Assembly: GCA_964522425.1 (NCBI GenBank)
Contig: CAZFUT010000003.1
Location: 452 to 64,451 of the forward strand
Direction: 5' to 3'
DNA length: 64,000 nucleotides
Source of the DNA: an uncultured Oscillospiraceae bacterium
GTDB lineage: Bacteria > Bacillota > Clostridia > Christensenellales > Aristaeellaceae
The translations under genes and the position numbers were made by a program. Below are positions 1 through 64,000 of the stretch, one piece after another. Position 1 is the first letter of the stretch. Each line of letters opens with the position of its first letter. A model generated the notes under the pieces. The model ran no database searches and was not told where the DNA came from. It saw only the letters and a program-made list of their open reading frames with translations.

Positions 1-333
1 GGCGACAGCCAATACAAACAGTTCTTTCACGGTCAATACGGTGCAGACGTCCTCTTCCCTGTTTTCCATGCCCTCTCGGATCATCGCGCCCCCGATCAGC
101 GCCAGCAGGATAAAAGCGATCCAATGGTCAAACGCTTCAATGTAAAGGCGGAATTTGGAGCCGATCAGCCATCCGATCGACGGCATAAAGGCCTGAAACG
201 CGCCGAAAAACAGGGCGATCAGCAGGCATTGCTTCAGGTTTACTCTGCGCATACAAGCGCCCTTGCAAAGCGCAACGGCCAACGCATCCATGGAGAGGCT
301 GACACCGATCATCAAAATTTGTAACAGGGGCAT
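1..333 (-). CDS. mntP: manganese efflux pump MntP (5' part only; gene runs off the left edge)
   Basis: Absent from the ORF track because there is no stop in the window. My own translation from the ATG at 331-333 (GGGAGGAG directly upstream on the minus strand) gives MPLLQILMIGVSLSMDALAVALCKGACMRRVNLKQCLLIALFFGAFQAFMPSIGW... This is the SMDAxAV..KG / F.G.FQ..MP.IGW pattern of the MntP/UPF0059 family. Confidence 0.7.
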   Translation of the reverse strand, partial: MPLLQILMIGVSLSMDALAVALCKGACMRRVNLKQCLLIALFFGAFQAFMPSIGWLIGSKFRLYIEAFDHWIAFILLALIGGAMIREGMENREEDVCTVLTVKELFVLAVA

Positions 334-345
334 GTCTCCTCCCAT

Positions 346-373
346 AAAAAGCGGATGCCGCAAGAGCATCCGC
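346..373 (-). terminator. intrinsic terminator after the PG-binding gene
   Basis: Minus strand reads GCGGATGC-TCTTGCG-GCATCCGC followed by TTTTTAT. That is an 8-bp GC-rich stem with a U-run, 19 nt after the stop at 392. Confidence 0.65.
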
Positions 374-391
374 ATCATTTGCAAACGGATT

Positions 392-1804
392 TTACGAACC
401 GACCGGATAATTCCCCTCAAACAGCACGCGCTGCGTCGCAGGGCCGGCAACGCCGTCTTGCGACAGGCCCTTGTCGCGCTGGAAGCGTGTCACGGCGTCC
501 ACCGTGCCTGCGCCGTACTTGCCGTCAACCGAGGTGGACAGATAGCCCTGATCGCGCAGCGCCTGCTGCAGGTTGCGAACCAAAACGCCGCTGTTGCCTT
601 CGCGCAGCGTCACATATTCGTTGTTCGGCGCGGGCGTTACGTTGATGTAGTTGGCGACGGGCGTCGCCTTGGGAATCGGCGTCACTCTGCCGCTGTTTGG
701 CGCGGACGTTGCCGAGGTGCGCGCAGAGCGCGCGCCGTCGCTGTACAGCTTATTCAGGGTGTTTTCCCCGGCAACGCCGTCGGCAACCAGGCTGTTATTG
801 GCCTGAAAAGCTTTTACGGCGGCTTCCGTGCCCTGACCGAAGTTGCCGTCGATGGTGCCGCTGTAATAGCCCAGCCTGTTCAGGCGCGCCTGCATGTTGC
901 GCACTGAAGCGGAATCCGTCATCCCCTTGCGCAGCGAGGTCCCCACTACGCCGCTGGAAGACGTTGTACGGCGCGCATTGGAAGAATACAACGCTTTTAG
1001 CGTCATGGGGCCGGCAACGCCGTCCGAATAGGAAACGTTGCGCTTCTGAAAAGCGTATACCGCTTTTTCGGTGGCGCTGTCAAATGTGCCTGTGGCTTTG
1101 CCGGTCAGATAACCAAGCTCGATCAAGCGGGCCTGCATGCGCGTCACTTCTCGTCCGGTATCGCCGCGCCGCAGGTAAATGTTTTCGTTGATCTTGGGCG
1201 CCGCCGTAGCCTTGGGCGTAGGCTTTGGTGTCGGCTTGATCTTTTTGGCATTTGCCGAATAAATCCTGTTGAACGTCGCCTTGCCGACCTTGCCGTCGAC
1301 TGTCAGCCCATTTTGGGACTGGAAGCTCTTCACGGCTGTCTCCGTGCCCTTGCCAAAATCACCGTCGGCAGCGCCATGATAATAGCCCAGCTCGCGCAGG
1401 CGCTGCTGCAGTTTACGCACATCCTGCCCCTTGCTGCCCACTTTCAGCACATAGACGGTCGCTGTGGGCGCAGGCGTATTGGTCGGCATCTGCGTTACGA
1501 TGGTAAAGGAAGATGCGGTCGGCGTTACAAACGAGCCGGGCGCGCTGGTATTCCCCCAAGGAAGGGCCGGTGTCTGCGCAGACGCGGAAGGCTGCGGCGT
1601 CAAAATGGACTGTATGGTGCTGCTTGGCGCTTCCGTCGGCGCCGCTTCCGTCGGCACGACCGGAAAAGGCGGCAAATTGCTGGCCTGACCGCCGTTGTTA
1701 TGATTCCCCGCATCGTCGGGGTTGGAAACGCAGCCCGAAAGGCAGAGCGCTGCCGCCAATATCGCTGCTAAGGCCGCATACCGTACGACTCGGTTATATT
1801 TCAT
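392..1804 (-). CDS. secreted/lipoprotein made of four PG_binding_1 (peptidoglycan-binding) repeats
   Basis: 470-aa ORF with a signal peptide and lipobox-like LSGC, plus Pro/Thr/Ala linkers. Four ~65-aa repeats carry the PG_binding_1 signature (e.g. VRKLQQRLRELGYYHGAADGDFGKGTETAVKSFQSQNGLTVDGKVGKAT). No catalytic domain is recognisable. SD GAGGGGG. Confidence 0.8.
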   Translation of the reverse strand: MKYNRVVRYAALAAILAAALCLSGCVSNPDDAGNHNNGGQASNLPPFPVVPTEAAPTEAPSSTIQSILTPQPSASAQTPALPWGNTSAPGSFVTPTASSFTIVTQMPTNTPAPTATVYVLKVGSKGQDVRKLQQRLRELGYYHGAADGDFGKGTETAVKSFQSQNGLTVDGKVGKATFNRIYSANAKKIKPTPKPTPKATAAPKINENIYLRRGDTGREVTRMQARLIELGYLTGKATGTFDSATEKAVYAFQKRNVSYSDGVAGPMTLKALYSSNARRTTSSSGVVGTSLRKGMTDSASVRNMQARLNRLGYYSGTIDGNFGQGTEAAVKAFQANNSLVADGVAGENTLNKLYSDGARSARTSATSAPNSGRVTPIPKATPVANYINVTPAPNNEYVTLREGNSGVLVRNLQQALRDQGYLSTSVDGKYGAGTVDAVTRFQRDKGLSQDGVAGPATQRVLFEGNYPVGS

Positions 1805-1856
1805 GCCGTTTCCCCCTCACTTTGTAACATCCACCTATATAACGGATGGATACAGG

Positions 1857-2465
1857 TTATTCATGCATCATGTCGATGATTTGATCAAAAGATGTATACT
1901 CGATCGCATTCATGCCCTGTGCGCTGGCCGCCAGCACATTTTCTTTGACATCATCCAGAAACAGACATTGTCTGCCTGATAAGCCATACTTTTTTAGCAG
2001 CAGCTGATAGATCAACGCCTCCGGCTTTAAGCAGTGCACATGGCTGGAGATGATTTTGCCGTCCAGCTTTTCAAAAAACGGATTCAGCATCGTCACTTTC
2101 TGAAACGCTTCCGCATGAAAATTGGATAACACATATACGCTCTTGCCCATGGCATGCAGCCGATCCAACGTTTTTGAGGCGGGCAGCGCCTCCATGGTGG
2201 CCGGGAAACCGTTCAGAAATTCCAGAACCTGATCTTCCCTGCCCTGCATTTCCGCATTGCGGCAAATGGCCTGCGCCGCCTCAGCGTTGTTCATATCGCC
2301 GCGATCCAGCATAACCCACTCCGGACCGGATAAGACGAACCGCTGAAACAGCGCGTGATCTTCCGATGGCACCAGCTGATCCAACGCGCGCTGGGGGGCA
2401 AAAGCAAGCAGTACGTTGCCGATATCAAAAACGATATGCGGACAGGCATTTAGCAGGTTGTTCAT
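1857..2465 (-). CDS. HAD-superfamily hydrolase (YihX-like DxGxV motif I)
   Basis: Start trimmed to MNNLL, where GGAGGA lies 7 nt upstream. Motif I is FDIGNVLL (as I recall for E. coli YihX, FDLGNVIV); SNF and LDD motifs are present. 202 aa. Confidence 0.7.
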   Translation of the reverse strand: MNNLLNACPHIVFDIGNVLLAFAPQRALDQLVPSEDHALFQRFVLSGPEWVMLDRGDMNNAEAAQAICRNAEMQGREDQVLEFLNGFPATMEALPASKTLDRLHAMGKSVYVLSNFHAEAFQKVTMLNPFFEKLDGKIISSHVHCLKPEALIYQLLLKKYGLSGRQCLFLDDVKENVLAASAQGMNAIEYTSFDQIIDMMHE

Positions 2466-2555
2466 CCCGTATCCTCCACAATGGAAGAATACCATAAACA
2501 GTTTGCATATTCAATCCTTTTCGCCGTAAAAGCTATTGACTGCTGCAAGAAGCAC

Positions 2556-2583
2556 TGGACAAAGATAAGGTTTGCTGTATAAT
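2556..2583 (+). promoter_or_regulatory. sigma-70-type promoter for the DUF4956/VTC pair
   Basis: TGGACA (2556-2561), 16-nt spacer, TATAAT (2578-2583), about 30 nt before the GGAGG/ATG at 2616. Confidence 0.45.
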
Positions 2584-2615
2584 AGGATGGAATTTATGTG
2601 CATGGAGGCATTTGA

Positions 2616-3323
2616 ATGATTTTGCTCGCTCAGGTCGCTCAGGAAGTTATCACCAATAAACAGCAGCTGATTGCCAGCAACTGGTGGGAAGAGCAGTTCA
2701 GCCAGTTCCGCCCCATGGATATTTTGCTGGTGCTGCTGTTTGCATTGGCTGCCAGCATCATCATTTCGCTGGTATATAAAAAGACGTATCGCGGCGTACT
2801 TTACAATCCCTCTTTTTCCGTTACCCTGATCATGCTGACGATGGTCACCTCTTCCGTCGTCATGGCGATCGGCACAAACGTCGCCCTGTCCATGGGCATG
2901 GTGGGCGCGCTTTCCATTGTGCGTTTCAGAACTGCCGTCAAGGATTCCATCGACACCGCCTATATGTTCTGGGCCATTACCATGGGCATATTTATAGGCT
3001 CCAAATACTACCTGCCGGCGCTGATCGCGCTGGGCGGCATCGCCATGGTGATGCTGGCTATATCCTTTGCCCGCCTGCGCACCAGCGAAAGCTATCTGCT
3101 GGTGGTGCATTTTGACCCCATCGCCGAGCAGGAAATCGATGCCGAGCTGCATCGCAGTGTCAAGCATTACCGTGTGCGCTCCAAGACCGTCACACGTTCC
3201 GGCGCTGAAATGACGGTTGAAATGCAGCTTAGCCAGCGTTCCGATGTGGTCAGCCACGTGCTGGATATTGCGGGCGTACATGATGCAACGCTTGTTTCCT
3301 GCCAGAATGAAGCTGCTTTCTGA
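2616..3323 (+). CDS. DUF4956-domain membrane protein (VTC-associated)
   Basis: 235-aa polytopic ORF with the family-typical ALSIVRFRTAVKDSIDTAYMFW segment. It sits immediately upstream of a VTC-domain gene, which is the usual pairing. Confidence 0.6.
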   Translation: MILLAQVAQEVITNKQQLIASNWWEEQFSQFRPMDILLVLLFALAASIIISLVYKKTYRGVLYNPSFSVTLIMLTMVTSSVVMAIGTNVALSMGMVGALSIVRFRTAVKDSIDTAYMFWAITMGIFIGSKYYLPALIALGGIAMVMLAISFARLRTSESYLLVVHFDPIAEQEIDAELHRSVKHYRVRSKTVTRSGAEMTVEMQLSQRSDVVSHVLDIAGVHDATLVSCQNEAAF

Positions 3324-3331
3324 GGCTGCGT

Positions 3332-4033
3332 ATGCCCATCAATCTCCGACATGAGCAAAAATACTACATCAGCAAGGCGCAGTATCAGGTGCTGTCACGG
3401 CTGTTGATGCACACCCTTCATCCCGATCCGAACGCCGATGAAAACAATGAGTATCACATCCGCTCCCTTTATTTTGATACGCTGTATGATACTGCGTTCC
3501 ATGATAAAATCAGCGGCGTCAGCAACCGGGACAAGTACCGTATCCGCATTTACAACCTGTCGGATCGTATGATCCGTATGGAGTGCAAAAGCAAGTACGA
3601 TGTATACATTTCCAAGCGTTCCGAGCGCATTTCACGCGACGTGGCCGATCAGATGATTGCCGGCGACCCGACGGGGCTTGAAAACACATCCTCCGGTCTT
3701 CTGCGCGACGTGTACAGAGAAATGCGGCTGCACCTGTTGAGGCCGGCCGTCGTTGTGGACTATGTGCGGGAAGCATACCTGCACCCCGCCGAGGATATTC
3801 GGATCACATTCGATAAGCAGCTGCGAACGGGGCTGTTTTCCGACGATATGTTTAACCCTGCCTTGCCGACCCTGCCGGTATTCCCGCGTGATGAAATGAT
3901 ACTGGAAGTCAAGTTCAACCGCGTTCTGCCAGGTTATATCAGCGATATGCTGTCCAGCGCCGCCGGCTGGTCCACAAGGAGCGCCATTTCCAAGTATTGC
4001 ATCTGCCGGGCTTACGAGAACAAGGACGCATAA
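3332..4033 (+). CDS. VTC-domain (polyphosphate-polymerase-like, CYTH/TTM fold) protein
   Basis: 233 aa. Contains RHEQKYYIS...HIRSLYFDT...DKYRIRIYN...LEVKF, the alternating charged beta-strand pattern of the bacterial VTC / polyphosphate polymerase domain family. Confidence 0.65.
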   Translation: MPINLRHEQKYYISKAQYQVLSRLLMHTLHPDPNADENNEYHIRSLYFDTLYDTAFHDKISGVSNRDKYRIRIYNLSDRMIRMECKSKYDVYISKRSERISRDVADQMIAGDPTGLENTSSGLLRDVYREMRLHLLRPAVVVDYVREAYLHPAEDIRITFDKQLRTGLFSDDMFNPALPTLPVFPRDEMILEVKFNRVLPGYISDMLSSAAGWSTRSAISKYCICRAYENKDA

Positions 4034-4035
4034 TT

Positions 4036-5202
4036 TCAGCCCGGCAGATTTTCTTTGGCCCTGCGCTCCGATACCGCTTTCTTGTAGAAGGCGGATTTTT
4101 TTGTGTCGCCCACCATCGCCGCGCCGGCCAGCAATCCGTTCCGGAACCACAGCTTTTCCAACTCGGTTTCTGTTTTTACAAGGGTCACCGTCTCATAATC
4201 GCCTTGGCCATACCCCGCATCCCCGACAACACACAGCGATGTTTCATATCCGTTGAACAGCATGGGATTCGCTTGCGCTTCAAACGCTCGCCTGTCCCCC
4301 GCCGCATTCCGGCCCGCCGTTTGGCCCATCTGGCCCGACGGCTGCCACAGGCCGAATACCCGCCCGTTCAATTCCGCACAGTCGCCGCAGGCATAGATAT
4401 GCTCAACGCCCGTTTCCATATATTCATTGACCTGTATGGCCCTGCCGATACCAATGCCCGGTATGGTTTTGGCAAGCCCGGTAGCGCTTACAATACCGGT
4501 CGATATCATCACCATATCGGCGGGGATCTCCGTTCCGTTCAGCAGAATAACGCCCTTTTCTGTAATTTCCTTTGCGCCGGAGGACGTTAAAAATCTTGTT
4601 CCATGGCTTTCGATGGCGCTGAGCATCAAAGCCGAAGCGTCTTGATCCAGTTGGCGCTGCATCACGCGCTCCCCCTGCTCGATCACAGAAACCGCAATGC
4701 CATACCGGGTTAACGACCACGCAATTTCAAGGCCCAGCACGCCCCCGCCGATCACCGCGGCGTGCCGGACTGCGGGAAGGCGGTCTTTGATGCGCCGTAC
4801 ATCTTTGGTCGTTCTGACGGTGAATACATGGCTCTGATCAGCCCCCGGAATGGGCGGAACAAAACATGATGCGCCGGCAGCGAATATCAGCTTATCAAAA
4901 ATAATGGTCTCGCCGTTCATGGCAGCCGCCGAGTGTTTTTGCGGATCGATGGAAAGGATTTTCAGCCCGGTGCGAATATCGATCTTTTTTTCCTGATACC
5001 AGCTTTCCTTTTTGATCAGCAGCTTATCCCGCGGGATGTCCTGCTCCAACAGCTTGGTCAGCATGGGCCGGTTATAGGGAAGCTCCTCTTCACCGGCAGC
5101 AATCATAACACGTCCTTCCGCGTCCATGCTGCGAATGGCCTGCGCGGCGCTTTGCCCCGCCGTACCGCCGCCGATGATCAAATATCGAACCTGTGTTTCC
5201 AT
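4036..5202 (-). CDS. NAD(P)/FAD-dependent pyridine-nucleotide-disulfide-family oxidoreductase (rubredoxin/ferredoxin-reductase-like)
   Basis: Start trimmed to METQVRYLIIGGGTAGQSAA (GAGAGGGG SD). Second Rossmann motif AAVIGGGVLGLE, and YACGDCA near the C-terminus. The upstream 124 codons of the track ORF overlap the rlmD promoter and start. Confidence 0.8.
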   Translation of the reverse strand: METQVRYLIIGGGTAGQSAAQAIRSMDAEGRVMIAAGEEELPYNRPMLTKLLEQDIPRDKLLIKKESWYQEKKIDIRTGLKILSIDPQKHSAAAMNGETIIFDKLIFAAGASCFVPPIPGADQSHVFTVRTTKDVRRIKDRLPAVRHAAVIGGGVLGLEIAWSLTRYGIAVSVIEQGERVMQRQLDQDASALMLSAIESHGTRFLTSSGAKEITEKGVILLNGTEIPADMVMISTGIVSATGLAKTIPGIGIGRAIQVNEYMETGVEHIYACGDCAELNGRVFGLWQPSGQMGQTAGRNAAGDRRAFEAQANPMLFNGYETSLCVVGDAGYGQGDYETVTLVKTETELEKLWFRNGLLAGAAMVGDTKKSAFYKKAVSERRAKENLPG

Positions 5203-5319
5203 GTATTTCACCCCTCTCAAGCATTTAACAGTATACCAGCTTTTAAGACATATACAAGTATCTGCTTGTGTATCTGATAGGTTTCCTGTATCATGGTCCC
5301 GACGATGGGAGGCAGTACG

Positions 5320-6669
5320 ATGCTGAAGAAAAACGACCGGGTAACCCTGCAAATTGAGGGAATGGGCAGCGAGGCGGAAGGCATCGCGCGCTTGGATGAG
5401 TTCGTTATCTTTATCCCGTTTGCCCTCCCCGGCGAAACGGTCGACGCGCTGATCGTCAGCATCAAAAAAAATTACGCGTTTGCCAAACTGATGCGCGTGC
5501 TTACGGAGAGCCCGCAGCGTATTTCGCCCGCCTGCCCCCACTACGGGCGCTGCGGCGGATGCTCCTGCCAGCATATGCTGTACGAAGCGTCACTGGCTTT
5601 CAAGCGGCAAACAGTCATGGACTGTTTTCGAAAGATCGCCAAATGCGACGTGAACGTACCGGAAACGCTGGGCATGGCTCCGCCATGGCGTTATCGCAAT
5701 AAAACGGCAGCGCCCGTTCAAATGCTGGACGGCGTCCCTGTATCCGGGTTTTATGCGCAGCGCAGCCATCGTCTCATTCCCGTTGAAGACTGCCCCATCT
5801 CCATGCCCCAAAGCACCATAATCAACAAGGCTGTCCTTTCGTGGATGCGCGCCCACAGTATCACCGCCTACAATGAGGAAACGCACCGTGGCCTTATCCG
5901 GCACATTGTGTCGCGGACAAACCGTATGGGTGAAAGCATGGTGCTGCTGGTTATCAGCGAAAACAAGCTGCCCGGCGCCGATGCGCTCGTCGCTTCCTTA
6001 CAGGGGTGCGGCGCGAACGTTGTAACGGCGGCCTATTCGGTCAACACCAGGCCGGATAACACAATCCTTGGCACTTCCTGCCATACGCTCTTTGGCGACG
6101 GATATCTGTACGAAGTGCTGCTGGGGCTCACTTTCCGTATTTCACCGCTGTCCTTCTTTCAGGTCAATTCCCTTCAGACCGAGAGACTTTACGCAAAGGC
6201 CATTGAGCTGTGCGCCCTAAAAGGCGATGAAACGGTCGCCGATGTATACTGCGGCGCAGGCACCATCACCCTTTCCTTTGCGCGGCATGTACGGCATATG
6301 ACCGGTATTGAAGTCGTGCAGCCCGCCATTGAGGACGCCATGCGGAACGCTGAACTGAACGGCATCCAAAACGCCGATTTTGTATGCGCCAAAGCGGAAG
6401 AGCGGCTGCCAAAGATGATCCAAAACGGTTTTCGCCCCGATGTTGTTATATTAGACCCGCCGCGAAAGGGCGCGGCGCCCGAAGTGTTAAACGCCATTGC
6501 CGAATGCAATATCCCCAAAGTTGTCTACATCAGCTGCCATCCCGCAACGCAGGCGCGTGACGCCGGTATGCTGGTGCGTGGCGCAGGATACCATATTGCC
6601 GCATGCCAGCCTGTCGATATGTTCTGCCAGACGTCCGGCATCGAAAACATCATCCTGCTGCAAAAGTAG
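5320..6669 (+). CDS. rlmD: 23S rRNA (uracil-C5)-methyltransferase, RumA/RlmD family
   Basis: TRAM-like N-terminus; Fe-S cysteines (SPAC...CGGCSCQHM...EDCPI); SAM motif DVYCGAGTI; catalytic ISCHPAT. Start chosen at MLKKNDR, with GGGAGG 7 nt upstream. Confidence 0.85.
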   Translation: MLKKNDRVTLQIEGMGSEAEGIARLDEFVIFIPFALPGETVDALIVSIKKNYAFAKLMRVLTESPQRISPACPHYGRCGGCSCQHMLYEASLAFKRQTVMDCFRKIAKCDVNVPETLGMAPPWRYRNKTAAPVQMLDGVPVSGFYAQRSHRLIPVEDCPISMPQSTIINKAVLSWMRAHSITAYNEETHRGLIRHIVSRTNRMGESMVLLVISENKLPGADALVASLQGCGANVVTAAYSVNTRPDNTILGTSCHTLFGDGYLYEVLLGLTFRISPLSFFQVNSLQTERLYAKAIELCALKGDETVADVYCGAGTITLSFARHVRHMTGIEVVQPAIEDAMRNAELNGIQNADFVCAKAEERLPKMIQNGFRPDVVILDPPRKGAAPEVLNAIAECNIPKVVYISCHPATQARDAGMLVRGAGYHIAACQPVDMFCQTSGIENIILLQK

Positions 6670-6670
6670 A

Positions 6671-7591
6671 TCATGTCATGGTGATGGTGTTCAGGTCGTT
6701 GACGCTGCTTTCCTCCTGCCCGACCAGACCGACAAGCATATATTGCCCGCTGAGCGCATCGCGCTTAAACTCCTTGAGCACCCTGAAGTTCATCACCTTG
6801 CTTGTTCGGGTCACGTGCATACGGGGGCCGGTGCACTTGTGCAGTATATCCCCGATCCTGATGTGCGTATCATCCGCGTAGCTGATGGGCAGATCGTCTG
6901 CGATCATCGCACGAACACTCTTTTCCAGATCGTCCAGATCAATATCCGGTTTTTGCGAAAACTTCAGCAAAAAGCCATGCCGTACGTCGCCGTGCGCATA
7001 CTCAATATCAGGCTTCAAATGGCTGTGCAGATAGTGCTCCGTCATATCCTCGGCGGAATGCGCCATACGGCGGTATTGGTTGGATTTGGTGACAATGCGC
7101 GCAAGATCATCAGGCTCCGGCCCAAACAGCGTGGGGCGCGTTACAATGATCTCTTCGCCGATGCCCACCAGCAGCTCCGCGTTGATGCCGATGATGGGAT
7201 AAATCAGTTCAAAATGCTCCACAACCACCCTTCTGCCCTTTTTTACCGCGCTTTTGATGGCGTCCGCCAGCACATGCATCTGCGTGAAGGCAGACTCAAA
7301 GCGGATATCCAAATGATAGGTATGAGGCTGGTAGAAGCCTTCCTCATCGACATCGAGCAGCGGCAGCGGACGCACATTGACGCCGTCGTCATCATTGGTC
7401 AGCTCCAGCCCCGGGAACATTCCCTTAATGATGAGGCTTTTTCCCGAGCCCGCTTCTCCGATGATGCCGATCAGCCTGTCAAAGGCCGTCAAATGCTGCT
7501 GCGCGATCTGCGCGCCCATGCTTGTCATGCGCACATAGCCGCGCGGGGCAAAGTATACGCTGTACAATGGGTTGATCTGTGCAGTAAACAT
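6671..7591 (-). CDS. conserved hypothetical P-loop protein with a C-terminal tRNA-SAD-like motif
   Basis: 306 aa. Walker A GIIGEAGSGKS. The C-terminal KCTGPRMHVTRTSKVMNFRVLK resembles the CGGTHV..T.EIG.F.I motif of the AlaRS/AlaX second additional domain. I recall such proteins being annotated as 'alanine-tRNA synthetase second additional domain protein', but that is memory only. SD GGGAGGG. Confidence 0.5.
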   Translation of the reverse strand: MFTAQINPLYSVYFAPRGYVRMTSMGAQIAQQHLTAFDRLIGIIGEAGSGKSLIIKGMFPGLELTNDDDGVNVRPLPLLDVDEEGFYQPHTYHLDIRFESAFTQMHVLADAIKSAVKKGRRVVVEHFELIYPIIGINAELLVGIGEEIIVTRPTLFGPEPDDLARIVTKSNQYRRMAHSAEDMTEHYLHSHLKPDIEYAHGDVRHGFLLKFSQKPDIDLDDLEKSVRAMIADDLPISYADDTHIRIGDILHKCTGPRMHVTRTSKVMNFRVLKEFKRDALSGQYMLVGLVGQEESSVNDLNTITMT

Positions 7592-7630
7592 GATGCCCTC
7601 CCTGTGCTTTTGCTTATATTCTATCGTTTC

Positions 7631-7659
7631 ATTTTACACGAACCGCCGATAAAAGGCAA
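7631..7659 (-). promoter_or_regulatory. candidate promoter of the P-loop gene
   Basis: Minus strand: TTGCCT, 17 nt, TAAAAT. It lies between the mal terminator hairpin and the SD. Confidence 0.4.
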
Positions 7660-7668
7660 AACAATCTT

Positions 7669-7716
7669 GATACAACAAACCGCAACGCTGCTTTCTGCGC
7701 TGCGGTTTGTTGTATC
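7669..7716 (-). terminator. long hairpin terminating the glm-mal operon
   Basis: GATACAACAAACCGCA ... TGCGGTTTGTTGTATC, a perfect 16-bp stem plus inner GC pairs, 27 nt after the mal stop. It is followed on the minus strand by the T-rich AAGATTGTTTTGCCTTTTA, which is not a clean U-run. Confidence 0.6.
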
Positions 7717-7742
7717 AGGCAGCGATACGCTGCCGCATGAAA

Positions 7743-8993
7743 TTACTTGATGCCTACGCCGGCGGCGCGAAGCGCCAGGATACGGTTCATCTCGTTGAAC
7801 ACGATCATATAGCCCTCATCCACGCCCATGCCGGGTTTGGCAAGAATCTGGGCCGCATGGGTCGCCATGGCGCAATGGATGCAGACCTGCGCGGAACGGT
7901 CGGTCTCGTTGCAGGTACCGCCCTGATACGCGCCGATGCCCTTCCGCTTGCAGTACAGCACCGCTTCCACGGTATTGTGTACGCTGCCCAGGTCGGGCGT
8001 TTTGATCTGCACCATGTGGCCGGCCTTGTTGTCGGCAAAGTATACGATATCTTCATAGGTGTTGCACCATTCGTCGGCAACCAGTTCCACGTCGATGCCG
8101 CGGGCATCCACTTCGGCGCGCAGGCCTCGCAGGTCCCGCATCTGGGCCTCACGGCCGTCGGAATCCATGGGGCCTTCAATGCGCAGATGGAAGGGCCTGG
8201 CAGCTTCCACGAGGGTAGCCAGATAATCCGCCATTTCTTTATAGTTGGAGTTCCCGAAAACCAGACCGATGGTGCCGTAGCAGTCGATATGCAGGATGGG
8301 ATGATATCCCTCGTACGGCGCAAACTGAAGGATGCGGTCATGCAGCCACTTCACATATTCAAGCAGCTTTTCGCCCTTTTCGCCCAGCTTGGCTACGCTG
8401 TTGAACAGGCCGTGCGGCAGCACCTGCGCGCCCTTCATGATCATCTTGTCGGCATTGTTATACCGATCGTCACCGGACTGGGTGAAGATGGGCAGCATGA
8501 CATCCTGTACCTTTTCGCCATACTCATCCGCCACCACATCACACATGTTCAGTTTACGGGCCTTGGCAACGGCGTCCAGAATGGCCTGCGATACGCCGTA
8601 GCGGATGGCGGTGTGCAGGCGCTTGCCGCCCACTTCCATGGTGTCGATATCGGCGGCCAAACGCTTAAAGCTGTCCGCTTCCTGGCCGACCAGATGCTTG
8701 GCCACATCGTTTTCGATGATCGGGATAAAGGTTTCGGCAAGGAACAGCGGGTCGCGTCCGCCCGCGCCGGAGTACTGCACGGCAGCGCAGTCGCCCCAGC
8801 CGATCTCCCCGTTTTCCAGCACCAGCATCACGGAGATCGCTTCGCCAGCCTGGCGAATGCTGGTAAAGCCGGGCGTTACGGGCTGACCGATGTACATCGT
8901 ACCGTCGGACCTGGCGCCCATCTTGATGGCCTTCTGGTCGTCAAAGTAGAAGCCGGTTCTGCCTTTCGCGCATACAACCTTTGTAATTTTCAT
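7743..8993 (-). CDS. mal: 3-methylaspartate ammonia-lyase
   Basis: 416 aa, near-collinear with my recollection of Clostridium tetanomorphum MAL: MKI..V.C..G.TGFYFDDQ.AIK, GDCAAVQYSGAGGRDPLF, RLHTAIRYG..QAILDAVAK, PFHLRIEGPMD, ELVADEWCNT, KAGHMVQIKTPDLG, GGTCNET.RSA, AKPGMGVDEG. Confidence 0.95.
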   Translation of the reverse strand: MKITKVVCAKGRTGFYFDDQKAIKMGARSDGTMYIGQPVTPGFTSIRQAGEAISVMLVLENGEIGWGDCAAVQYSGAGGRDPLFLAETFIPIIENDVAKHLVGQEADSFKRLAADIDTMEVGGKRLHTAIRYGVSQAILDAVAKARKLNMCDVVADEYGEKVQDVMLPIFTQSGDDRYNNADKMIMKGAQVLPHGLFNSVAKLGEKGEKLLEYVKWLHDRILQFAPYEGYHPILHIDCYGTIGLVFGNSNYKEMADYLATLVEAARPFHLRIEGPMDSDGREAQMRDLRGLRAEVDARGIDVELVADEWCNTYEDIVYFADNKAGHMVQIKTPDLGSVHNTVEAVLYCKRKGIGAYQGGTCNETDRSAQVCIHCAMATHAAQILAKPGMGVDEGYMIVFNEMNRILALRAAGVGIK

Positions 8994-9028
8994 AGCAATT
9001 CCGCCTTTCTATATATAATCTTTACAGA

Positions 9029-10486
9029 TTATTCATGTGCCGGACGGCCGACCAGGCGGCCTTTGCTGATGGCGTAGATGTCATCCACGCACATCTGGAA
9101 CGATACATCGCGGCCTTCAGCTGTGCCGCGCTGCTTCAGCATTTCCTTATGGAAATCCACGATATCCTTTGAGAAGGGAAGGTTGCCGATATTGAGGAAA
9201 CGGACGGCGCCCTTGTTGTCGCGCGCAGGCAGCATCTTGCCCGCGTTGTAGCGGCTTGGCGCAAAGGGAACGTCGATCACGCCCGCTTCAAAGGCGCGCA
9301 CGGTGCCAACGGCAAGGTCGCCATCGCCCAGTTCCAGCGTCTTGTCCAGAATAGCGCGGGTCTCGCGGTTGATCATGTCGATCTCGGCATTCAGCGCATT
9401 CTCACGAATCAGCTCCTGATCGGACAGCATGGCAATGACCTGCTTGGTGGCGCGCAGGCCGGCCGCGTTCGCTTCCTTCGTGGGGACGCCGATCGCCTCG
9501 TGCGGCGTTTTCACGATCACCTTGGTCGCCTTGGAAAGCGCCGCCACGGCAGAACCCCAGCAAATGACGCCGAACGCCTTCGCTTCGTCCTGCGGGAAGC
9601 CGCCCATCCACTGGTGGAGCACCGTGCTGACGACGCACTTATCATAGCCGAAGCGCTTCAGATATTCATTGGTCATTTCGCGCAGGGAATGGATGGCGGC
9701 CACGTCCTGGATCAGGTTGCCGCACTGGCCATATCCGACCGTTACGTTGCGCACGCCCTGCTCAGCGGCCAGCAGCGCTTCGATAACCGCCACGGCGTTG
9801 GAGATGGAGGCGGGCACCAGCGTGCCGGTCAAAGGCCCGAACGGCTCGCGGTTGATGGATACGCCGCGGTCCTCGTACAAACCGGTCAGACGGTCAACAT
9901 ACTGCCAGGTCTGCATGGTATGTTCCATCGAAACGTTTTTTGCATACGGAATATTGTAGGAAATGCCGCCGCCTTCAAAGCTGGTAAAGCCGCCGGCCAG
10001 CGTGATTTCGCACAGCAAGCGGGCGTCAGGCGTGCCGTGACGAACCTGAACCGGGCTCTTGACGGCTTCGGTTACCCTGCGGCAGCCTTTGACGCCGTGG
10101 TTGACGGCCGGGAAGCCGTTCAGCATGGATTTGCCGTGGCTGATGGACTCGGCAATGCCGTGCTCGGCATCGGAATAGCGGTTCAAACGGGTATAGCTGT
10201 CAATGGTGGAAGGCAGCAGATCGGCGCCGCCTTCGGTTTCCAGGAACCGCAGCAGTTCGATATGCGCATCGATCAGGGCAACGCCCGCACGGGGCTGGAT
10301 CAGCGTCGTTTTGGTTTCAATGGCCTTGTTAAGCTTCGCGCAGAAGCGCTTTTCTTCGGGAATCGCCTTTTGATATTCGATCGCTTCGTCAAAGTCTACC
10401 TCCGCCCCCGTCGGCCAAGATGCCAGTACCTCTTTACGCTGGGCAAAAAACTCCTCATCTGTCCATTTTCTAAAACGCAGTTCCAT
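9029..10486 (-). CDS. glmE: glutamate mutase (methylaspartate mutase) epsilon/E subunit
   Basis: [13 protein letters not shown]...[48 protein letters not shown]-like, [46 protein letters not shown]. These match recalled C. cochlearium GlmE. Start set at MELR (GAAAGGA SD); it overlaps the glmL stop by 17 nt. Confidence 0.95.
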
Positions 10487-11870
10487 TCGTTTCATCCTTT
10501 CCAAACGTATTCTTTAGAATCTTCAGTGCGATGTTCTGATCGTATGTCGCCAGCAAACCCAGCGCAGAAAGGATATACTGCTTATCGAGCATCACATTTG
10601 CGTGGCGCGGGATCAGCAGCCTTTCATCCTGTACGTTTACCGCTTCTTTGACGATATCCTCATAGTGCGCGGAGTGAATCAGCGCGCCGCCTGTTACCAG
10701 AATATAATTGATCTCGCTGAGGTCTTTCCCCGCCTGCTGGTAGACAGGCCCGCACGGCGTATACACCATTTCAAGCGTACCCGCGTGCCTGCAAAGCCCT
10801 GTACGGACAGCGAGCGCGGCCAAGGCAAAATCCATCATCCGCTCCTCATCGTCATCGGGCAGAACGGATTTATCCTCCTGAATCTTCCGCAGCCACTCAG
10901 CGGCTTTCTCTTCGCTGTATCCGCTGATACGGGCCATTTCATCCAAACCGCAGGCCTCGACAATGCCGTGCGCGCTGTAACGCATACCGATATCGCCTTC
11001 AACGGTGCGTTTGGCATACGGCTCAGGCAGGCCGTGCAGGATGGTGCCGGGGTTGACGGGTTCACCCTTGGCAATTGAGTAGATATCCGTTGTGGCACCG
11101 CCCAGATCCACCGCCACCAGTTCGCCGATGCCCTTTTCCTGCTTTGTTCCTTCGCACAGCAGGGTAAGCGCGGTGAGTACGGCGGCGGGCGTCGGCATGA
11201 CGATGCCTTCGATCAGCCCCTTTTCTTTGCTGAGGCCCTTGCCGGATATGATCCGCTCAAGGAATATCCGCCGGATGATCGCCTGCGCCGGTTCAATGTT
11301 GAGTTTATTCAGCGAAGGCATCACATTTTCCGTCACAAAGAGCGGATGCTTCCCGCCCTCCAACAGTTCCGCACAAGCATCCTGAGAGGCGCGATTGCCC
11401 GCAATCACGATGGGGAACGATTTTTCCGAGCCAGCCAGCATCTTTGCGTTATGCTCGATGACCTCGGTATTTCCCCCATCCGTTCCGCCGGTCAGCAAAA
11501 AAATTTCGGGATTGATGCCATCAATCTCCCTGATATCGCTTTTCGTCAGCTGATAGGCGTATGTTTTAATGACTTTCGCACCGGCGCCGAAGGCCGCAAG
11601 GCGCGCCGCTTTCGCCGTTAAAGACGGTACAAGCCCACAGGCCACCATCCTCAGCCCGCCCGCCGCGCTGGAACACGCCATACGCTTGACGTACTCGATC
11701 GGGCCTGTCTTGGCCTGCAGTTCGGCAAACGCCTTTTCAAAGCCGATCATCACATCGGTCGCCGCGGTCGTGAAGTCATCCGCCGTTGCCAGAATGCTCA
11801 GTGAATCCAGATCGACAGCGGTCAGCTTTGTATAGGTCGAGCCAAAGTCTATTAACAGTACTGCCTGCAT
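10470..11870 (-). CDS. glmL: glutamate mutase reactivase/accessory protein GlmL (MutL)
   Basis: Sits between the S and E subunits as in clostridial mut/glm operons. ASKHA-type N-terminus [21 protein letters not shown] and [12 protein letters not shown]. Start trimmed to the Met 4 nt after the glmS stop. Confidence 0.85.
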
Positions 11871-11874
11871 GGTA

Positions 11875-12291
11875 TTACTTTTCTCCGTAAAGGTCTTCCT
11901 TAAGCGCTGCGATGGTCGTTTCGGGCGAAGTGCCCGGCCCGAACACGCGGTCAAAGCCCATGGCGAGGAAACGCTCACGGACTTCTTCAAAGGGCTGTTT
12001 GCCCACCACGATGTTGCCGCCGACGTACAGCAGGATGCCCTTTAGTCCCGCCTCGTTGCACTTGTCGCGCAAGCCGGCGCAGTCGAGCTCTCCGTGGCCG
12101 TAAAGAGAAGAAACCAGAATCGCATCCGCCTTGGCCTCGATGGCCGCCTCAATGTATTCCTCCTGCGACACCATAACGCCCAGGTTGATTACATTGAAGC
12201 CGGCCTCCCGGAAGGCAAAGTAGAGAATCTGGTTTCCGACCGCGTGCACATCTGCACCAATGACACCAATGATCAAGGTTTTCCTTTCCAT
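11875..12291 (-). CDS. glmS: glutamate mutase sigma/S (B12-binding) subunit
   Basis: 138 aa. DxHxxG cobalamin motif [12 protein letters not shown]; [13 protein letters not shown]; [14 protein letters not shown]. Matches recalled MutS/GlmS of C. tetanomorphum/cochlearium. Confidence 0.95.
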
Positions 12292-12322
12292 ATATGACGC
12301 CTCCCTAGCATTTTACACGGCA

Positions 12323-12351
12323 ATCATACCGTATTCTTTGGGATTTGTCAA
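12323..12351 (-). promoter_or_regulatory. promoter of glmS-glmL-glmE-mal
   Basis: Minus strand: TTGACA (12351-12346), 17 nt, TATGAT (12328-12323), about 30 nt before the GGGAGG/ATG of glmS. Confidence 0.55.
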
Positions 12352-12377
12352 ACTTTTAAGGGCAAAATTCCGCATTT

Positions 12378-14348
12378 TTATAAAACTACTTCTATATTTT
12401 CTTCTCCGGTAGGCTTCCGATAAGCAGAGCGCATCTCAATCGACTCATTTGCGCAGCGGTTAACGTCTTCCGGGGGCTTATAGGTCGGCACAATATCCAT
12501 CATGGCGCTTCTGACCTCACCGTTATCGTCAGCCGCTGTGAGCGTTTTTTGGAGACGCCGAAGGATAGCGTCCACTTCCTCACGGGTACAGCGCTGGTCA
12601 TGGTCGATATAAATCCGTTCGTCCTCGGTTTTGCTGACGGTTTCACGGTCGATGAGCAGCTCTTCATACAGCTTTTCGCCCGGGCGAAGCCCGATCTCCA
12701 CGATATCAATATCCTTATAGGGCCGGTATCCGGAAAGCGCGATCAGGCTTTCCGCCATGTCAATGATTTTGACAGGGCTTCCCATATCCAGCACATAAAT
12801 TTCTGCTTTTTCGCCGCGTATGCCCGTTCGCATGACCAGCTGAACCGCTTCCGATATCGTCATGAAATAACGGATGATTCTCTTATCGGTCAGCGTTACA
12901 GGGCCGCCGGCTTCAATCTGGCGCTTGAACAGGGGCACAACGGAGCCGTTCGACCCCAGCACATTGCCGAATCGAACGGCAACAAAGTCTGTTTTACTGT
13001 CTTTCCGGCTTTGGATGATGATTTCGCACAGCCGTTTGGTTGCGCCCATGATGTTTGTGGGATTGACCGCCTTATCGGTGGAAATCATGACAAACCGCTG
13101 CACACCGAACTCTTCGGCCAACTCGATCACATTCAGCGTGCCAAACACATTGTTGCGCACAGCCTCGGCGCAATTCTCCTCCATCAGGGGAACATGCTTG
13201 TGCGCCGCCGCGTGGAATACCACCTGCGGCCGATAAGCTGCGAACGTTTCCCGCATGGCGCGCTGGTCGCATACGGAACAGATGACAACCTGAAGGTCCG
13301 TTTCTCCGCCCAAAGCTTCCTTCAGCTCCTGCTGGATATCGTAGACGCCGTTTTCATATATATCCAGCAGCACAAGCCTTGCGGGCTTCGCCCTCACGAT
13401 CTGCCGGGCCAGCTCGCTCCCGATGGATCCGCCGCCGCCGGTTATCAGGATTGTTTTCCCCGTATAATATTGCCTTGTTTCTTTGATATCCATATGGACC
13501 GCTTTTCGCTGCAGCAGGTCTTCGATGTTGATTTCCCGAATGGTTCTTTTGCCGTTTTCGGCGTCAGGGCCATCCAGGGGATAATCGTACAGTTTGATTT
13601 TACAGCCGGTCTTTTTATAGCTGTCGAGCACCTGCCGCTGCGTCTGAGCGTCCATGTTCGGCAGCGCGATGATGATTTCCTGTATGGGGAAGGACTCGAT
13701 GATTTCGAGGGCTTTTTCGTCCGGCCCTAACACGGGAATGCCTGACACCATGCTGCCGATTTTACGGGGATTGTTGTCAAAAAAGCATACCGGCGTATAT
13801 TGCCCGTTGGGTTTCAGGCGAAGTTCCTCTGCCAAAATAGCGCCCAGTTCCCCTGCCCCCACGATGGCGACGCCGATTTTATTGTTCTTTGACTCTGTAT
13901 TTTCTTCCCGCCTGTTGCCGAAGATTCCGGGTACTCTGCGCAACGCCTGATACAGAAAACGCGAAGAAAGCGTGGCCAATAGCCCCGTGCCGATAGAAGA
14001 AACCGCGTTGGCAACAGGCACGTTGACGCTAAGCAGCAAACGGTCAAGCAGCAAATAAACGACACCCGCGGCCAGATCGCTTAACACCATGCGCAGATAG
14101 ACCATGGCGTTTGCATACCGCCACATTTGATTATAAATGCTCAAAGAAAAGCGAAAGGCAAATACAACGCCAAGCATCACATAAAGGTTTTCGGCTTTAT
14201 ATGCCTTGATATGGTAGATATCCGGCGAACGGTTCAGGAAAACCAGGCCCGCAACAAGAAAGCATAGGATATCGATCAGGATCAACAGCAGGATTCGATA
14301 CTTTGCGGCGATCAATTTACCCGCGCGCAGTTTTCTGTCAGTCGACAT
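12378..14348 (-). CDS. membrane-anchored polysaccharide biosynthesis protein, CapD/PglF/WbpM-type NDP-sugar 4,6-dehydratase
   Basis: 656 aa. Four N-terminal TM helices, a first Rossmann motif (VGAGELGA), then SDR-extended motifs TGGGGSIGSEL, VFHAAAHKHVP and FVMISTDKAVNPTN. Confidence 0.8.
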   Translation of the reverse strand: MSTDRKLRAGKLIAAKYRILLLILIDILCFLVAGLVFLNRSPDIYHIKAYKAENLYVMLGVVFAFRFSLSIYNQMWRYANAMVYLRMVLSDLAAGVVYLLLDRLLLSVNVPVANAVSSIGTGLLATLSSRFLYQALRRVPGIFGNRREENTESKNNKIGVAIVGAGELGAILAEELRLKPNGQYTPVCFFDNNPRKIGSMVSGIPVLGPDEKALEIIESFPIQEIIIALPNMDAQTQRQVLDSYKKTGCKIKLYDYPLDGPDAENGKRTIREINIEDLLQRKAVHMDIKETRQYYTGKTILITGGGGSIGSELARQIVRAKPARLVLLDIYENGVYDIQQELKEALGGETDLQVVICSVCDQRAMRETFAAYRPQVVFHAAAHKHVPLMEENCAEAVRNNVFGTLNVIELAEEFGVQRFVMISTDKAVNPTNIMGATKRLCEIIIQSRKDSKTDFVAVRFGNVLGSNGSVVPLFKRQIEAGGPVTLTDKRIIRYFMTISEAVQLVMRTGIRGEKAEIYVLDMGSPVKIIDMAESLIALSGYRPYKDIDIVEIGLRPGEKLYEELLIDRETVSKTEDERIYIDHDQRCTREEVDAILRRLQKTLTAADDNGEVRSAMMDIVPTYKPPEDVNRCANESIEMRSAYRKPTGEENIEVVL

Positions 14349-14375
14349 TATTTCCAGTCCTTACCCCATTCTTTA

Positions 14376-14774
14376 TCATCTTCTTAAGGCCTTGGGTTTC
14401 CCCAGAATTTCGCTCATCACGACCGAGCGCACCAATTCGGATTTCCCAAGCGCCCAATGATTGGCCTTGGGTTTTTCATTCGCCTGAAGAGCGTTTGACG
14501 GAGCATCCGAAATTTCCTGAACGGACGGCATCTCCTCCAAGCTGACAAAAGAATCCGAAACAGCCTTATTCGGGCGCGGCGGTAAAGACGCTTTCTGTTT
14601 GGGCCGGGGAGTCTTTGCCTGCGTTCGGGAGGGCTGTGGCTGCGGCCTCTCGGCCGGTATATTGAATTGCTTCTTGATTTCCGCTTTCTTTTCAGGCGTT
14701 AGCCTTGCAGAAATTTTCTTTGCGATGGACACAATAAAGAATATTGTAACCAGCAGCTGCAGCATGCCTGCCAA
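14376..14774 (-). CDS. hypothetical small membrane-anchored Pro/Lys-rich protein downstream of floA
   Basis: 132-aa ORF with a TTG start 5 nt after GGGGGAG. It has one N-terminal TM helix, a disordered P/K/Q-rich middle and a conserved-looking C-terminus (SELVRSVVMSEILGKPKALRR). It occupies the position of yqfB in the Bacillus nfeD-floA-yqfB arrangement. Confidence 0.5.
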   Translation of the reverse strand: MAGMLQLLVTIFFIVSIAKKISARLTPEKKAEIKKQFNIPAERPQPQPSRTQAKTPRPKQKASLPPRPNKAVSDSFVSLEEMPSVQEISDAPSNALQANEKPKANHWALGKSELVRSVVMSEILGKPKALRR

Positions 14775-14811
14775 ATACAGCTCCCCCTTTCTTCATCGCT
14801 GTCATTTCCCT

Positions 14812-15813
14812 TTATTTATTATCCGCGACGGGCTGAGGCGCGTCCGCATCCGCCGCCTTGGAAATGCCTTCGCGCATGGAGGTATCGGCCATGATATTCT
14901 GCATGTGATAGTAATCCATGACGCCAAGCTTGCCTGTACGCAGCGCTTCGGCCATCGCCAGCGGGACTTCGGCTTCAGCGGCCACGACCTTCGCACGCAT
15001 CTCCTGCACCTGCGCCTTCATTTCCTGCTCGTGCGCAACGGCCATGGCGCGGCGTTCCTCGGCTCTGGCCTGTGCAATGCGGCGATCCGCTTCGGCCTGA
15101 TCCATCTGCAGCTGCGCGCCGATGTTGCGGCCCACATCCACGTCGGCAATATCAATCGAAAGAATCTCATAAGCGGTGCCGGCGTCAAGGCCTTTGTTCA
15201 GCACCGTATGGCTGATCTTGTCCGGGTTTTCAAGCACCGCTTTATGCGTGTCGGAGGAACCGATGGTGGTAACAATGCCTTCGCCGACACGGGCGATAAT
15301 GGTTTCTTCGCCTGCGCCGCCCACCAGCTGCTGAATATTGGTGCGCACCGTGACGCGCGCCTTGACGCGCAATTCGATGCCGTCCATGGCCATGGCGGAA
15401 ACGGGCGGGGTTTCGATGATCTTCGGGTTGACGCTCATCTGCACAGCCTGCAGCACATCGCGGCCCGCAAGGTCGATCGCGCAGGCCTGTTCAAACTGCA
15501 GCGGGATCCCCGCCTGCTGGGCGGAAATCTGCGCTTTGATGACGCGCTCAATGTTGCCGCCGGCAAGAAAATGCTTTTCAAGCTGGTTGATGCTCAGGTT
15601 AAGGCCTGCCTTGCTCGCCGTGATCAGCGCGTCCACCAGCCTGTGCGGCGAAATGCGGCGCAGGCGCATACCGATCAGCATCCCGATGGTCAGCGGCACG
15701 CCGGACGCGCGCGCACGAATCCAAAGCCCCAGCGGAACATAACGGAAGAACACCATAATCAGCATCAGAGCAGCTGCGACAATAATTCCGAACAATACTT
15801 CAGTCATTTTCAT
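14812..15813 (-). CDS. floA: flotillin-like protein FloA (UPF0365/YqfA)
   Basis: 333 aa. N-terminal [39 protein letters not shown]...[30 protein letters not shown]. This is the typical FloA signature. Confidence 0.9.
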
Positions 15814-15833
15814 TTTCCTCCATTATTGGTTCA

Positions 15834-16328
15834 TTATACTTTTTGCACGACAACACGCGCGCCTTCCGTTTCCACTACGCGAACGGGAGCCTGTTTCTCA
15901 ATGAATTCACCGCGGCTGACCACATTGACCCGTTGGCCGCCGAAAGACGCGATCCCGCTTGGGCGAAGCACCGTCAGCGCTACGCCTTCCATGCCCAGAT
16001 ACTTGCCCAGATCTTCACTGGCCGCGTACCCTTCTTCCTTTGAAGAAGAACCCTTCAGCACCAGCGCGGTGCGCGAAAGCCTGCCGGAGCTGGCAGAACG
16101 CAGCGTCAGCGTTACGCAGAGGCCCGCAAGGGCGAGAACGGCAAGCGTCGCGCCTATCCCCGCCAACGAGCCGTATTTAGACCAAGTGAGGTAGATGGCG
16201 ACGCCCAGCAAGGCAACGCCGGAAACACCGGGCAGGCCAAAGCCCGGCATCAGGGCTTCGACCACCAGCAAAACAATACCAACGATCAATGCAATCAACA
16301 TCGGAAAATTCTGAAGTATAAATTCCAT
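15834..16328 (-). CDS. nfeD: NfeD-family membrane protein (short form, C-terminal OB fold)
   Basis: Start trimmed to MEFILQNFPML (AGGAGGG SD). Three TM helices, then a GMEGVALTVLRPSGIASFGGQRVNVVSRGEFIEKQAPVRVVETEGARVVV OB domain. Directly upstream of floA. Confidence 0.75.
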   Translation of the reverse strand: MEFILQNFPMLIALIVGIVLLVVEALMPGFGLPGVSGVALLGVAIYLTWSKYGSLAGIGATLAVLALAGLCVTLTLRSASSGRLSRTALVLKGSSSKEEGYAASEDLGKYLGMEGVALTVLRPSGIASFGGQRVNVVSRGEFIEKQAPVRVVETEGARVVVQKV

Positions 16329-16387
16329 CCTTATCCCTCCTTTATCTGTATCATACCATGATTGGCGGCTGTTGACCATAGAAAATA

Positions 16388-16972
16388 CTACGGCTGGGAA
16401 ACCTTTAACAGGATAGGCCGAAGGTTGGCAAGGTCCTGCGCATAAACAGCACGGAGCGATTGATTGTAAATCACCGCCGCCGGATGGTACAGGGGGTACA
16501 GCGGCACGCCCAGCGCAGTTTCCGTCAATTTCCCGTGCAGGCCGCCGATGGCCGCCGATTTCCCCAAAATAACTTTCAGCGGCGTATTGCCCAGCGTAAC
16601 CAATAAACGCGGGCCAACCATCCGGATTTCTTCCAGCACCCAAGGCAAAAATAACGCGATTTCCGTTTGCGAAGGCAGTCTGTTTTTCTCTTTCCCGTTT
16701 TTTCCCGGAACGGACGGGCGGATTTTGACAGCGTTTGTAATATAGATCTCCTCTCGTTTTAACGCCAATGTATCCAGAAACTCATTCAGGTTTTGGCCCG
16801 CCTTGCCAACAAAGGGACGTCCCTGTTCTTCTTCCCGTCCGCCGGGCGCTTCTCCGATCAGCATCAGGGCCGGGTGATTTCCATTGCCTTCCCCCATCAC
16901 CAGCTTTTTGCCAAAGCAGCATGGTTCATTGGAGAGCGCCTGTGCCCACTTACGGTTTACATCGTCGATCAA
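16388..16972 (-). CDS. uracil-DNA glycosylase superfamily protein, family-4-like but lacking the Fe-S cysteines
   Basis: 194 aa. Motif A LMLIGEAPGGREEEQGRPFVGKAGQNL and motif B PLYHPAAV are present. The four cluster cysteines of family 4 are absent, and there is an insertion KIRPSVPGKNGKEKNRLPS where the paralogue has KCRPPNNRVPS. ATGA overlap with the upstream UDG. Confidence 0.7.
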   Translation of the reverse strand: MIDDVNRKWAQALSNEPCCFGKKLVMGEGNGNHPALMLIGEAPGGREEEQGRPFVGKAGQNLNEFLDTLALKREEIYITNAVKIRPSVPGKNGKEKNRLPSQTEIALFLPWVLEEIRMVGPRLLVTLGNTPLKVILGKSAAIGGLHGKLTETALGVPLYPLYHPAAVIYNQSLRAVYAQDLANLRPILLKVSQP

Positions 16973-17538
16973 GATGTTTTTTCTCCCAGCTCATCCAGTT
17001 TGGCCCGCACCAGTTGTAAATCGTGCCAGGCGTCTTGCTTTTTGCTTTCATCCCGCAGCAGCGCCGCGGGGTGATACGTCGGCATGAACCACACGCCTTT
17101 GCGTTCGATCCATTGTCCGCGCATTCTCGTGATGCGCGCATCCTGAGAAATAATGTTCTGCAGCGCGGTAGACCCTAAAAGCAGAATGACCTGCGGCCGC
17201 ACCAAAGCGGTCTGCGCCCGCAGGTGGGCCTTGCACGCATCGGCTTCCTCTCTGCTGGGCACACGGTTATTGGGCGGGCGGCATTTGACAACGTTGGCAA
17301 TGTATACTTCGCCGCGATCCAGCTTGATTGCGCTTAGCATTCTGGTCAGCAGCTGGCCCGCCGGCCCCACAAAGGCAAGCCCCTGCCTGTCTTCTTCCGA
17401 GCCGGGCCCCTCCCCGATGAGCATCAGGCGGGCATCCGTATTGCCCTGTCCCGGCACCTTGTTTCGAATGCCATGGCATAAGGGGCAGGCTGCACACTGC
17501 GCAATCTGTTCCAATAGCGTCGGCCAGGATGTCTTCAA
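16969..17538 (-). CDS. uracil-DNA glycosylase, family 4 ([4Fe-4S] type)
   Basis: 189 aa. CAACPLC...GEGPGSEEDRQGLAFVGPAGQLL...NVVKCRPPNNR...ACKAHL...TYHPAALLR. This is the canonical family-4 motif set including four Cys. Confidence 0.85.
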   Translation of the reverse strand: MKTSWPTLLEQIAQCAACPLCHGIRNKVPGQGNTDARLMLIGEGPGSEEDRQGLAFVGPAGQLLTRMLSAIKLDRGEVYIANVVKCRPPNNRVPSREEADACKAHLRAQTALVRPQVILLLGSTALQNIISQDARITRMRGQWIERKGVWFMPTYHPAALLRDESKKQDAWHDLQLVRAKLDELGEKTS

Positions 17539-17754
17539 TTACTTTTTCGCCTCCAAATTCAGAAACAGCGCCGAGATATCGGCACGAAGCCAGTTATAAA
17601 GGCTGAACACCAGCAAAACCAGCACAAGAATAACGATAACGCCGAGCACCACCGCAAAAAAATCAGACATTCCCGCGGCAAAGCGCATTTGATCCCGCCG
17701 TCTGGCTTCTTCTTCGTCTTCCGGCATTTGCGCTATATCATGATACGTATCCAT
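17539..17754 (-). CDS. hypothetical small membrane protein
   Basis: 71-aa ORF with an acidic N-terminus and one TM helix (FFAVVLGVIVILVLVLLVFSLY). Its stop abuts the UDG start. No family recognised. Confidence 0.4.
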   Translation of the reverse strand: MDTYHDIAQMPEDEEEARRRDQMRFAAGMSDFFAVVLGVIVILVLVLLVFSLYNWLRADISALFLNLEAKK

Positions 17755-17908
17755 TGTTGCTATCCCCTATCATAGTCATGTTCCGGGGTATCTCCGGCTC
17801 AAACAAAACAACGTGCATAGTGCCCCAAGGACTTTTCAAAAACAATTTTATCAAGTATACTGTGTGGCGTCAACTATATCCATTACGACCTGATACAAGG
17901 AGAGTACA

Positions 17909-18820
17909 ATGAAGAAACCGATTATGGTAGTCATGGCCGCCGGTATCGGCAGCCGTTTTGGCGGGCTCAAACAGATGGCGTCCTTTGGGCTGCATGGCGA
18001 GGGCCTGATTGACTATTCGCTCTATGACGCCATCCGGGCCGGCTTTGAGCGTGTGATCTTCATCATCAATAACCGCATCAAGGACGACTTCCGCAGCTTC
18101 ATCGGCAAAAACATGGAAAGCCGTATGGATGTCCAGTATGTGTATCAGGAACTGGATAAGCTGCCGGAAGGCTTCCGCGCCCCCAAAGAGCGGATCAAGC
18201 CCTGGGGCACGGGGCACGCCATCCTCTGCTGCAAAGACTATATCGACGCCCCCTTCTGCGCCATCAACGGCGACGACCTGTACGGCCGCAGCGCCTATGA
18301 GCAGATATTCCGCTATCTGAACAACGACCCGCAGCCTTATGAGTATGCGATGGTCGGTTTCCATCTGGGCAACACCCTATCCGAAAACGGCTACGTTTCG
18401 CGCGGCATCTGCCATGAAACGGAAGACGGATATCTCGACAGCGTCGTGGAAAGGCTGCATATCGTTTCCTCCGTTGACGGCCCGCTCTATACCTTGGACG
18501 GCGATCATTATGTGCGTTTGGAAAAGGATACGATCGCTTCCATGAACATGTGGGGGCTTACGCCGGACTTTCTCGACGAGCTTGAAGAGCGCTTTGTGCC
18601 GTTTTACCGCGAAGCCATGGCAACCAATCCGCTGAAAGCGGAATTCCTGCTGCCCAACATCATCGGTGAATTGCTGAAAGAAAAGAAAGCCAGCGTAAAG
18701 GTGCTGCGCTCCGAAGACAAGTGGTTCGGCGTAACCAATGCCTCCGATAAACCGATGGTCGAAGAAGCGCTGAAGCAGTTGACCCTTCAGGGCGTATATC
18801 CCGACGGGCTTTGGCGCTGA
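17909..18820 (+). CDS. sugar-phosphate nucleotidyltransferase family protein
   Basis: 303 aa. N-terminal MAAGIGSRFGGLKQ (GxGxRxxxxxK NTP_transferase signature) and PWGTGHA. SD AAGGAGAG. Confidence 0.75.
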   Translation: MKKPIMVVMAAGIGSRFGGLKQMASFGLHGEGLIDYSLYDAIRAGFERVIFIINNRIKDDFRSFIGKNMESRMDVQYVYQELDKLPEGFRAPKERIKPWGTGHAILCCKDYIDAPFCAINGDDLYGRSAYEQIFRYLNNDPQPYEYAMVGFHLGNTLSENGYVSRGICHETEDGYLDSVVERLHIVSSVDGPLYTLDGDHYVRLEKDTIASMNMWGLTPDFLDELEERFVPFYREAMATNPLKAEFLLPNIIGELLKEKKASVKVLRSEDKWFGVTNASDKPMVEEALKQLTLQGVYPDGLWR

Positions 18821-20134
18821 TCAGTCTTTTTCCGTCCGCGAAACGCTTTCTCTGATGCCCAGCAGCTGAAGATCGCGGACAGAGGAAGCCAGCATGTTTT
18901 CAAGCTCTCTCACTTTGCGCAAGTCTTCACCCCACAGCATTTCATCCGAAAGAACAGCATACGACAGCGCTTCCGGTTCCATGTCGCTCGACAGCGCATG
19001 GAACCGCTTATCCTGCCCCCGAATGCTCTCCATCACCGTCAGAGCCAGCATGAAGATCAGGCGCCTGCACGGTTTATTCTGTCCCATCCTGTTCCTGACC
19101 GTTGGAAGCGCGTGCCGAATAAAAACGGAGCAGTAATCGATCTCAAGCATCTCAGGCGGCGTGCCAAAAAACTCATTTTCCAGGCGCTCCATACCGTCTG
19201 CCAGGCTCTTTAAATTCGCCGGCGCTTTCTCTTTCGCCAAATATTCGTTCAGCATCATATGCCCGAGCCACGTTCGCAGCGCATCATCATATACCGGGGC
19301 GTTGGTTCCAGGAAGAGAAAGCGCTTCGGCAAGCAGGGCGCAGGAAGACAGCAGCATCGTCCAGACATTCTGTTCGGCTTCAAATCTCTTGTACGCATCC
19401 GCCGATGCCATCACTTCTTTGCCCGCCGCTTTAAGTGGCTGCATAAAAGCCGGTATAGACCGGTCGCTAATCAGTATCCGCCCAAAGCCTTCCACGCGCA
19501 GGATAGGGGCGCCCGACTCTTTTTCCGTGGCTATTTCAACGGCTCTATCGGCATAGCAGGGAATAAAACGGTTGTTTTCCATGACCCATTTCAAAAAATG
19601 TTCAGGCAGCGACCACTCGATCGCCAGCGCCATCACGGCCAGTTGCAGGCGCTTGGCGTTATTCTGCGCCGGCTCAAAGCAAAACACCGAAATCCCTTTT
19701 CGATTGTTCTGATGCCGGGCAAATAAAAGCGCCGCAACCCGGCCCGCAAGCGAGCGGGGATGATCCCGATCATCGTTTTTTGACGATGCTGGCGTTTCAT
19801 CCGTCGTATCGGTCAAGATGCATTGCAGATTTTCCCGGGATGCGATATCAAGAATCTTGGTCCATTCATCCGGTTGGCACACAGTCTTGATGCAATGGAT
19901 GTCTTTTTGCGTTGCCCGCCCGTTTTTCCCTATGCCCGTCGTATACAGCGAATACTGCCCGCCATGCTCAAATACATGTTTCTGCTCATCCGAAACAGGC
20001 CGAAATACCGCGCAGCCTTCATATGCCGCCCGGTTCCCCGCGCTTTCCATCCATTCGTTTGCAAGGCCTCGCAGCGCCGGGCCATCCCCCAGCTGTATAA
20101 ACCTCAGCTTTTCTTTATGGTTGCCGTTATCCAC
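18821..20134 (-). CDS. divergent mannitol-dehydrogenase-family protein (tagaturonate reductase UxaB-like)
   Basis: 437 aa, GTG start. By-eye collinearity with recalled E. coli UxaB: IQLGDGPALRGLANEW vs IQFGEGNFLRAFVDW; ILTDTTDE vs VFSNTTEA; AIEWSLPEHFLKWVMENNRFIPCYADRAV vs [29 protein letters not shown]. Confidence 0.55.
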   Translation of the reverse strand: MDNGNHKEKLRFIQLGDGPALRGLANEWMESAGNRAAYEGCAVFRPVSDEQKHVFEHGGQYSLYTTGIGKNGRATQKDIHCIKTVCQPDEWTKILDIASRENLQCILTDTTDETPASSKNDDRDHPRSLAGRVAALLFARHQNNRKGISVFCFEPAQNNAKRLQLAVMALAIEWSLPEHFLKWVMENNRFIPCYADRAVEIATEKESGAPILRVEGFGRILISDRSIPAFMQPLKAAGKEVMASADAYKRFEAEQNVWTMLLSSCALLAEALSLPGTNAPVYDDALRTWLGHMMLNEYLAKEKAPANLKSLADGMERLENEFFGTPPEMLEIDYCSVFIRHALPTVRNRMGQNKPCRRLIFMLALTVMESIRGQDKRFHALSSDMEPEALSYAVLSDEMLWGEDLRKVRELENMLASSVRDLQLLGIRESVSRTEKD

Positions 20135-20261
20135 ATTCCCACCGCGTTTCTTTCATTGTACCGGATGAATTATAGCATGGACGCAAAGGCCGCTCAAGCC
20201 GGGAAGTGCTTCATCACCGCCGCGCAGCCCTGATTGCCAATATTATAATATGGGATTTTCA

Positions 20262-20290
20262 TTGACAAACAATATCCGTTATGGTAAATT
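20262..20290 (+). promoter_or_regulatory. promoter of rplU-prp-rpmA
   Basis: TTGACA (20262-20267), 17 nt, TAAATT (20285-20290), preceded by TGg (extended -10). Confidence 0.55.
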
Positions 20291-20296
20291 ATCCGG

Positions 20297-20392
20297 TAGC
20301 CGCTCGGAAGGGGCTTTTAATGTGTGTGTACACAGCCTCATAGCTGAAAGATGCTTACCATTCCGGCGAGTTACAAAATGGAGGTGCTGCAA
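20297..20392 (+). promoter_or_regulatory. candidate ribosomal-protein L21 leader (about 100-nt 5' UTR)
   Basis: An unusually long UTR lies between the promoter and the rplU SD. It can pair CCGGTAGC (5' end) with GCTTACC..CCGG (3' end) and holds an internal TGTGTACACA palindrome. L21 leaders are known in Firmicutes. I did not match it to a covariance model. Confidence 0.3.
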
Positions 20393-20698
20393 ATGTACGC
20401 AATCATCGCGACAGGCGGCAAACAGTATCGCGTCTCCGAGGGAGACATCATCTACATCGAGAAGCTCGAATCCAACGTGGAAGACAACGTCAGTTTCCCC
20501 GTCCTCATGCTGGGCGGCGAATCCGTCACCGTAGGCAAGCCCTTTGTGGCCGGCGCCGAAGTGACCGGGAAAGTGCTGCAGCAGGGCCGCGGCGAAAAGA
20601 TTGTTGTTTACAAGTACAAGAGCAAGAAGAACTACCGCCGCAAGGCTGGCCATCGTCAGCCCTTCACCAAGGTGGAAATCACCGGCATCAAAGCCTGA
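20393..20698 (+). CDS. rplU: 50S ribosomal protein L21
   Basis: [25 protein letters not shown]...[33 protein letters not shown]. Confidence 0.95.
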
Positions 20699-20699
20699 A

Positions 20700-21017
20700 A
20701 TGACTGCTGTAAAGCTGCTGAGAACCACGTCCGGCCGCCTATATGGCTATGAGATTTCAGGGCATACAGGGTTTACGGAGGCCGGAAAAGATATCGTGTG
20801 CAGCGCCCTTTCTTTCCTCTCCATCACCTGTGCAAACGCACTGGAGAGCGTGGCTGGAAAAAAGCCCAGCGTGTTTTTACATGAAAAGCAGGGACATCTG
20901 GTCGTTAAGCTTCGGGAAACAGAATTGACAGAGCAGACGGATATTATTTTCAAAGTCTTCAAGCAGGGTATCAGCGATTTATGCGCCGAATACCCCCGGT
21001 ACATCCAAACAATCTGA
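20700..21017 (+). CDS. prp: ribosomal-processing cysteine protease Prp (YsxB family)
   Basis: 105 aa between rplU and rpmA. GYEISGHTGF...GKDIVCSALS supplies the catalytic His/Cys pair. Confidence 0.85.
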   Translation: MTAVKLLRTTSGRLYGYEISGHTGFTEAGKDIVCSALSFLSITCANALESVAGKKPSVFLHEKQGHLVVKLRETELTEQTDIIFKVFKQGISDLCAEYPRYIQTI

Positions 21018-21038
21018 TTCAAAACGGAGGAATTAATC

Positions 21039-21332
21039 ATGTTGAAGCTGAACCTTCAATTGTTCGCCCACAAAAAAGGTATGGGCTCCACCCGCAACGG
21101 CCGCGACAGCGAAAGCAAACGCCTTGGCGCAAAGCGTGCCGATGGCCAGTTCGTGCTGGCCGGCAACATCCTCGTGCGTCAGCGCGGCACCAAGATCCAT
21201 CCCGGCACCAACGTCGGCATCGGCAAGGATGATACGCTTTTTGCGAAGGCAGACGGCGTTGTTCGTTTCGAGCATCTCGGCAAGTTCCGCAAAAAGGTAA
21301 GCATTTACCCCGTCGAAGCTGTCGCCCAGTAA
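21039..21332 (+). CDS. rpmA: 50S ribosomal protein L27 (with Prp-cleaved N-terminal extension)
   Basis: [30 protein letters not shown]. This is the Firmicutes-type propeptide followed by the conserved AHKK N-terminus. Confidence 0.95.
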
Positions 21333-21350
21333 TAACGATGCTGTGCCATG

Positions 21351-21377
21351 AAAAGCTGCGCAATGCAGCTTTTTTTA
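21351..21377 (+). terminator. intrinsic terminator after rpmA
   Basis: AAAGCTGC-GCAAT-GCAGCTTT followed by TTTTT, 19 nt after the stop. Confidence 0.8.
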
Positions 21378-21402
21378 ATGCCGAAAGAAAACATACGCCG
21401 AA

Positions 21403-21431
21403 TTGACAAAGCTACCTGTTCTTTCTATAAT
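21403..21431 (+). promoter_or_regulatory. consensus sigma-70 promoter of asnA-GS(III)
   Basis: TTGACA (21403-21408), exactly 17 nt, TATAAT (21426-21431). Confidence 0.6.
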
Positions 21432-21458
21432 TTGTGCATTATTCGTTGGGGAGGCGCT

Positions 21459-22466
21459 ATGGCAAACACACTGGTTCCGGCATTCTACCGTTCCCGTCTC
21501 ACGCTGTATGAAACGCAGGAAGCTATTTCGATTATCAAAAAGACCTTCGAGGACGCGTTGGCGAAGGCCCTGCACTTAAAGCGCGTTTCCGCGCCGCTGT
21601 TTGTCGAAACAGCCTCCGGCCTGAACGACGATTTAAGCGGTGTGGAGCGCCCCGTTCGCTTTGATATCAAACAGACAAGCGCCGAAGTTGAGGTTGTCCA
21701 CTCCCTTGCCAAATGGAAGCGGATGGCGCTGAAACAGTACTCTTTCCCTGTTGGAGAGGGGTTGTATACCGATATGAACGCGATCCGCCGCGACGAAACG
21801 CTGGATAATCTGCATTCCGTTTATGTGGACCAATGGGACTGGGAGAAAGTAATCACCAAGGAAATGCGCACGCTGGCAACGTTAAAAGATACCATGCAGC
21901 GCATCGTAACGGCTATCTGCATCACCAACGATATGTTAAAATGGCGTTTTCCCCAGCTGGATACCGCACTGCAAAGAGAAGCTGCTTTCATCACCTCGCA
22001 GGAGCTTGAGGACAAATGGCCCTCTCTGACGCCCAAGGAGCGGGAAAACCGTTTTGTACAGGACAACGGCACCGCCTGCATCCTTCAAATCGGCGGCACA
22101 TTAAAAAGCGGACAGCCGCACGATCTTCGCGCCCCCGACTATGACGACTGGCAGCTGAACGGCGACATCCTCTTCTGGGACGACACGCTGGGTATCGCGA
22201 TGGAGCTTTCTTCCATGGGCATACGCGTCAGCCCCGAAAGCCTGCAAAGGCAGCTGAAGGCGTCCGGCTGTCTGCATCGCAGCACTTTCCCCTTCCACAG
22301 CGCGCTGTTAAAGGGAGAGCTCCCCTATACCATCGGCGGCGGGATCGGGCAAAGCAGAATGTGCATGCTGCTGCTGCAAAAAGCCCACATCGGCGAAGTA
22401 CAGTCTTCCTTCTGGGATGAAGAAACGCTGAGTGCCTGCCGCGCCGCGCATATTACGCTATTGTAA
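21459..22466 (+). CDS. asnA: aspartate-ammonia ligase (ammonia-dependent asparagine synthetase A)
   Basis: Start trimmed to [10 protein letters not shown] (GGGGAGG SD). [70 protein letters not shown]. These are AsnA class-II synthetase-like signatures. Confidence 0.9.
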
Positions 22467-22476
22467 GGAGGTTCTT

Positions 22477-24561
22477 ATGCCCACGCCTGACGAATTATAC
22501 GCAAGTCTTGTGTTTAATGATGCGGTGATGCGCAAGCGCCTGCCTAAAGAAACCTATCAGGCGCTGCACCGCACCGTTGAAAGTGGGCGCCGCCTGCCCG
22601 AAGAGGTTGCCGGCGTCATTGCCAACGCCATGAAGGATTGGGCGGTCGAAAAAGGCTGCACGCACTTTACGCATTGGTTTCAGCCGCTGACGGGCGTTAC
22701 CGCCGAAAAGCACGAAAGCTTCCTCAACCCCGATAAAAACGGCGGCGCCATCATGGAGTTTGGCCCCAAAGAGCTGGTGCGCGGCGAGCCCGACGCCTCC
22801 TCCTTTCCCTCCGGCGGCCTCAGGGCCACGTTCGAGGCGCGCGGCTACACCGGATGGGATCCCACCAGCTACGCGTTTATCAAGAACGATACGCTATGCA
22901 TCCCGTCTGTGTTTTGCAGCTATTCCGGCGATGCGCTCGACAAAAAAACCCCGCTCCTCCGCTCCATGGACGCGCTCAACCGCAACGCGCTGCGTATCCT
23001 GCGCCTGTTTTCCAACAGAGACGTGCAGCGCGTATTCGCCACGACGGGCGCGGAGCAGGAGTATTTTCTGATCGACGAGAAGCTGTTTCAAAAGCGGCGT
23101 GATTTGCAGCATACCGGCCGCACGCTGTTCGGCGCACGCCCCGTGAAGGGGCAGGAATTGGACGACCACTATTTCGGCAGCATTAAGCCGAGGGTATTGG
23201 CCTTCACGAGGGACTTGGATCGCGAGCTGTGGAAGCTCGGCATCCCCTGCAAAACCGAGCACAACGAAACCGCCCCGGCCCAGCATGAGATCGCGCCGGT
23301 TTTTGAAAACGCCAATACCGCGACCGATCACAACCAGCTGATCATGGACCTGCTTAAAAATACGGCTGCCAGGCACGGCATGGTTTGCCTGCTGCACGAA
23401 AAGCCGTTCCACGGCATCAACGGCTCGGGCAAACACAATAACTGGGGCCTCTGCACCGATACCGGCATCAACCTTTTGGAACCGGGCGATACGCCGCAGG
23501 AAGACGCGCAGTTTTTGCTTTTCCTTTGCGCCGTTCTAAAGGCTGTGGATGAACATCAGGACCTGCTGCGCATCTCCGTTGCGACTGCCGGTAACGATTT
23601 CCGCCTTGGCGCGCATGAAGCGCCGCCTGCCATCGTCTCCATTTATCTGGGGGATGAACTGGGCAGCGTCCTGGATGCGTTGGAGCATCATAATACCTAC
23701 ATAAAGGAAACCAATGCCGCCATGAGTGTGGGCGTCCATATGCTGCCGCGCATCCCCAAGGATTCGTCCGACCGCAACCGTACCAGCCCCTTTGCTTTTT
23801 CCGGCAACAAGTTTGAGTTTCGGTCGCTGGGTTCATCCAACTCGACCGCTTCCCCCAATATCGTGCTCAATACCATCGTTGCGGACGCCCTTGGCGATTT
23901 TGCCGATCAGCTGGAAAAGGCCGACGATTTTCAGCTTGCCTGCCAGAAGCTGATCGTCGATACCATTATCCGCCATAAACGCATCATATTCAATGGCAAC
24001 AGCTATTCCGAGGATTGGGTCAGAGAGGCCCAAAAGCGCGGCCTGCTCAATCTGCCCTCCGTCCCGGATTGTATCCCTTACCTGATCACGGCGGAAAACA
24101 TCGCGTTGTTTGAACGCCAGCGCGTCATGAGCGCAACGGAACTGCACAGCCGTTACGAAGTATTGGCGGATAATTATTGCAAAATAACAGCCATCGAGGG
24201 ACAGACCATGCTGGAGATGTCCAGACGCGATATTTATCCCGCCGTATTAAAACAGCTGGACGCATTGTGTTCCGGCGCGGAAAAACGGATGAAGCTGCTT
24301 GGCGTATCGCCCTGTGAAACGGCCTTGATTCAAAAACTCGATCAAATCGCCGGTGATATGGCCAAGCAGACCGACGTTCTTGAATCGGCACTGAAAGAGA
24401 CGGAAAGCATTGACAGCTCCATCGAAAAAGCGCTGCTGTATCGCAGCCGCGTACTGCCCGCCATGCAAGCGCTGCGTATGTCCGCGGACGCGGCTGAACA
24501 GCTTTGCGACCGCAGCCTATGGCCCCTTCCCAGCTACGCCGACCTGCTGGGCAGCATTTAA
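22477..24561 (+). CDS. glnN: glutamine synthetase, type III
   Basis: 694 aa. N-terminal [18 protein letters not shown]...[62 protein letters not shown]. Size and motifs are those of GSIII. Starts 10 nt after the asnA stop. Confidence 0.9.
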
Positions 24562-24573
24562 GAAACCTCGCAC

Positions 24574-24608
24574 AATGCCGCTTCCGTTTGGAGGCGGCAT
24601 TATTTTTG
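24574..24608 (+). terminator. intrinsic terminator after the GS(III) gene
   Basis: AATGCCGCTTCC-GTTT-GGAGGCGGCATT (12-bp stem with one G-U pair) followed by ATTTTTG. Confidence 0.8.
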
Positions 24609-24611
24609 CGC

Positions 24612-25490
24612 TCAGTCGACCATCCCAAAGCTTTGCAGGCAAAAATAGACAATGTCGGCCTGATCGCAGATTCTGTGGCTGAGCGGAAAGCCTCGGAATG
24701 TTTCTACCGTGATAACAGGGATGCCGGCTTTTTCCGAAACCGACTGATTCAGCGATCCCTTTACGCCGGGACTGACAAAATTAAACGGATGATGCCCCAG
24801 CGTTTTGTTTTCATAAGCGCCCAGCAGCTCGAAAAAAAGCTCTTCTGCGCCGTCCAATCGGGTAAAAATCAGCTTGTTGCCGAGAAATTCTCTGTGCTTT
24901 CCGTAATATGCGGCCTCGTGCAGATCCAGCACAAGCGATGGCTGTATTGCCGCTATGTCTTCGTAGACGGCATAGGCAAGCCGCTGCGCCAGATCTCCGT
25001 CTGCTTTTCCGGGATATGCTCTGTTCAGATCCATGGAGGCTTCAATATACCTGTTCTCTTTCGCGCATCCCGGCTCATTTACGCGCGGAACAATATACAG
25101 TTTTCCTTTTTTTAGACGCGCCTTGGGAAGGTGCTCCGCGAAATACCATCCTGCGATCTCATCCCCGTGGGTTCCGGCAACCAGATATACAACCGGCCCC
25201 TCCGCGCCGGCATCCACCAAATACGCAGGCGTCGCCGCCTTGGTTCCGCCTGCCAGCATGTGATGGATCTCAGCATCGCGCTCATTAAAAGAAAACGGCA
25301 GCTTTAGCGAAGGAATGCTTCCCCGTTCAACGTCCTTCTCCCCTTCCTTCACCTTTTCACCGGTAAAGCAAAAACTCTGATCGAATTCCGGCAGATAAAT
25401 TTCCTGCTCGCAGTGGACAAGGGGAACCGCAAGCATGTACAGGCCTATTACGCCCAGCAAGCATATGAGTTTTTTCATGTTTTTTCGCAA
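24612..25490 (-). CDS. secreted zinc peptidase/deacylase of the M14 / succinylglutamate desuccinylase-aspartoacylase (AstE/AspA) family
   Basis: 292 aa with a signal peptide. HxxE zinc motif AGTHGDEIAG and distal LDLHEA. Confidence 0.7.
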   Translation of the reverse strand: MRKNMKKLICLLGVIGLYMLAVPLVHCEQEIYLPEFDQSFCFTGEKVKEGEKDVERGSIPSLKLPFSFNERDAEIHHMLAGGTKAATPAYLVDAGAEGPVVYLVAGTHGDEIAGWYFAEHLPKARLKKGKLYIVPRVNEPGCAKENRYIEASMDLNRAYPGKADGDLAQRLAYAVYEDIAAIQPSLVLDLHEAAYYGKHREFLGNKLIFTRLDGAEELFFELLGAYENKTLGHHPFNFVSPGVKGSLNQSVSEKAGIPVITVETFRGFPLSHRICDQADIVYFCLQSFGMVD

Positions 25491-25520
25491 AAGGAGCCTC
25501 TTTAAGCGGTTCCTTATCCC

Positions 25521-26570
25521 TTAATACGTGCTGAAACTGTAAACGGTCAACCGGTGATACGGCTGCTGCGCCGTAACAACAGGGCAGTCAAACGCCTCCT
25601 GGTTAACCGCGTCGGGATGATGCTGGGTTTCCAGCGCAATCCCGGCATACGGCCCGTACGCACGCTGCCCTTTTCCGGTAAGATGCAGGTTTTGTCCGGT
25701 GTACAACTGCATGGCGGGCTGATCGGTTTCCACCGTCATTTGCCGCCGGCTCATCGGATCGCGCAATATGGCGGCCAAGTGAAGCCCATTCCCCGGAAGG
25801 TCGTAGCTGATATCAAAGCCGTTGTCCCTGGCCATCAGCGGATGATCCTGCTTACGGTCGATGGCGTCGCGCAGCCGCGTGAATTTGCGCAGATCGTAAG
25901 GCGTACCCTCTGTTTCCATCAGCCAGCCGGTCGGAATCAGATCATCCCCTGTTTCGGCGACGAGGCTCGACGGGATCATCAGCTCGTGCTCCAGCGCGTC
26001 CCCTTCGCCGCTTAAATTAAAGTAGCTGTGGTTGCACAGGTTAAGCACCGTATCCCGGTTCGTTTCAGCCAGATAGTTGATTTCCAGCCGGTTGGCGTCA
26101 TCAAAGGAGTAGACCACCTGCACCCGTATTTTTCCGGGGAATCCGCCTTCCCCGTCGTGCGACAGCAGATAGAAGGCTGCAAAGTCTCTGTCCTTCCCCT
26201 CTGTCGTTTCGTATACCCAGAATTTCTTATCAAACCCTTCCGTGCCACCATGCAGGGTATTCACGCCTTCATTCGCGGTCAAGCGATAGGTTTCCCCGTT
26301 CAAAACAAACTGAGCACCCGCAATGCGGTTGGCATAGCGTCCGACCGTCGCGCCGATATAGCCGTTGCCTTTGGCCGCATAGCCGTCCAAAGTATCAAAG
26401 CCAAGGCACACATCCTTTAGCTGCCCGTTCTGATCGGGTACGATCGCCGACTGTATGGCTGCGCCATAGTTGATCAGCGATACGCTGGCCCCGTATCTGT
26501 TGGTCATGGTGATTTTATCGATGCGATGCTCCAAAAAATCCGTACCGAACGGTTCTATACGAATGCTCAT
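25521..26570 (-). CDS. galM: aldose 1-epimerase (galactose mutarotase family)
   Basis: NTLHGG..GFDKK.W, LCNHSYFNL, GIALETQHHPDA. Start set at MSIRIEPFG, giving an ATGA overlap with the rho-like stop. Confidence 0.85.
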   Translation of the reverse strand: MSIRIEPFGTDFLEHRIDKITMTNRYGASVSLINYGAAIQSAIVPDQNGQLKDVCLGFDTLDGYAAKGNGYIGATVGRYANRIAGAQFVLNGETYRLTANEGVNTLHGGTEGFDKKFWVYETTEGKDRDFAAFYLLSHDGEGGFPGKIRVQVVYSFDDANRLEINYLAETNRDTVLNLCNHSYFNLSGEGDALEHELMIPSSLVAETGDDLIPTGWLMETEGTPYDLRKFTRLRDAIDRKQDHPLMARDNGFDISYDLPGNGLHLAAILRDPMSRRQMTVETDQPAMQLYTGQNLHLTGKGQRAYGPYAGIALETQHHPDAVNQEAFDCPVVTAQQPYHRLTVYSFSTY

Positions 26571-28399
26571 GCTTGTTCTCCCTGCAAAAGGGCCATCCAC
26601 GCATCAAATCGTGATGTCAGCTCCCGGTTGGTCGTTGTTTTTTCCATAATGGACATTAAAAGCGACATGGCTTCCTCGTCGGATTTTTGAGCGATCATCG
26701 GACGCAGTTTGCCCATCATCTCCGCTTCATCCCTTGTTAAAAGCGCATCGCCTTTGACCGTAAAGCTGCGTGACAAGCTGATGGGGGCAGGTGCGCCCTT
26801 TTTCCTCAGCGCAGCATCAAACACCAGCGTTTCCGTCATGACGCTGTGCAGTTCCTCCGCAACGGCCTTGCCGGCCGTATTTTCTTCAATGCCCTGCAAT
26901 ATGGCGATAACCGTGATGCTTCCGCCCTCTTTTAGGTTGCGGGCAGCGCCCAGCAGTTTTTTCGCCTTGCCCGGTATACCGGCACCCAAAGAACCGCTTT
27001 GCCCATAGCTGCTTTCGCCGCTCATGCCCCTGTAGGCGCGAGACAGAGCGCCTAAATCATTGAGAACAATCAACACATCCTTGCCGCACTCGGCCAGACG
27101 CTTCGCGCGCTCGATTACCATATCACATACGCGCACATTGTTCTCCGGCGGCTCATCAAACGTAGCGTGGCGAACTTCGCAGTCAACCTCATTCTGTATC
27201 GCCGTTACCTCTTCGGGACGCTCATTGACCAAAAGAAGGATGCGGTGCATATCCGGGTAATTATCCTTTACGGAAGAAAGGGCCTTTTTATAGAATGCAG
27301 CGCGGTCGGCGCCAAAGGGCAGCGTTACCAGCGCACGCTGGCCAAAGCCGATGGGCGCAAACAGGTCGATCACGCGCAATTCCATATCGCTGTGTTCCCG
27401 GTCGGACAGCTTGATCTTTTTCTGCGGGTAAATGGGCGTCAGCCGCTCAAATTCGCGCCTTGGCGTGCGCTCGTCCACATCCTCCCCGTTGATGGCCGTA
27501 ATATAGAGCATGGCGCTGTATTTGTCCATTTCACGCTGGGGGCGGGTTTTGCCTTTTACGAAATCACCCGTGCGCAGAGAGAAGCGGCGTATCTGGGCGT
27601 TGGATACATACACATCGTTTCGGCCTGGCAAAAAATTCCCGGTGCGTAAAAAGCCGTAGCCATCAGGGTGTACTTCCAGCACGCCTTCACCCTCCCCGCA
27701 ATCCCCGGCAGCCATCATTTCGGGGACAGCCTGCAGGCTGCCCACGATTTCCCTTCCTCTCTGAGCCGAATAAGAAGGTTCCTCCGGGATGGAAGGCGGC
27801 GCGGGCGCAATGCCGGCGCGATAGATACGCTGCGGAACCGGCGGCTGCACAGCAGGCGCTTCGGGCGGCTGGGACGTCACATCCGGCCCAAAGCGGGTAT
27901 AGAGGGCGCTGCGGACAACGGGGGCCGCATCGGTCATCCCCTGCTGATTGCTGAGCACCATATTGATGGGCTGTGTCTGCTGGCCCTGGAACTTGCCGGG
28001 CGGAGGGACAGCGGCAAACGGCTGCGGATTGTGCCACGCACGCGCCCCCTGCAAGGTAAAAGCAGGCTTATTCCCCTTGGGCGGCGGCGGCGTAGGGCGC
28101 GGAATAGAAACGGACGGTTTGGCCGGCGCCGGAGGCACCGCCGCGCGGGGCTTCGGGTTTACCGTCATCACCGGAATATCATCGGAATCATCCGAAATGA
28201 TCAGCGCCTGCCGCACGGCAGGCCGGACGGCCGCCGTCGCCAGCGACTGCGCGGCCTCCTCTCTTTCGGACTGCGCATCATGAATGGTTTCCACCACCTG
28301 CTGCTTATTCAGCCCGGCAGAAAGCTCGATTCCCTGCTCTTTCGCATATTTGCGCAGCTGGGCAACCGTCATTTTTTTAAGTTCTTCTAAGGAATACAT
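26567..28399 (-). CDS. rho: Rho-family transcription termination factor homologue: atypical, with a long N-terminal insertion and a degenerate ATPase site
   Basis: 610 aa. Rho_N (MYSLEELKKMTVAQLRKYAKEQGIEL); CSD/OB RNA-binding domain (GVLEVHPDGYGFLR, DVYVSNAQIRRFSLRTGD); collinear motor domain (ERPEEV, ATFDEP, IERAKRL, LGAARN.KEGGSITVIA). The Walker A position reads LPFGADRA instead of APPKAGKT (see findings). Confidence 0.85.
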   Translation of the reverse strand: MYSLEELKKMTVAQLRKYAKEQGIELSAGLNKQQVVETIHDAQSEREEAAQSLATAAVRPAVRQALIISDDSDDIPVMTVNPKPRAAVPPAPAKPSVSIPRPTPPPPKGNKPAFTLQGARAWHNPQPFAAVPPPGKFQGQQTQPINMVLSNQQGMTDAAPVVRSALYTRFGPDVTSQPPEAPAVQPPVPQRIYRAGIAPAPPSIPEEPSYSAQRGREIVGSLQAVPEMMAAGDCGEGEGVLEVHPDGYGFLRTGNFLPGRNDVYVSNAQIRRFSLRTGDFVKGKTRPQREMDKYSAMLYITAINGEDVDERTPRREFERLTPIYPQKKIKLSDREHSDMELRVIDLFAPIGFGQRALVTLPFGADRAAFYKKALSSVKDNYPDMHRILLLVNERPEEVTAIQNEVDCEVRHATFDEPPENNVRVCDMVIERAKRLAECGKDVLIVLNDLGALSRAYRGMSGESSYGQSGSLGAGIPGKAKKLLGAARNLKEGGSITVIAILQGIEENTAGKAVAEELHSVMTETLVFDAALRKKGAPAPISLSRSFTVKGDALLTRDEAEMMGKLRPMIAQKSDEEAMSLLMSIMEKTTTNRELTSRFDAWMALLQGEQA

Positions 28400-28516
28400 T
28401 CCTTTCCTCCTACGATATGAAGTTCTTTCTGAAACAACACAGGAAAACTGCCTCTTTACAAAGGCGCAACAGGATACCTGCTTTATGGTTTGTCTGGCCG
28501 GAAAACAAGAATGGGA

Positions 28517-29371
28517 TCAGAGTGGATGTACCCCGACGCCGATCAGACCGGGACCTGTATGGACGCCGAGCGCGGGGCTGAGTTCGCTCTCGATAAACTC
28601 ACTGCAGTTGGGCAAGCGGCTCTTTAGCTCCTCCAGCACCTTCATCGTTTCTTCTTTGGCGCTGCCATGCGCCACCATGATGCGGTACTTTACATACTTT
28701 TTTGCTTCACGTACCGCGATGCTGATGATCTCCGCCAACGACTGGGCACGGCCGCGAGCCTTCGACGCCACGACGTAAACGCCTTCTTCGTTACAGGTAA
28801 TAATGGGCTTGATCTTAAGCAAGGTTCCCATTACCGCGGCTACTTTGCCGATGCGGCCACCCCTGGCCAGATATTCAAGCGTGGCAACAGAAAAATAAAT
28901 GTGTGTGCGCTGTATACTGACCTCTAAATTATGCAGTATCTCGCTGATGCTGAACCCTCTTTCTATCATTTCCCCGGCATATATGGCTTCGATGCCCGCG
29001 CCGATGCCGATATTCAGGGTATCCAGCACATATACCTGCAAACGCTTTTCTTCCTCGGCGATCAGCCGCATGGCATTGTAGGTACCGGAAAGGCCGCTTG
29101 AAATCGAAATCGCCAAAACGGTATCATACCCGTCTGCAACGATCTTATCCAGCGTGTCACGGATCGTCTGAATGCTGGGCTGGCTGGTTTTGGGGATTTC
29201 AGTCCCCATCCGATCGTATACTTCCTGCGGCGTAATATCCACACGGTCGAAATACTCTTCGTGCTGATACGCGATTCTAACAGGTACCACGTACATATGA
29301 TGCTTTGCAATATACTGTTGCGGAACATCGGAACAGGAATCGACCAGAATCGCAACGCGGTTTGCGCTCAT
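28517..29371 (-). CDS. DegV-family fatty-acid-binding protein
   Basis: 284 aa. VAILVDSCSDVP, TSQPS, SISSGLSGTY, GGRIGK. Typical DegV motifs. Confidence 0.85.
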   Translation of the reverse strand: MSANRVAILVDSCSDVPQQYIAKHHMYVVPVRIAYQHEEYFDRVDITPQEVYDRMGTEIPKTSQPSIQTIRDTLDKIVADGYDTVLAISISSGLSGTYNAMRLIAEEEKRLQVYVLDTLNIGIGAGIEAIYAGEMIERGFSISEILHNLEVSIQRTHIYFSVATLEYLARGGRIGKVAAVMGTLLKIKPIITCNEEGVYVVASKARGRAQSLAEIISIAVREAKKYVKYRIMVAHGSAKEETMKVLEELKSRLPNCSEFIESELSPALGVHTGPGLIGVGVHPL

Positions 29372-29404
29372 TCAATTGCCTCCTTGCCTTGGGCTGGTAG
29401 GGAA

Positions 29405-29433
29405 AGTGTACGTTTTTTTAACCAGCTTGTCAA
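29405..29433 (-). promoter_or_regulatory. candidate promoter of degV
   Basis: Minus strand: TTGACA, 17 nt, TACACT. The -35 overlaps the stop codon of the upstream PP-loop gene. Confidence 0.4.
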
Positions 29434-30242
29434 GCCTTATCCAGCATGGACAAAACGGGCGCATCGACATCCTTTTTGTAGCCGAGAATCGTTTGAAGAT
29501 TGACCGCTCTGGTAGCCGAAAAAATGCTGTTCAATACATTCGGATTTGTCTTTTCAAGATCAGCAAGCAGCGCCTTAATCTCCCTTCGTTTGCCGCCTTC
29601 TTCCCTCCTCGTCACAGAGCAGGCGCACGTCAGCGTCTTAAGGCCGACAGCATCCAGCCATGAAATAACATATTTCTCCCTGACAAGGTACAGCGGGCGG
29701 ATCAGCCGCATCCCGGGGTAATTGGAGCTGCTGAGCTTGGGCAACATGGTCTTAAACTCGCCGCCGTAGAGCATACTTAACAGTACGGTCTCGCATACGT
29801 CGTCAAAATGATGGCCGAGCGCGATCTTATTGCAGTTAAGCCTTCGCGCCTCCTTATACAGATGCCCCCTGCGCATCGCCGCGCAGACATGGCACGGCGA
29901 AGCCGTTTTTTCGGATACGGACAGAATATCGGTACTGAACATGTGCAGCGAAATCCCTATTTTTTCGGCGTTGTCCATGATCATCCGACGGTTTTCCGGG
30001 CTGTATCCCGGATCCATGCAGAGAAACCGCAGCTCGAAAGGAAAATCGCTGTGCCGCTGCAAAAGCCGCATACACTGGGCCAGCAGCAAGGAGTCTTTCC
30101 CGCCCGACACGCATACCGCAATGGCGTCGTTTTCGTCGATCATCGCATATTGCTTCAACGCGGAAATAAAGTTTTTCCAGATGGTTTTTCTGTATCTGGC
30201 CGTAATCAAATGCAAAGAGGCTTCGGACATCGGTGTTTCCAT
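29430..30242 (-). CDS. PP-loop ATPase, tRNA 2-thiocytidine synthetase (TtcA)-like
   Basis: 270 aa. AVCVSGGKDS PP-loop, PCHVCAAMRRG CxxC motif, ALGHHFDD. Confidence 0.7.
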   Translation of the reverse strand: METPMSEASLHLITARYRKTIWKNFISALKQYAMIDENDAIAVCVSGGKDSLLLAQCMRLLQRHSDFPFELRFLCMDPGYSPENRRMIMDNAEKIGISLHMFSTDILSVSEKTASPCHVCAAMRRGHLYKEARRLNCNKIALGHHFDDVCETVLLSMLYGGEFKTMLPKLSSSNYPGMRLIRPLYLVREKYVISWLDAVGLKTLTCACSVTRREEGGKRREIKALLADLEKTNPNVLNSIFSATRAVNLQTILGYKKDVDAPVLSMLDKA

Positions 30243-30321
30243 TGCTGTACCTCCCGTATATCATCATAGCATATCCTTCGTTCCTGTGCTATAATCAGCG
30301 CATTCAAAAGGAGGATGTACC

Positions 30322-31101
30322 ATGAACGGGATGCTGGAAACCATCGTACGCGGTGCCTCGCGCATCATGCTGGATCACGAAAACGCCGCTTTCCGTCAGA
30401 AGGACGGCCCCAATAACTTCGTGACCGATGCGGATATGATGGTGCAGGAATTCCTGCGTGAAAAACTGCACGCATGGATGCCTGAAAGCATATTTTTTTC
30501 GGAAGAGCAGGAAAACGCCGCATTGACCGGTGCGGCTACATGGATCGTAGACCCGATAGACGGCACCTTCAACATGATCCGTTCCCGGAAGTGTTCCTGC
30601 ATTTCCGTTGCCCTGCTTAAAAACCGGGAACCGGTGCTGGGCATCGTCTATAATCCCTATCAGGACGAGCTCTTCCGTGCCGAAAAGGGCGCGGGCGCGC
30701 TGATCAACGGGCATCCCATCCATGTTTCCCAAACTGTTTTTGAAGAAGCGCTGGTCAACTTCGGCACGTCCCCCTATTATCCGCAATTGCTGGACATTGG
30801 TTTCAGGGCCGCAAAATCATTCATGAGCGAAGCCGGCGATTTGCGGCGCATAGGCACCGCGGCGCTCGAACTCTGCGAAGTGGCCTGCGGCCGCACCGAT
30901 ATTTTCTTTGAAATGCGTCTGTCGCCGTGGGACTATGCGGCCGGCAGCCTGATTGTCAAAGAAGCCGGAGGGAAAATCTCCATGCCGCTGCGCACCAACG
31001 AGGATTACGGCGAGCCCAACTGCATTCTGGCCTGCAACCCAAACTGTCTGGATCGCTCTCGGCAGATCATTCAGAGCGCGGCAGCGGGTAAAGCGCTGTG
31101 A
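30322..31101 (+). CDS. inositol monophosphatase family protein (SuhB/HisN-like)
   Basis: 259 aa. FSEEQ, WIVDPIDGTFN, SPWDYAAG. The IMPase metal-binding motifs. Confidence 0.85.
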   Translation: MNGMLETIVRGASRIMLDHENAAFRQKDGPNNFVTDADMMVQEFLREKLHAWMPESIFFSEEQENAALTGAATWIVDPIDGTFNMIRSRKCSCISVALLKNREPVLGIVYNPYQDELFRAEKGAGALINGHPIHVSQTVFEEALVNFGTSPYYPQLLDIGFRAAKSFMSEAGDLRRIGTAALELCEVACGRTDIFFEMRLSPWDYAAGSLIVKEAGGKISMPLRTNEDYGEPNCILACNPNCLDRSRQIIQSAAAGKAL

Positions 31102-31925
31102 TACCGCTGTCCAACCCGCACACGCATACGCTGTATGTAGACGGCAAAGACACGCCGGAGGAGATGATACTCGCCGCGCTGGAATCCGGTTTTGTCAGCC
31201 TCGGTTTTTCCGAGCACGCCATACAGCTCTTTGATACGGACTATGCGCTGGACGCAGTCCGCGAAAGGCAGTATATCGATGAAATATCTGCGCTCCGTTT
31301 GAAATACAAACACCGCATCGCCATTTATCTGGGCGCGGAGCGCGACGCGCTTTCTGTCGCGGATCGGAATCAATACGCCTATGTCATCGGTTCGAGCCAT
31401 TATGTGGAAAAAGACGGCGTTTGTGCCGCGGTAGACGGCGATCCCGCATCGCTGCGCGATTTTGTATCCAATCGCCTGCAGGGCAGCGGGCTGGCGCTCG
31501 CCGAGCTGTATTATCGCGGCCTCGCCGATTATGTGGCTTGCTTTATGCCGAATATCATCGGCCACTTTGATCTGGTTGCAAAATACAATCAAAAACTGGC
31601 GTTGTTTGATGAAAACAGCCCCGACTATCTGCGCCTCGCCTTCAGTGCCATGGACAAATGCATCAATGGCTGCGACCTGATGGAGGTCAACACCGGGGCG
31701 ATGGCGCGGTCCGGCGCTCCCTTCCCCTATCCGTCCATGCCGCTGCTGCGCCGCTGGCGGGACATCGGGGGACGCGTGATCCTGTCATCAGACTGTCATA
31801 ACAAGATGCACATTTGCCATGGGTTCGAAAAAAGCCTCGCGCTGATACGCGAGGCAGGCTATCGGGAACTATGGTATCTGAACCCTGTTAAGGGGCCGCT
31901 GTTTACCAGCATTCGCCTTGTCTGA
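31098..31925 (+). CDS. PHP-domain histidinol-phosphatase (HisJ) family protein
   Basis: 275 aa. N-terminal NPHTHT, FSEH, GHFD, SSDCH metal ligands of the PHP fold. GTGA overlap with the IMPase gene. Confidence 0.75.
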   Translation: MIPLSNPHTHTLYVDGKDTPEEMILAALESGFVSLGFSEHAIQLFDTDYALDAVRERQYIDEISALRLKYKHRIAIYLGAERDALSVADRNQYAYVIGSSHYVEKDGVCAAVDGDPASLRDFVSNRLQGSGLALAELYYRGLADYVACFMPNIIGHFDLVAKYNQKLALFDENSPDYLRLAFSAMDKCINGCDLMEVNTGAMARSGAPFPYPSMPLLRRWRDIGGRVILSSDCHNKMHICHGFEKSLALIREAGYRELWYLNPVKGPLFTSIRLV

Positions 31926-32414
31926 TCATTTTTCCTGCAGCAGATCGGTATAGGCCGCCATTTTCTTATCGCGCTGCAAGCGCAGGTCGCGCACGCGCTT
32001 GATGCGCTGCTGTACACGATAGCCCGTCAGCATGTTGCTGCGGGCTTTTTCGATGACCAGCCTTGCGCCCAGCGCCACAGGGAGCGCTATACCGGGCGCC
32101 CCGACAGCCGCCATCGCGGCGCCAGCCCCCATCGATGCGCCTGTTTTCAGCGCGCGAAAGGATGCGTCCTGCACACCGGCTTCGGGCGTCTTTTTTTTCA
32201 TCAGCACCTTGCCGCCCTCGGTCAGCGCAATCACCGCAAAAGGCAGCCCTACGCTGACCGCATCCAGCAATTCCGTCGCAAGGCCGCTGTCTTCAAGAAG
32301 GCCAATATCCACCGAAACCTCATCGGCAAAGCTCAACCCGGCGGTAATGGAATCGACCAAGGCGCTTTTTTCGCGCCCACGGTACTTGCTGACCAGAGCT
32401 TTAAAATCTGACAT
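31926..32414 (-). CDS. hypothetical protein with a Gly/Ala-zipper hydrophobic segment
   Basis: Start trimmed to MSDFKAL, with GGAGGA 7 nt upstream. Central TGASMGAGAAMAAVGAPGIALPVALGA and a basic C-terminal helix. No family recognised. Confidence 0.5.
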   Translation of the reverse strand: MSDFKALVSKYRGREKSALVDSITAGLSFADEVSVDIGLLEDSGLATELLDAVSVGLPFAVIALTEGGKVLMKKKTPEAGVQDASFRALKTGASMGAGAAMAAVGAPGIALPVALGARLVIEKARSNMLTGYRVQQRIKRVRDLRLQRDKKMAAYTDLLQEK

Positions 32415-32418
32415 CTCT

Positions 32419-32844
32419 CTATCCTCCAAAGGTACGCAGCACAGCGGTTATCACCCACGCAGCGGCAAGGATCGCGGCGATCCATGTCACCTGTTTCAGG
32501 ACGCCGGTCACCGTGCCTCTCTGTCGTTTATCGGCGCTCTTCTTTTCCAGCGCATCGATGCGCTTTTGCAGGGCGTTCAGCGCTTCCGCCGTTTCACGCG
32601 CTTTTTCTTCCGAAATCGTTTGAAGAGCGGCAAGCTGCTCGTTTTTCTCGGAAAGGGCGTTAAGGTCGCTGCTCATCCCCTCCAGCACCAGCGTTACTTC
32701 CTGCGTATACTCTTCGACAAGGGCGTTCACATCCTGCCCCTTCAGAGAAGAAACGGCAGAATCGATCAGTTCTTTGGACCGCTGTACAAGGCCGATCTTT
32801 TTGTTGTTCTCCTGCTGCGCAGGAAGCTGCTCGGGATGGTCCAT
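32419..32844 (-). CDS. hypothetical coiled-coil protein with a C-terminal membrane anchor
   Basis: 141 aa. Heptad-rich E/K/L/A sequence ending in WIAAILAAAWVITAVL (tail-anchor topology). Begins 2 nt after the prs-like stop. Confidence 0.5.
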   Translation of the reverse strand: MDHPEQLPAQQENNKKIGLVQRSKELIDSAVSSLKGQDVNALVEEYTQEVTLVLEGMSSDLNALSEKNEQLAALQTISEEKARETAEALNALQKRIDALEKKSADKRQRGTVTGVLKQVTWIAAILAAAWVITAVLRTFGG

Positions 32845-32846
32845 GA

Positions 32847-34064
32847 TTATACCAGCCTGTGTCCGCTTTCCGTCTGCTGCTCGGCATACCGTTCCAGCAG
32901 AGATTTAATGCGGTTATAGGGGTTCAAAAGGTTGTTCAGGCTTCTGTCGTGGTTCAGCGTCGCGATCAGATACGACATATATTTGCTCATGTCGGCGACG
33001 GCAAACCACTCCTTCTCCTTTAGTTGCGGGTTCAGGTACGTCAGGTTGCTGGACACGATCTTGGTGATCAGCCCCTGCTCATACGCTTCCTGGAAGGATT
33101 GAATACCGTTTGTAAAGAACGCAAAGGTCACAATCACAAACAGGCGGTTGACCTTGCGTTTTTTAAGCTCCTTTGCGAGGTCCAGTATCGAATCGCCGGA
33201 GGACAATATATCGTCCACAACGATCACGTCTTTGCCCTCAAGGTCGGGACCCAGGTACTCGTGCGCCACAATGGGGTTGCGGCCATCGATGATGGTCGTA
33301 TAATCGCGGCGCTTATAGAACATGCCCATATCCAGCGCCAGGACGGATGCATAGAAGATGTTGCGGGCGATCGCCCCCTCATCCGGCGATACAATGGCCA
33401 TCGAATGGTTGTCGACCTTCAGGTCTTGCACCTCTCGCAGCAGGGCTTTCAGCATCTGGTAGGTCGGCATGATGTTTTCAAACCCGCAGACTGGGATCGC
33501 GTTCTGTACGCGCGGATCGTGCGCATCAAAGGTCAGGATATTGATGATGCCCATGCTTTCCAGCTCCTGCAGCGCCATGGCGCAGTCAAGGCTCTCGCGG
33601 GTCGTCCTGCGGTGCTGGCGGCTTTCATACAGGAAAGGCATGATCACGTTCACGCGCTTTGCTTTGCCGGCAATGGCGGCAATGATGCGCTTCAGATCGC
33701 AAAAGTGATCGTCCGGCGACATGGGGACTTCGTTGCCGTACATTTTATAGGTGACGTTATAAGCAGCCACATCGACAATGATGTAGATATCATAGCCGCG
33801 TACGCTTTCTTTCAGCATACCCTTGCTTTCGCCCGTGCCAAAACGCGGGCAGTAAGCCTTCACAAGAAAGCTGTCGCGGTCGCCGCCGGGAATGGTCAAA
33901 TACTGGTCGTCGAAAAACTCGCTGTTGTTAGAGTCACGCCAACGCATCAGCCAGTTGTTGATCTTTTGGCCCATTTCCTCACAGCCGGGCATCGCAATAA
34001 TGCCCAGCGGGCCAATCGGTACACTGGTCAAGTCCTTGCTCAGATCAGCCACCATCATATCCAA
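32847..34064 (-). CDS. long ribose-phosphate diphosphokinase (PRPP synthetase) family protein
   Basis: 405 aa. RFGTGES (cf. RFSDGE), FLYESRQHRR (cf. YYGYARQDRK), FDAHD, VSPDEGA, YKRRD, PRPP loop VIVVDDILSSGDS. Extra insertions and a C-terminal extension relative to recalled B. subtilis Prs. Confidence 0.75.
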   Translation of the reverse strand: MDMMVADLSKDLTSVPIGPLGIIAMPGCEEMGQKINNWLMRWRDSNNSEFFDDQYLTIPGGDRDSFLVKAYCPRFGTGESKGMLKESVRGYDIYIIVDVAAYNVTYKMYGNEVPMSPDDHFCDLKRIIAAIAGKAKRVNVIMPFLYESRQHRRTTRESLDCAMALQELESMGIINILTFDAHDPRVQNAIPVCGFENIMPTYQMLKALLREVQDLKVDNHSMAIVSPDEGAIARNIFYASVLALDMGMFYKRRDYTTIIDGRNPIVAHEYLGPDLEGKDVIVVDDILSSGDSILDLAKELKKRKVNRLFVIVTFAFFTNGIQSFQEAYEQGLITKIVSSNLTYLNPQLKEKEWFAVADMSKYMSYLIATLNHDRSLNNLLNPYNRIKSLLERYAEQQTESGHRLV

Positions 34065-34102
34065 GTCCGTTCCCCTCCTGCTCTCCCTTTTATCCTAAAC
34101 GC

Positions 34103-35638
34103 TTACAGCTGCCTTTCCATGATGTGCAGCTGCAGCTTTGGATACTCCGCTTCGGCGCCCTGCGCGTTGCGAACGCTGCTGGTTCCTACCAGCGTCCCAT
34201 AGATTTTGACCTTGCTCCCCGCTTCCGTACCGGGATCTTTATCGCTCGTCAGCATCAAATAGCTGTCATACGCTTCGCCGTTCTTCCGCAGGGCGAACAG
34301 CATGACCCATTCCGCGCCCTTGTTTTCAGTGCTGACGAGATAGCCTTCAAACGTAAGGACTTTTCCGTCGTACCTGTCGATGTTGCGGGTCAGCTTTTTA
34401 TAGGTCGGCGTCTGCGCGCTGCTGGTAATCCTTGCCGTGCGCGCTTCGGGCGTCAGGCGCCTCTCTCCCCTATAGGAAAAAGTGCGCGGTTCATACCCTT
34501 TCTTGGTAATGACCAGATTGAACGCATACTCGCCTTCTTTGTAGGTGTCGACGGTAAATGTAAACGTCCCCTTGGCGCTCACCTTTTTCGTCACGGTTCT
34601 GCCGTTCACATCCAGCCGCGCTTCCGCGCCCTTTTCAGCGGTGCCCGCAATGCGCACGCTGTCTTTTTCCAGCTGTTCGGGCGGGGTGCTGGTCATGGTC
34701 ACCTTCATCAACCCTTTGCGGTACGTGATCGCATATTGCTTCTCAAGGGGCTTCACGCCATCTGCCTGCACAGTCAGCGTCATAAAGTACATATCCTCGT
34801 TGGGCAGCGTTACCTTGAACGAGTATGCGCCGTTCTTTTTGGCCGTCGCTTCGATGACCTGTGTTTTAGCCGTGCTGAAAGAGCCGATGACCGCCGTAAT
34901 TTTTGCCCCCGGAGCCGTTTGGCCGCTCATGACAAACGAGGGTTCTGACGTTTCCGCAGGCGCGGTGTTGTTTTCAATGAATTTGACCGGCAGTTCGGGC
35001 AGCGCTTCGGTCTGCGTAAAAGACAGGGTATCGAAGATCGCGTTGAGCGCGCTGTTATCGCCGGCCGACAATGCGCGTTTCCCCTCCGCCTGCATATCGA
35101 AGGTGATCGTATAGCCATTGTATATGGTGCGGCGTTGAAAGCCCCGATGGTCGATTTCGCCGTCTTGTTTGAAATCATACTTCAGCATCAGCCAACGGCC
35201 GACGCCTTTGAAGTTTTTCCACTCCACGCTTTTATATAAGTATCCCTGTGAGCGGTAAAACTCGCCGATGGCGTGGCGTTTGCGGTAGCCCGCCCTCACC
35301 TCCGGCGTATGCTCGTTGATGTTGAAATACTGCTCGGCTTCATCGTCCTTGATGGCGGACAAAATGAAAATACGCCCGTTCTCACGGTCGTACGCTTTTA
35401 AGAGGATACCTTCCGCCTTAAACTGCACCGCCGCCGTTTCGGCCGTTAAACCGATTTCGGCCAGAAAAGCGCTCTGCGTATCCAGATTGTCCTGAGACAG
35501 CACCGTTTCGTACACGCCGCCGGGAAGCTGTATCGTGGCATGGATGGCATCAAAGGTATACCCTTCGCCCTCAGCGCTCACGCAAAGGGGAATCAGAAAT
35601 GTCAGTATGGTCAGCAGAAGCACAATGCGCTTAAGCAT
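34103..35638 (-). CDS. secreted hypothetical protein with two Ig-like repeat modules
   Basis: 511 aa. Signal peptide MLKRIVLLLTILTFLIPLCVSAEG. Two beta-rich modules: GAKITAV..KKNGAYSFKVTLP and GAEARLDVNG..SAKGTFTFTVDT. No catalytic motif seen. Confidence 0.6.
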   Translation of the reverse strand: MLKRIVLLLTILTFLIPLCVSAEGEGYTFDAIHATIQLPGGVYETVLSQDNLDTQSAFLAEIGLTAETAAVQFKAEGILLKAYDRENGRIFILSAIKDDEAEQYFNINEHTPEVRAGYRKRHAIGEFYRSQGYLYKSVEWKNFKGVGRWLMLKYDFKQDGEIDHRGFQRRTIYNGYTITFDMQAEGKRALSAGDNSALNAIFDTLSFTQTEALPELPVKFIENNTAPAETSEPSFVMSGQTAPGAKITAVIGSFSTAKTQVIEATAKKNGAYSFKVTLPNEDMYFMTLTVQADGVKPLEKQYAITYRKGLMKVTMTSTPPEQLEKDSVRIAGTAEKGAEARLDVNGRTVTKKVSAKGTFTFTVDTYKEGEYAFNLVITKKGYEPRTFSYRGERRLTPEARTARITSSAQTPTYKKLTRNIDRYDGKVLTFEGYLVSTENKGAEWVMLFALRKNGEAYDSYLMLTSDKDPGTEAGSKVKIYGTLVGTSSVRNAQGAEAEYPKLQLHIMERQL

Positions 35639-35668
35639 ACTTTTCCCTCCTTCTACCGCTTCACATAC

Positions 35669-35697
35669 ATTTTACCATAAATTGAATTTTGGAACAA
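35669..35697 (-). promoter_or_regulatory. candidate promoter of the secreted-protein/prs-like operon
   Basis: Minus strand: TTGTTC, 17 nt, TGgTAAAAT (extended -10). Confidence 0.45.
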
Positions 35698-35726
35698 CCT
35701 CCGCCTCGGCATACAAAACACCGTAA

Positions 35727-35755
35727 TTGACAAACAGGGAGCCATTGATTATCAT
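35727..35755 (+). promoter_or_regulatory. promoter of ppiB-zapA-U32-mutS2
   Basis: TTGACA (35727-35732), 17 nt, TATCAT (35750-35755). The TTG used as a start in the ORF track is the -35 box. Confidence 0.5.
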
Positions 35756-35783
35756 GTTTTCAAACAAAAACGGAGGAAACAGT

Positions 35784-36317
35784 ATGAGTGCGTTTCAAAA
35801 TCCCCGGTTCCTCATCACCATGGCGGACGGCAGTACCATGGAAGGTGAACTGTATCCCGATATCGCGCCCGAATCCGTGGGCAATTTTATCAGCCTTGCA
35901 AACAGCGGCTTTTATAACGGTCTTATCTTTCACCGCGTCATTCCGGGCTTCATGATTCAGGGCGGCTGCCCGGACGGCACCGGCATGGGCGGCCCCGGCT
36001 ACTGCATCAAGGGTGAGTTTTTGTCCAACGGCTGCCCCAATCCCCTGAAGCATACCAAGGGCGTGCTCAGCATGGCACGCAGCATGATGAAGGATTCCGC
36101 AGGCTCGCAGTTTTTCATTATGACCGGTGTTTCACCGCATCTGGACGGCGATTACGCCGCCTTTGGCAAGGTGACCAAGGGCTTTGAAACGGCCGACGCC
36201 ATCGTCAATGCCCCCACCGACGGAAGAGACAGGCCGCTGGAAGACCAGGTGATACAGTCGATAACCGTCACCGTGGACGAAGGAGCCGCCTATCCTTTCC
36301 GGAAACTGAAGAGATGA
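35784..36317 (+). CDS. ppiB: peptidyl-prolyl cis-trans isomerase, cyclophilin type
   Basis: Start at MSAFQNPRF (ACGGAGGA SD). FHRVIPGFMIQGGCP, SMARS...SAGSQFFI. Confidence 0.9.
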   Translation: MSAFQNPRFLITMADGSTMEGELYPDIAPESVGNFISLANSGFYNGLIFHRVIPGFMIQGGCPDGTGMGGPGYCIKGEFLSNGCPNPLKHTKGVLSMARSMMKDSAGSQFFIMTGVSPHLDGDYAAFGKVTKGFETADAIVNAPTDGRDRPLEDQVIQSITVTVDEGAAYPFRKLKR

Positions 36318-36580
36318 GCGATCAGGAAAAAACGTATGACGTATTCCTGCTGGGGCGCCGCCTGAAGCTGCGCTCCCGCGAAAGCGAAGCGCACATACAG
36401 CGCGTCGTCAGCATGACGGAGCGCGCCGTTTCAGAGATCATGCTGGCCAGCCGCCATATCACCTACGAAACAGCCGTCAGCGCCGCCGCCCTTCGTTTTG
36501 CCGAAGAAACGCTGTTCCTCAAGGACGACGTCATGCGTTTACGCAGAGAATTAGATGAATACACCGCAGCAAAAAGTTGA
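36314..36580 (+). CDS. zapA: cell division protein ZapA-like
   Basis: 88 aa. Y.V.LLGRRLKLRS.ES.AHIQRV, then a C-terminal coiled coil. The size and the position before U32/mutS2 genes are typical. ATGA overlap with ppiB. Confidence 0.55.
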   Translation: MSDQEKTYDVFLLGRRLKLRSRESEAHIQRVVSMTERAVSEIMLASRHITYETAVSAAALRFAEETLFLKDDVMRLRRELDEYTAAKS

Positions 36581-38909
36581 GCTACTGGCCCCGGCGGGCA
36601 ATATGGACTGTCTGTGGGCGGCCGTCAACAACGGCGCGGACGCTGTCTATTTAGGGGCGTCCGCGTTTGGCGCGCGTTCCTCCGCCGGCTTCGATCAAAG
36701 CGCGCTGTGCGAGGCGGTGCGCATCGCGCACTTTTTCCATCGCAGGGTCTATGTAACCGTCAATACGCTGGTCAAGCAAAGCGAATGGGAAAAGCTGACG
36801 GAAGTGTTGGATGCCGTTGCACATTCCGGCGCGGACGCCGTGCTGGTACAGGATATCGGCATCCTTCGCTATATCAAGCGCGTTTACCCCGATTTCCCGG
36901 TACACGCCAGCACGCAGATGAGCCTGTACAGCGCCCTCGGCGCACAGGCTGCCAGGCGTCTGGGGATCGACCGCGTCGTGCTTGCCCGCGAAGCCGCATT
37001 AAACACCATACGGGAAACGGCAGGGACCGGCATCGAAACGGAAGTGTTCGTCCATGGCGCGCTCTGTGTTTCCATGAGCGGGCAATGCGCGTTTTCCGCC
37101 ATGATCGGCGGACGCAGCGGCAACCGTGGGCGCTGCGCCCAGGCCTGCAGGCTTGAATACGCTTACAGAGGGCAAAAAGGCGCATGGCTGTCGCCGCGCG
37201 ATACCTGCATGGTGGAAAATCTGCCCGCCCTCGTAAACGCCGGGGTCCGCAGCCTTAAAATCGAAGGGCGGCTGAAGCGGCCGGAGTATGTAGCGGTTGT
37301 CGTGCAGGAGTATCGAAGCGCCTTGGAAAAAGCGTACAGCGGCTCCAAGGCCCGCCCCGGCGCGTCGGATGCGCTGAAACAGATCTTCCATCGCGGCGGT
37401 TTCAGCAAGGGCTATGCCTTTGGCGCGGAGGATGCAGCCGTCATCCATCCCCTCCATGTATCGCATGAAGGAATACCGATCGGCAAGGTGCTCCGCATTC
37501 GCCCCATGATGGATAAATATCTGGCCGCCGTTCATCTGACGCTGCCCCTGCACGATCAGGACGGGCTTGAAGTGCGGGGCACACAGGCCGCCGGCGTCCT
37601 TTATTCGGGCAAGGATGTCCCCGCGGGAGAAATCGTCGAGATCCGCGTGCATACTCCCTGTGCGGCAGGCGATATGGTGTACCGCCTGCATGACGCGCAG
37701 CAGCTGGATGCCGCCCGTCTTACGCTGGTTCCTTCCGCCGCCCCGCCCGTCGAGGTGTCGGCCTGGCTTGTTTTGGACATCGCCCGCCCCGCGCAGCTTA
37801 CCATATCGGACGGTCAAACCGCCTGTACCTGCAAGGGCGCGGTGGTGCAGCCCGCCGAAAAAGCACCGCTCAGCAGGGAAACCATTGAACGCGCGCTAAG
37901 GAAAACAGGCGAGCTGCCCATCAGCGTCACAAACATCGCCATCCGGCAGGATGCCCCCGCCTTCCTTGCCGCATCGCAGCTTAACCAATTGCGGCGCGAC
38001 ACGCTGCAATGCTTCGTGAAAAAACGCAGCAGCGCCTTTTCAAGGCCGAAGGCAGCAAACAGCTACCAGACTTCCGGCACAGCGCTCACCGATCAGCAAA
38101 CCTTGCCCGGCATCACCGTGCAGTGTTCCGATATCGGGCGGATCAACGCCTTAAAAGAAGCCGGTGCCCATCGTTTCTTTTTAGCGCCCACCGAATATGA
38201 TACAGCCTTCCTTGAAAAATCGCTTCCGCTGCTTTCAGACGATGATGCGCTGGTGCTGCCCCGGCAGATATCCGACGCTGCGCTGATCAAGGTACACGCG
38301 TTCGCCAAGCGCTGGCATACATCCGTTGTTCTCAATAATTTAGGGCATATGAGCCTTGCCTGGCCGAACAGGATATACGCAGGAAGCGGCCTTTATATCT
38401 GGAATATGGAAAGCCTCCGCTTTATGCGCGAGCAGGGCTTTGCAGCCTGCACATTGCCGCGTGAGCTGACGTTAAACGAGTTGGAAGATTTGCCCAATGA
38501 CGTCCTGCCGCTCACGTTGCCTGTCTATGGGCGCTATCCGCTGATGGTGCTGAACCACTGTCCCGAAAGAGCGTTCCGCGGCTGCACAAAAGGGCATGAG
38601 CATTGTACGTTCTGTAAGCAGGGCGCCGGCACCAAAGGCCAGTCGCTGACCGACAGGTGCGGCGCCGCTTTTCCCCTGTACCCCATCCATTTGCCTGAAG
38701 GCTGCATCAATTATCTCTTGGACGCAAAGCCCCTTCATCTTTCTTACCGCGCGCCCAAACGCTTTGCGTGGCTGCTTCATTTCACCGATGAATCCGCGCA
38801 GCAATGCATCGATATCACCCGCCATTATGCCGGCCTGATCGATGATCGTCCGCCCACGGCGCTCCATACGCCGCTGTTTATCGGACGCTATGAGGCCGGT
38901 GTCGAATAA
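36555..38909 (+). CDS. peptidase U32 family protein (long form)
   Basis: 784 aa. ELLAPAGN start and U32 signature EVFVHGALCVSMSGQC. Confidence 0.85.
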   Translation: MNTPQQKVELLAPAGNMDCLWAAVNNGADAVYLGASAFGARSSAGFDQSALCEAVRIAHFFHRRVYVTVNTLVKQSEWEKLTEVLDAVAHSGADAVLVQDIGILRYIKRVYPDFPVHASTQMSLYSALGAQAARRLGIDRVVLAREAALNTIRETAGTGIETEVFVHGALCVSMSGQCAFSAMIGGRSGNRGRCAQACRLEYAYRGQKGAWLSPRDTCMVENLPALVNAGVRSLKIEGRLKRPEYVAVVVQEYRSALEKAYSGSKARPGASDALKQIFHRGGFSKGYAFGAEDAAVIHPLHVSHEGIPIGKVLRIRPMMDKYLAAVHLTLPLHDQDGLEVRGTQAAGVLYSGKDVPAGEIVEIRVHTPCAAGDMVYRLHDAQQLDAARLTLVPSAAPPVEVSAWLVLDIARPAQLTISDGQTACTCKGAVVQPAEKAPLSRETIERALRKTGELPISVTNIAIRQDAPAFLAASQLNQLRRDTLQCFVKKRSSAFSRPKAANSYQTSGTALTDQQTLPGITVQCSDIGRINALKEAGAHRFFLAPTEYDTAFLEKSLPLLSDDDALVLPRQISDAALIKVHAFAKRWHTSVVLNNLGHMSLAWPNRIYAGSGLYIWNMESLRFMREQGFAACTLPRELTLNELEDLPNDVLPLTLPVYGRYPLMVLNHCPERAFRGCTKGHEHCTFCKQGAGTKGQSLTDRCGAAFPLYPIHLPEGCINYLLDAKPLHLSYRAPKRFAWLLHFTDESAQQCIDITRHYAGLIDDRPPTALHTPLFIGRYEAGVE

Positions 38910-38921
38910 AGGAGTTTTTAC

Positions 38922-41273
38922 ATGAACGAACGTGCCCTCCGCGTACTTGAATTTCATAAAATACGGGAGCAGCTTGCGGAGTTCGCCGCCTCCGAGCTTG
39001 GGAAAGAACAATGTCTGGCGCTGGAGCCGCTGAGCGCATTGGACGCAGCCAACCGCGCGCAGCAGGAGACGGAAGAGTCCCTTTATGTGCTGTCCTATCG
39101 CGGCGATAGCCCGATTCCCTATTCCACCGATGTTCGTCCTTGGCTTCAGCGCGCGGAAAAAGGCGCCGTCCTTTCCCCGCGTATGCTGCTGGATATCGCC
39201 TGCTCCCTGCAGGCGGCACGGCAGACGCGCGCCGCGCTGACCAGTGACAGCGAATATATGGCGCTGCTTTCCGCCATGGCGTCCCGCCTGCAGCCCATCC
39301 GCACATTGGAAACGGATATTCTGGAATCCATCATCAGCGAAGAGCAGATCGCCGATCAGGCAAGCGCCGAGCTGGCCGGCATCCGCAGGCAGATCCGGCT
39401 GTGCAACGACAGGGTGCGCGACAAGCTGAACAATTTAATCCATCAGCCATCCTATGCCAAATACCTGCAGGAGTCCCTTATCACCGTGCGCAACGGACGA
39501 TACGTCATCCCCGTCCGGCAGGAATACCGCCAAAACATCCCGGGGCTCGTGCACGATCAATCCTCCAGCGGCGCAACGCTGTTCATAGAACCCATTGCGC
39601 TGGTCGAGCTGGGTAACGAGTTGAAGCAATGGACGGCAAAGGAGGAGCAGGAGATCGAGCGCATATTGGCCGCCTTCTCCGCCAAGGCAGCGGACAGCGC
39701 GGATATCATCGCAAACAACGTCCGGCTGCTCGGCCAGCTTGACTTTATCTTTGCCAAAGCCCGCCTCGCCCAGGCCATGGACGCCGTTCGTCCCAAACTA
39801 AACGACCTGGGCTATATCCGTCTGATCAAAGTACGCCATCCCCTGATCCCCAAAGAGGCGGTCGTGCCGTGCGACCTATGGTTGGGGGACGATTTTACCA
39901 CCCTCATCATCACCGGCCCCAACACAGGCGGCAAAACCGTTGCGCTCAAAACCGTGGGACTTATGACGCTGATGGCGCAATCCGGCCTCCATGTGCCGGG
40001 GGCCCTGGGCACGGAATGTTCCCTCTTTAACGAGGTATACGCCGATATCGGCGATGAACAGAGCATCGAGCAGTCCCTTTCCACCTTTTCTTCCCACATG
40101 ACCAACATCGTCAGCATACTGGAGGAGGTCGAAAAAAACAGCCTTGTGCTGTTCGATGAATTGGGCGCGGGCACCGACCCGACGGAGGGCGCGGCTTTGG
40201 CGCAGGCCATTCTGGCGCGCCTTAAAAAGCATGATATCCGCACCGTCGCCACCACCCATTACAGCGAGCTGAAGGCCTTTGCCCTGACAACGGAGGGCAT
40301 CGAAAACGCCAGCGTCGAGTTTGATGTCGCCACCCTGCGCCCCACCTATCGCTTGTCCATCGGCATTCCCGGAAAATCAAACGCCTTTGATATCTCCAAG
40401 CGCCTCGGCTTAAGCGAAAGCTTGATCAAAAAAGCCCAGACCCTCCTGAGCGCCGAAAGCGTTCGTTTTGAGGATGTGATCGCCAACGCCGAATACCACC
40501 GCCAAATCGCCGAAAAAGAGCGCAAAATGGCCACCGATATGATGGAGGAAGCGGCCTCCATCCGCAGAAGCGCCGAAAAGCTTCAGCGCGAAGCGGATGA
40601 AAAGTATCAAAACATCCAGAAAAAGGCCAAGGAAGACGCGCGGAAGCTGCTGGAAAAAACCAGGCGTGAAAGCGCCTCCATCATGGCCGAACTAAAGCTG
40701 CTCAAGGATACGGGCGGCCGCAGCGCGCACGCCTTATCCCAAATCAACCGCCGCCTCACCGACGCTGAGGATGCGCTTTCGGAAACCTTACAGCGCTCCA
40801 ATGAAAACGGCGGCCTTTCCGCCAAAGACATTAAAGCGGGCGATGCCGTGTTGTTTTCCGACCTCGGCACGCCCGCCACCGTTCTGTCTCTGCCGGACGC
40901 CAAGGGCGAAGTCATGATACAGGCCGGCATCATCAAAATGAAGGTGTCCGTATCACAGCTTAAGCGGGATCAATCCAGGAAAAAAGAGAGCAGGACCAGC
41001 GTGCATTCCAAGCTGAGCGGCGATAGAAAGGTGTCCATGGAATGCGATGTCCGGGGCCTGTCGCTTGACGAAGCCCTGCTGGACGTAGATAATTACCTTG
41101 ACATGGCCGTGATGAACGGGCTCAATGAAGTTTCCATCATCCACGGCAAAGGCACGGGCACGCTGCGCAGCGGCATCCAGAAGCACTTGAAGCAGCTGCC
41201 CGGCGTGAAAAGCTATCGCCTCGGCGTATACGGAGAAGGCGAAGACGGCGTTACCGTGGTTACACTGAAATAA
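38922..41273 (+). CDS. mutS2: endonuclease MutS2
   Basis: 783 aa. ITGPNTGGKT Walker A, LFDELGAGTDP, and a C-terminal Smr domain (CDVRGL..DEAL...IIHGKGTGTLR). Confidence 0.95.
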   Translation: MNERALRVLEFHKIREQLAEFAASELGKEQCLALEPLSALDAANRAQQETEESLYVLSYRGDSPIPYSTDVRPWLQRAEKGAVLSPRMLLDIACSLQAARQTRAALTSDSEYMALLSAMASRLQPIRTLETDILESIISEEQIADQASAELAGIRRQIRLCNDRVRDKLNNLIHQPSYAKYLQESLITVRNGRYVIPVRQEYRQNIPGLVHDQSSSGATLFIEPIALVELGNELKQWTAKEEQEIERILAAFSAKAADSADIIANNVRLLGQLDFIFAKARLAQAMDAVRPKLNDLGYIRLIKVRHPLIPKEAVVPCDLWLGDDFTTLIITGPNTGGKTVALKTVGLMTLMAQSGLHVPGALGTECSLFNEVYADIGDEQSIEQSLSTFSSHMTNIVSILEEVEKNSLVLFDELGAGTDPTEGAALAQAILARLKKHDIRTVATTHYSELKAFALTTEGIENASVEFDVATLRPTYRLSIGIPGKSNAFDISKRLGLSESLIKKAQTLLSAESVRFEDVIANAEYHRQIAEKERKMATDMMEEAASIRRSAEKLQREADEKYQNIQKKAKEDARKLLEKTRRESASIMAELKLLKDTGGRSAHALSQINRRLTDAEDALSETLQRSNENGGLSAKDIKAGDAVLFSDLGTPATVLSLPDAKGEVMIQAGIIKMKVSVSQLKRDQSRKKESRTSVHSKLSGDRKVSMECDVRGLSLDEALLDVDNYLDMAVMNGLNEVSIIHGKGTGTLRSGIQKHLKQLPGVKSYRLGVYGEGEDGVTVVTLK

Positions 41274-41286
41274 AGGAGGGTGTTCC

Positions 41287-41973
41287 ATGCCCGGTCAGCA
41301 GATCATGATCGTCGATGACGATAAGAATATCGCACAGCTTATCCGGCTGTATCTTGAAAAGGAGGGTTTCAGCGTACTAAGCTTCGAAAGGGGCGACGAG
41401 GCGCTGGAGGCGTTCAAACGAAATCCGCCCGCGCTGATGCTGCTGGATATCATGCTGCCCGGTATGGACGGCTGGCAGGTCTGCCGCGCCGTGCGCCAGA
41501 TCAGCTCTATCCCCATCATCATGCTGTCGGCCAAAAACGAAACATTTGATAAGGTACTGGGGCTTGAACTGGGCGCGGACGATTACATGACAAAGCCCTT
41601 CGACTCCAAGGAGCTGATTGCCCGCGTCAAGGCGGTTCTGCGGCGCGGGGCCGCGGCCGCCTCCGAGCAGGAGGCGCTGTCCTTTCCCGGCCTTACCATC
41701 AGCATGGAAAAATACGCCGTCACCTATCAGGGCAAGGCGCTGGAAATGCCCCCCAAGGAATTGGAACTGCTTTATTTTCTCGCCTCCCATCAAAACCATG
41801 TCTTTACCAGAGAGCAGCTGCTTGAAAAGGTCTGGGGTTTTGATTATTTCGGCGACAGCAGAACGGTAGATGTGCACGTAAAACGCATCCGCGAAAAGCT
41901 GCAGGACAGCGAGCAGCTCGGATGGCAGATCAAAACCGTATGGAGCGTCGGCTATAAATTCGAGGTAAACTGA
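41287..41973 (+). CDS. OmpR-family response regulator
   Basis: 228 aa. Receiver domain (IVDDD, LLDIMLPGMDG, SAK) plus a winged-helix trans_reg_C (TVDVHVKRIREKL, VWSVGYKF). Confidence 0.9.
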   Translation: MPGQQIMIVDDDKNIAQLIRLYLEKEGFSVLSFERGDEALEAFKRNPPALMLLDIMLPGMDGWQVCRAVRQISSIPIIMLSAKNETFDKVLGLELGADDYMTKPFDSKELIARVKAVLRRGAAAASEQEALSFPGLTISMEKYAVTYQGKALEMPPKELELLYFLASHQNHVFTREQLLEKVWGFDYFGDSRTVDVHVKRIREKLQDSEQLGWQIKTVWSVGYKFEVN

Positions 41974-43439
41974 TGCTCAAAAAGCGCAGTACATTCTATT
42001 ATCTGATGCGCAGCAACGTGCTGATCGTGCTGCTGTGTTCGGCGCTGCTGTTCAGTTTGACTTTCTATACCGTGCGCACCGTTCAAATAGAAAACCGCAT
42101 GGATGCGCTCAGCTCCAAAGCGCAGGATATTGCCGGGCTGGCCAGTTTGATCATGGTGCAGCAAAGCGATCCGCTGCTCAGCGTCGCTTCTTCGCCCGTT
42201 AAAAGGCTGCTCGAAGAAAAAATGCGGGCGCTGTATCAGGAGTATTCCGCCTACTGCCTCATCGTTGACCGTTCCGGCCAGATCACCACGTATTTTCTTT
42301 CCATGCTGGATGAGCATCAGGAACTGAAAACCAATTTCGATGCCGCCAATATTGTTTCAACGCTGCAAAAGGTGCTGGGCGGCGAAAACATCATCACTCA
42401 GAACAATACGTCCTTCGGCCCCATGTTTACAGTCGCCGTCCCCCTGCACTATAACCAGCGGGTGCTGGGGGCTGTTTACATACAGACCGCCGCGCAGACC
42501 GTACACAAAGCATACCAGGGCCTGGGCCTGACCATCGGCGTCAGCGCGATGCTGATCAGTATGGTGGCGGCGCTGTACAGCTGGCATTTCAACAAGCGCC
42601 TTACCGAGCCATTAACGCAGATGGCGGGGGCCGCGCGCGAGGTCGCGTCCGGGCGTTTCGGCAAGCAGGTGGATGAAGCCGGCACGCGCGAAATGGTCGA
42701 GCTTTCCGGTGCTTTCAACCTGATGAGCCGCCAGCTGCAAGAAACGGAGCAGACGCGCCGCGATTTTCTGGCCAACGTTTCCCACGAGCTCAGTTCCCCC
42801 ATCACCAACATCCAGGGCTTCGTTCAGGGGGTTTTAGACGGCACGATAGAGGAGCAGGACAAGAAAAAATACCTCGGCATCGTCCTTGACGAAACCAAGC
42901 GCATCGGCAAGCTTGTTTCCGGCCTTCTTTCGCTGTCCCGCATGGAAAGCGAATACGCCCTGCACCGCACGGTGTTTGACATACACGAATTGATACGGCG
43001 TGTCGTCATCACAAAGATGAACGCCATCGAAGAAAAAAAGCACGAGCTCAATTTAAGCTTTGATGAAAACCCGCTGTATGTGCGCGCCGACCGCGACAGC
43101 ATTGAGCAGGTCATCATCAACCTGATGGATAACGCCATCAAATATACGCCCGCGGGCGGCGAAATCGCCGTGCAGACGGAGGATCAAGCAGATCATATAT
43201 CCGTTACGCTGCGGGACAACGGCATCGGTATACTGCCCGAAGACGCGCCGCATATATTCGACCGCTTCTATATGGCGGAAAAAGCCCATACCTCCGGCAA
43301 AGGCACAGGGCTGGGGCTGGCGATCTGCCAGAAAATTCTCGAAAAGCACGGGCAGCGCATTGCGCTCTTGCCGACAGACCACGGCACGGCGTTCCGGTTC
43401 ACATTGGAGAAAGCGAAGGAGCCTCTCCATGAAGCTTAA
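41973..43439 (+). CDS. sensor histidine kinase (two TM, HAMP, HisKA, HATPase_c)
   Basis: 488 aa. H-box FLANVSHELSSPIT, N-box NLMDNAIKYT, G-boxes DNGIGI / GTGLGLAI. 1-nt overlap with the response regulator gene. Confidence 0.9.
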   Translation: MLKKRSTFYYLMRSNVLIVLLCSALLFSLTFYTVRTVQIENRMDALSSKAQDIAGLASLIMVQQSDPLLSVASSPVKRLLEEKMRALYQEYSAYCLIVDRSGQITTYFLSMLDEHQELKTNFDAANIVSTLQKVLGGENIITQNNTSFGPMFTVAVPLHYNQRVLGAVYIQTAAQTVHKAYQGLGLTIGVSAMLISMVAALYSWHFNKRLTEPLTQMAGAAREVASGRFGKQVDEAGTREMVELSGAFNLMSRQLQETEQTRRDFLANVSHELSSPITNIQGFVQGVLDGTIEEQDKKKYLGIVLDETKRIGKLVSGLLSLSRMESEYALHRTVFDIHELIRRVVITKMNAIEEKKHELNLSFDENPLYVRADRDSIEQVIINLMDNAIKYTPAGGEIAVQTEDQADHISVTLRDNGIGILPEDAPHIFDRFYMAEKAHTSGKGTGLGLAICQKILEKHGQRIALLPTDHGTAFRFTLEKAKEPLHEA

Positions 43440-44298
43440 GGCTTACGCAAAAATCAACTGGCATTTGAACGTGACCGGCAGGCGCGAGGACGGTTATCAT
43501 CTGCTGGATATGCTGATGCAGCCCATTTCTCTTGCCGACGATATTGTCTTGGAAAAAGCCGACGCCTTTCACCTGACGGTATCAAACGCTCCCTATATCC
43601 CCGCCACCAGGGATAATCTGGTGCTGCGCGCCGCCGCCGCGCTCAAAGAGCATAGCGGCGTCCCTTGTGCGGCGAACATTGACCTGATCAAGCATATTCC
43701 CGTAGGGGCCGGGCTGGGCGGCGGCAGCACGGACGCAGCCGCCGTTTTATGGGGATTAAATGAAATGTGGGGACTGCATTACAGCGCCGATGCGCTGGCT
43801 GATATCGGGCTGAAACTGGGCGCGGACATCCCCTTTTGCGTGTACGGAGGGTTTGCAAGGGTCAGGGGTATCGGGGAAAGCGTGCAGCCGCTGGGGCCTT
43901 TAAAGCCCTACTGGCTGGTCGTTATACAGCCCTGCTGCGGGCTTAGCACCAAAGAGGTGTTTTCGTCGCTGAATCTCGATCAGCCGGAGCTTAAAGAAAG
44001 GCAACTGGCAAACACCATGCGCGCCCTTCAAAATGCCGATTACACCCTGCTCAAGGCATCCATGCGCAATGATCTGCAGGAAACGTCACTTCGTTTAAGG
44101 CCGCAGATCGCCCATGCCATTCACAGCCTGTATGAAAGCGGCGCCAGAGCCGCCATGATGTCCGGCTCCGGATCCGCTGTGTTCGGCGTATTCAATGGCT
44201 ATCAGGCCGCCGCCTCCGCCCACCGCTCGCTCTCAAAAAAGTACCGCACCTGCCATGTCTGCAGCACCCTTAGCGGCGCACAGCCTCCTATTGTCTGA
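43429..44298 (+). CDS. ispE: 4-(cytidine 5'-diphospho)-2-C-methyl-D-erythritol kinase
   Basis: Start at MKLKAYAKINWHLNVTGRREDGYH. GHMP motif PVGAGLGGGSTDAAA, MSGSGSAVFG. Confidence 0.9.
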   Translation: MKLKAYAKINWHLNVTGRREDGYHLLDMLMQPISLADDIVLEKADAFHLTVSNAPYIPATRDNLVLRAAAALKEHSGVPCAANIDLIKHIPVGAGLGGGSTDAAAVLWGLNEMWGLHYSADALADIGLKLGADIPFCVYGGFARVRGIGESVQPLGPLKPYWLVVIQPCCGLSTKEVFSSLNLDQPELKERQLANTMRALQNADYTLLKASMRNDLQETSLRLRPQIAHAIHSLYESGARAAMMSGSGSAVFGVFNGYQAAASAHRSLSKKYRTCHVCSTLSGAQPPIV

Positions 44299-44767
44299 CC
44301 AGCTCATGCAGCGCCGTTAAATGGGTCAAAAGCGTTGTCCGAGCGTCCAGCGTCGAGGACGTAGCGGTTTGCAGCAGCTTTTCATAGGTGGATAAATCTT
44401 CATACAGCACATCCAGCGCCTCCTGCGGCACCAGCTCGCCGCCGCTGCCCGACAGGGATATGCTGATCGTGTTCAAGCGATCCATAAAGTACACGTTTTG
44501 CCGAACCAGCGCCAGTTTGGCGGAGGAATCGGACTGCACGCCGCTGGTCAAGCGGTTTACATTTTCTATGGCGTCCACCACAGCGCTCAGCACATGGCGC
44601 TTAAACTGCGTTTCGGCATTTTTCTGATAGACCACGCTGCGCGTATACAGAATGCCCAGCACCGCCACGGCAATGGCAAGCAGCGCAGCGGCAATCCTTA
44701 AAACCACATGGCGGCTGCCCTGATTTGTCGTAAACGATGTCGTCGTCCTTCGTGTTCTGGTGTACAT
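44288..44767 (-). CDS. hypothetical membrane-anchored protein
   Basis: Start trimmed to MYTRTRR (GAAGGAGGAAGGG SD). One TM helix (VLRIAAALLAIAVAVLGILY), then a helical extracytoplasmic part. Its 3' end overlaps ispE by 11 nt. Confidence 0.5.
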   Translation of the reverse strand: MYTRTRRTTTSFTTNQGSRHVVLRIAAALLAIAVAVLGILYTRSVVYQKNAETQFKRHVLSAVVDAIENVNRLTSGVQSDSSAKLALVRQNVYFMDRLNTISISLSGSGGELVPQEALDVLYEDLSTYEKLLQTATSSTLDARTTLLTHLTALHELVRQ

Positions 44768-44901
44768 GACCCTTCCTCCTTCGCACATAAACAGCATAGC
44801 ATAGTTCCGTTTAAACGTAAACACGGCTTTACAGTTTGTTCACCACTGTTGCTTTTTCGCGTGGTATACTGAAAAAGCATTCAAAGGAAAGGGCTTGGGC
44901 A

Positions 44902-45831
44902 ATGATCAACGTTTCCGGCATCTCAAAGTGTTTCGGCGCCGCGCGGGCGCTGAGCGATATTTCGTTTGCCCTGGGTGAACATCAGGTATTGGGGCTGCTG
45001 GGGGAAAACGGGGCCGGAAAAACAACGCTGCTCAACATCCTGTCGGGCTTTATCGAGCCGGACGCGGGAACGCTTACCGTCGGTTCTCTGCCGCTTCATA
45101 CGGCCGCCTACGACGCCAAGCGGCTGATCGGCTATCTGCCGGAAAATCCCCCGCTCTACTCCGACATGACGGTCAAAGAATATCTGCGCTTTTGCATCGA
45201 ATTAAAAGAGGTGATAAAAAAGGACAGGCAGCGGCATCTTGATGATATCGTCGCCCTGACCGGCCTTCGTGAGGTGGTTGAGCGCCGCATCGCGTTTCTC
45301 AGCCATGGCTATCAGCAGCGCCTCGGCCTTGCGCAGGCCCTGGCCGGCAGCCCGCCCGTATTGCTGCTGGACGAACCCACAAACGGGCTGGATCCCAGCC
45401 AGATCGTCGAATTCCGCCGCCTGATTGCTCAGCTTGCCCACAGGCACACCATTATTCTGTCATCCCACATCCTCAGCCTTATCCAGTCGATGTGCGGGCG
45501 TATCATCGTGCTGCATCGGGGCAGGCTGGTCGTCGATCGCGCGATGGACGCGGAAAGCCCCGTGTTCTCCGTGATTCTTGCCGCTTCTTCCAAAGCCGTG
45601 CTGCCGCTTGTGCGGGAGATGGAATCCGTTCAGCGTGTTTCCCTCGTCAGAGGCAACCACGAGCAGACGGAAATGCTGGTTGAAACAGCGCGTCCCGTAG
45701 AATTTCCAAGAAAGCTCTTCCTTCTTGCCTCCGCAAGGCAGTTACCCATCCTGCATCTTTCGCAACAAAAGGACACGCTGGAGGAAATCTATATCCGCGC
45801 CATCAAGGGACAGGAGGATGCCGTTTCATGA
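44902..45831 (+). CDS. ABC transporter ATP-binding protein (ABC-2 type)
   Basis: GENGAGKTT Walker A, LSHGYQQRL signature, LLLDEP Walker B. Confidence 0.9.
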   Translation: MINVSGISKCFGAARALSDISFALGEHQVLGLLGENGAGKTTLLNILSGFIEPDAGTLTVGSLPLHTAAYDAKRLIGYLPENPPLYSDMTVKEYLRFCIELKEVIKKDRQRHLDDIVALTGLREVVERRIAFLSHGYQQRLGLAQALAGSPPVLLLDEPTNGLDPSQIVEFRRLIAQLAHRHTIILSSHILSLIQSMCGRIIVLHRGRLVVDRAMDAESPVFSVILAASSKAVLPLVREMESVQRVSLVRGNHEQTEMLVETARPVEFPRKLFLLASARQLPILHLSQQKDTLEEIYIRAIKGQEDAVS

Positions 45832-46538
45832 AAGCCATATTCAAGCGCGAATGCGCCGGTTTTTTTCATACAGGCCTTGGCTTTTTGTTTCTGTTTATGT
45901 TTTCAGGCTTATCCGGGGTAATCTTCTATCTGAACAACCTTTTGCCCCGTTCTTCCGATATGGGGGGATTTTTCGCGCTGGTCAGCTACCAATGGATCCT
46001 GCTTTCCCCCATTTTAGTGATGCGCCTTCTGCCCTCCGACAAAAAAAACAGCACGCAGCCGCTTTTGATGACCGCGCCCGTGCCCATCGGCGCCATCGTA
46101 TTGGCCAAGTACCTGTCCGCCCTTGTGATGCTGTCCCTGTCCCTGCTGTTAAGCTTTGTGTTCCCGCTGGTGATCGTTTTTTTCGGGCGCGCCTATCTGC
46201 CGGAAATCATCATCGGCTTTACAGGCCTTTTTTTGTATGGCGCCGCGTATCTTGCGGTTGACATGCTGGCATCGGTATTTGCCAAAAAGGCGGCCAGCGC
46301 GTTTGTGCTGGCGCTGGGCGTCAACCTGCTGCTCAGGCTTTCCGGCTTGATTGCATCCGCTGTAAAAATACGGTTTTTCCCGGCGCTGCTGTCCTTCTTC
46401 GACCTTGAAAAGCGGTACACGCCCTTTGTCTATGGCCAAATGAGCTTTGCATCCATGCTCTATTATGTGCTGGTCACGCTGGCCTGTCTGGTCTGCGCCG
46501 TACAGGCAATGAACATCAAACGATGGAGCCGCGCATGA
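45828..46538 (+). CDS. ABC-2 family transporter permease
   Basis: 236 aa with six predicted TM helices. ATGA overlap with the ATPase gene. Confidence 0.75.
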   Translation: MKAIFKRECAGFFHTGLGFLFLFMFSGLSGVIFYLNNLLPRSSDMGGFFALVSYQWILLSPILVMRLLPSDKKNSTQPLLMTAPVPIGAIVLAKYLSALVMLSLSLLLSFVFPLVIVFFGRAYLPEIIIGFTGLFLYGAAYLAVDMLASVFAKKAASAFVLALGVNLLLRLSGLIASAVKIRFFPALLSFFDLEKRYTPFVYGQMSFASMLYYVLVTLACLVCAVQAMNIKRWSRA

Positions 46539-47971
46539 AAACCATCACCAAGAAAAAGCGGCAGATCATCAAATCCCTGCTGACGATGGCACTCGTTTTT
46601 GCGATCAGCGTACTGCTGATCAGCGCGGGCGACCGCATTGAGCATAAATATGCCCTGCAGAAGGACCTTTCGTTCAACCGTATCACCAGCTACGGCTCGG
46701 TAACAAAAGAGGTGCTCTCCTCTTTGCGCACGCCCGTGCATATCTATGCCCTGTTTACGCCCGGCGAAGAAGACCGCCAGCTGCTCGGGCTTTTGGAAAG
46801 GTACCAGGCCGCCAGCAGCAATCTTACCTTTTCTGTCGATACGCTGGCAAAAAATCCGATGCTCGCCCACATCATATCCGATTCGGCGGATGACAGCGCC
46901 GTCACGACAGACTGTCTGATCATTCACTGCAAGGAAAAGAACCGCACCCGCATCCTGACCGCAAAGGATTATGTAAGCCAAAGCTACGATGTTCAAAGCG
47001 GCAGCTTTGTCTTGTCCGGCGCGACGTATGAAAGCAGCGTCACGCAGGCGATTGCCTATGTAAGCAGCGACCGCCTGCCCACGCTGCACATACTGAGCGG
47101 GCACGGCGAACTGTCGCAGGAAGAAACCAAGGCGCTACGCGCCTTTCTGACCGGGCGCGGATACGCTTTGCAGGACATAGACCTTTCGCGAAGCGACAGC
47201 CCGCCGGACGCAGGCCTGCTGATGATCCTTTCGCCCCGCAAAGATATCTCGGATGCGGAATTAAAAAAGCTGATGGAGTACGCGGGGCGCGGCGGCAGCT
47301 TTTTTATCACCACCGATTACAGCGATCCCCATGATCTGAACAACTTTAACCTCCTGCTTCGCGCGTATGGCGTCGCCATTCAGCCCGGCGTTGTCGTGGC
47401 CGAAGAAAGCGACAAAGCTTCCTATTACGATTCGCCGCTTTACCTAATGCCTTATATGCAGGACAGCGAAATCACCACCCCGCTGATGGCCGCCCAGCAG
47501 GATCGGCTGATGCTGGCCGGCGCGCGGCCGCTGAGCCTCCTGCCCGTCCCGGACGGAAACATCCACGCGGTCAGCGTTCTTGCCAGCGGAAAGGCCACCA
47601 TCCGCGCATTTGATGGGGAAACACTGGGCGAAAAGCCGCAGGACGTTTCCCCCCGTTCATACGACCTTGCCGTATACGCAGACCGTGCCGATGAAAAAGG
47701 CACCCACTCCAAAGCCTTTATCTGCGGCAATACCTCCGCTTTTACGGCGGAGTGGTTGTTCGCCAACACATACAGCACAGAGTTTCTAACGCAGATCATT
47801 CAGACGATCTATCTCGGCCACCCGACAGATCTGGCCATCCAGCCGAAGGCCGCGTTCCGGCCATCGCTCGGGTTCGGCTCCATTGCGCTCCCCCTCGGCA
47901 TCGTCGCGCTTGTCCCCATAAGCATTTTCGTTTGCGCATGGATCGTTCTTGCCAAAAGGAGACGGCTGTAA
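46535..47971 (+). CDS. GldG-like ABC-transport auxiliary protein (ABC_transp_aux)
   Basis: 478 aa with N- and C-terminal TM anchors flanking a large extracytoplasmic domain. Third gene of the standard ABC-2/GldG/DUF4340 cassette. Confidence 0.6.
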   Translation: MKTITKKKRQIIKSLLTMALVFAISVLLISAGDRIEHKYALQKDLSFNRITSYGSVTKEVLSSLRTPVHIYALFTPGEEDRQLLGLLERYQAASSNLTFSVDTLAKNPMLAHIISDSADDSAVTTDCLIIHCKEKNRTRILTAKDYVSQSYDVQSGSFVLSGATYESSVTQAIAYVSSDRLPTLHILSGHGELSQEETKALRAFLTGRGYALQDIDLSRSDSPPDAGLLMILSPRKDISDAELKKLMEYAGRGGSFFITTDYSDPHDLNNFNLLLRAYGVAIQPGVVVAEESDKASYYDSPLYLMPYMQDSEITTPLMAAQQDRLMLAGARPLSLLPVPDGNIHAVSVLASGKATIRAFDGETLGEKPQDVSPRSYDLAVYADRADEKGTHSKAFICGNTSAFTAEWLFANTYSTEFLTQIIQTIYLGHPTDLAIQPKAAFRPSLGFGSIALPLGIVALVPISIFVCAWIVLAKRRRL

Positions 47972-51748
<3,777 letters not shown>

Positions 51749-51760
51749 ATTCCTGTTCCT

Positions 51761-52444
51761 TTATTGCCCCGTCTCGTCCTGCGCCCACCGCACAAGATAC
51801 GAAAGGAAGGGGATCACGTTTTCATCGTTGCCGTTTGTTACCGTTACGGCCATATACATGCCGTCCACATGCATGCCAAGCTCTTTTTCAAACCGCTTCA
51901 GGCTTTTGGCCGGTATGCCGTACAGGTGGCGCTCGGCGGTATAGACGATTTTTCCGTCCACCTCGTCGCTTTGCTGGCTCGCGACCCATCCCGGCTGCAA
52001 GTCGAGCCCGTCGGCAACGATTTCCCCGCGCTCCACCATCGCTTCCAGCGGCAGAAAAGCCCCCTGCGCCGCAAACTTTTTAAAGTCGGCAGCGGACAAC
52101 ATGTACAAGTCGCCTTCATGCGCGGCAAGGTATGTGACCAGCTGCATATCCGACATATAGTTGCCGCCGCCGCTTGGCATCAGCGTCACTGCGCGCACCA
52201 GTTCCATATCCGGTACGGCCGCCTGCCAGACAGGTGACAGAAACGCATCGATGTCCTGCGCCGTCGTTTCAGCCGTCTGCACATATACATCGATCCGTTT
52301 ATGTTCAGGCGGGCGGTATTCTGTCTGTATGTAGACCATGTTCCATACGAATACAGACAGAACCGCCGCCAGCAGGTATTTCCAAAAGCTGTAAGCGAAA
52401 TGATCGCGCACGCGCTTTCCGGTCAGCGGAGTAGAAAGTTTCAT
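51761..52444 (-). CDS. hypothetical membrane-anchored extracytoplasmic protein
   Basis: 227 aa from the ATG 2 nt after the lysS stop. One TM helix (FWKYLLAAVLSVFVWNMVY). No family recognised. Confidence 0.5.
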   Translation of the reverse strand: MKLSTPLTGKRVRDHFAYSFWKYLLAAVLSVFVWNMVYIQTEYRPPEHKRIDVYVQTAETTAQDIDAFLSPVWQAAVPDMELVRAVTLMPSGGGNYMSDMQLVTYLAAHEGDLYMLSAADFKKFAAQGAFLPLEAMVERGEIVADGLDLQPGWVASQQSDEVDGKIVYTAERHLYGIPAKSLKRFEKELGMHVDGMYMAVTVTNGNDENVIPFLSYLVRWAQDETGQ

Positions 52445-52446
52445 GG

Positions 52447-53934
52447 TCAATCCACAGGTTTCATGGTCGGGAACAGCAGCACATCACGGATGGAAGCGCT
52501 GTCCGTCAGCAGCATGATCATGCGGTCGACGCCGATGCCCATACCGCCGGTGGGCGGCATGCCGTATTCCAGTGCGTTGACGAAATCCTCGTCCACCTTG
52601 GCGTTCTTTCCGCCCAGGGCGCGGCGCTCTTCCACCTGCTTGACAAACCGGTCGCGCTGGTCGATGGGGTCATTCAATTCCGAGAAGGCGTTGCCGCCCT
52701 CATGGCCGGTGATGAAGAATTCAAACCGCTCCGTCATGCGGGGATCGTCCGCCTTGCGCTTGGCGAGCGGCGAAATTTCCACCGGGTAATCGATGACGAA
52801 GGTGGGCTGCTGCAGAGAGTCTTCCACGTATTCGTCAAACAGCGCCGCCAGGCAGTGCCCGCGCGTTGCGCCCCGATCGTAGTGGATCTTTCTTTCGTCC
52901 AGGCAGGCGCGGGCTTCTTCATCCGACTGCCAGGCATAAAAATCGATGCCGCTGGCCTTCTTGACCGCGTCCGCCATGCTGACGCGCGGCCACGGGGCCT
53001 TCAGGCTGATCGGTTGCCCCTGATAGCTGATCTCCGTCGTGCCCAGCACTTCAAGCGCAACGTATTCGTACATTTCTTCCACGATGCGCATCATTTCATT
53101 GTAGTCCACATAGGACTGATACAGCTCGATGGACGTAAACTCCGGGTTATGGAAGCGATCCATGCCCTCGTTGCGGAAGATGCGGCCGATCTCATACACC
53201 TTTTCGATGCCGCCCACGATCAGGCGCTTTAGATACAGCTCCGTCTCCACGCGCAGGTACATATCGATGTCCAGCGTATTATGGTGCGTTATGAAGGGGC
53301 GCGCAGCCGCGCCGATCTCCAGCGTATGCAGAATGGGCGTATCCACTTCCAGAAAGCCGCGCTTATCCAAAAAGGCACGGATCGCACCGATGATGCGGCT
53401 GCGTTTTTCAAAAACGGCTTTGATTTCGGGATTGACGATCATATCCAGATACCGCTGGCGGTAGCGCATATCCGCATCCTGAAGGCCGTGGAATTTTTCC
53501 GGCAGGGGCTTTAGGCACTTGGTCAAAAGCACCACATCCTCGGCATGGACGGATACTTCGCCCGTCTTTGTCTTGAACACCCTACCGCGCACGCCCAGCA
53601 CATCGCCCAGGTCAAACAGCTTAAAAGCGGCATACTCTTCATCGCCCACATCGTCGCGCCTAACGTAGATCTGGACGCTGCCCTTTGCATCCAAAAGGTG
53701 CGCAAAGGAAGCCTTGCCCATGACGCGGCGGGATGTCATACGCCCGGCGATTGCCACGGCCTGACCTTCCAGCGCGTCAAAGCGAGTTACCACTTCGTCG
53801 CTGTTGTGGGTCTTTTCATACTTTGTGATCAAATAGGGGCTTTTCCCCTGCGCCGCCAGATCGTTCAGTTTTCCCCGGCGAATCTGCTCCTGCTCGCTAA
53901 AAGATAGCTCCTGCTGTGCTTGGTGTTCCTGCAT
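52447..53934 (-). CDS. lysS: lysine-tRNA ligase (class II)
   Basis: 495 aa. OB anticodon domain (GR..S.R.MGKASF..L.D..G.IQ.Y), class II motifs FLEV.TP, FRNEG.D..HNPEFT, GGMGIG.DR. Confidence 0.95.
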   Translation of the reverse strand: MQEHQAQQELSFSEQEQIRRGKLNDLAAQGKSPYLITKYEKTHNSDEVVTRFDALEGQAVAIAGRMTSRRVMGKASFAHLLDAKGSVQIYVRRDDVGDEEYAAFKLFDLGDVLGVRGRVFKTKTGEVSVHAEDVVLLTKCLKPLPEKFHGLQDADMRYRQRYLDMIVNPEIKAVFEKRSRIIGAIRAFLDKRGFLEVDTPILHTLEIGAAARPFITHHNTLDIDMYLRVETELYLKRLIVGGIEKVYEIGRIFRNEGMDRFHNPEFTSIELYQSYVDYNEMMRIVEEMYEYVALEVLGTTEISYQGQPISLKAPWPRVSMADAVKKASGIDFYAWQSDEEARACLDERKIHYDRGATRGHCLAALFDEYVEDSLQQPTFVIDYPVEISPLAKRKADDPRMTERFEFFITGHEGGNAFSELNDPIDQRDRFVKQVEERRALGGKNAKVDEDFVNALEYGMPPTGGMGIGVDRMIMLLTDSASIRDVLLFPTMKPVD

Positions 53935-53948
53935 AACTCTCTCCTTGG

Positions 53949-54443
53949 TTACTGTCTGCGTATTTTGAGGATCTTGAGCCTGATTTCTCCGCCCGGCGTC
54001 TGCGCCAGCACAACGTCATTTTTCTTATGGCCCAGCAGCGCGGCGCCGATGGGCGACTCGTTGGAGATTTTGTTGTTCATCGGGTCGCTTTCCCGCGCGC
54101 CGACGATCGCATAATCCACTTCCTCGTCCATTTCTTCATCGAAAACGCGCACAACCGTGCCAACGTTCACGCGGTCGGTCTTGATATCACTGTCTTCGAT
54201 CACCAGGGCTGTGCGAATCGTGTTTTCCAGATCCAATATTTGCGCTTCCAGTTTGGACTGGTCGTTCTTGGCCTCGTCATATTCGGCATTCTCGCTCAGA
54301 TCGCCGAAGCCCCGGGCAATGGATATCTGTTCCGCCACTTCGGCGCGGCGCGTGTTTTTCAGGTAGTCAAGCTGTTCTTCCAGCTTCTTCATGCCTTCCG
54401 CCGAAATGACTGTCTGCTTGCCGTTTACTTGTTTTTCCGCCAT
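53949..54443 (-). CDS. greA: transcription elongation factor GreA
   Basis: 164 aa. GDLSENAEYDEAK acidic finger tip, and a C-terminal ISNESPIGAALLGHKKNDVV. Confidence 0.95.
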   Translation of the reverse strand: MAEKQVNGKQTVISAEGMKKLEEQLDYLKNTRRAEVAEQISIARGFGDLSENAEYDEAKNDQSKLEAQILDLENTIRTALVIEDSDIKTDRVNVGTVVRVFDEEMDEEVDYAIVGARESDPMNNKISNESPIGAALLGHKKNDVVLAQTPGGEIRLKILKIRRQ

Positions 54444-54572
54444 GGTATCACCTCATTAAAATTCATTCCCGGCAGGTTTTTCATGCCCAAATGCGTTAAA
54501 AAAATCACTCCATGCCGCTGCTGCCGCAAAACAGGCAGCAGTCGCCGCATGAAAGCCTTTTAAAGCGATATG

Positions 54573-54601
54573 ATTATACGTCAAATCAATATCCATTGCA
54601 A
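54573..54601 (-). promoter_or_regulatory. promoter of greA-lysS
   Basis: Minus strand: TTGCAA (54601-54596), 17 nt, TATAAT (54578-54573). Leaves a leader of about 120 nt. Confidence 0.5.
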
Positions 54602-54681
54602 GATAAAGGCAGCGGTTCGGGCACGGCTCGCGCATGACAAAAACCAAGCGAGGTCAATATTATATGCATTTGCCGGAAAGC

Positions 54682-56085
54682 TCAGATACGGATATCCTTC
54701 CATTTGCCGCGCCGTATGCGCACGGTCAGCAGCGCATCGCGTACAAAGGCGTCGCACACATAAGCCCACCATGGGCCGGTTTCCATCAGGCGCAAAGCAG
54801 GCAGGGTGTGATGGAGAGGGAAACAGAATACCCACGTCAGCAGCGGGCGCAGCACCGCAACGCCGATAAACGAGCAGGCGGCCACATACTTTACATCGCC
54901 CGCGCCGCGCAGACACCCCGCATAGATCACGCGCCCGTTGTGCGGGATGATGCCCAGCACCACCACCATAAAGGAGATGCGGGCGGCCGCGATCACCGCC
55001 GGGTGATCGGTAAACAGATGCGGCAGCGTGCCGCTGAATACGGCCAGCAATGCCATCAGCACACCGGAAGCGGCATAGCCCACCTTGCGCGCGGCGCACA
55101 CATAGCGTTCGGCCTCATCCTTCCTTTTTGCGCCCAGGCTCTGCCCAACCAGGGCGACGCCCGCCGCCGCAATGCCGTCGCCCACGGTAAAGGACAGCGT
55201 GGTCACCTGGCTTACGATCTGGTAGGAAGCAAAGGCATTGGTGCCGATGCCTGCCACGATTTTCTGCAATATCCAGAACCCGGCGCGCAGAAACACCGAT
55301 TCAGACATGGACGCCGCGCCGATCCTGATAAGTCCCTGCATGGTCACCCGGTCAAAACGCGGTATTTTCAGCGGTTTATACTCAAAATAGCGCTTAGGCT
55401 TCAGCGCAAAAATCAGCGCCACCGCGCTGGCCGCCACCGTACCGACGGCCGTTGCCAGCGCAGCGCCCGCAACGCCCATACGTGGGAAGCCGAAATTGCC
55501 GCCGATCAGCAGGTAGTTTAGGCACACATTGATCAAATTGGACAACATATGGGTGGTGAACGTCAGCTTTGTCTGCCCGATCGCCCGAAAAGCGGCGCAG
55601 ATGCACAGCTGCCAGCAGTTTGGAAGGAAGCTCGCCGCGATGACGGCAAAATACGTAGCCGACATATCCAGCGTTTCTTCGTTGGCGCCTGACAGCGCCA
55701 TCAGGGGCCGCGCGTACACAACGCCCAGCAGCGTGATCAGGAGACCGACCAAAGTGATCAGCGCCATCGACTGGCTGAGACAGCGTCGCGCCCCTTCATC
55801 ATCCCCCGCGCCCTTACGGCGCGCAATGATGGCCGTTGTGCCCACACACAGCGCCTGCGCCATCACCAGCAGGATCATGCGTGGCTGAGCGGTCAGCCCT
55901 ACGGCGGTAATGGCCGCCGGGCCCAAGGTGCCCACCATCATGGTATCCACCGCACTGATCACGCTCATCAGCGCCCCTTCGGCCGCCGCAGGCAGGGCGA
56001 TGCGGACGGTGTTGCGATAGAAGGTTTTCTGTTCTTCCGTCCCCGCGCCGGGGATACGCAGCAGACGGTTTATCAGCTTCCTCAT
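54682..56085 (-). CDS. MATE family efflux transporter
   Basis: 467 aa, 12 TM helices in a two-fold internal repeat. IALPAAAEGALMSVISAVDTMMVG-type N-terminus. Confidence 0.85.
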   Translation of the reverse strand: MRKLINRLLRIPGAGTEEQKTFYRNTVRIALPAAAEGALMSVISAVDTMMVGTLGPAAITAVGLTAQPRMILLVMAQALCVGTTAIIARRKGAGDDEGARRCLSQSMALITLVGLLITLLGVVYARPLMALSGANEETLDMSATYFAVIAASFLPNCWQLCICAAFRAIGQTKLTFTTHMLSNLINVCLNYLLIGGNFGFPRMGVAGAALATAVGTVAASAVALIFALKPKRYFEYKPLKIPRFDRVTMQGLIRIGAASMSESVFLRAGFWILQKIVAGIGTNAFASYQIVSQVTTLSFTVGDGIAAAGVALVGQSLGAKRKDEAERYVCAARKVGYAASGVLMALLAVFSGTLPHLFTDHPAVIAAARISFMVVVLGIIPHNGRVIYAGCLRGAGDVKYVAACSFIGVAVLRPLLTWVFCFPLHHTLPALRLMETGPWWAYVCDAFVRDALLTVRIRRGKWKDIRI

Positions 56086-57770
56086 CGCCTGTTTTTCTCC
56101 TTTTCCAGCATCGCTTCAATGCTGCCCATCGGTCTTTCATGCGCCTTGGACAGCGCAAGGGCGCTCATGCCCTGCGCAAGCCCCGCCCGAAAGCGCAATA
56201 GCTCTGCATCCGTCCACGGGCGGCCCGCGTTGTACACGTCCCGCGCCAGCCTGGACGCATCGTTGGCCGTCGTAAACTCGCCCGCAACGCGCGCATCTTC
56301 CGCCCGGCGCAAGAGGGTCAGGAAGAGGCTGCCGTACCGGCGGCACTTCTCCTGCCCTACGCCGGAAACCTGCAAAAACGTTTTCTCGTCATGCGGCTGC
56401 TTGTCCGCCATGTCGCGCAGCGTCGCGTCGGTAAAAATCACATAGGCGGGCACCTTCTGCTCCATGGCGATCTGGTTGCGCATAAGGCGCAGGGCGGTAA
56501 ACAGCGTCTCCTCGGCCTTGGGCGTCTCCCTTGGCGCCGGGGCCGGCGCTCTTGTGCCAAGGCAGGAGGAGCAGTTGCCGCAGCCGGCCTCGGCCCGTTC
56601 GCCGAAATAGTGCAGGATGAAAGCGCGGAGACACCTGGACGTCGTGGAATAAAAGGTCATCTGCTTCAGCCGCTCCCGGTCGCGCGCGGCCAGCTTTTCT
56701 TTCTCCTCTTCGCTCAGCCCCTGCTGGTCCTTCGCGTGGCCTAACAAATACCGGGCCATCGCCACATCCTGCTTGGCGTACAAGAGGATGCAGTCGGCCT
56801 TTTCGCCGTCGCGGCCCGCGCGGCCCGCCTCCTGATAATAGCTTTCAAGGTCTTTGGGCATATTATAGTGAATGACAAAGCTTACGTTGCTCTTGTCGAT
56901 CCCCATGCCGAAGGCATTGGTGGCCACCATGATGCGCGCGCGGTCGAATTGAAAATCATCCTGCGCAGTCAGGCGCTCCATGTCGCTCATGCCCGCGTGA
57001 TAACGCGCGGCGGCGTAGCCGTTCAGGCGCAGCAGGTCGCACACGCTGTCCACATTTTTCCGGGTGGAGCAGTAGATGATGCCGCTCTTGCCCATCCGCT
57101 CGGACAACAGGCGCAGAAGCTCGCCCTGCTTGTCCCGGGGGCTGCGCACCTCTAAATACAGATTGGGCCTGTCAAACCCCTGCGTCAGCAGAAAAGGGTC
57201 TTTGAGTTCCAGCAGCCGCAGGATGTCGTCCTTTACCTTGGGCGTCGCCGTGGCCGTAAAGGCGCACAGCACGGGCCGGACGGGCAGGGCGCGTACAAAG
57301 GTCGGGATGCTCAGATAGCTGGGCCTGAAGTCCTGCCCCCATTGGGATACGCAGTGCGCCTCGTCGACCGCGATGAGGCTGATATCGGCATGCAGCGCGA
57401 AGTCCAGAAACAGCGGCGTTTCGAGCCGTTCCGGCGCAACGTATATGATCTTGTACCAATGGTCGCCCGCGCGGCGCAGCGCTTCACGCGTCTGTCCCGC
57501 CGTTAAGGAGCTGTTGATGTAGGCCGCCTTGACGCCCGACTGGTTGAGCGCTCCCACCTGATCCTTCATCAGGGAGATGAGCGGCGATATCACCAGCGTG
57601 ATGCCGGGCAGCAGCACGCCGGGCAGCTGATAGCAGACCGACTTGCCGCCGCCCGTAGGCAGGATGCCCAGACAATCCCGCCCGGACAGCAGCATATCAA
57701 TCAGCGCCTCCTGCCCGGGGCGGAAGGCGCTGTGACCGAAATACCGTTTCAGAGCAGATAGTTTATCCAA
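56082..57770 (-). CDS. recQ: ATP-dependent DNA helicase RecQ
   Basis: FGHSAFRPGQ, LPTGGGKS, VDEAHCVSQWGQDFRPSY, ATNAFGMGIDK, QE.GRAGRDG, Zn motif CGNCSSC, HRDC-like segment. 562 aa. Confidence 0.9.
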   Translation of the reverse strand: MDKLSALKRYFGHSAFRPGQEALIDMLLSGRDCLGILPTGGGKSVCYQLPGVLLPGITLVISPLISLMKDQVGALNQSGVKAAYINSSLTAGQTREALRRAGDHWYKIIYVAPERLETPLFLDFALHADISLIAVDEAHCVSQWGQDFRPSYLSIPTFVRALPVRPVLCAFTATATPKVKDDILRLLELKDPFLLTQGFDRPNLYLEVRSPRDKQGELLRLLSERMGKSGIIYCSTRKNVDSVCDLLRLNGYAAARYHAGMSDMERLTAQDDFQFDRARIMVATNAFGMGIDKSNVSFVIHYNMPKDLESYYQEAGRAGRDGEKADCILLYAKQDVAMARYLLGHAKDQQGLSEEEKEKLAARDRERLKQMTFYSTTSRCLRAFILHYFGERAEAGCGNCSSCLGTRAPAPAPRETPKAEETLFTALRLMRNQIAMEQKVPAYVIFTDATLRDMADKQPHDEKTFLQVSGVGQEKCRRYGSLFLTLLRRAEDARVAGEFTTANDASRLARDVYNAGRPWTDAELLRFRAGLAQGMSALALSKAHERPMGSIEAMLEKEKNRR

Positions 57771-57780
57771 CGGAATACCC

Positions 57781-58491
57781 TTAATGAATCGCCCGAATCC
57801 TGTTAAGCGGCAAAATAACCCACTTGGCGTGTCCTACGATCATTTTTTCATGAATGGGGCCCACTTCCGGCGAGCGGCTGTCATGGCTGTTGGCGCGGTT
57901 GTCGCCCATCACAAAGTATTCGTCTTCCCTCATCACCCGGCGCTCCATGTCGTAGGTGGGCGGGAAATCAATGTAATCCTCCGTGACCGGCGCATCGTTG
58001 ACATAGAGCTGGCCGTTCAGGATGGCCACCGCGTCCCCCGGCAGCGCGATCAGGCGTTTCACAAAGGCGGTGCTGATGTCCATCGTCATCGTCGCGCCGA
58101 TACGCAGCGTTTTCTCCACGCGCCCGGGATAATGGCAGATCACCACATCGCCGCGGCGCAGGTCGCCGCGCAAAAGGGCGGGCTTGGTCACCAGCACCAC
58201 CTCGCCGTCCTGCAGGGTGTTCAGCATGCTCTTGCCATCCACGCGGATGGGTTCGGCCACCAGCCCGCGGAAAAGGCCCGCCAGCACCACCGCCAGCACC
58301 AGCAGCGCGATCCAATTAGCCACTTCGTCCCACACGGTGTGTTTCTTTTCCTCATCCTTTTTCTTTTTGGCGGCCTTCTTTGCCGCTTTTTTATCTTCAG
58401 CGGGCGCGCTGCCTTCTGTTTCTTTCGCCGCGTCCTCCGCGGTTTCCTTTACCGTTTCTTCATTCAGGTCATTCTTCCGTTCGTTGTCCAT
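57781..58491 (-). CDS. lepB: signal peptidase I
   Basis: GKSMLNTL (catalytic Ser box), VKRLIALPGD (Lys box), GDNRANSHDSR. Lys/Glu-rich cytoplasmic N-terminal extension. Confidence 0.85.
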   Translation of the reverse strand: MDNERKNDLNEETVKETAEDAAKETEGSAPAEDKKAAKKAAKKKKDEEKKHTVWDEVANWIALLVLAVVLAGLFRGLVAEPIRVDGKSMLNTLQDGEVVLVTKPALLRGDLRRGDVVICHYPGRVEKTLRIGATMTMDISTAFVKRLIALPGDAVAILNGQLYVNDAPVTEDYIDFPPTYDMERRVMREDEYFVMGDNRANSHDSRSPEVGPIHEKMIVGHAKWVILPLNRIRAIH

Positions 58492-58747
58492 CGTCCGCTT
58501 CTCCTTCGATCATATAGGGCGCATAGTTTTCAAGGCCCAGCGTTTTTTCGGGGCGCTCCGGCCCCTGTTCCAGCACCTTCTTGCGACGGCGCAGAAACTC
58601 AGCGCGGTCGAGCATCACCACGCGCCCGCATCCCAGACACCGGATCTTGATATCCGCGCCGATGCGCGTCACGATCCATTCAAACGAGCCGCAGGGATGC
58701 TTTTTCTTCATCTGCACGCGGTCGTTCAGCCTGATTTCCTCCGTCAC
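58469..58747 (-). CDS. DUF951 family protein
   Basis: 92 aa, GTG start after GGAGG. KKKHPCGSFEWIVTRIGADIKIRCLGCGRVVML is the family's 4-Cys motif. Overlaps lepB by 23 nt. Confidence 0.7.
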   Translation of the reverse strand: MTEEIRLNDRVQMKKKHPCGSFEWIVTRIGADIKIRCLGCGRVVMLDRAEFLRRRKKVLEQGPERPEKTLGLENYAPYMIEGEADDGQRTEE

Positions 58748-58770
58748 GCCACCGCCTCCAAAACGCGAAT

Positions 58771-58799
58771 ATTATATCCCTTTTGCCTGTTTTTGACAA
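58771..58799 (-). promoter_or_regulatory. promoter of the DUF951-lepB-recQ-MATE operon
   Basis: Minus strand: TTGTCA (58799-58794), 17 nt, TATAAT (58776-58771). Confidence 0.5.
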
Positions 58800-58804
58800 G
58801 TCGA

Positions 58805-58850
58805 TCGCAATTCTTCTTGTCCTACAATCGCAATTCTTCTTGTCCTACAA
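58805..58850. repeat. perfect tandem duplication of a 23-bp unit (candidate operator pair)
   Basis: TCGCAATTCTTCTTGTCCTACAA occurs at 58805-58827 and again at 58828-58850 with no mismatch. Each unit ends in the palindrome TTGT-CCT-ACAA. Confidence 0.9.
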
Positions 58851-58917
58851 ATTTTTTCGGCATATATAGAAAATTTATTGTAATTGGCCAAAATTCTATT
58901 GTTTTATACTTTTTTTG

Positions 58918-58946
58918 TTGACATTGTACGACAAGCGCCCTATACT
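58918..58946 (+). promoter_or_regulatory. promoter of the sugar ABC / nanA operon
   Basis: TTGACA (58918-58923), 17 nt, TATACT (58941-58946), about 50 nt before the GGAGG/ATG at 58999. Confidence 0.55.
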
Positions 58947-58998
58947 GAGATCATCACAGCAATCGCTATGATTGTAAAACAACAGGAGGTAGACACGT

Positions 58999-60285
58999 AT
59001 GAAAAAACTGTTCGCCCTGCTTCTCGCCTGCATGGTGCTCATGTCCCTCGGCATGGCCAATGCGCAAAGCGAAAAGACCGAAATCACCCTTTGGACCTAC
59101 CCCATCGGCAAATGGGCCGACGAAGCGACCGTCAACGAAATCATCGCTGCGTTCAACGTTGCTCACCCCGAAATCACAGTGAAGGTGCAGTACCTTGATT
59201 ACAAGAGCGGCGACGATCAGGTAACGACCGCCATCGAAGCCAAAACCACGCCCGACATCATCATGGAAGGTCCGGAGCGTCTGGTGACCAACTGGGGTGC
59301 CGCCGGTAAAATGCTGGACATCAGCGACCTGTGGACCGAAGAAGTGACGAAGGATATCGCCGCCATCAGCGAAGCGGTCATCTCCGCCTGCAAGGGCGCG
59401 GACGGCAAGTACTATGAGTATCCGCTGGTCATGACCACCCATACCATGGCCATCAACTACAACGACTTTGAAAAGGCCAATGCCCTTCAGTTCATTGACC
59501 AAGAAAAGCGTACCTGGACGACCGAAGGCTTTGAAAACGCCCTTAAGGCGCTGAGCACCGCGGGCTTCATGCCCACCGGCATCGTGTACTGCGGCGGCCA
59601 GGGCGGCGACCAGGGCACCCGCGCCCTCGCCATGAACCTCTACTCCGCACAGTTCACCAATCCCGAGCACACCGCCTACACCATGGACAGCGAAAACGGC
59701 ATCAAGGGCCTGCAGAAGCTGGTTGACCTGGTCAAAGAAGGCGTGCTCACTGCCGACCCCGGTATCGTGGCCGGTGACGAAATCGCTCTGTTCTGCAACA
59801 GCACCGCTTCCATGTCCTTCTGCTGGAACGCTTCCGCTGCCGCCAGCAACAAGGTGAACCTGGCCGAAGACGTGAAGGTGTTCCCCATGGCTTTCCCCTC
59901 CGACGACGGCACGCCCGAGCTTTGCGGCGGCATCTGGGGCTTCGGCCTGTTTAACAACGGCGACGAAAAGCGCGCCGCCGCCGCCAGGGAATTTGTCAAG
60001 TTCGTCTGCGATGATAAAGAGCAGGCTGCCAAGAGCGTCTACGCCACGGGCTTCTTCCCCGTCCGCGCCTCTGTGGGCGACGTGTACACCGGCACCGAAA
60101 AGGCCGACAACGCCGAATACGCGATGTTCCTGCCTTATCTGGGCGATTACTACAACGTGACCAGCGGCTGGGCCACGCAGCGCACCGAATGGTGGAATAT
60201 GTTGCAGCGTATTTTTGCCGGCGGCGATGTGGCGGCCGAAGTGAAGACCTACGTAACCAATTCCAACGCCAGCATCGTAAAGTAA
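58999..60285 (+). CDS. ABC transporter extracellular solute-binding protein (family 1, carbohydrate; probably sialic acid or a derivative)
   Basis: 428 aa with a signal peptide. ITLWTYPIGKW... family-1 SBP layout. First gene of an operon ending in nanA. Confidence 0.8.
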   Translation: MKKLFALLLACMVLMSLGMANAQSEKTEITLWTYPIGKWADEATVNEIIAAFNVAHPEITVKVQYLDYKSGDDQVTTAIEAKTTPDIIMEGPERLVTNWGAAGKMLDISDLWTEEVTKDIAAISEAVISACKGADGKYYEYPLVMTTHTMAINYNDFEKANALQFIDQEKRTWTTEGFENALKALSTAGFMPTGIVYCGGQGGDQGTRALAMNLYSAQFTNPEHTAYTMDSENGIKGLQKLVDLVKEGVLTADPGIVAGDEIALFCNSTASMSFCWNASAAASNKVNLAEDVKVFPMAFPSDDGTPELCGGIWGFGLFNNGDEKRAAAAREFVKFVCDDKEQAAKSVYATGFFPVRASVGDVYTGTEKADNAEYAMFLPYLGDYYNVTSGWATQRTEWWNMLQRIFAGGDVAAEVKTYVTNSNASIVK

Positions 60286-60298
60286 TCATTTCCATGCA

Positions 60299-60338
60299 GG
60301 CAACGCTCCCCGCCCCTGTGGGAAGGGGAGCGTTGCCT
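60299..60338 (+). terminator. strong intra-operon hairpin after the SBP gene (partial terminator / mRNA stabiliser)
   Basis: GGCAACGCTCCCC ... GGGGAGCGTTGCC, a perfect 13-bp stem, followed only by TTATTATG (weak U-run). The next start is at 60343. Confidence 0.5.
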
Positions 60339-60342
60339 TATT

Positions 60343-61272
60343 ATGAAGAGGAGGAATGTCCGCGTGCAGAGAACGATTGATATCTCCCGCGAGCTGCGCG
60401 AGACCCGCAGGAGAGAAAACATCGCCGGATATCTGTTTATGGCGCCGAGCCTGCTGTTTTTTCTCGGCTTTGTTATTTTCCCCATGGCCATGTGTCTTTT
60501 CACCAGCGCCTTCAACTACTCAATGACGGATTTTTCCTTCATCGGGGTAGCCAACTACGTCGAGCTGTTCCAGGACAAGATTTTTATCAAGTCCTTAATC
60601 AATACCATCGTGATCGTTCTGGTCAGCGTGCCCACCGTCTGCATGTTCTCTTTGTGGGTCGCTTCGATTGTCTATCGGATGCACGACCGCTTTACTTCCT
60701 TTTTCCGCTGCATCTTCTATCTGCCGGTCGTCACCGGTTCCGTAGCCGTGACGGTCGTATGGAAGTGGCTGTTCAACCCCTATTACGGCCTGCTCAACTA
60801 CCTTTTTAAGAACCTCGGCCTCATCAATCAGCCCATCAACTGGCTGGGCAGCGTGGACACCGCGCTGTGGTGCATCATCATGATCCTGTTCACCACCTCC
60901 GTCGGGCAGCCTATTGTGCTGTATGTTTCCGCGTTGAGCAACGTGGATCATTCTTTGGTGGAAGCGGCCGAAGTAGACGGCGCCAAACCCCTTCAGGTAT
61001 TCTGGCGCATCAAGTGGCCGCAGATCATGCCCACCACCCTGTACATCCTCGTCATCACCACCATCAACTCTTTCCAGTGCTTCGCGCTGATCCAGCTGCT
61101 CACCAGCGGCGGCCCCATCAACTCGACCAGCACCATCATGTATTATATTTATCATAACGCGTTCAAGCTGAACCGTTACGGTTACGGCAGCGCAATGGGC
61201 GTTATTCTCGCCATCATCATCGCCTTGTTCAGCGCCGTTCAGTTCAAGCTGGCTAAGCCTGATAACGGCTGA
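60343..61272 (+). CDS. carbohydrate ABC transporter permease (MalF-like)
   Basis: 309 aa, six TM helices. EAA-type loop SLVEAAEVDGAKPLQVFWRIKWP. Confidence 0.85.
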   Translation: MKRRNVRVQRTIDISRELRETRRRENIAGYLFMAPSLLFFLGFVIFPMAMCLFTSAFNYSMTDFSFIGVANYVELFQDKIFIKSLINTIVIVLVSVPTVCMFSLWVASIVYRMHDRFTSFFRCIFYLPVVTGSVAVTVVWKWLFNPYYGLLNYLFKNLGLINQPINWLGSVDTALWCIIMILFTTSVGQPIVLYVSALSNVDHSLVEAAEVDGAKPLQVFWRIKWPQIMPTTLYILVITTINSFQCFALIQLLTSGGPINSTSTIMYYIYHNAFKLNRYGYGSAMGVILAIIIALFSAVQFKLAKPDNG

Positions 61273-61285
61273 GGAGGGAAGGAAA

Positions 61286-62119
61286 ATGGATCACAGCGTA
61301 CAGAAAACCTCCGCCTATCAGGTGATCAGCGTCATCATCCTGATTGTTTTAGCAATCCTCTTCACCTTTCCCCTGTACTGGATCATCACCGGCTCCGTGA
61401 AAGAAGCCGCCGTGATCAACGCCGCCACGCCGACATGGTTCCCAACCAATCCAGTTGTCGAACACTATCTGCGGCTTTTTGAAAAGCCCGCCTGGCAGTG
61501 GATGTTCAATACCGTGTTCCTGTGCGTGATGGCGATGGCCCTCACCTGCCTGGCCGCCGCCATGGGCGGGTACGCGCTGGCCAAGAAAAAGTTCTTCGGC
61601 CGCGGCCTGCTGTTTTCCATCTTCGTTTTAGCCATGGCATTGCCCAAGCAGGTTATTCTCATCCCTCTGCTGAAGGAAATGGCTTTCTTAAAGCTTCACA
61701 ATACGCTTTGGGCCGTCATTCTCCCCACCGTCGGCTGGCCTTTCGGCGTCTTCCTGATGAAGCAGTTTTCGGAAAACATTCCCAATGAAATGCTGGAAGC
61801 CGCCCGCATTGACGGCGCGGGCGAAACGCTGACCTTCACACAGATCGTTTTCCCGCTGATTAAGCCCGGCGTAGGCGCGCTGGCCATCTTCACCTTCATC
61901 ACCGCATGGAACGATTATTTCCTGCAGCTGATCATGCTGAACGACACCAATGTGCTGACCATTTCGTTGGGCATTGCCAAGCTTCAAGCCGAGCTCAGCA
62001 CCGACTTTGGTCTCATCATGGCCGGGGCCGCGCTGGGCGCGGTGCCCATCATCCTCATCTTCCTCCTGTTCCAGAAGTTCTTTACCCGCGGCATCACCAT
62101 GGGCGCGGTAAAGGGATAA
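61286..62119 (+). CDS. carbohydrate ABC transporter permease (MalG-like)
   Basis: 277 aa. EAA loop EMLEAARIDGAGETLTFTQIVFPL. Confidence 0.85.
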   Translation: MDHSVQKTSAYQVISVIILIVLAILFTFPLYWIITGSVKEAAVINAATPTWFPTNPVVEHYLRLFEKPAWQWMFNTVFLCVMAMALTCLAAAMGGYALAKKKFFGRGLLFSIFVLAMALPKQVILIPLLKEMAFLKLHNTLWAVILPTVGWPFGVFLMKQFSENIPNEMLEAARIDGAGETLTFTQIVFPLIKPGVGALAIFTFITAWNDYFLQLIMLNDTNVLTISLGIAKLQAELSTDFGLIMAGAALGAVPIILIFLLFQKFFTRGITMGAVKG

Positions 62120-62142
62120 TACTGACGAAAGAAGCAGAAAAA

Positions 62143-63066
62143 ATGTACAACAAGGAAAACAAGTATCAGGGTGTATTCCCGGCCTTCTATGCCTGCTACG
62201 ACGACGCGGGCAACGTAAGCACCCAGCGCACGCTGGCTCTGGCGCGCCACCTGCTGGCTTCCGGCGTGCAGGGGCTGTACGTCAACGGCTCCTCCGGCGA
62301 ATGCATCTATTTAAGCGTTGAGGAGCGCAAGCAGATACTGGAGGCCGTCATGGAGGCCGTGGGCGACAAGATGGTCATCATCGCCCACGTCGCCTGCAAC
62401 AACACCAAAGATAGCATGGAGCTGGCCAGGCACGCGGAAAGCCTGCATGTGGACGCCATCGCCGCCATCCCCCCCATTTACTTCCATCTGCCCCCCCACG
62501 CCATCGCCAAGTACTGGAACGATATTTCGTCCGCCGCGCCGGAAACCGACTTCGTCATCTACAACATCCCGCAATTGGCGGGCGTGTCGCTGACGCTGCC
62601 GCTGCTTTCCGAAATGCTCAAAAACCCGCGCGTCAAAGCCGTCAAAAACAGCTCGATGCCCGTACAGGACATCCAGATGTTCAAAGACTTAGGCGGCGAC
62701 AGGCTGACCGTGTTCAACGGCCCGGACGAGCAGTTTGTGGCCGGCCGCATGATGGGCGCCGCCGGCGGCATCGGCGGCACCTATGCCGTGATGCCCGCCC
62801 TGTTCCTGAAGGCCAACCAGCTGCTCATGACCGGCAGCGTCGAAAAGGCCACTCAGGTGCAGAACGACATCTGCCGCATCATCTACGCCATGTGCGCCTG
62901 CAAGGGCAACCTCTACGCCGTGATGAAAGAGCTATTGCGCCGCAAGGGCGTTCACTGCGGCGGCGTCCGCCTCCCCCTCTTCCCCCTCGCCGAGGAAGAC
63001 ATGGCGCAGGTCAACGCCTGCGAAAAGATGATCGCTGAAGCCGAGAAAAAGGCCATGGCGCTGTAA
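62143..63066 (+). CDS. nanA: N-acetylneuraminate lyase (DHDPS/NanA family)
   Basis: Start at MYNKENKY. GLYVNGSSGE (cf. recalled E. coli GLYVGGSTGE), IAHV, YNIPQLAG, Schiff-base Lys in AVKNSS (cf. ALKQTS), GGIGGTY. Confidence 0.7.
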   Translation: MYNKENKYQGVFPAFYACYDDAGNVSTQRTLALARHLLASGVQGLYVNGSSGECIYLSVEERKQILEAVMEAVGDKMVIIAHVACNNTKDSMELARHAESLHVDAIAAIPPIYFHLPPHAIAKYWNDISSAAPETDFVIYNIPQLAGVSLTLPLLSEMLKNPRVKAVKNSSMPVQDIQMFKDLGGDRLTVFNGPDEQFVAGRMMGAAGGIGGTYAVMPALFLKANQLLMTGSVEKATQVQNDICRIIYAMCACKGNLYAVMKELLRRKGVHCGGVRLPLFPLAEEDMAQVNACEKMIAEAEKKAMAL

Positions 63067-63085
63067 GCAGCGCCATATCCTGCCG

Positions 63086-63114
63086 GCCGGGGCCCCGAGC
63101 GGACCCCGGCTTTT
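63086..63114 (+). terminator. intrinsic terminator after nanA
   Basis: GCCGGGG-(11-nt loop)-CCCCGGC followed by TTTT. Confidence 0.7.
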
Positions 63115-63162
63115 CTGTGCGCATCATGCATAATTGTTACAAAACGGAAACGCCCAAAAGCC

Positions 63163-63191
63163 TTGAATTGTCATATATATCCCTGTATACT
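63163..63191 (+). promoter_or_regulatory. promoter of the second PG_binding_1 repeat gene
   Basis: TTGAAT (63163-63168), 17 nt, TATACT (63186-63191). Confidence 0.45.
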
Positions 63192-63233
63192 GTACTTAGA
63201 AACGCTGCTCTTGACTATTGGAGGTGTATAGAT

Positions 63234-63983
63234 ATGAAAAAATTCATCTGCTGCGCACTGATATGCATCATAGGGCTATGTGCGCTCGTCCCCGTTTCGC
63301 TGGCAGAGGTGCTGCGCATCGGCTCTCAGGGCGAAATGGTCGCCACCGTTCAGAAACGGCTGCTTGATCTGCACTATTACAAGGGCAAGGTCGACGGCAA
63401 GTACGGCAAGTGGACATCCAACGCTGTCTGGCATTTCCAGAAAGACCACAACCTGGCCACCGACGGCAAAGCCGGTGAAAAGACGCTGATCAAGCTGGGC
63501 ATCCTCAGCAACCCCAAGAGGGAGAAGCTCTATTACGGCCTCAACGGTGAAGGCGTGCTGGCGCTGCAACAAGCCCTGCAGGCTACCGGCGACTTTACCG
63601 GCAAGGTAGACGGCAAATATGGCAATGATACCTGGGTTGCCGTATGGCGCTATCAGCGCAAAAAGGGCTTAAAGGTCGATGGCGTTGCCGGGCCGGAAAC
63701 ATTGGCCTCGCTGGGCCTTTCCGGCACGCCGCGCGCAGGCATGTTCGGCATTGACGTGCCCAACCCGCTGAAAATCGGCAGCAAGGGCCAGCGCGTCGTC
63801 GATCTCCAGAACAGGCTGAAGGCGCTGGGGTACTATGCGGGCCCCGTTGACGGCAAGTTTGAAACCGTCACCCGCGTCGCCGTTTGGGATTTCCAGAACA
63901 TCAACGGCCTGCGCCACGACGGCGTAGCCGGCCGCGCCACGCTGGCGCTGCTGTACAGCGATCAGGCGCTGCCCGCGAAATAA
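63234..63983 (+). CDS. secreted protein made of three PG_binding_1 repeats
   Basis: Start at MKKFICCALICIIGL (GGAGGTG SD), with a signal peptide. Three repeats such as VATVQKRLLDLHYYKGKVDGKYGKWTSNAVWHFQKDHNLATDGKAGEKT. Confidence 0.8.
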   Translation: MKKFICCALICIIGLCALVPVSLAEVLRIGSQGEMVATVQKRLLDLHYYKGKVDGKYGKWTSNAVWHFQKDHNLATDGKAGEKTLIKLGILSNPKREKLYYGLNGEGVLALQQALQATGDFTGKVDGKYGNDTWVAVWRYQRKKGLKVDGVAGPETLASLGLSGTPRAGMFGIDVPNPLKIGSKGQRVVDLQNRLKALGYYAGPVDGKFETVTRVAVWDFQNINGLRHDGVAGRATLALLYSDQALPAK

Positions 63984-64000
63984 TACCAATTCAATCCTTA

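Follow-up and report, generated by a model that had tools for sequence, protein, structure and literature searches.

Results

The window, that is, the whole 64,000-nucleotide stretch of DNA analyzed here, contains a degenerate rho ORF at positions 26567–28399 of the minus strand, on which all the features described below also lie. The ORF is complete and encodes 610 aa followed by a TGA stop codon. A Shine–Dalgarno sequence, AGGAGG (28406–28411), is located 6 nt upstream of the rho ATG, and according to the gene calls, the rho stop codon TGA overlaps the start codon ATG of galM in an ATGA (26567–26570). An earlier note on this DNA had described the ORF as uninterrupted, with a good start context and ATGA coupling to galM, and each of these points was borne out. 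The galM gene (aldose 1-epimerase, 25521–26570) is the conserved downstream neighbor and a DegV-family gene (28517–29371) the conserved upstream neighbor, and both mark the rho locus. No matches were obtained when the window was scanned for Rfam families and tRNAs, and a promoter and terminator scan around the rho ORF showed nothing beyond shuffle expectation.

Three Pfam domains were found in the 610-aa protein: Rho_N (PF07498, aa 6–48, E = 1.4e-10; 41.4 bits, cut-off 24.9), Rho_RNA_bind (PF07497, aa 238–308, E = 1.8e-30), and ATP-synt_ab (PF00006, aa 341–545, E = 2.9e-12). Together with phmmer matches to solved Rho structures and the Foldseek results, these domains confirm that the ORF encodes a full-length Rho homologue, as had been claimed. 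The protein comprises the Rho_N helical domain (aa 1–55, 28235–28399; pLDDT 86–97, ω 0.06), a Pro/Ala/Gln-rich insertion of 170 aa that is predicted to be disordered (aa 56–225, 27725–28234), the OB-fold primary RNA-binding domain (aa 238–308, 27476–27688; ω 0.004–0.08), and a RecA-like (ATP-synt_ab) domain (aa 310–610, 26570–27472), in which the fold is kept and the active site is dismantled. The window Rho scored above the cut-off of NF006886 (347.4 vs 315 bits) and below that of TIGR00767 (341.9 vs 509.45 bits).

The RecA-type fold C-terminal to the OB domain is present according to PF00006, AlphaFold, and Foldseek. In the AlphaFold monomer, pLDDT exceeded 90 across aa 225–610 except in the Q-loop remnant. 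The best 50 Foldseek matches were all Rho (E = 7e-37), with E. coli Rho at the top and target-normalized TM scores of 0.83 to 0.92.

The catalytic motifs were aligned by phmmer with solved Rho structures and by MAFFT with E. coli Rho and 120 homologues, and were also compared through the Foldseek match between the AlphaFold model and Rho. All three approaches agreed on the substitutions, which are numbered here by E. coli Rho positions (K181, D265, and so on). The Walker A remnant LPFGADRA (aa 360–367, 27299–27322) aligns with APPKAGKT at E. coli 178–185 and carries K181G, G183D, K184R, and T185A; GK[ST] is absent, and the strand–loop–helix topology is kept in the AlphaFold model (E355–360, H366–380). 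In the Walker B remnant LIVLNDLGA (27047–27073), D265 is replaced by N447, S266 by D448, and R269 by A451. Across the degenerate relatives described below, the D265 position is N in 10 of 16 sequences and K in the other six, and S266D and R269A are new clade-invariant residues. In the NERPEE segment (27209–27226), D210 has become N392, and E211 (E393) and R212 (R394) are kept; the catalytic Glu E211 is invariant in 16/16 degenerate sequences, and the Arg valve position R212 is occupied by R in eight and by K in eight. At the Arg-finger position SFTVK (26753–26767), R366 is replaced by V548 and G364 by F546, and the R366 position is L, V, or M across the clade. Further losses are R347, the KGTGN loop, and F355, the residue that stacks on the adenine. 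The PEE segment and the GAARN and EGGS motifs stay invariant in the degenerate forms.

The secondary RNA site is affected in the same way. The Q-loop remnant MSGESSYGQSGSLGAG (26978–27025) has lost K283 and T286, now Y465 and S468, and is the sole low-confidence stretch of the RecA-like domain (pLDDT 52–66, about aa 461–480). The R-loop remnant GIEENTAG (26870–26893) has lost T323, S325, and K326, the last of these replaced by T508. Among members of the degenerate clade, the Q- and R-loops are unalignable or deleted. The earlier note had reported the changes GKT to DRA in Walker A, Asp to Asn in Walker B, LLIDERPEEV to LLVNERPEEV, and Arg finger to Val; all were recovered, with both Walker motifs correctly located, and the alignments placed no functional GxxxxGK[ST] or Walker B Asp in the protein. 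The extent of the dismantling had been understated, however, as the secondary RNA site and the adenine pocket are gone as well. Judged by its sequence, the window Rho appears to have had every element for ATP binding and hydrolysis replaced, and likewise those for RNA threading through the Q- and R-loops. Because the P-loop, Walker B Asp, R269, stacking Phe, Arg finger, and loops are missing, the protein should be unable to hydrolyze ATP or to translocate. Retention of the catalytic Glu and the Arg valve would not be expected if the site were completely dead, and ATP binding at an unconventional site would remain conceivable.

The primary RNA site is intact in all groups compared in the residue table. 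F64, R66, D78, Y80, R88, and Y110 are all kept in the window Rho, where the primary-site set is Y248, F250, R252, D262, Y264, R272, D292, and Y294; the OB domain is thus well conserved, in agreement with the earlier reading.

The insertion at aa 56–225 has a pLDDT of 43 to 61 in the AlphaFold model, contains 20% P and 13.5% A, and shows an ω of about 0.13. It includes three short conserved motifs. Motif 1, PAVRQALIISDDSDDIPVMTV (aa 60–80, 28160–28222), is conserved in canonical and degenerate forms, with R63, A65, I67, I68, D70, and D74 invariant or nearly so in both alike. In the alignment of 120 sequences, P112, F114, G118, A121, W122, N124, and P125 of motif 2, KGNKPAFTLQGARAWHNPQPF (aa 108–128, 28016–28078), are invariant, as is motif 3, RFGP (aa 169–172, 27884–27895). 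In the genome scan, the motif 2 pattern AWHNP[QRH]PF ranked first among the conserved patterns.

A survey of relatives showed that the variant recurs in 15 or more clusters (90% identity), which form a deep clade with about 45 to 84% identity to the window protein. The carriers belong to a group of uncultured Clostridia from the gut and from digesters, and the NCBI names of clade members range from "Rho" to "hypothetical protein." Many other Rho homologues with non-canonical P-loops are present in uncultured Clostridia, and this wider set suggests a graded or repeated loss of Rho motor function that has gone uncatalogued. The gene order InoP-TtcA-DegV-rho-GalM-GlnA3 was found in the window, at eight degenerate loci, and at about 30 canonical loci. 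The canonical DegV-rho-GalM loci belong to Christensenellales-type relatives, one of them with a 3.4 Mb genome. In a neighbor-joining tree, which is only indicative given a probable mutual attraction of the long branches of the degenerate forms, the degenerate clade grouped with other variant-P-loop Rho proteins, outside the syntenic canonical clade. This placement may reflect long-branch attraction; an old duplication is possible.

The dN/dS analysis indicated purifying selection, with ω of about 0.07 to 0.13 (dS 0.8–1.0 in the best pairs). The window Rho compared with its relative P0002 gave 0.097 overall, 0.004 for the OB domain, and 0.127 for the ATPase-like domain, and two other degenerate pairs gave 0.13 (L002–L003) and 0.07 (L005–L007); canonical rho pairs gave 0.07 to 0.21. 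The dead RecA-like domain alone gave 0.05 to 0.15. The low ω, dead domain included, rules out a decaying pseudogene, which the earlier note had also argued against. An identical protein was found in an independent Logan assembly and the same substitutions are conserved across the clade, which excludes a sequencing error; a local frameshift artifact had already been discounted in the note.

Constraint has shifted in one part of the protein. The ATPase domain holds all of the changed constraints, 38 lost and seven switched, with none in the N-terminal half, and they coincide with known catalytic and secondary-site positions. At matched DegV and GalM identity (0.50–0.55), ATPase-domain identity was 0.76 between canonical proteins vs 0.43 between degenerate and canonical ones, whereas the corresponding OB values were 0.76 and 0.72. 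A further 49 positions of the ATPase domain remain invariant in canonical and degenerate Rho alike, and this shared scaffold would be compatible with a Rho-type assembly. The window Rho thus shows the features of a pseudo-enzyme: the fold is kept, the catalytic residues are lost, and purifying selection acts, clade-wide. We infer the label "ATPase-dead" from the substitutions and "ring-forming" from the conserved scaffold and the predicted fold.

When E. coli Rho was used as a tblastn query, only the gene at 26567–28399 was matched in the window. A scan with two narrow peptide patterns, specific to the Christensenellales type and blind to a rho of unrelated type, found two rho loci in none of the 80 genomes among the matches listed, including eight with a strongly degenerate rho. 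A check for a second rho thus found none in the window and none of this type among these 80 genomes, within the reach of the patterns. The window Rho is not a side copy beside a normal rho but occupies the order's conserved rho locus, and it is probably the only Rho-family protein of its genome. Purine bias has been proposed as a sign of Rho pressure (PMC13323073). The two kinds of loci did not differ in this respect: the sense-strand purine fraction was 0.523 at degenerate-rho and 0.513 at canonical-rho loci, and the strong bias of the Bacilli type was seen in neither; at 4-fold sites, the values were 0.44 and 0.42 (p about 0.1), again without strong bias in either.

Discussion

The DegV-rho-GalM slot and the lack of any two-copy genome among those scanned point to the lineage's own rho. 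On balance, we favor the interpretation that this gene was turned in place into a pseudo-ATPase, being by its position the orthologue of the canonical Christensenellales-type rho. Its direct orthologues would be the long-insertion Rho proteins of that type (e.g., P0014/L008; "Type 2" in PMC11347177), which share the DegV-rho-GalM context, an OB domain about 72 to 79% identical, and the insertion motifs RRALIISDDSDD, NKPAFxLQGxRAWHNPxPF, and RFGP. In these proteins, however, the catalytic and secondary-site motifs are complete, and the identity of their ATPase domain to that of the window Rho is about 40 to 43%. The three-domain order and fold are also those of E. coli Rho (PDB 3ICE, 5JJI, 6DUQ; 36% identity), with the same primary-site residues and the ERPEE, GAARN, EGGS-T, and C-terminal TN motifs, but the window Rho lacks the GK[ST], Walker B Asp, R269, stacking Phe, Arg finger, Q-loop K/T, R-loop K, and KGTGN loop of that protein.

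The F1-ATPase alpha and V-ATPase B subunits, of the same Pfam family ATP-synt_ab, are conserved non-catalytic ring subunits that follow the same pseudo-enzyme logic. They still bind nucleotide and always partner catalytic subunits, whereas in the window Rho the pocket for the nucleotide has itself been taken apart, and neither the window nor the pattern scan yielded a catalytic partner. Rho is a hexamer with ATP sites at the subunit interfaces (structures 3ICE and 5JJI), and dead subunits could therefore be dominant modifiers. On this basis, the window protein could be a regulatory or decoy subunit beside a canonical Rho encoded elsewhere, tuning or poisoning translocation in mixed hexamers or competing for rut sites as an anti-terminator. 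A conserved scaffold and primary site fit an assembling, RNA-binding subunit, the pattern scan would miss another rho if it were of a different type, and hetero-hexamers have been proposed for two-rho species (PMC11347177). We nevertheless regard this explanation as unlikely. The gene occupies the slot of the ancestral rho rather than a new locus, no other rho is present in the window, a second Christensenellales-type copy was seen in none of the 80 genomes among the matches listed, and two-rho genomes are mainly those of Actinomycetota and the PVC group, with catalytically intact second copies (PMC11347177).

Such second copies ("Group B"/Type 4; NF041509 paralog_Rho2) are atypical Rho proteins discussed as hetero-hexamer partners. 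Group B proteins occur as extra copies, usually without the N-terminal domain and with the catalytic residues and bicyclomycin pocket kept (PMC11347177). Membership of the window protein in this short "Rho2" family was rejected, as it scored 254.4 bits against the NF041509 cut-off of 628, has an N-terminal domain, has lost the catalytic residues, and lies at the primary rho locus. The Rho-derived proteins of Baekduia soli and Conexibacter woesei are described in PMC11347177 as an RNA-binding half with no recognizable Rho ATPase; compared with that description, the RecA-like domain of the window Rho is whole, confidently folded, and under purifying selection.

A second alternative, which we consider improbable, is that the protein still terminates transcription, but without a motor and independently of ATP: bound to nascent RNA and to the elongation complex, it would inactivate the latter allosterically or as a roadblock. 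Its N-terminal half, insertion motifs, and primary RNA site are as in canonical orthologues, so recruitment to RNA and RNA polymerase is probably preserved. M. tuberculosis Rho (PDB 7OQH) likewise has a long N-terminal insertion and is a weak NTPase, for which a motor-independent mode was once proposed (cited in PMC4499133). That source states, however, that this Rho needs its ATP-dependent motor, and, in contrast to the window Rho, it has kept all motifs. In E. coli Rho, point mutations in the ATPase domain lead to defective termination (PMC11347177).

In view of the selection and conservation data, the reading as a non-functional relic, whether a gene that died recently or an artifact of assembly or sequencing, is effectively refuted. 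A relative (L031) does carry a frameshift in the OB domain, and many Bacillota lack Rho or can do without it (PMC11347177), but the ORF is uninterrupted in 15 or more clusters (90% identity), evolves with ω of 0.07 to 0.13 at dS of 0.8 to 1.0, recurs identically in an independent assembly, has a strong Shine–Dalgarno sequence and translational coupling to galM, and belongs to a clade that gained new invariant residues (S266D, R269A). It is equally hard to credit a still-active NTPase with a non-canonical nucleotide site: the catalytic Glu is kept, as are the Arg valve and the PEE and GAARN/EGGS motifs, but the P-loop Gly/Lys/Thr, K181, Walker B Asp, R269, stacking Phe, and Arg finger are replaced, and an Asp now occupies the phosphate-cradling Gly position.

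If the window gene is the lineage's own rho, turned into a pseudo-ATPase, the protein would oligomerize in a Rho-like manner through its conserved RecA-like core, its multivalent OB sites would capture pyrimidine-rich single-stranded RNA, and its conserved insertion motifs would engage some partner. Being unable to translocate, it would bind or hold RNA independently of ATP, for instance as a scaffold, as a roadblock, or as a sensor associated with RNA polymerase, and would not be a helicase-driven terminator.

The textbook case of a ring-shaped RNA motor is Rho, whose function has been equated with ATP-driven translocation. The most recent survey of the whole family concludes that every "functional" Rho factor has a highly conserved ATPase domain (PMC11347177). 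No description of a naturally ATPase-dead Rho was found by full-text literature searches, in line with the earlier note, which knew of no characterized example; the supplement of PMC11347177, which deals with "Rho-like" sequences, and D'Heygère et al. (2013) may mention one. A degenerate gene kept intact together with its RNA-capturing domain suggests that Rho has a job that does not need the motor. It is a reasonable prospect, if somewhat short of an even chance, that these Clostridia lack any motor-competent Rho and have long kept a motor-dead one, which would amount to a second, ATP-independent function of the Rho family. If so, the candidate function would be the capture of nascent pyrimidine-rich RNA or partner docking via the insertion motifs, and a motor-free function selected on its own may also be hidden in canonical Rho. 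In practical terms, one NCBI equivalog model still names the protein "transcription termination factor Rho," and surveys of Rho presence and absence and predictions of termination for these abundant gut, rumen, and digester Clostridia would on that basis be mistaken in assuming Rho-dependent termination. The degenerate clade would be a natural separation-of-function mutant, offering a route to the role of Rho without its motor.

Identity and fold of the Rho homologue

The 610-aa ORF on the minus strand (26567..28399) was uninterrupted. Pfam assigned Rho_N to aa 6-48, Rho_RNA_bind to aa 238-308 (E 1.8e-30), and a RecA-type ATP-synt_ab domain to aa 341-545. Among the NCBIfam models, the protein passed the Rho equivalog NF006886 (347 bits, cut-off 315), failed TIGR00767 by a wide margin (342 bits vs cut-off 509), and scored far under the cut-off of the 'short-form Rho2 paralogue' model (254 vs 628 bits). 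In a phmmer search of all PDB sequences, the best matches were Rho proteins, among them T. maritima Rho (3L0O; 1.9e-72). These alignments placed 'ppkagktti' over 'pfgadraaf', 'illdsl' over 'ivlndl', and 'nrsgtrkee' over 'srsftvkgd' of the window protein, and a MAFFT alignment of E. coli Rho with 120 homologues gave an identical registration. In the AlphaFold2 model built on this alignment, confidence was high (pLDDT mostly >90) for Rho_N, the OB domain, and the RecA-like domain along its full length, and the strand-P-loop-helix topology was kept (E355-360, H366-380); the insertion at aa 56-225 and a Q-loop remnant at ~461-480 were disordered. All of the top 50 Foldseek matches in the PDB were Rho protomers (best E 7e-37; target-normalised TM 0.83-0.92, 36% identity).

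Because the registrations of phmmer, MAFFT, and AlphaFold2/Foldseek were concordant, four substitutions proposed in the earlier note were confirmed: Walker A GKT to DRA, Walker B D265 to N, D210 to N beside the kept Glu-Arg, and Arg finger R366 to V. When functionally defined E. coli Rho residues were tabulated one by one against the window protein, further losses were found at K181 and T185, in the Q-loop (K283, T286), the R-loop (T323, S325, K326), and the KGTGN loop (residues 336-340), and at R347 and the adenine-stacking F355, together with S266 to D and R269 to A; the dismantling extends beyond the list in that note. The catalytic Glu (E393), the Arg valve (R394), and the PEE after them were kept, as were R272, K298, G302, R305, and N306 (E. 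coli numbering), the EGGS-T strand, S363, T365, and the C-terminal TN motif. The claim of a conserved primary RNA-binding OB domain also held, all tabulated residues of this site being intact (Y248, F250, R252, D262, Y264, R272, D292, and Y294); at position 108, Glu was replaced by Asp, as in all canonical relatives.

A good start context and ATGA coupling to galM had been described, and AGGAGG was located 6 nt upstream of the rho start, with the rho stop overlapping the galM ATG. The 117-nt DegV-rho spacer contains a weak terminator-like hairpin (28450-28465, minus strand; 6-bp stem, T-rich tail), and terminator-like sites around the window rho were no more frequent than in shuffled sequence. 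No tRNA genes or Rfam families at the gathering threshold were found across the 64 kb window (1-64000). At NCBI, clade members are named inconsistently as 'transcription termination factor Rho', 'Rho termination factor N-terminal domain-containing protein', or 'hypothetical protein' (for example, 26567-28399 in the window and the homologues P0008, P0015, and P0148). P0148 is MGI6738979.1 at NCBI (locus tag ACOX54_06290), encoded on a 2.39 Mb contig.

Genomic context and copy number

One genome per GTDB species was scanned with AWHNP[QRH]PF and GEGEGVLEVH-type patterns, and the best 80 of the 95 confirmed matches were taken as loci. All 80 belonged to uncultured gut, rumen, and anaerobic-digester Clostridia that carry the label Christensenellales, Christensenellaceae, Eubacteriales, or 'Oscillospiraceae'. 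The window's own species was absent among the representatives, and the closest of the 80 was 59% identical. The gene order around the window rho, InoP(-)-TtcA-DegV-rho-GalM-[AstE]-GlnA3(-), was common to eight strongly degenerate loci (L002-L007, L023, and L031) and was also present at ~30 loci with a fully canonical rho (L008-L022, L024-L036, and L040-L042), including L008 in a 3.4 Mb genome.

No WGS prefix was repeated among the best 80 of the 95 loci, the patterns reaching Christensenellales-type rho and not unrelated types; a second copy of the former type would be expected to score well within the top 80. No other Rho-like sequence was found inside the 64-kb window. Given the gene order shared with canonical loci, the single locus per genome, and the lack of a second in the window, the simplest reading is an in-place conversion of the one rho that the ancestor had, the gene being no extra copy. 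The same observations bear on the possibility that the protein is a regulatory subunit for a second, undetected rho, which would most readily be of a type beyond the reach of the patterns and which we consider unlikely.

P-loop erosion in related Rho proteins

The alignment and NJ tree revealed grades of motor erosion. A second, larger group (L037-L039, L044, and many of P0087-P0120) carried 'xxRVDRLALL' at Walker A and 'GTIHDEW' where the Arg-finger motif would be, and retained DERPEE, the Walker B Asp, and a Q-loop-like segment; from its sequences, motor loss in this group seems less advanced. Intermediate P-loops (GRT, DKT, DKA, and SKK) were also observed. In part of the second group, the upstream neighbour of rho was MnmE (TrmE; for example, L043:4159-5781). 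Since this one context carries GKT (L045), GRT (L043 and L047), DKA (L063), and DRx (DRI/DRL; L044 and L062), P-loop erosion in place is suggested for the mnmE-rho lineage too.

A search of 1.84 billion cluster representatives (50% identity) was run with a profile built from the window's clade. GK[ST] was lacking in ~55 of the best 150 matches (P0162-P0305), a count that is not a frequency estimate, as the profile favours degenerate forms. Many of these matches kept Gly-Lys with the Mg-coordinating Thr replaced ('TGKRELL', 'TGKQELL'). The Gly-Lys to Asp-Arg swap (aa 365-366, 27302-27307) recurred in several lineages with differing genomic contexts, reflecting either common ancestry or convergence. 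Primary RNA-site residues were kept in nearly all of the best 150 matches. For the window protein, termination independent of the motor is a reading that we hold to be rather improbable. The purine-bias approach (from PMC13323073) gave no contrast to read, since a strong bias was lacking even in canonical-rho relatives.

Three short motifs lie in the Pro/Ala-rich, otherwise disordered insertion that separates Rho_N from the OB domain: RRALIISDDSDD.PVMTV (aa 60-80, 28160-28222, minus strand), NKPAFxLQGxRAWHNPxPF (aa 108-128, 28016-28078, minus strand), and RFGP (aa 169-172, 27884-27895, minus strand). In an alignment of 120 Rho proteins from the order, both canonical and degenerate, they showed no or almost no variation, and no Pfam family covers them.

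Reproducibility and purifying selection

The 610-aa protein recurred unchanged, and between the same flanking genes, in an independent assembly (Logan SRR15237809). The gene is also carried by the sample ERR14964774. The survey of relatives for the P-loop variant found the same kind of substitutions in homologues at 83, 76, 75, 59, 57, 55, and ~45% identity. In the dN/dS analysis (Nei-Gojobori), weight was placed on three degenerate pairs with dS ~0.8-1.0, because some deeper pairs were synonymously saturated. For the window protein and its homologue P0002 (dS ~1.0), ω was 0.097 overall, with 0.06 in Rho_N, 0.13 in the insertion, 0.004 in the OB domain, and 0.127 in the ATPase-like domain. The values were 0.13 overall and 0.15 in the ATPase-like domain for L002 and L003, and 0.07 and 0.054 for L005 and L007; seven canonical rho pairs of the same bacterial order gave 0.07-0.21. 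Error and pseudogene, against which the earlier note had argued, were ruled out by the identical protein in an independent assembly, the clade-wide substitutions, and the low ω, and a relic or artefact is highly improbable.

The rho of L031 (5325-7126, MAG CAZCBC01) requires one frameshift in the OB domain for read-through, in a locus with 56 Ns; the cause is an indel introduced by the assembly or else pseudogenisation of this one copy. Coding G+C was ~42-45% in one degenerate subclade (L005, L006, L007, L023, and L087) and 56-60% in the other (window, L002, and L003); over this spread among the sampled loci, the dead-motor state has persisted through a large compositional change.

Confinement of change to the motor domain

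Domain identities were compared at matched flank divergence. At a DegV+GalM identity of 0.50-0.55, canonical pairs showed 0.76 in both the ATPase and OB domains, whereas degenerate vs canonical pairs showed 0.43 and 0.72, respectively. At a flank identity of 0.6-0.7, the ATPase-like domain reached 0.57 within the degenerate clade vs 0.84 for canonical pairs, with 0.82 in the OB domain for both. Column conservation in 16 degenerate and 97 syntenic-type canonical sequences identified 38 lost positions (at least 95% conserved in canonical, <50% in degenerate) and seven switched positions, conserved in both groups as different residues (L245M, V254A, S266D, R269A, F300L, F301L, and D408T). All 45 lay in the ATPase domain and none in Rho_N, the insertion, or the OB domain. 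The lost positions clustered in the P-loop (176-192), at D210, in Walker B and its flank (263-275), the Q-loop (279-287), the R-loop (323-328), and residues 336-351, and at R366; 49 ATPase-domain positions were invariant in both groups.

These columns trace a loss of the nucleotide and translocation sites around a retained scaffold, and the constraints newly acquired by the clade speak for a stable new condition and against continuing decay. An unconventional NTPase would draw on the kept Glu and Arg valve and, set against the lost nucleotide-site positions, is scarcely credible.

A probable pseudo-ATPase form of Rho

A 2024 survey of 2730 genomes defines 'functional' Rho by domain presence, describes second rho copies as retaining catalytic residues, and describes the ATPase domain as highly conserved among functional Rho factors (PMC11347177). 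Neither Rho paralogues nor dead forms are listed in a 2025 review (PMC12360218). In keeping with the earlier note, which was aware of no characterised example, our search of the full-text literature, the 2013 phyletic survey excepted, turned up no account of a Rho that is ATPase-dead in nature.

These results show that purifying selection maintains a Rho orthologue in which the N-terminal half and the scaffold are intact and neither an ATP site nor a secondary RNA site is recognisable. It is Rho by descent and not by its defining motor features, a natural pseudo-ATPase form, and the finding is real and reproducible. The degenerate protein would still oligomerise, and its insertion motifs, being common to canonical orthologues such as P0014, probably contact the same partner as in those proteins. 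With OB sites that would still bind pyrimidine-rich single-stranded RNA and with translocation presumably lost, the degenerate Rho would act as a factor that binds or holds RNA independently of ATP.
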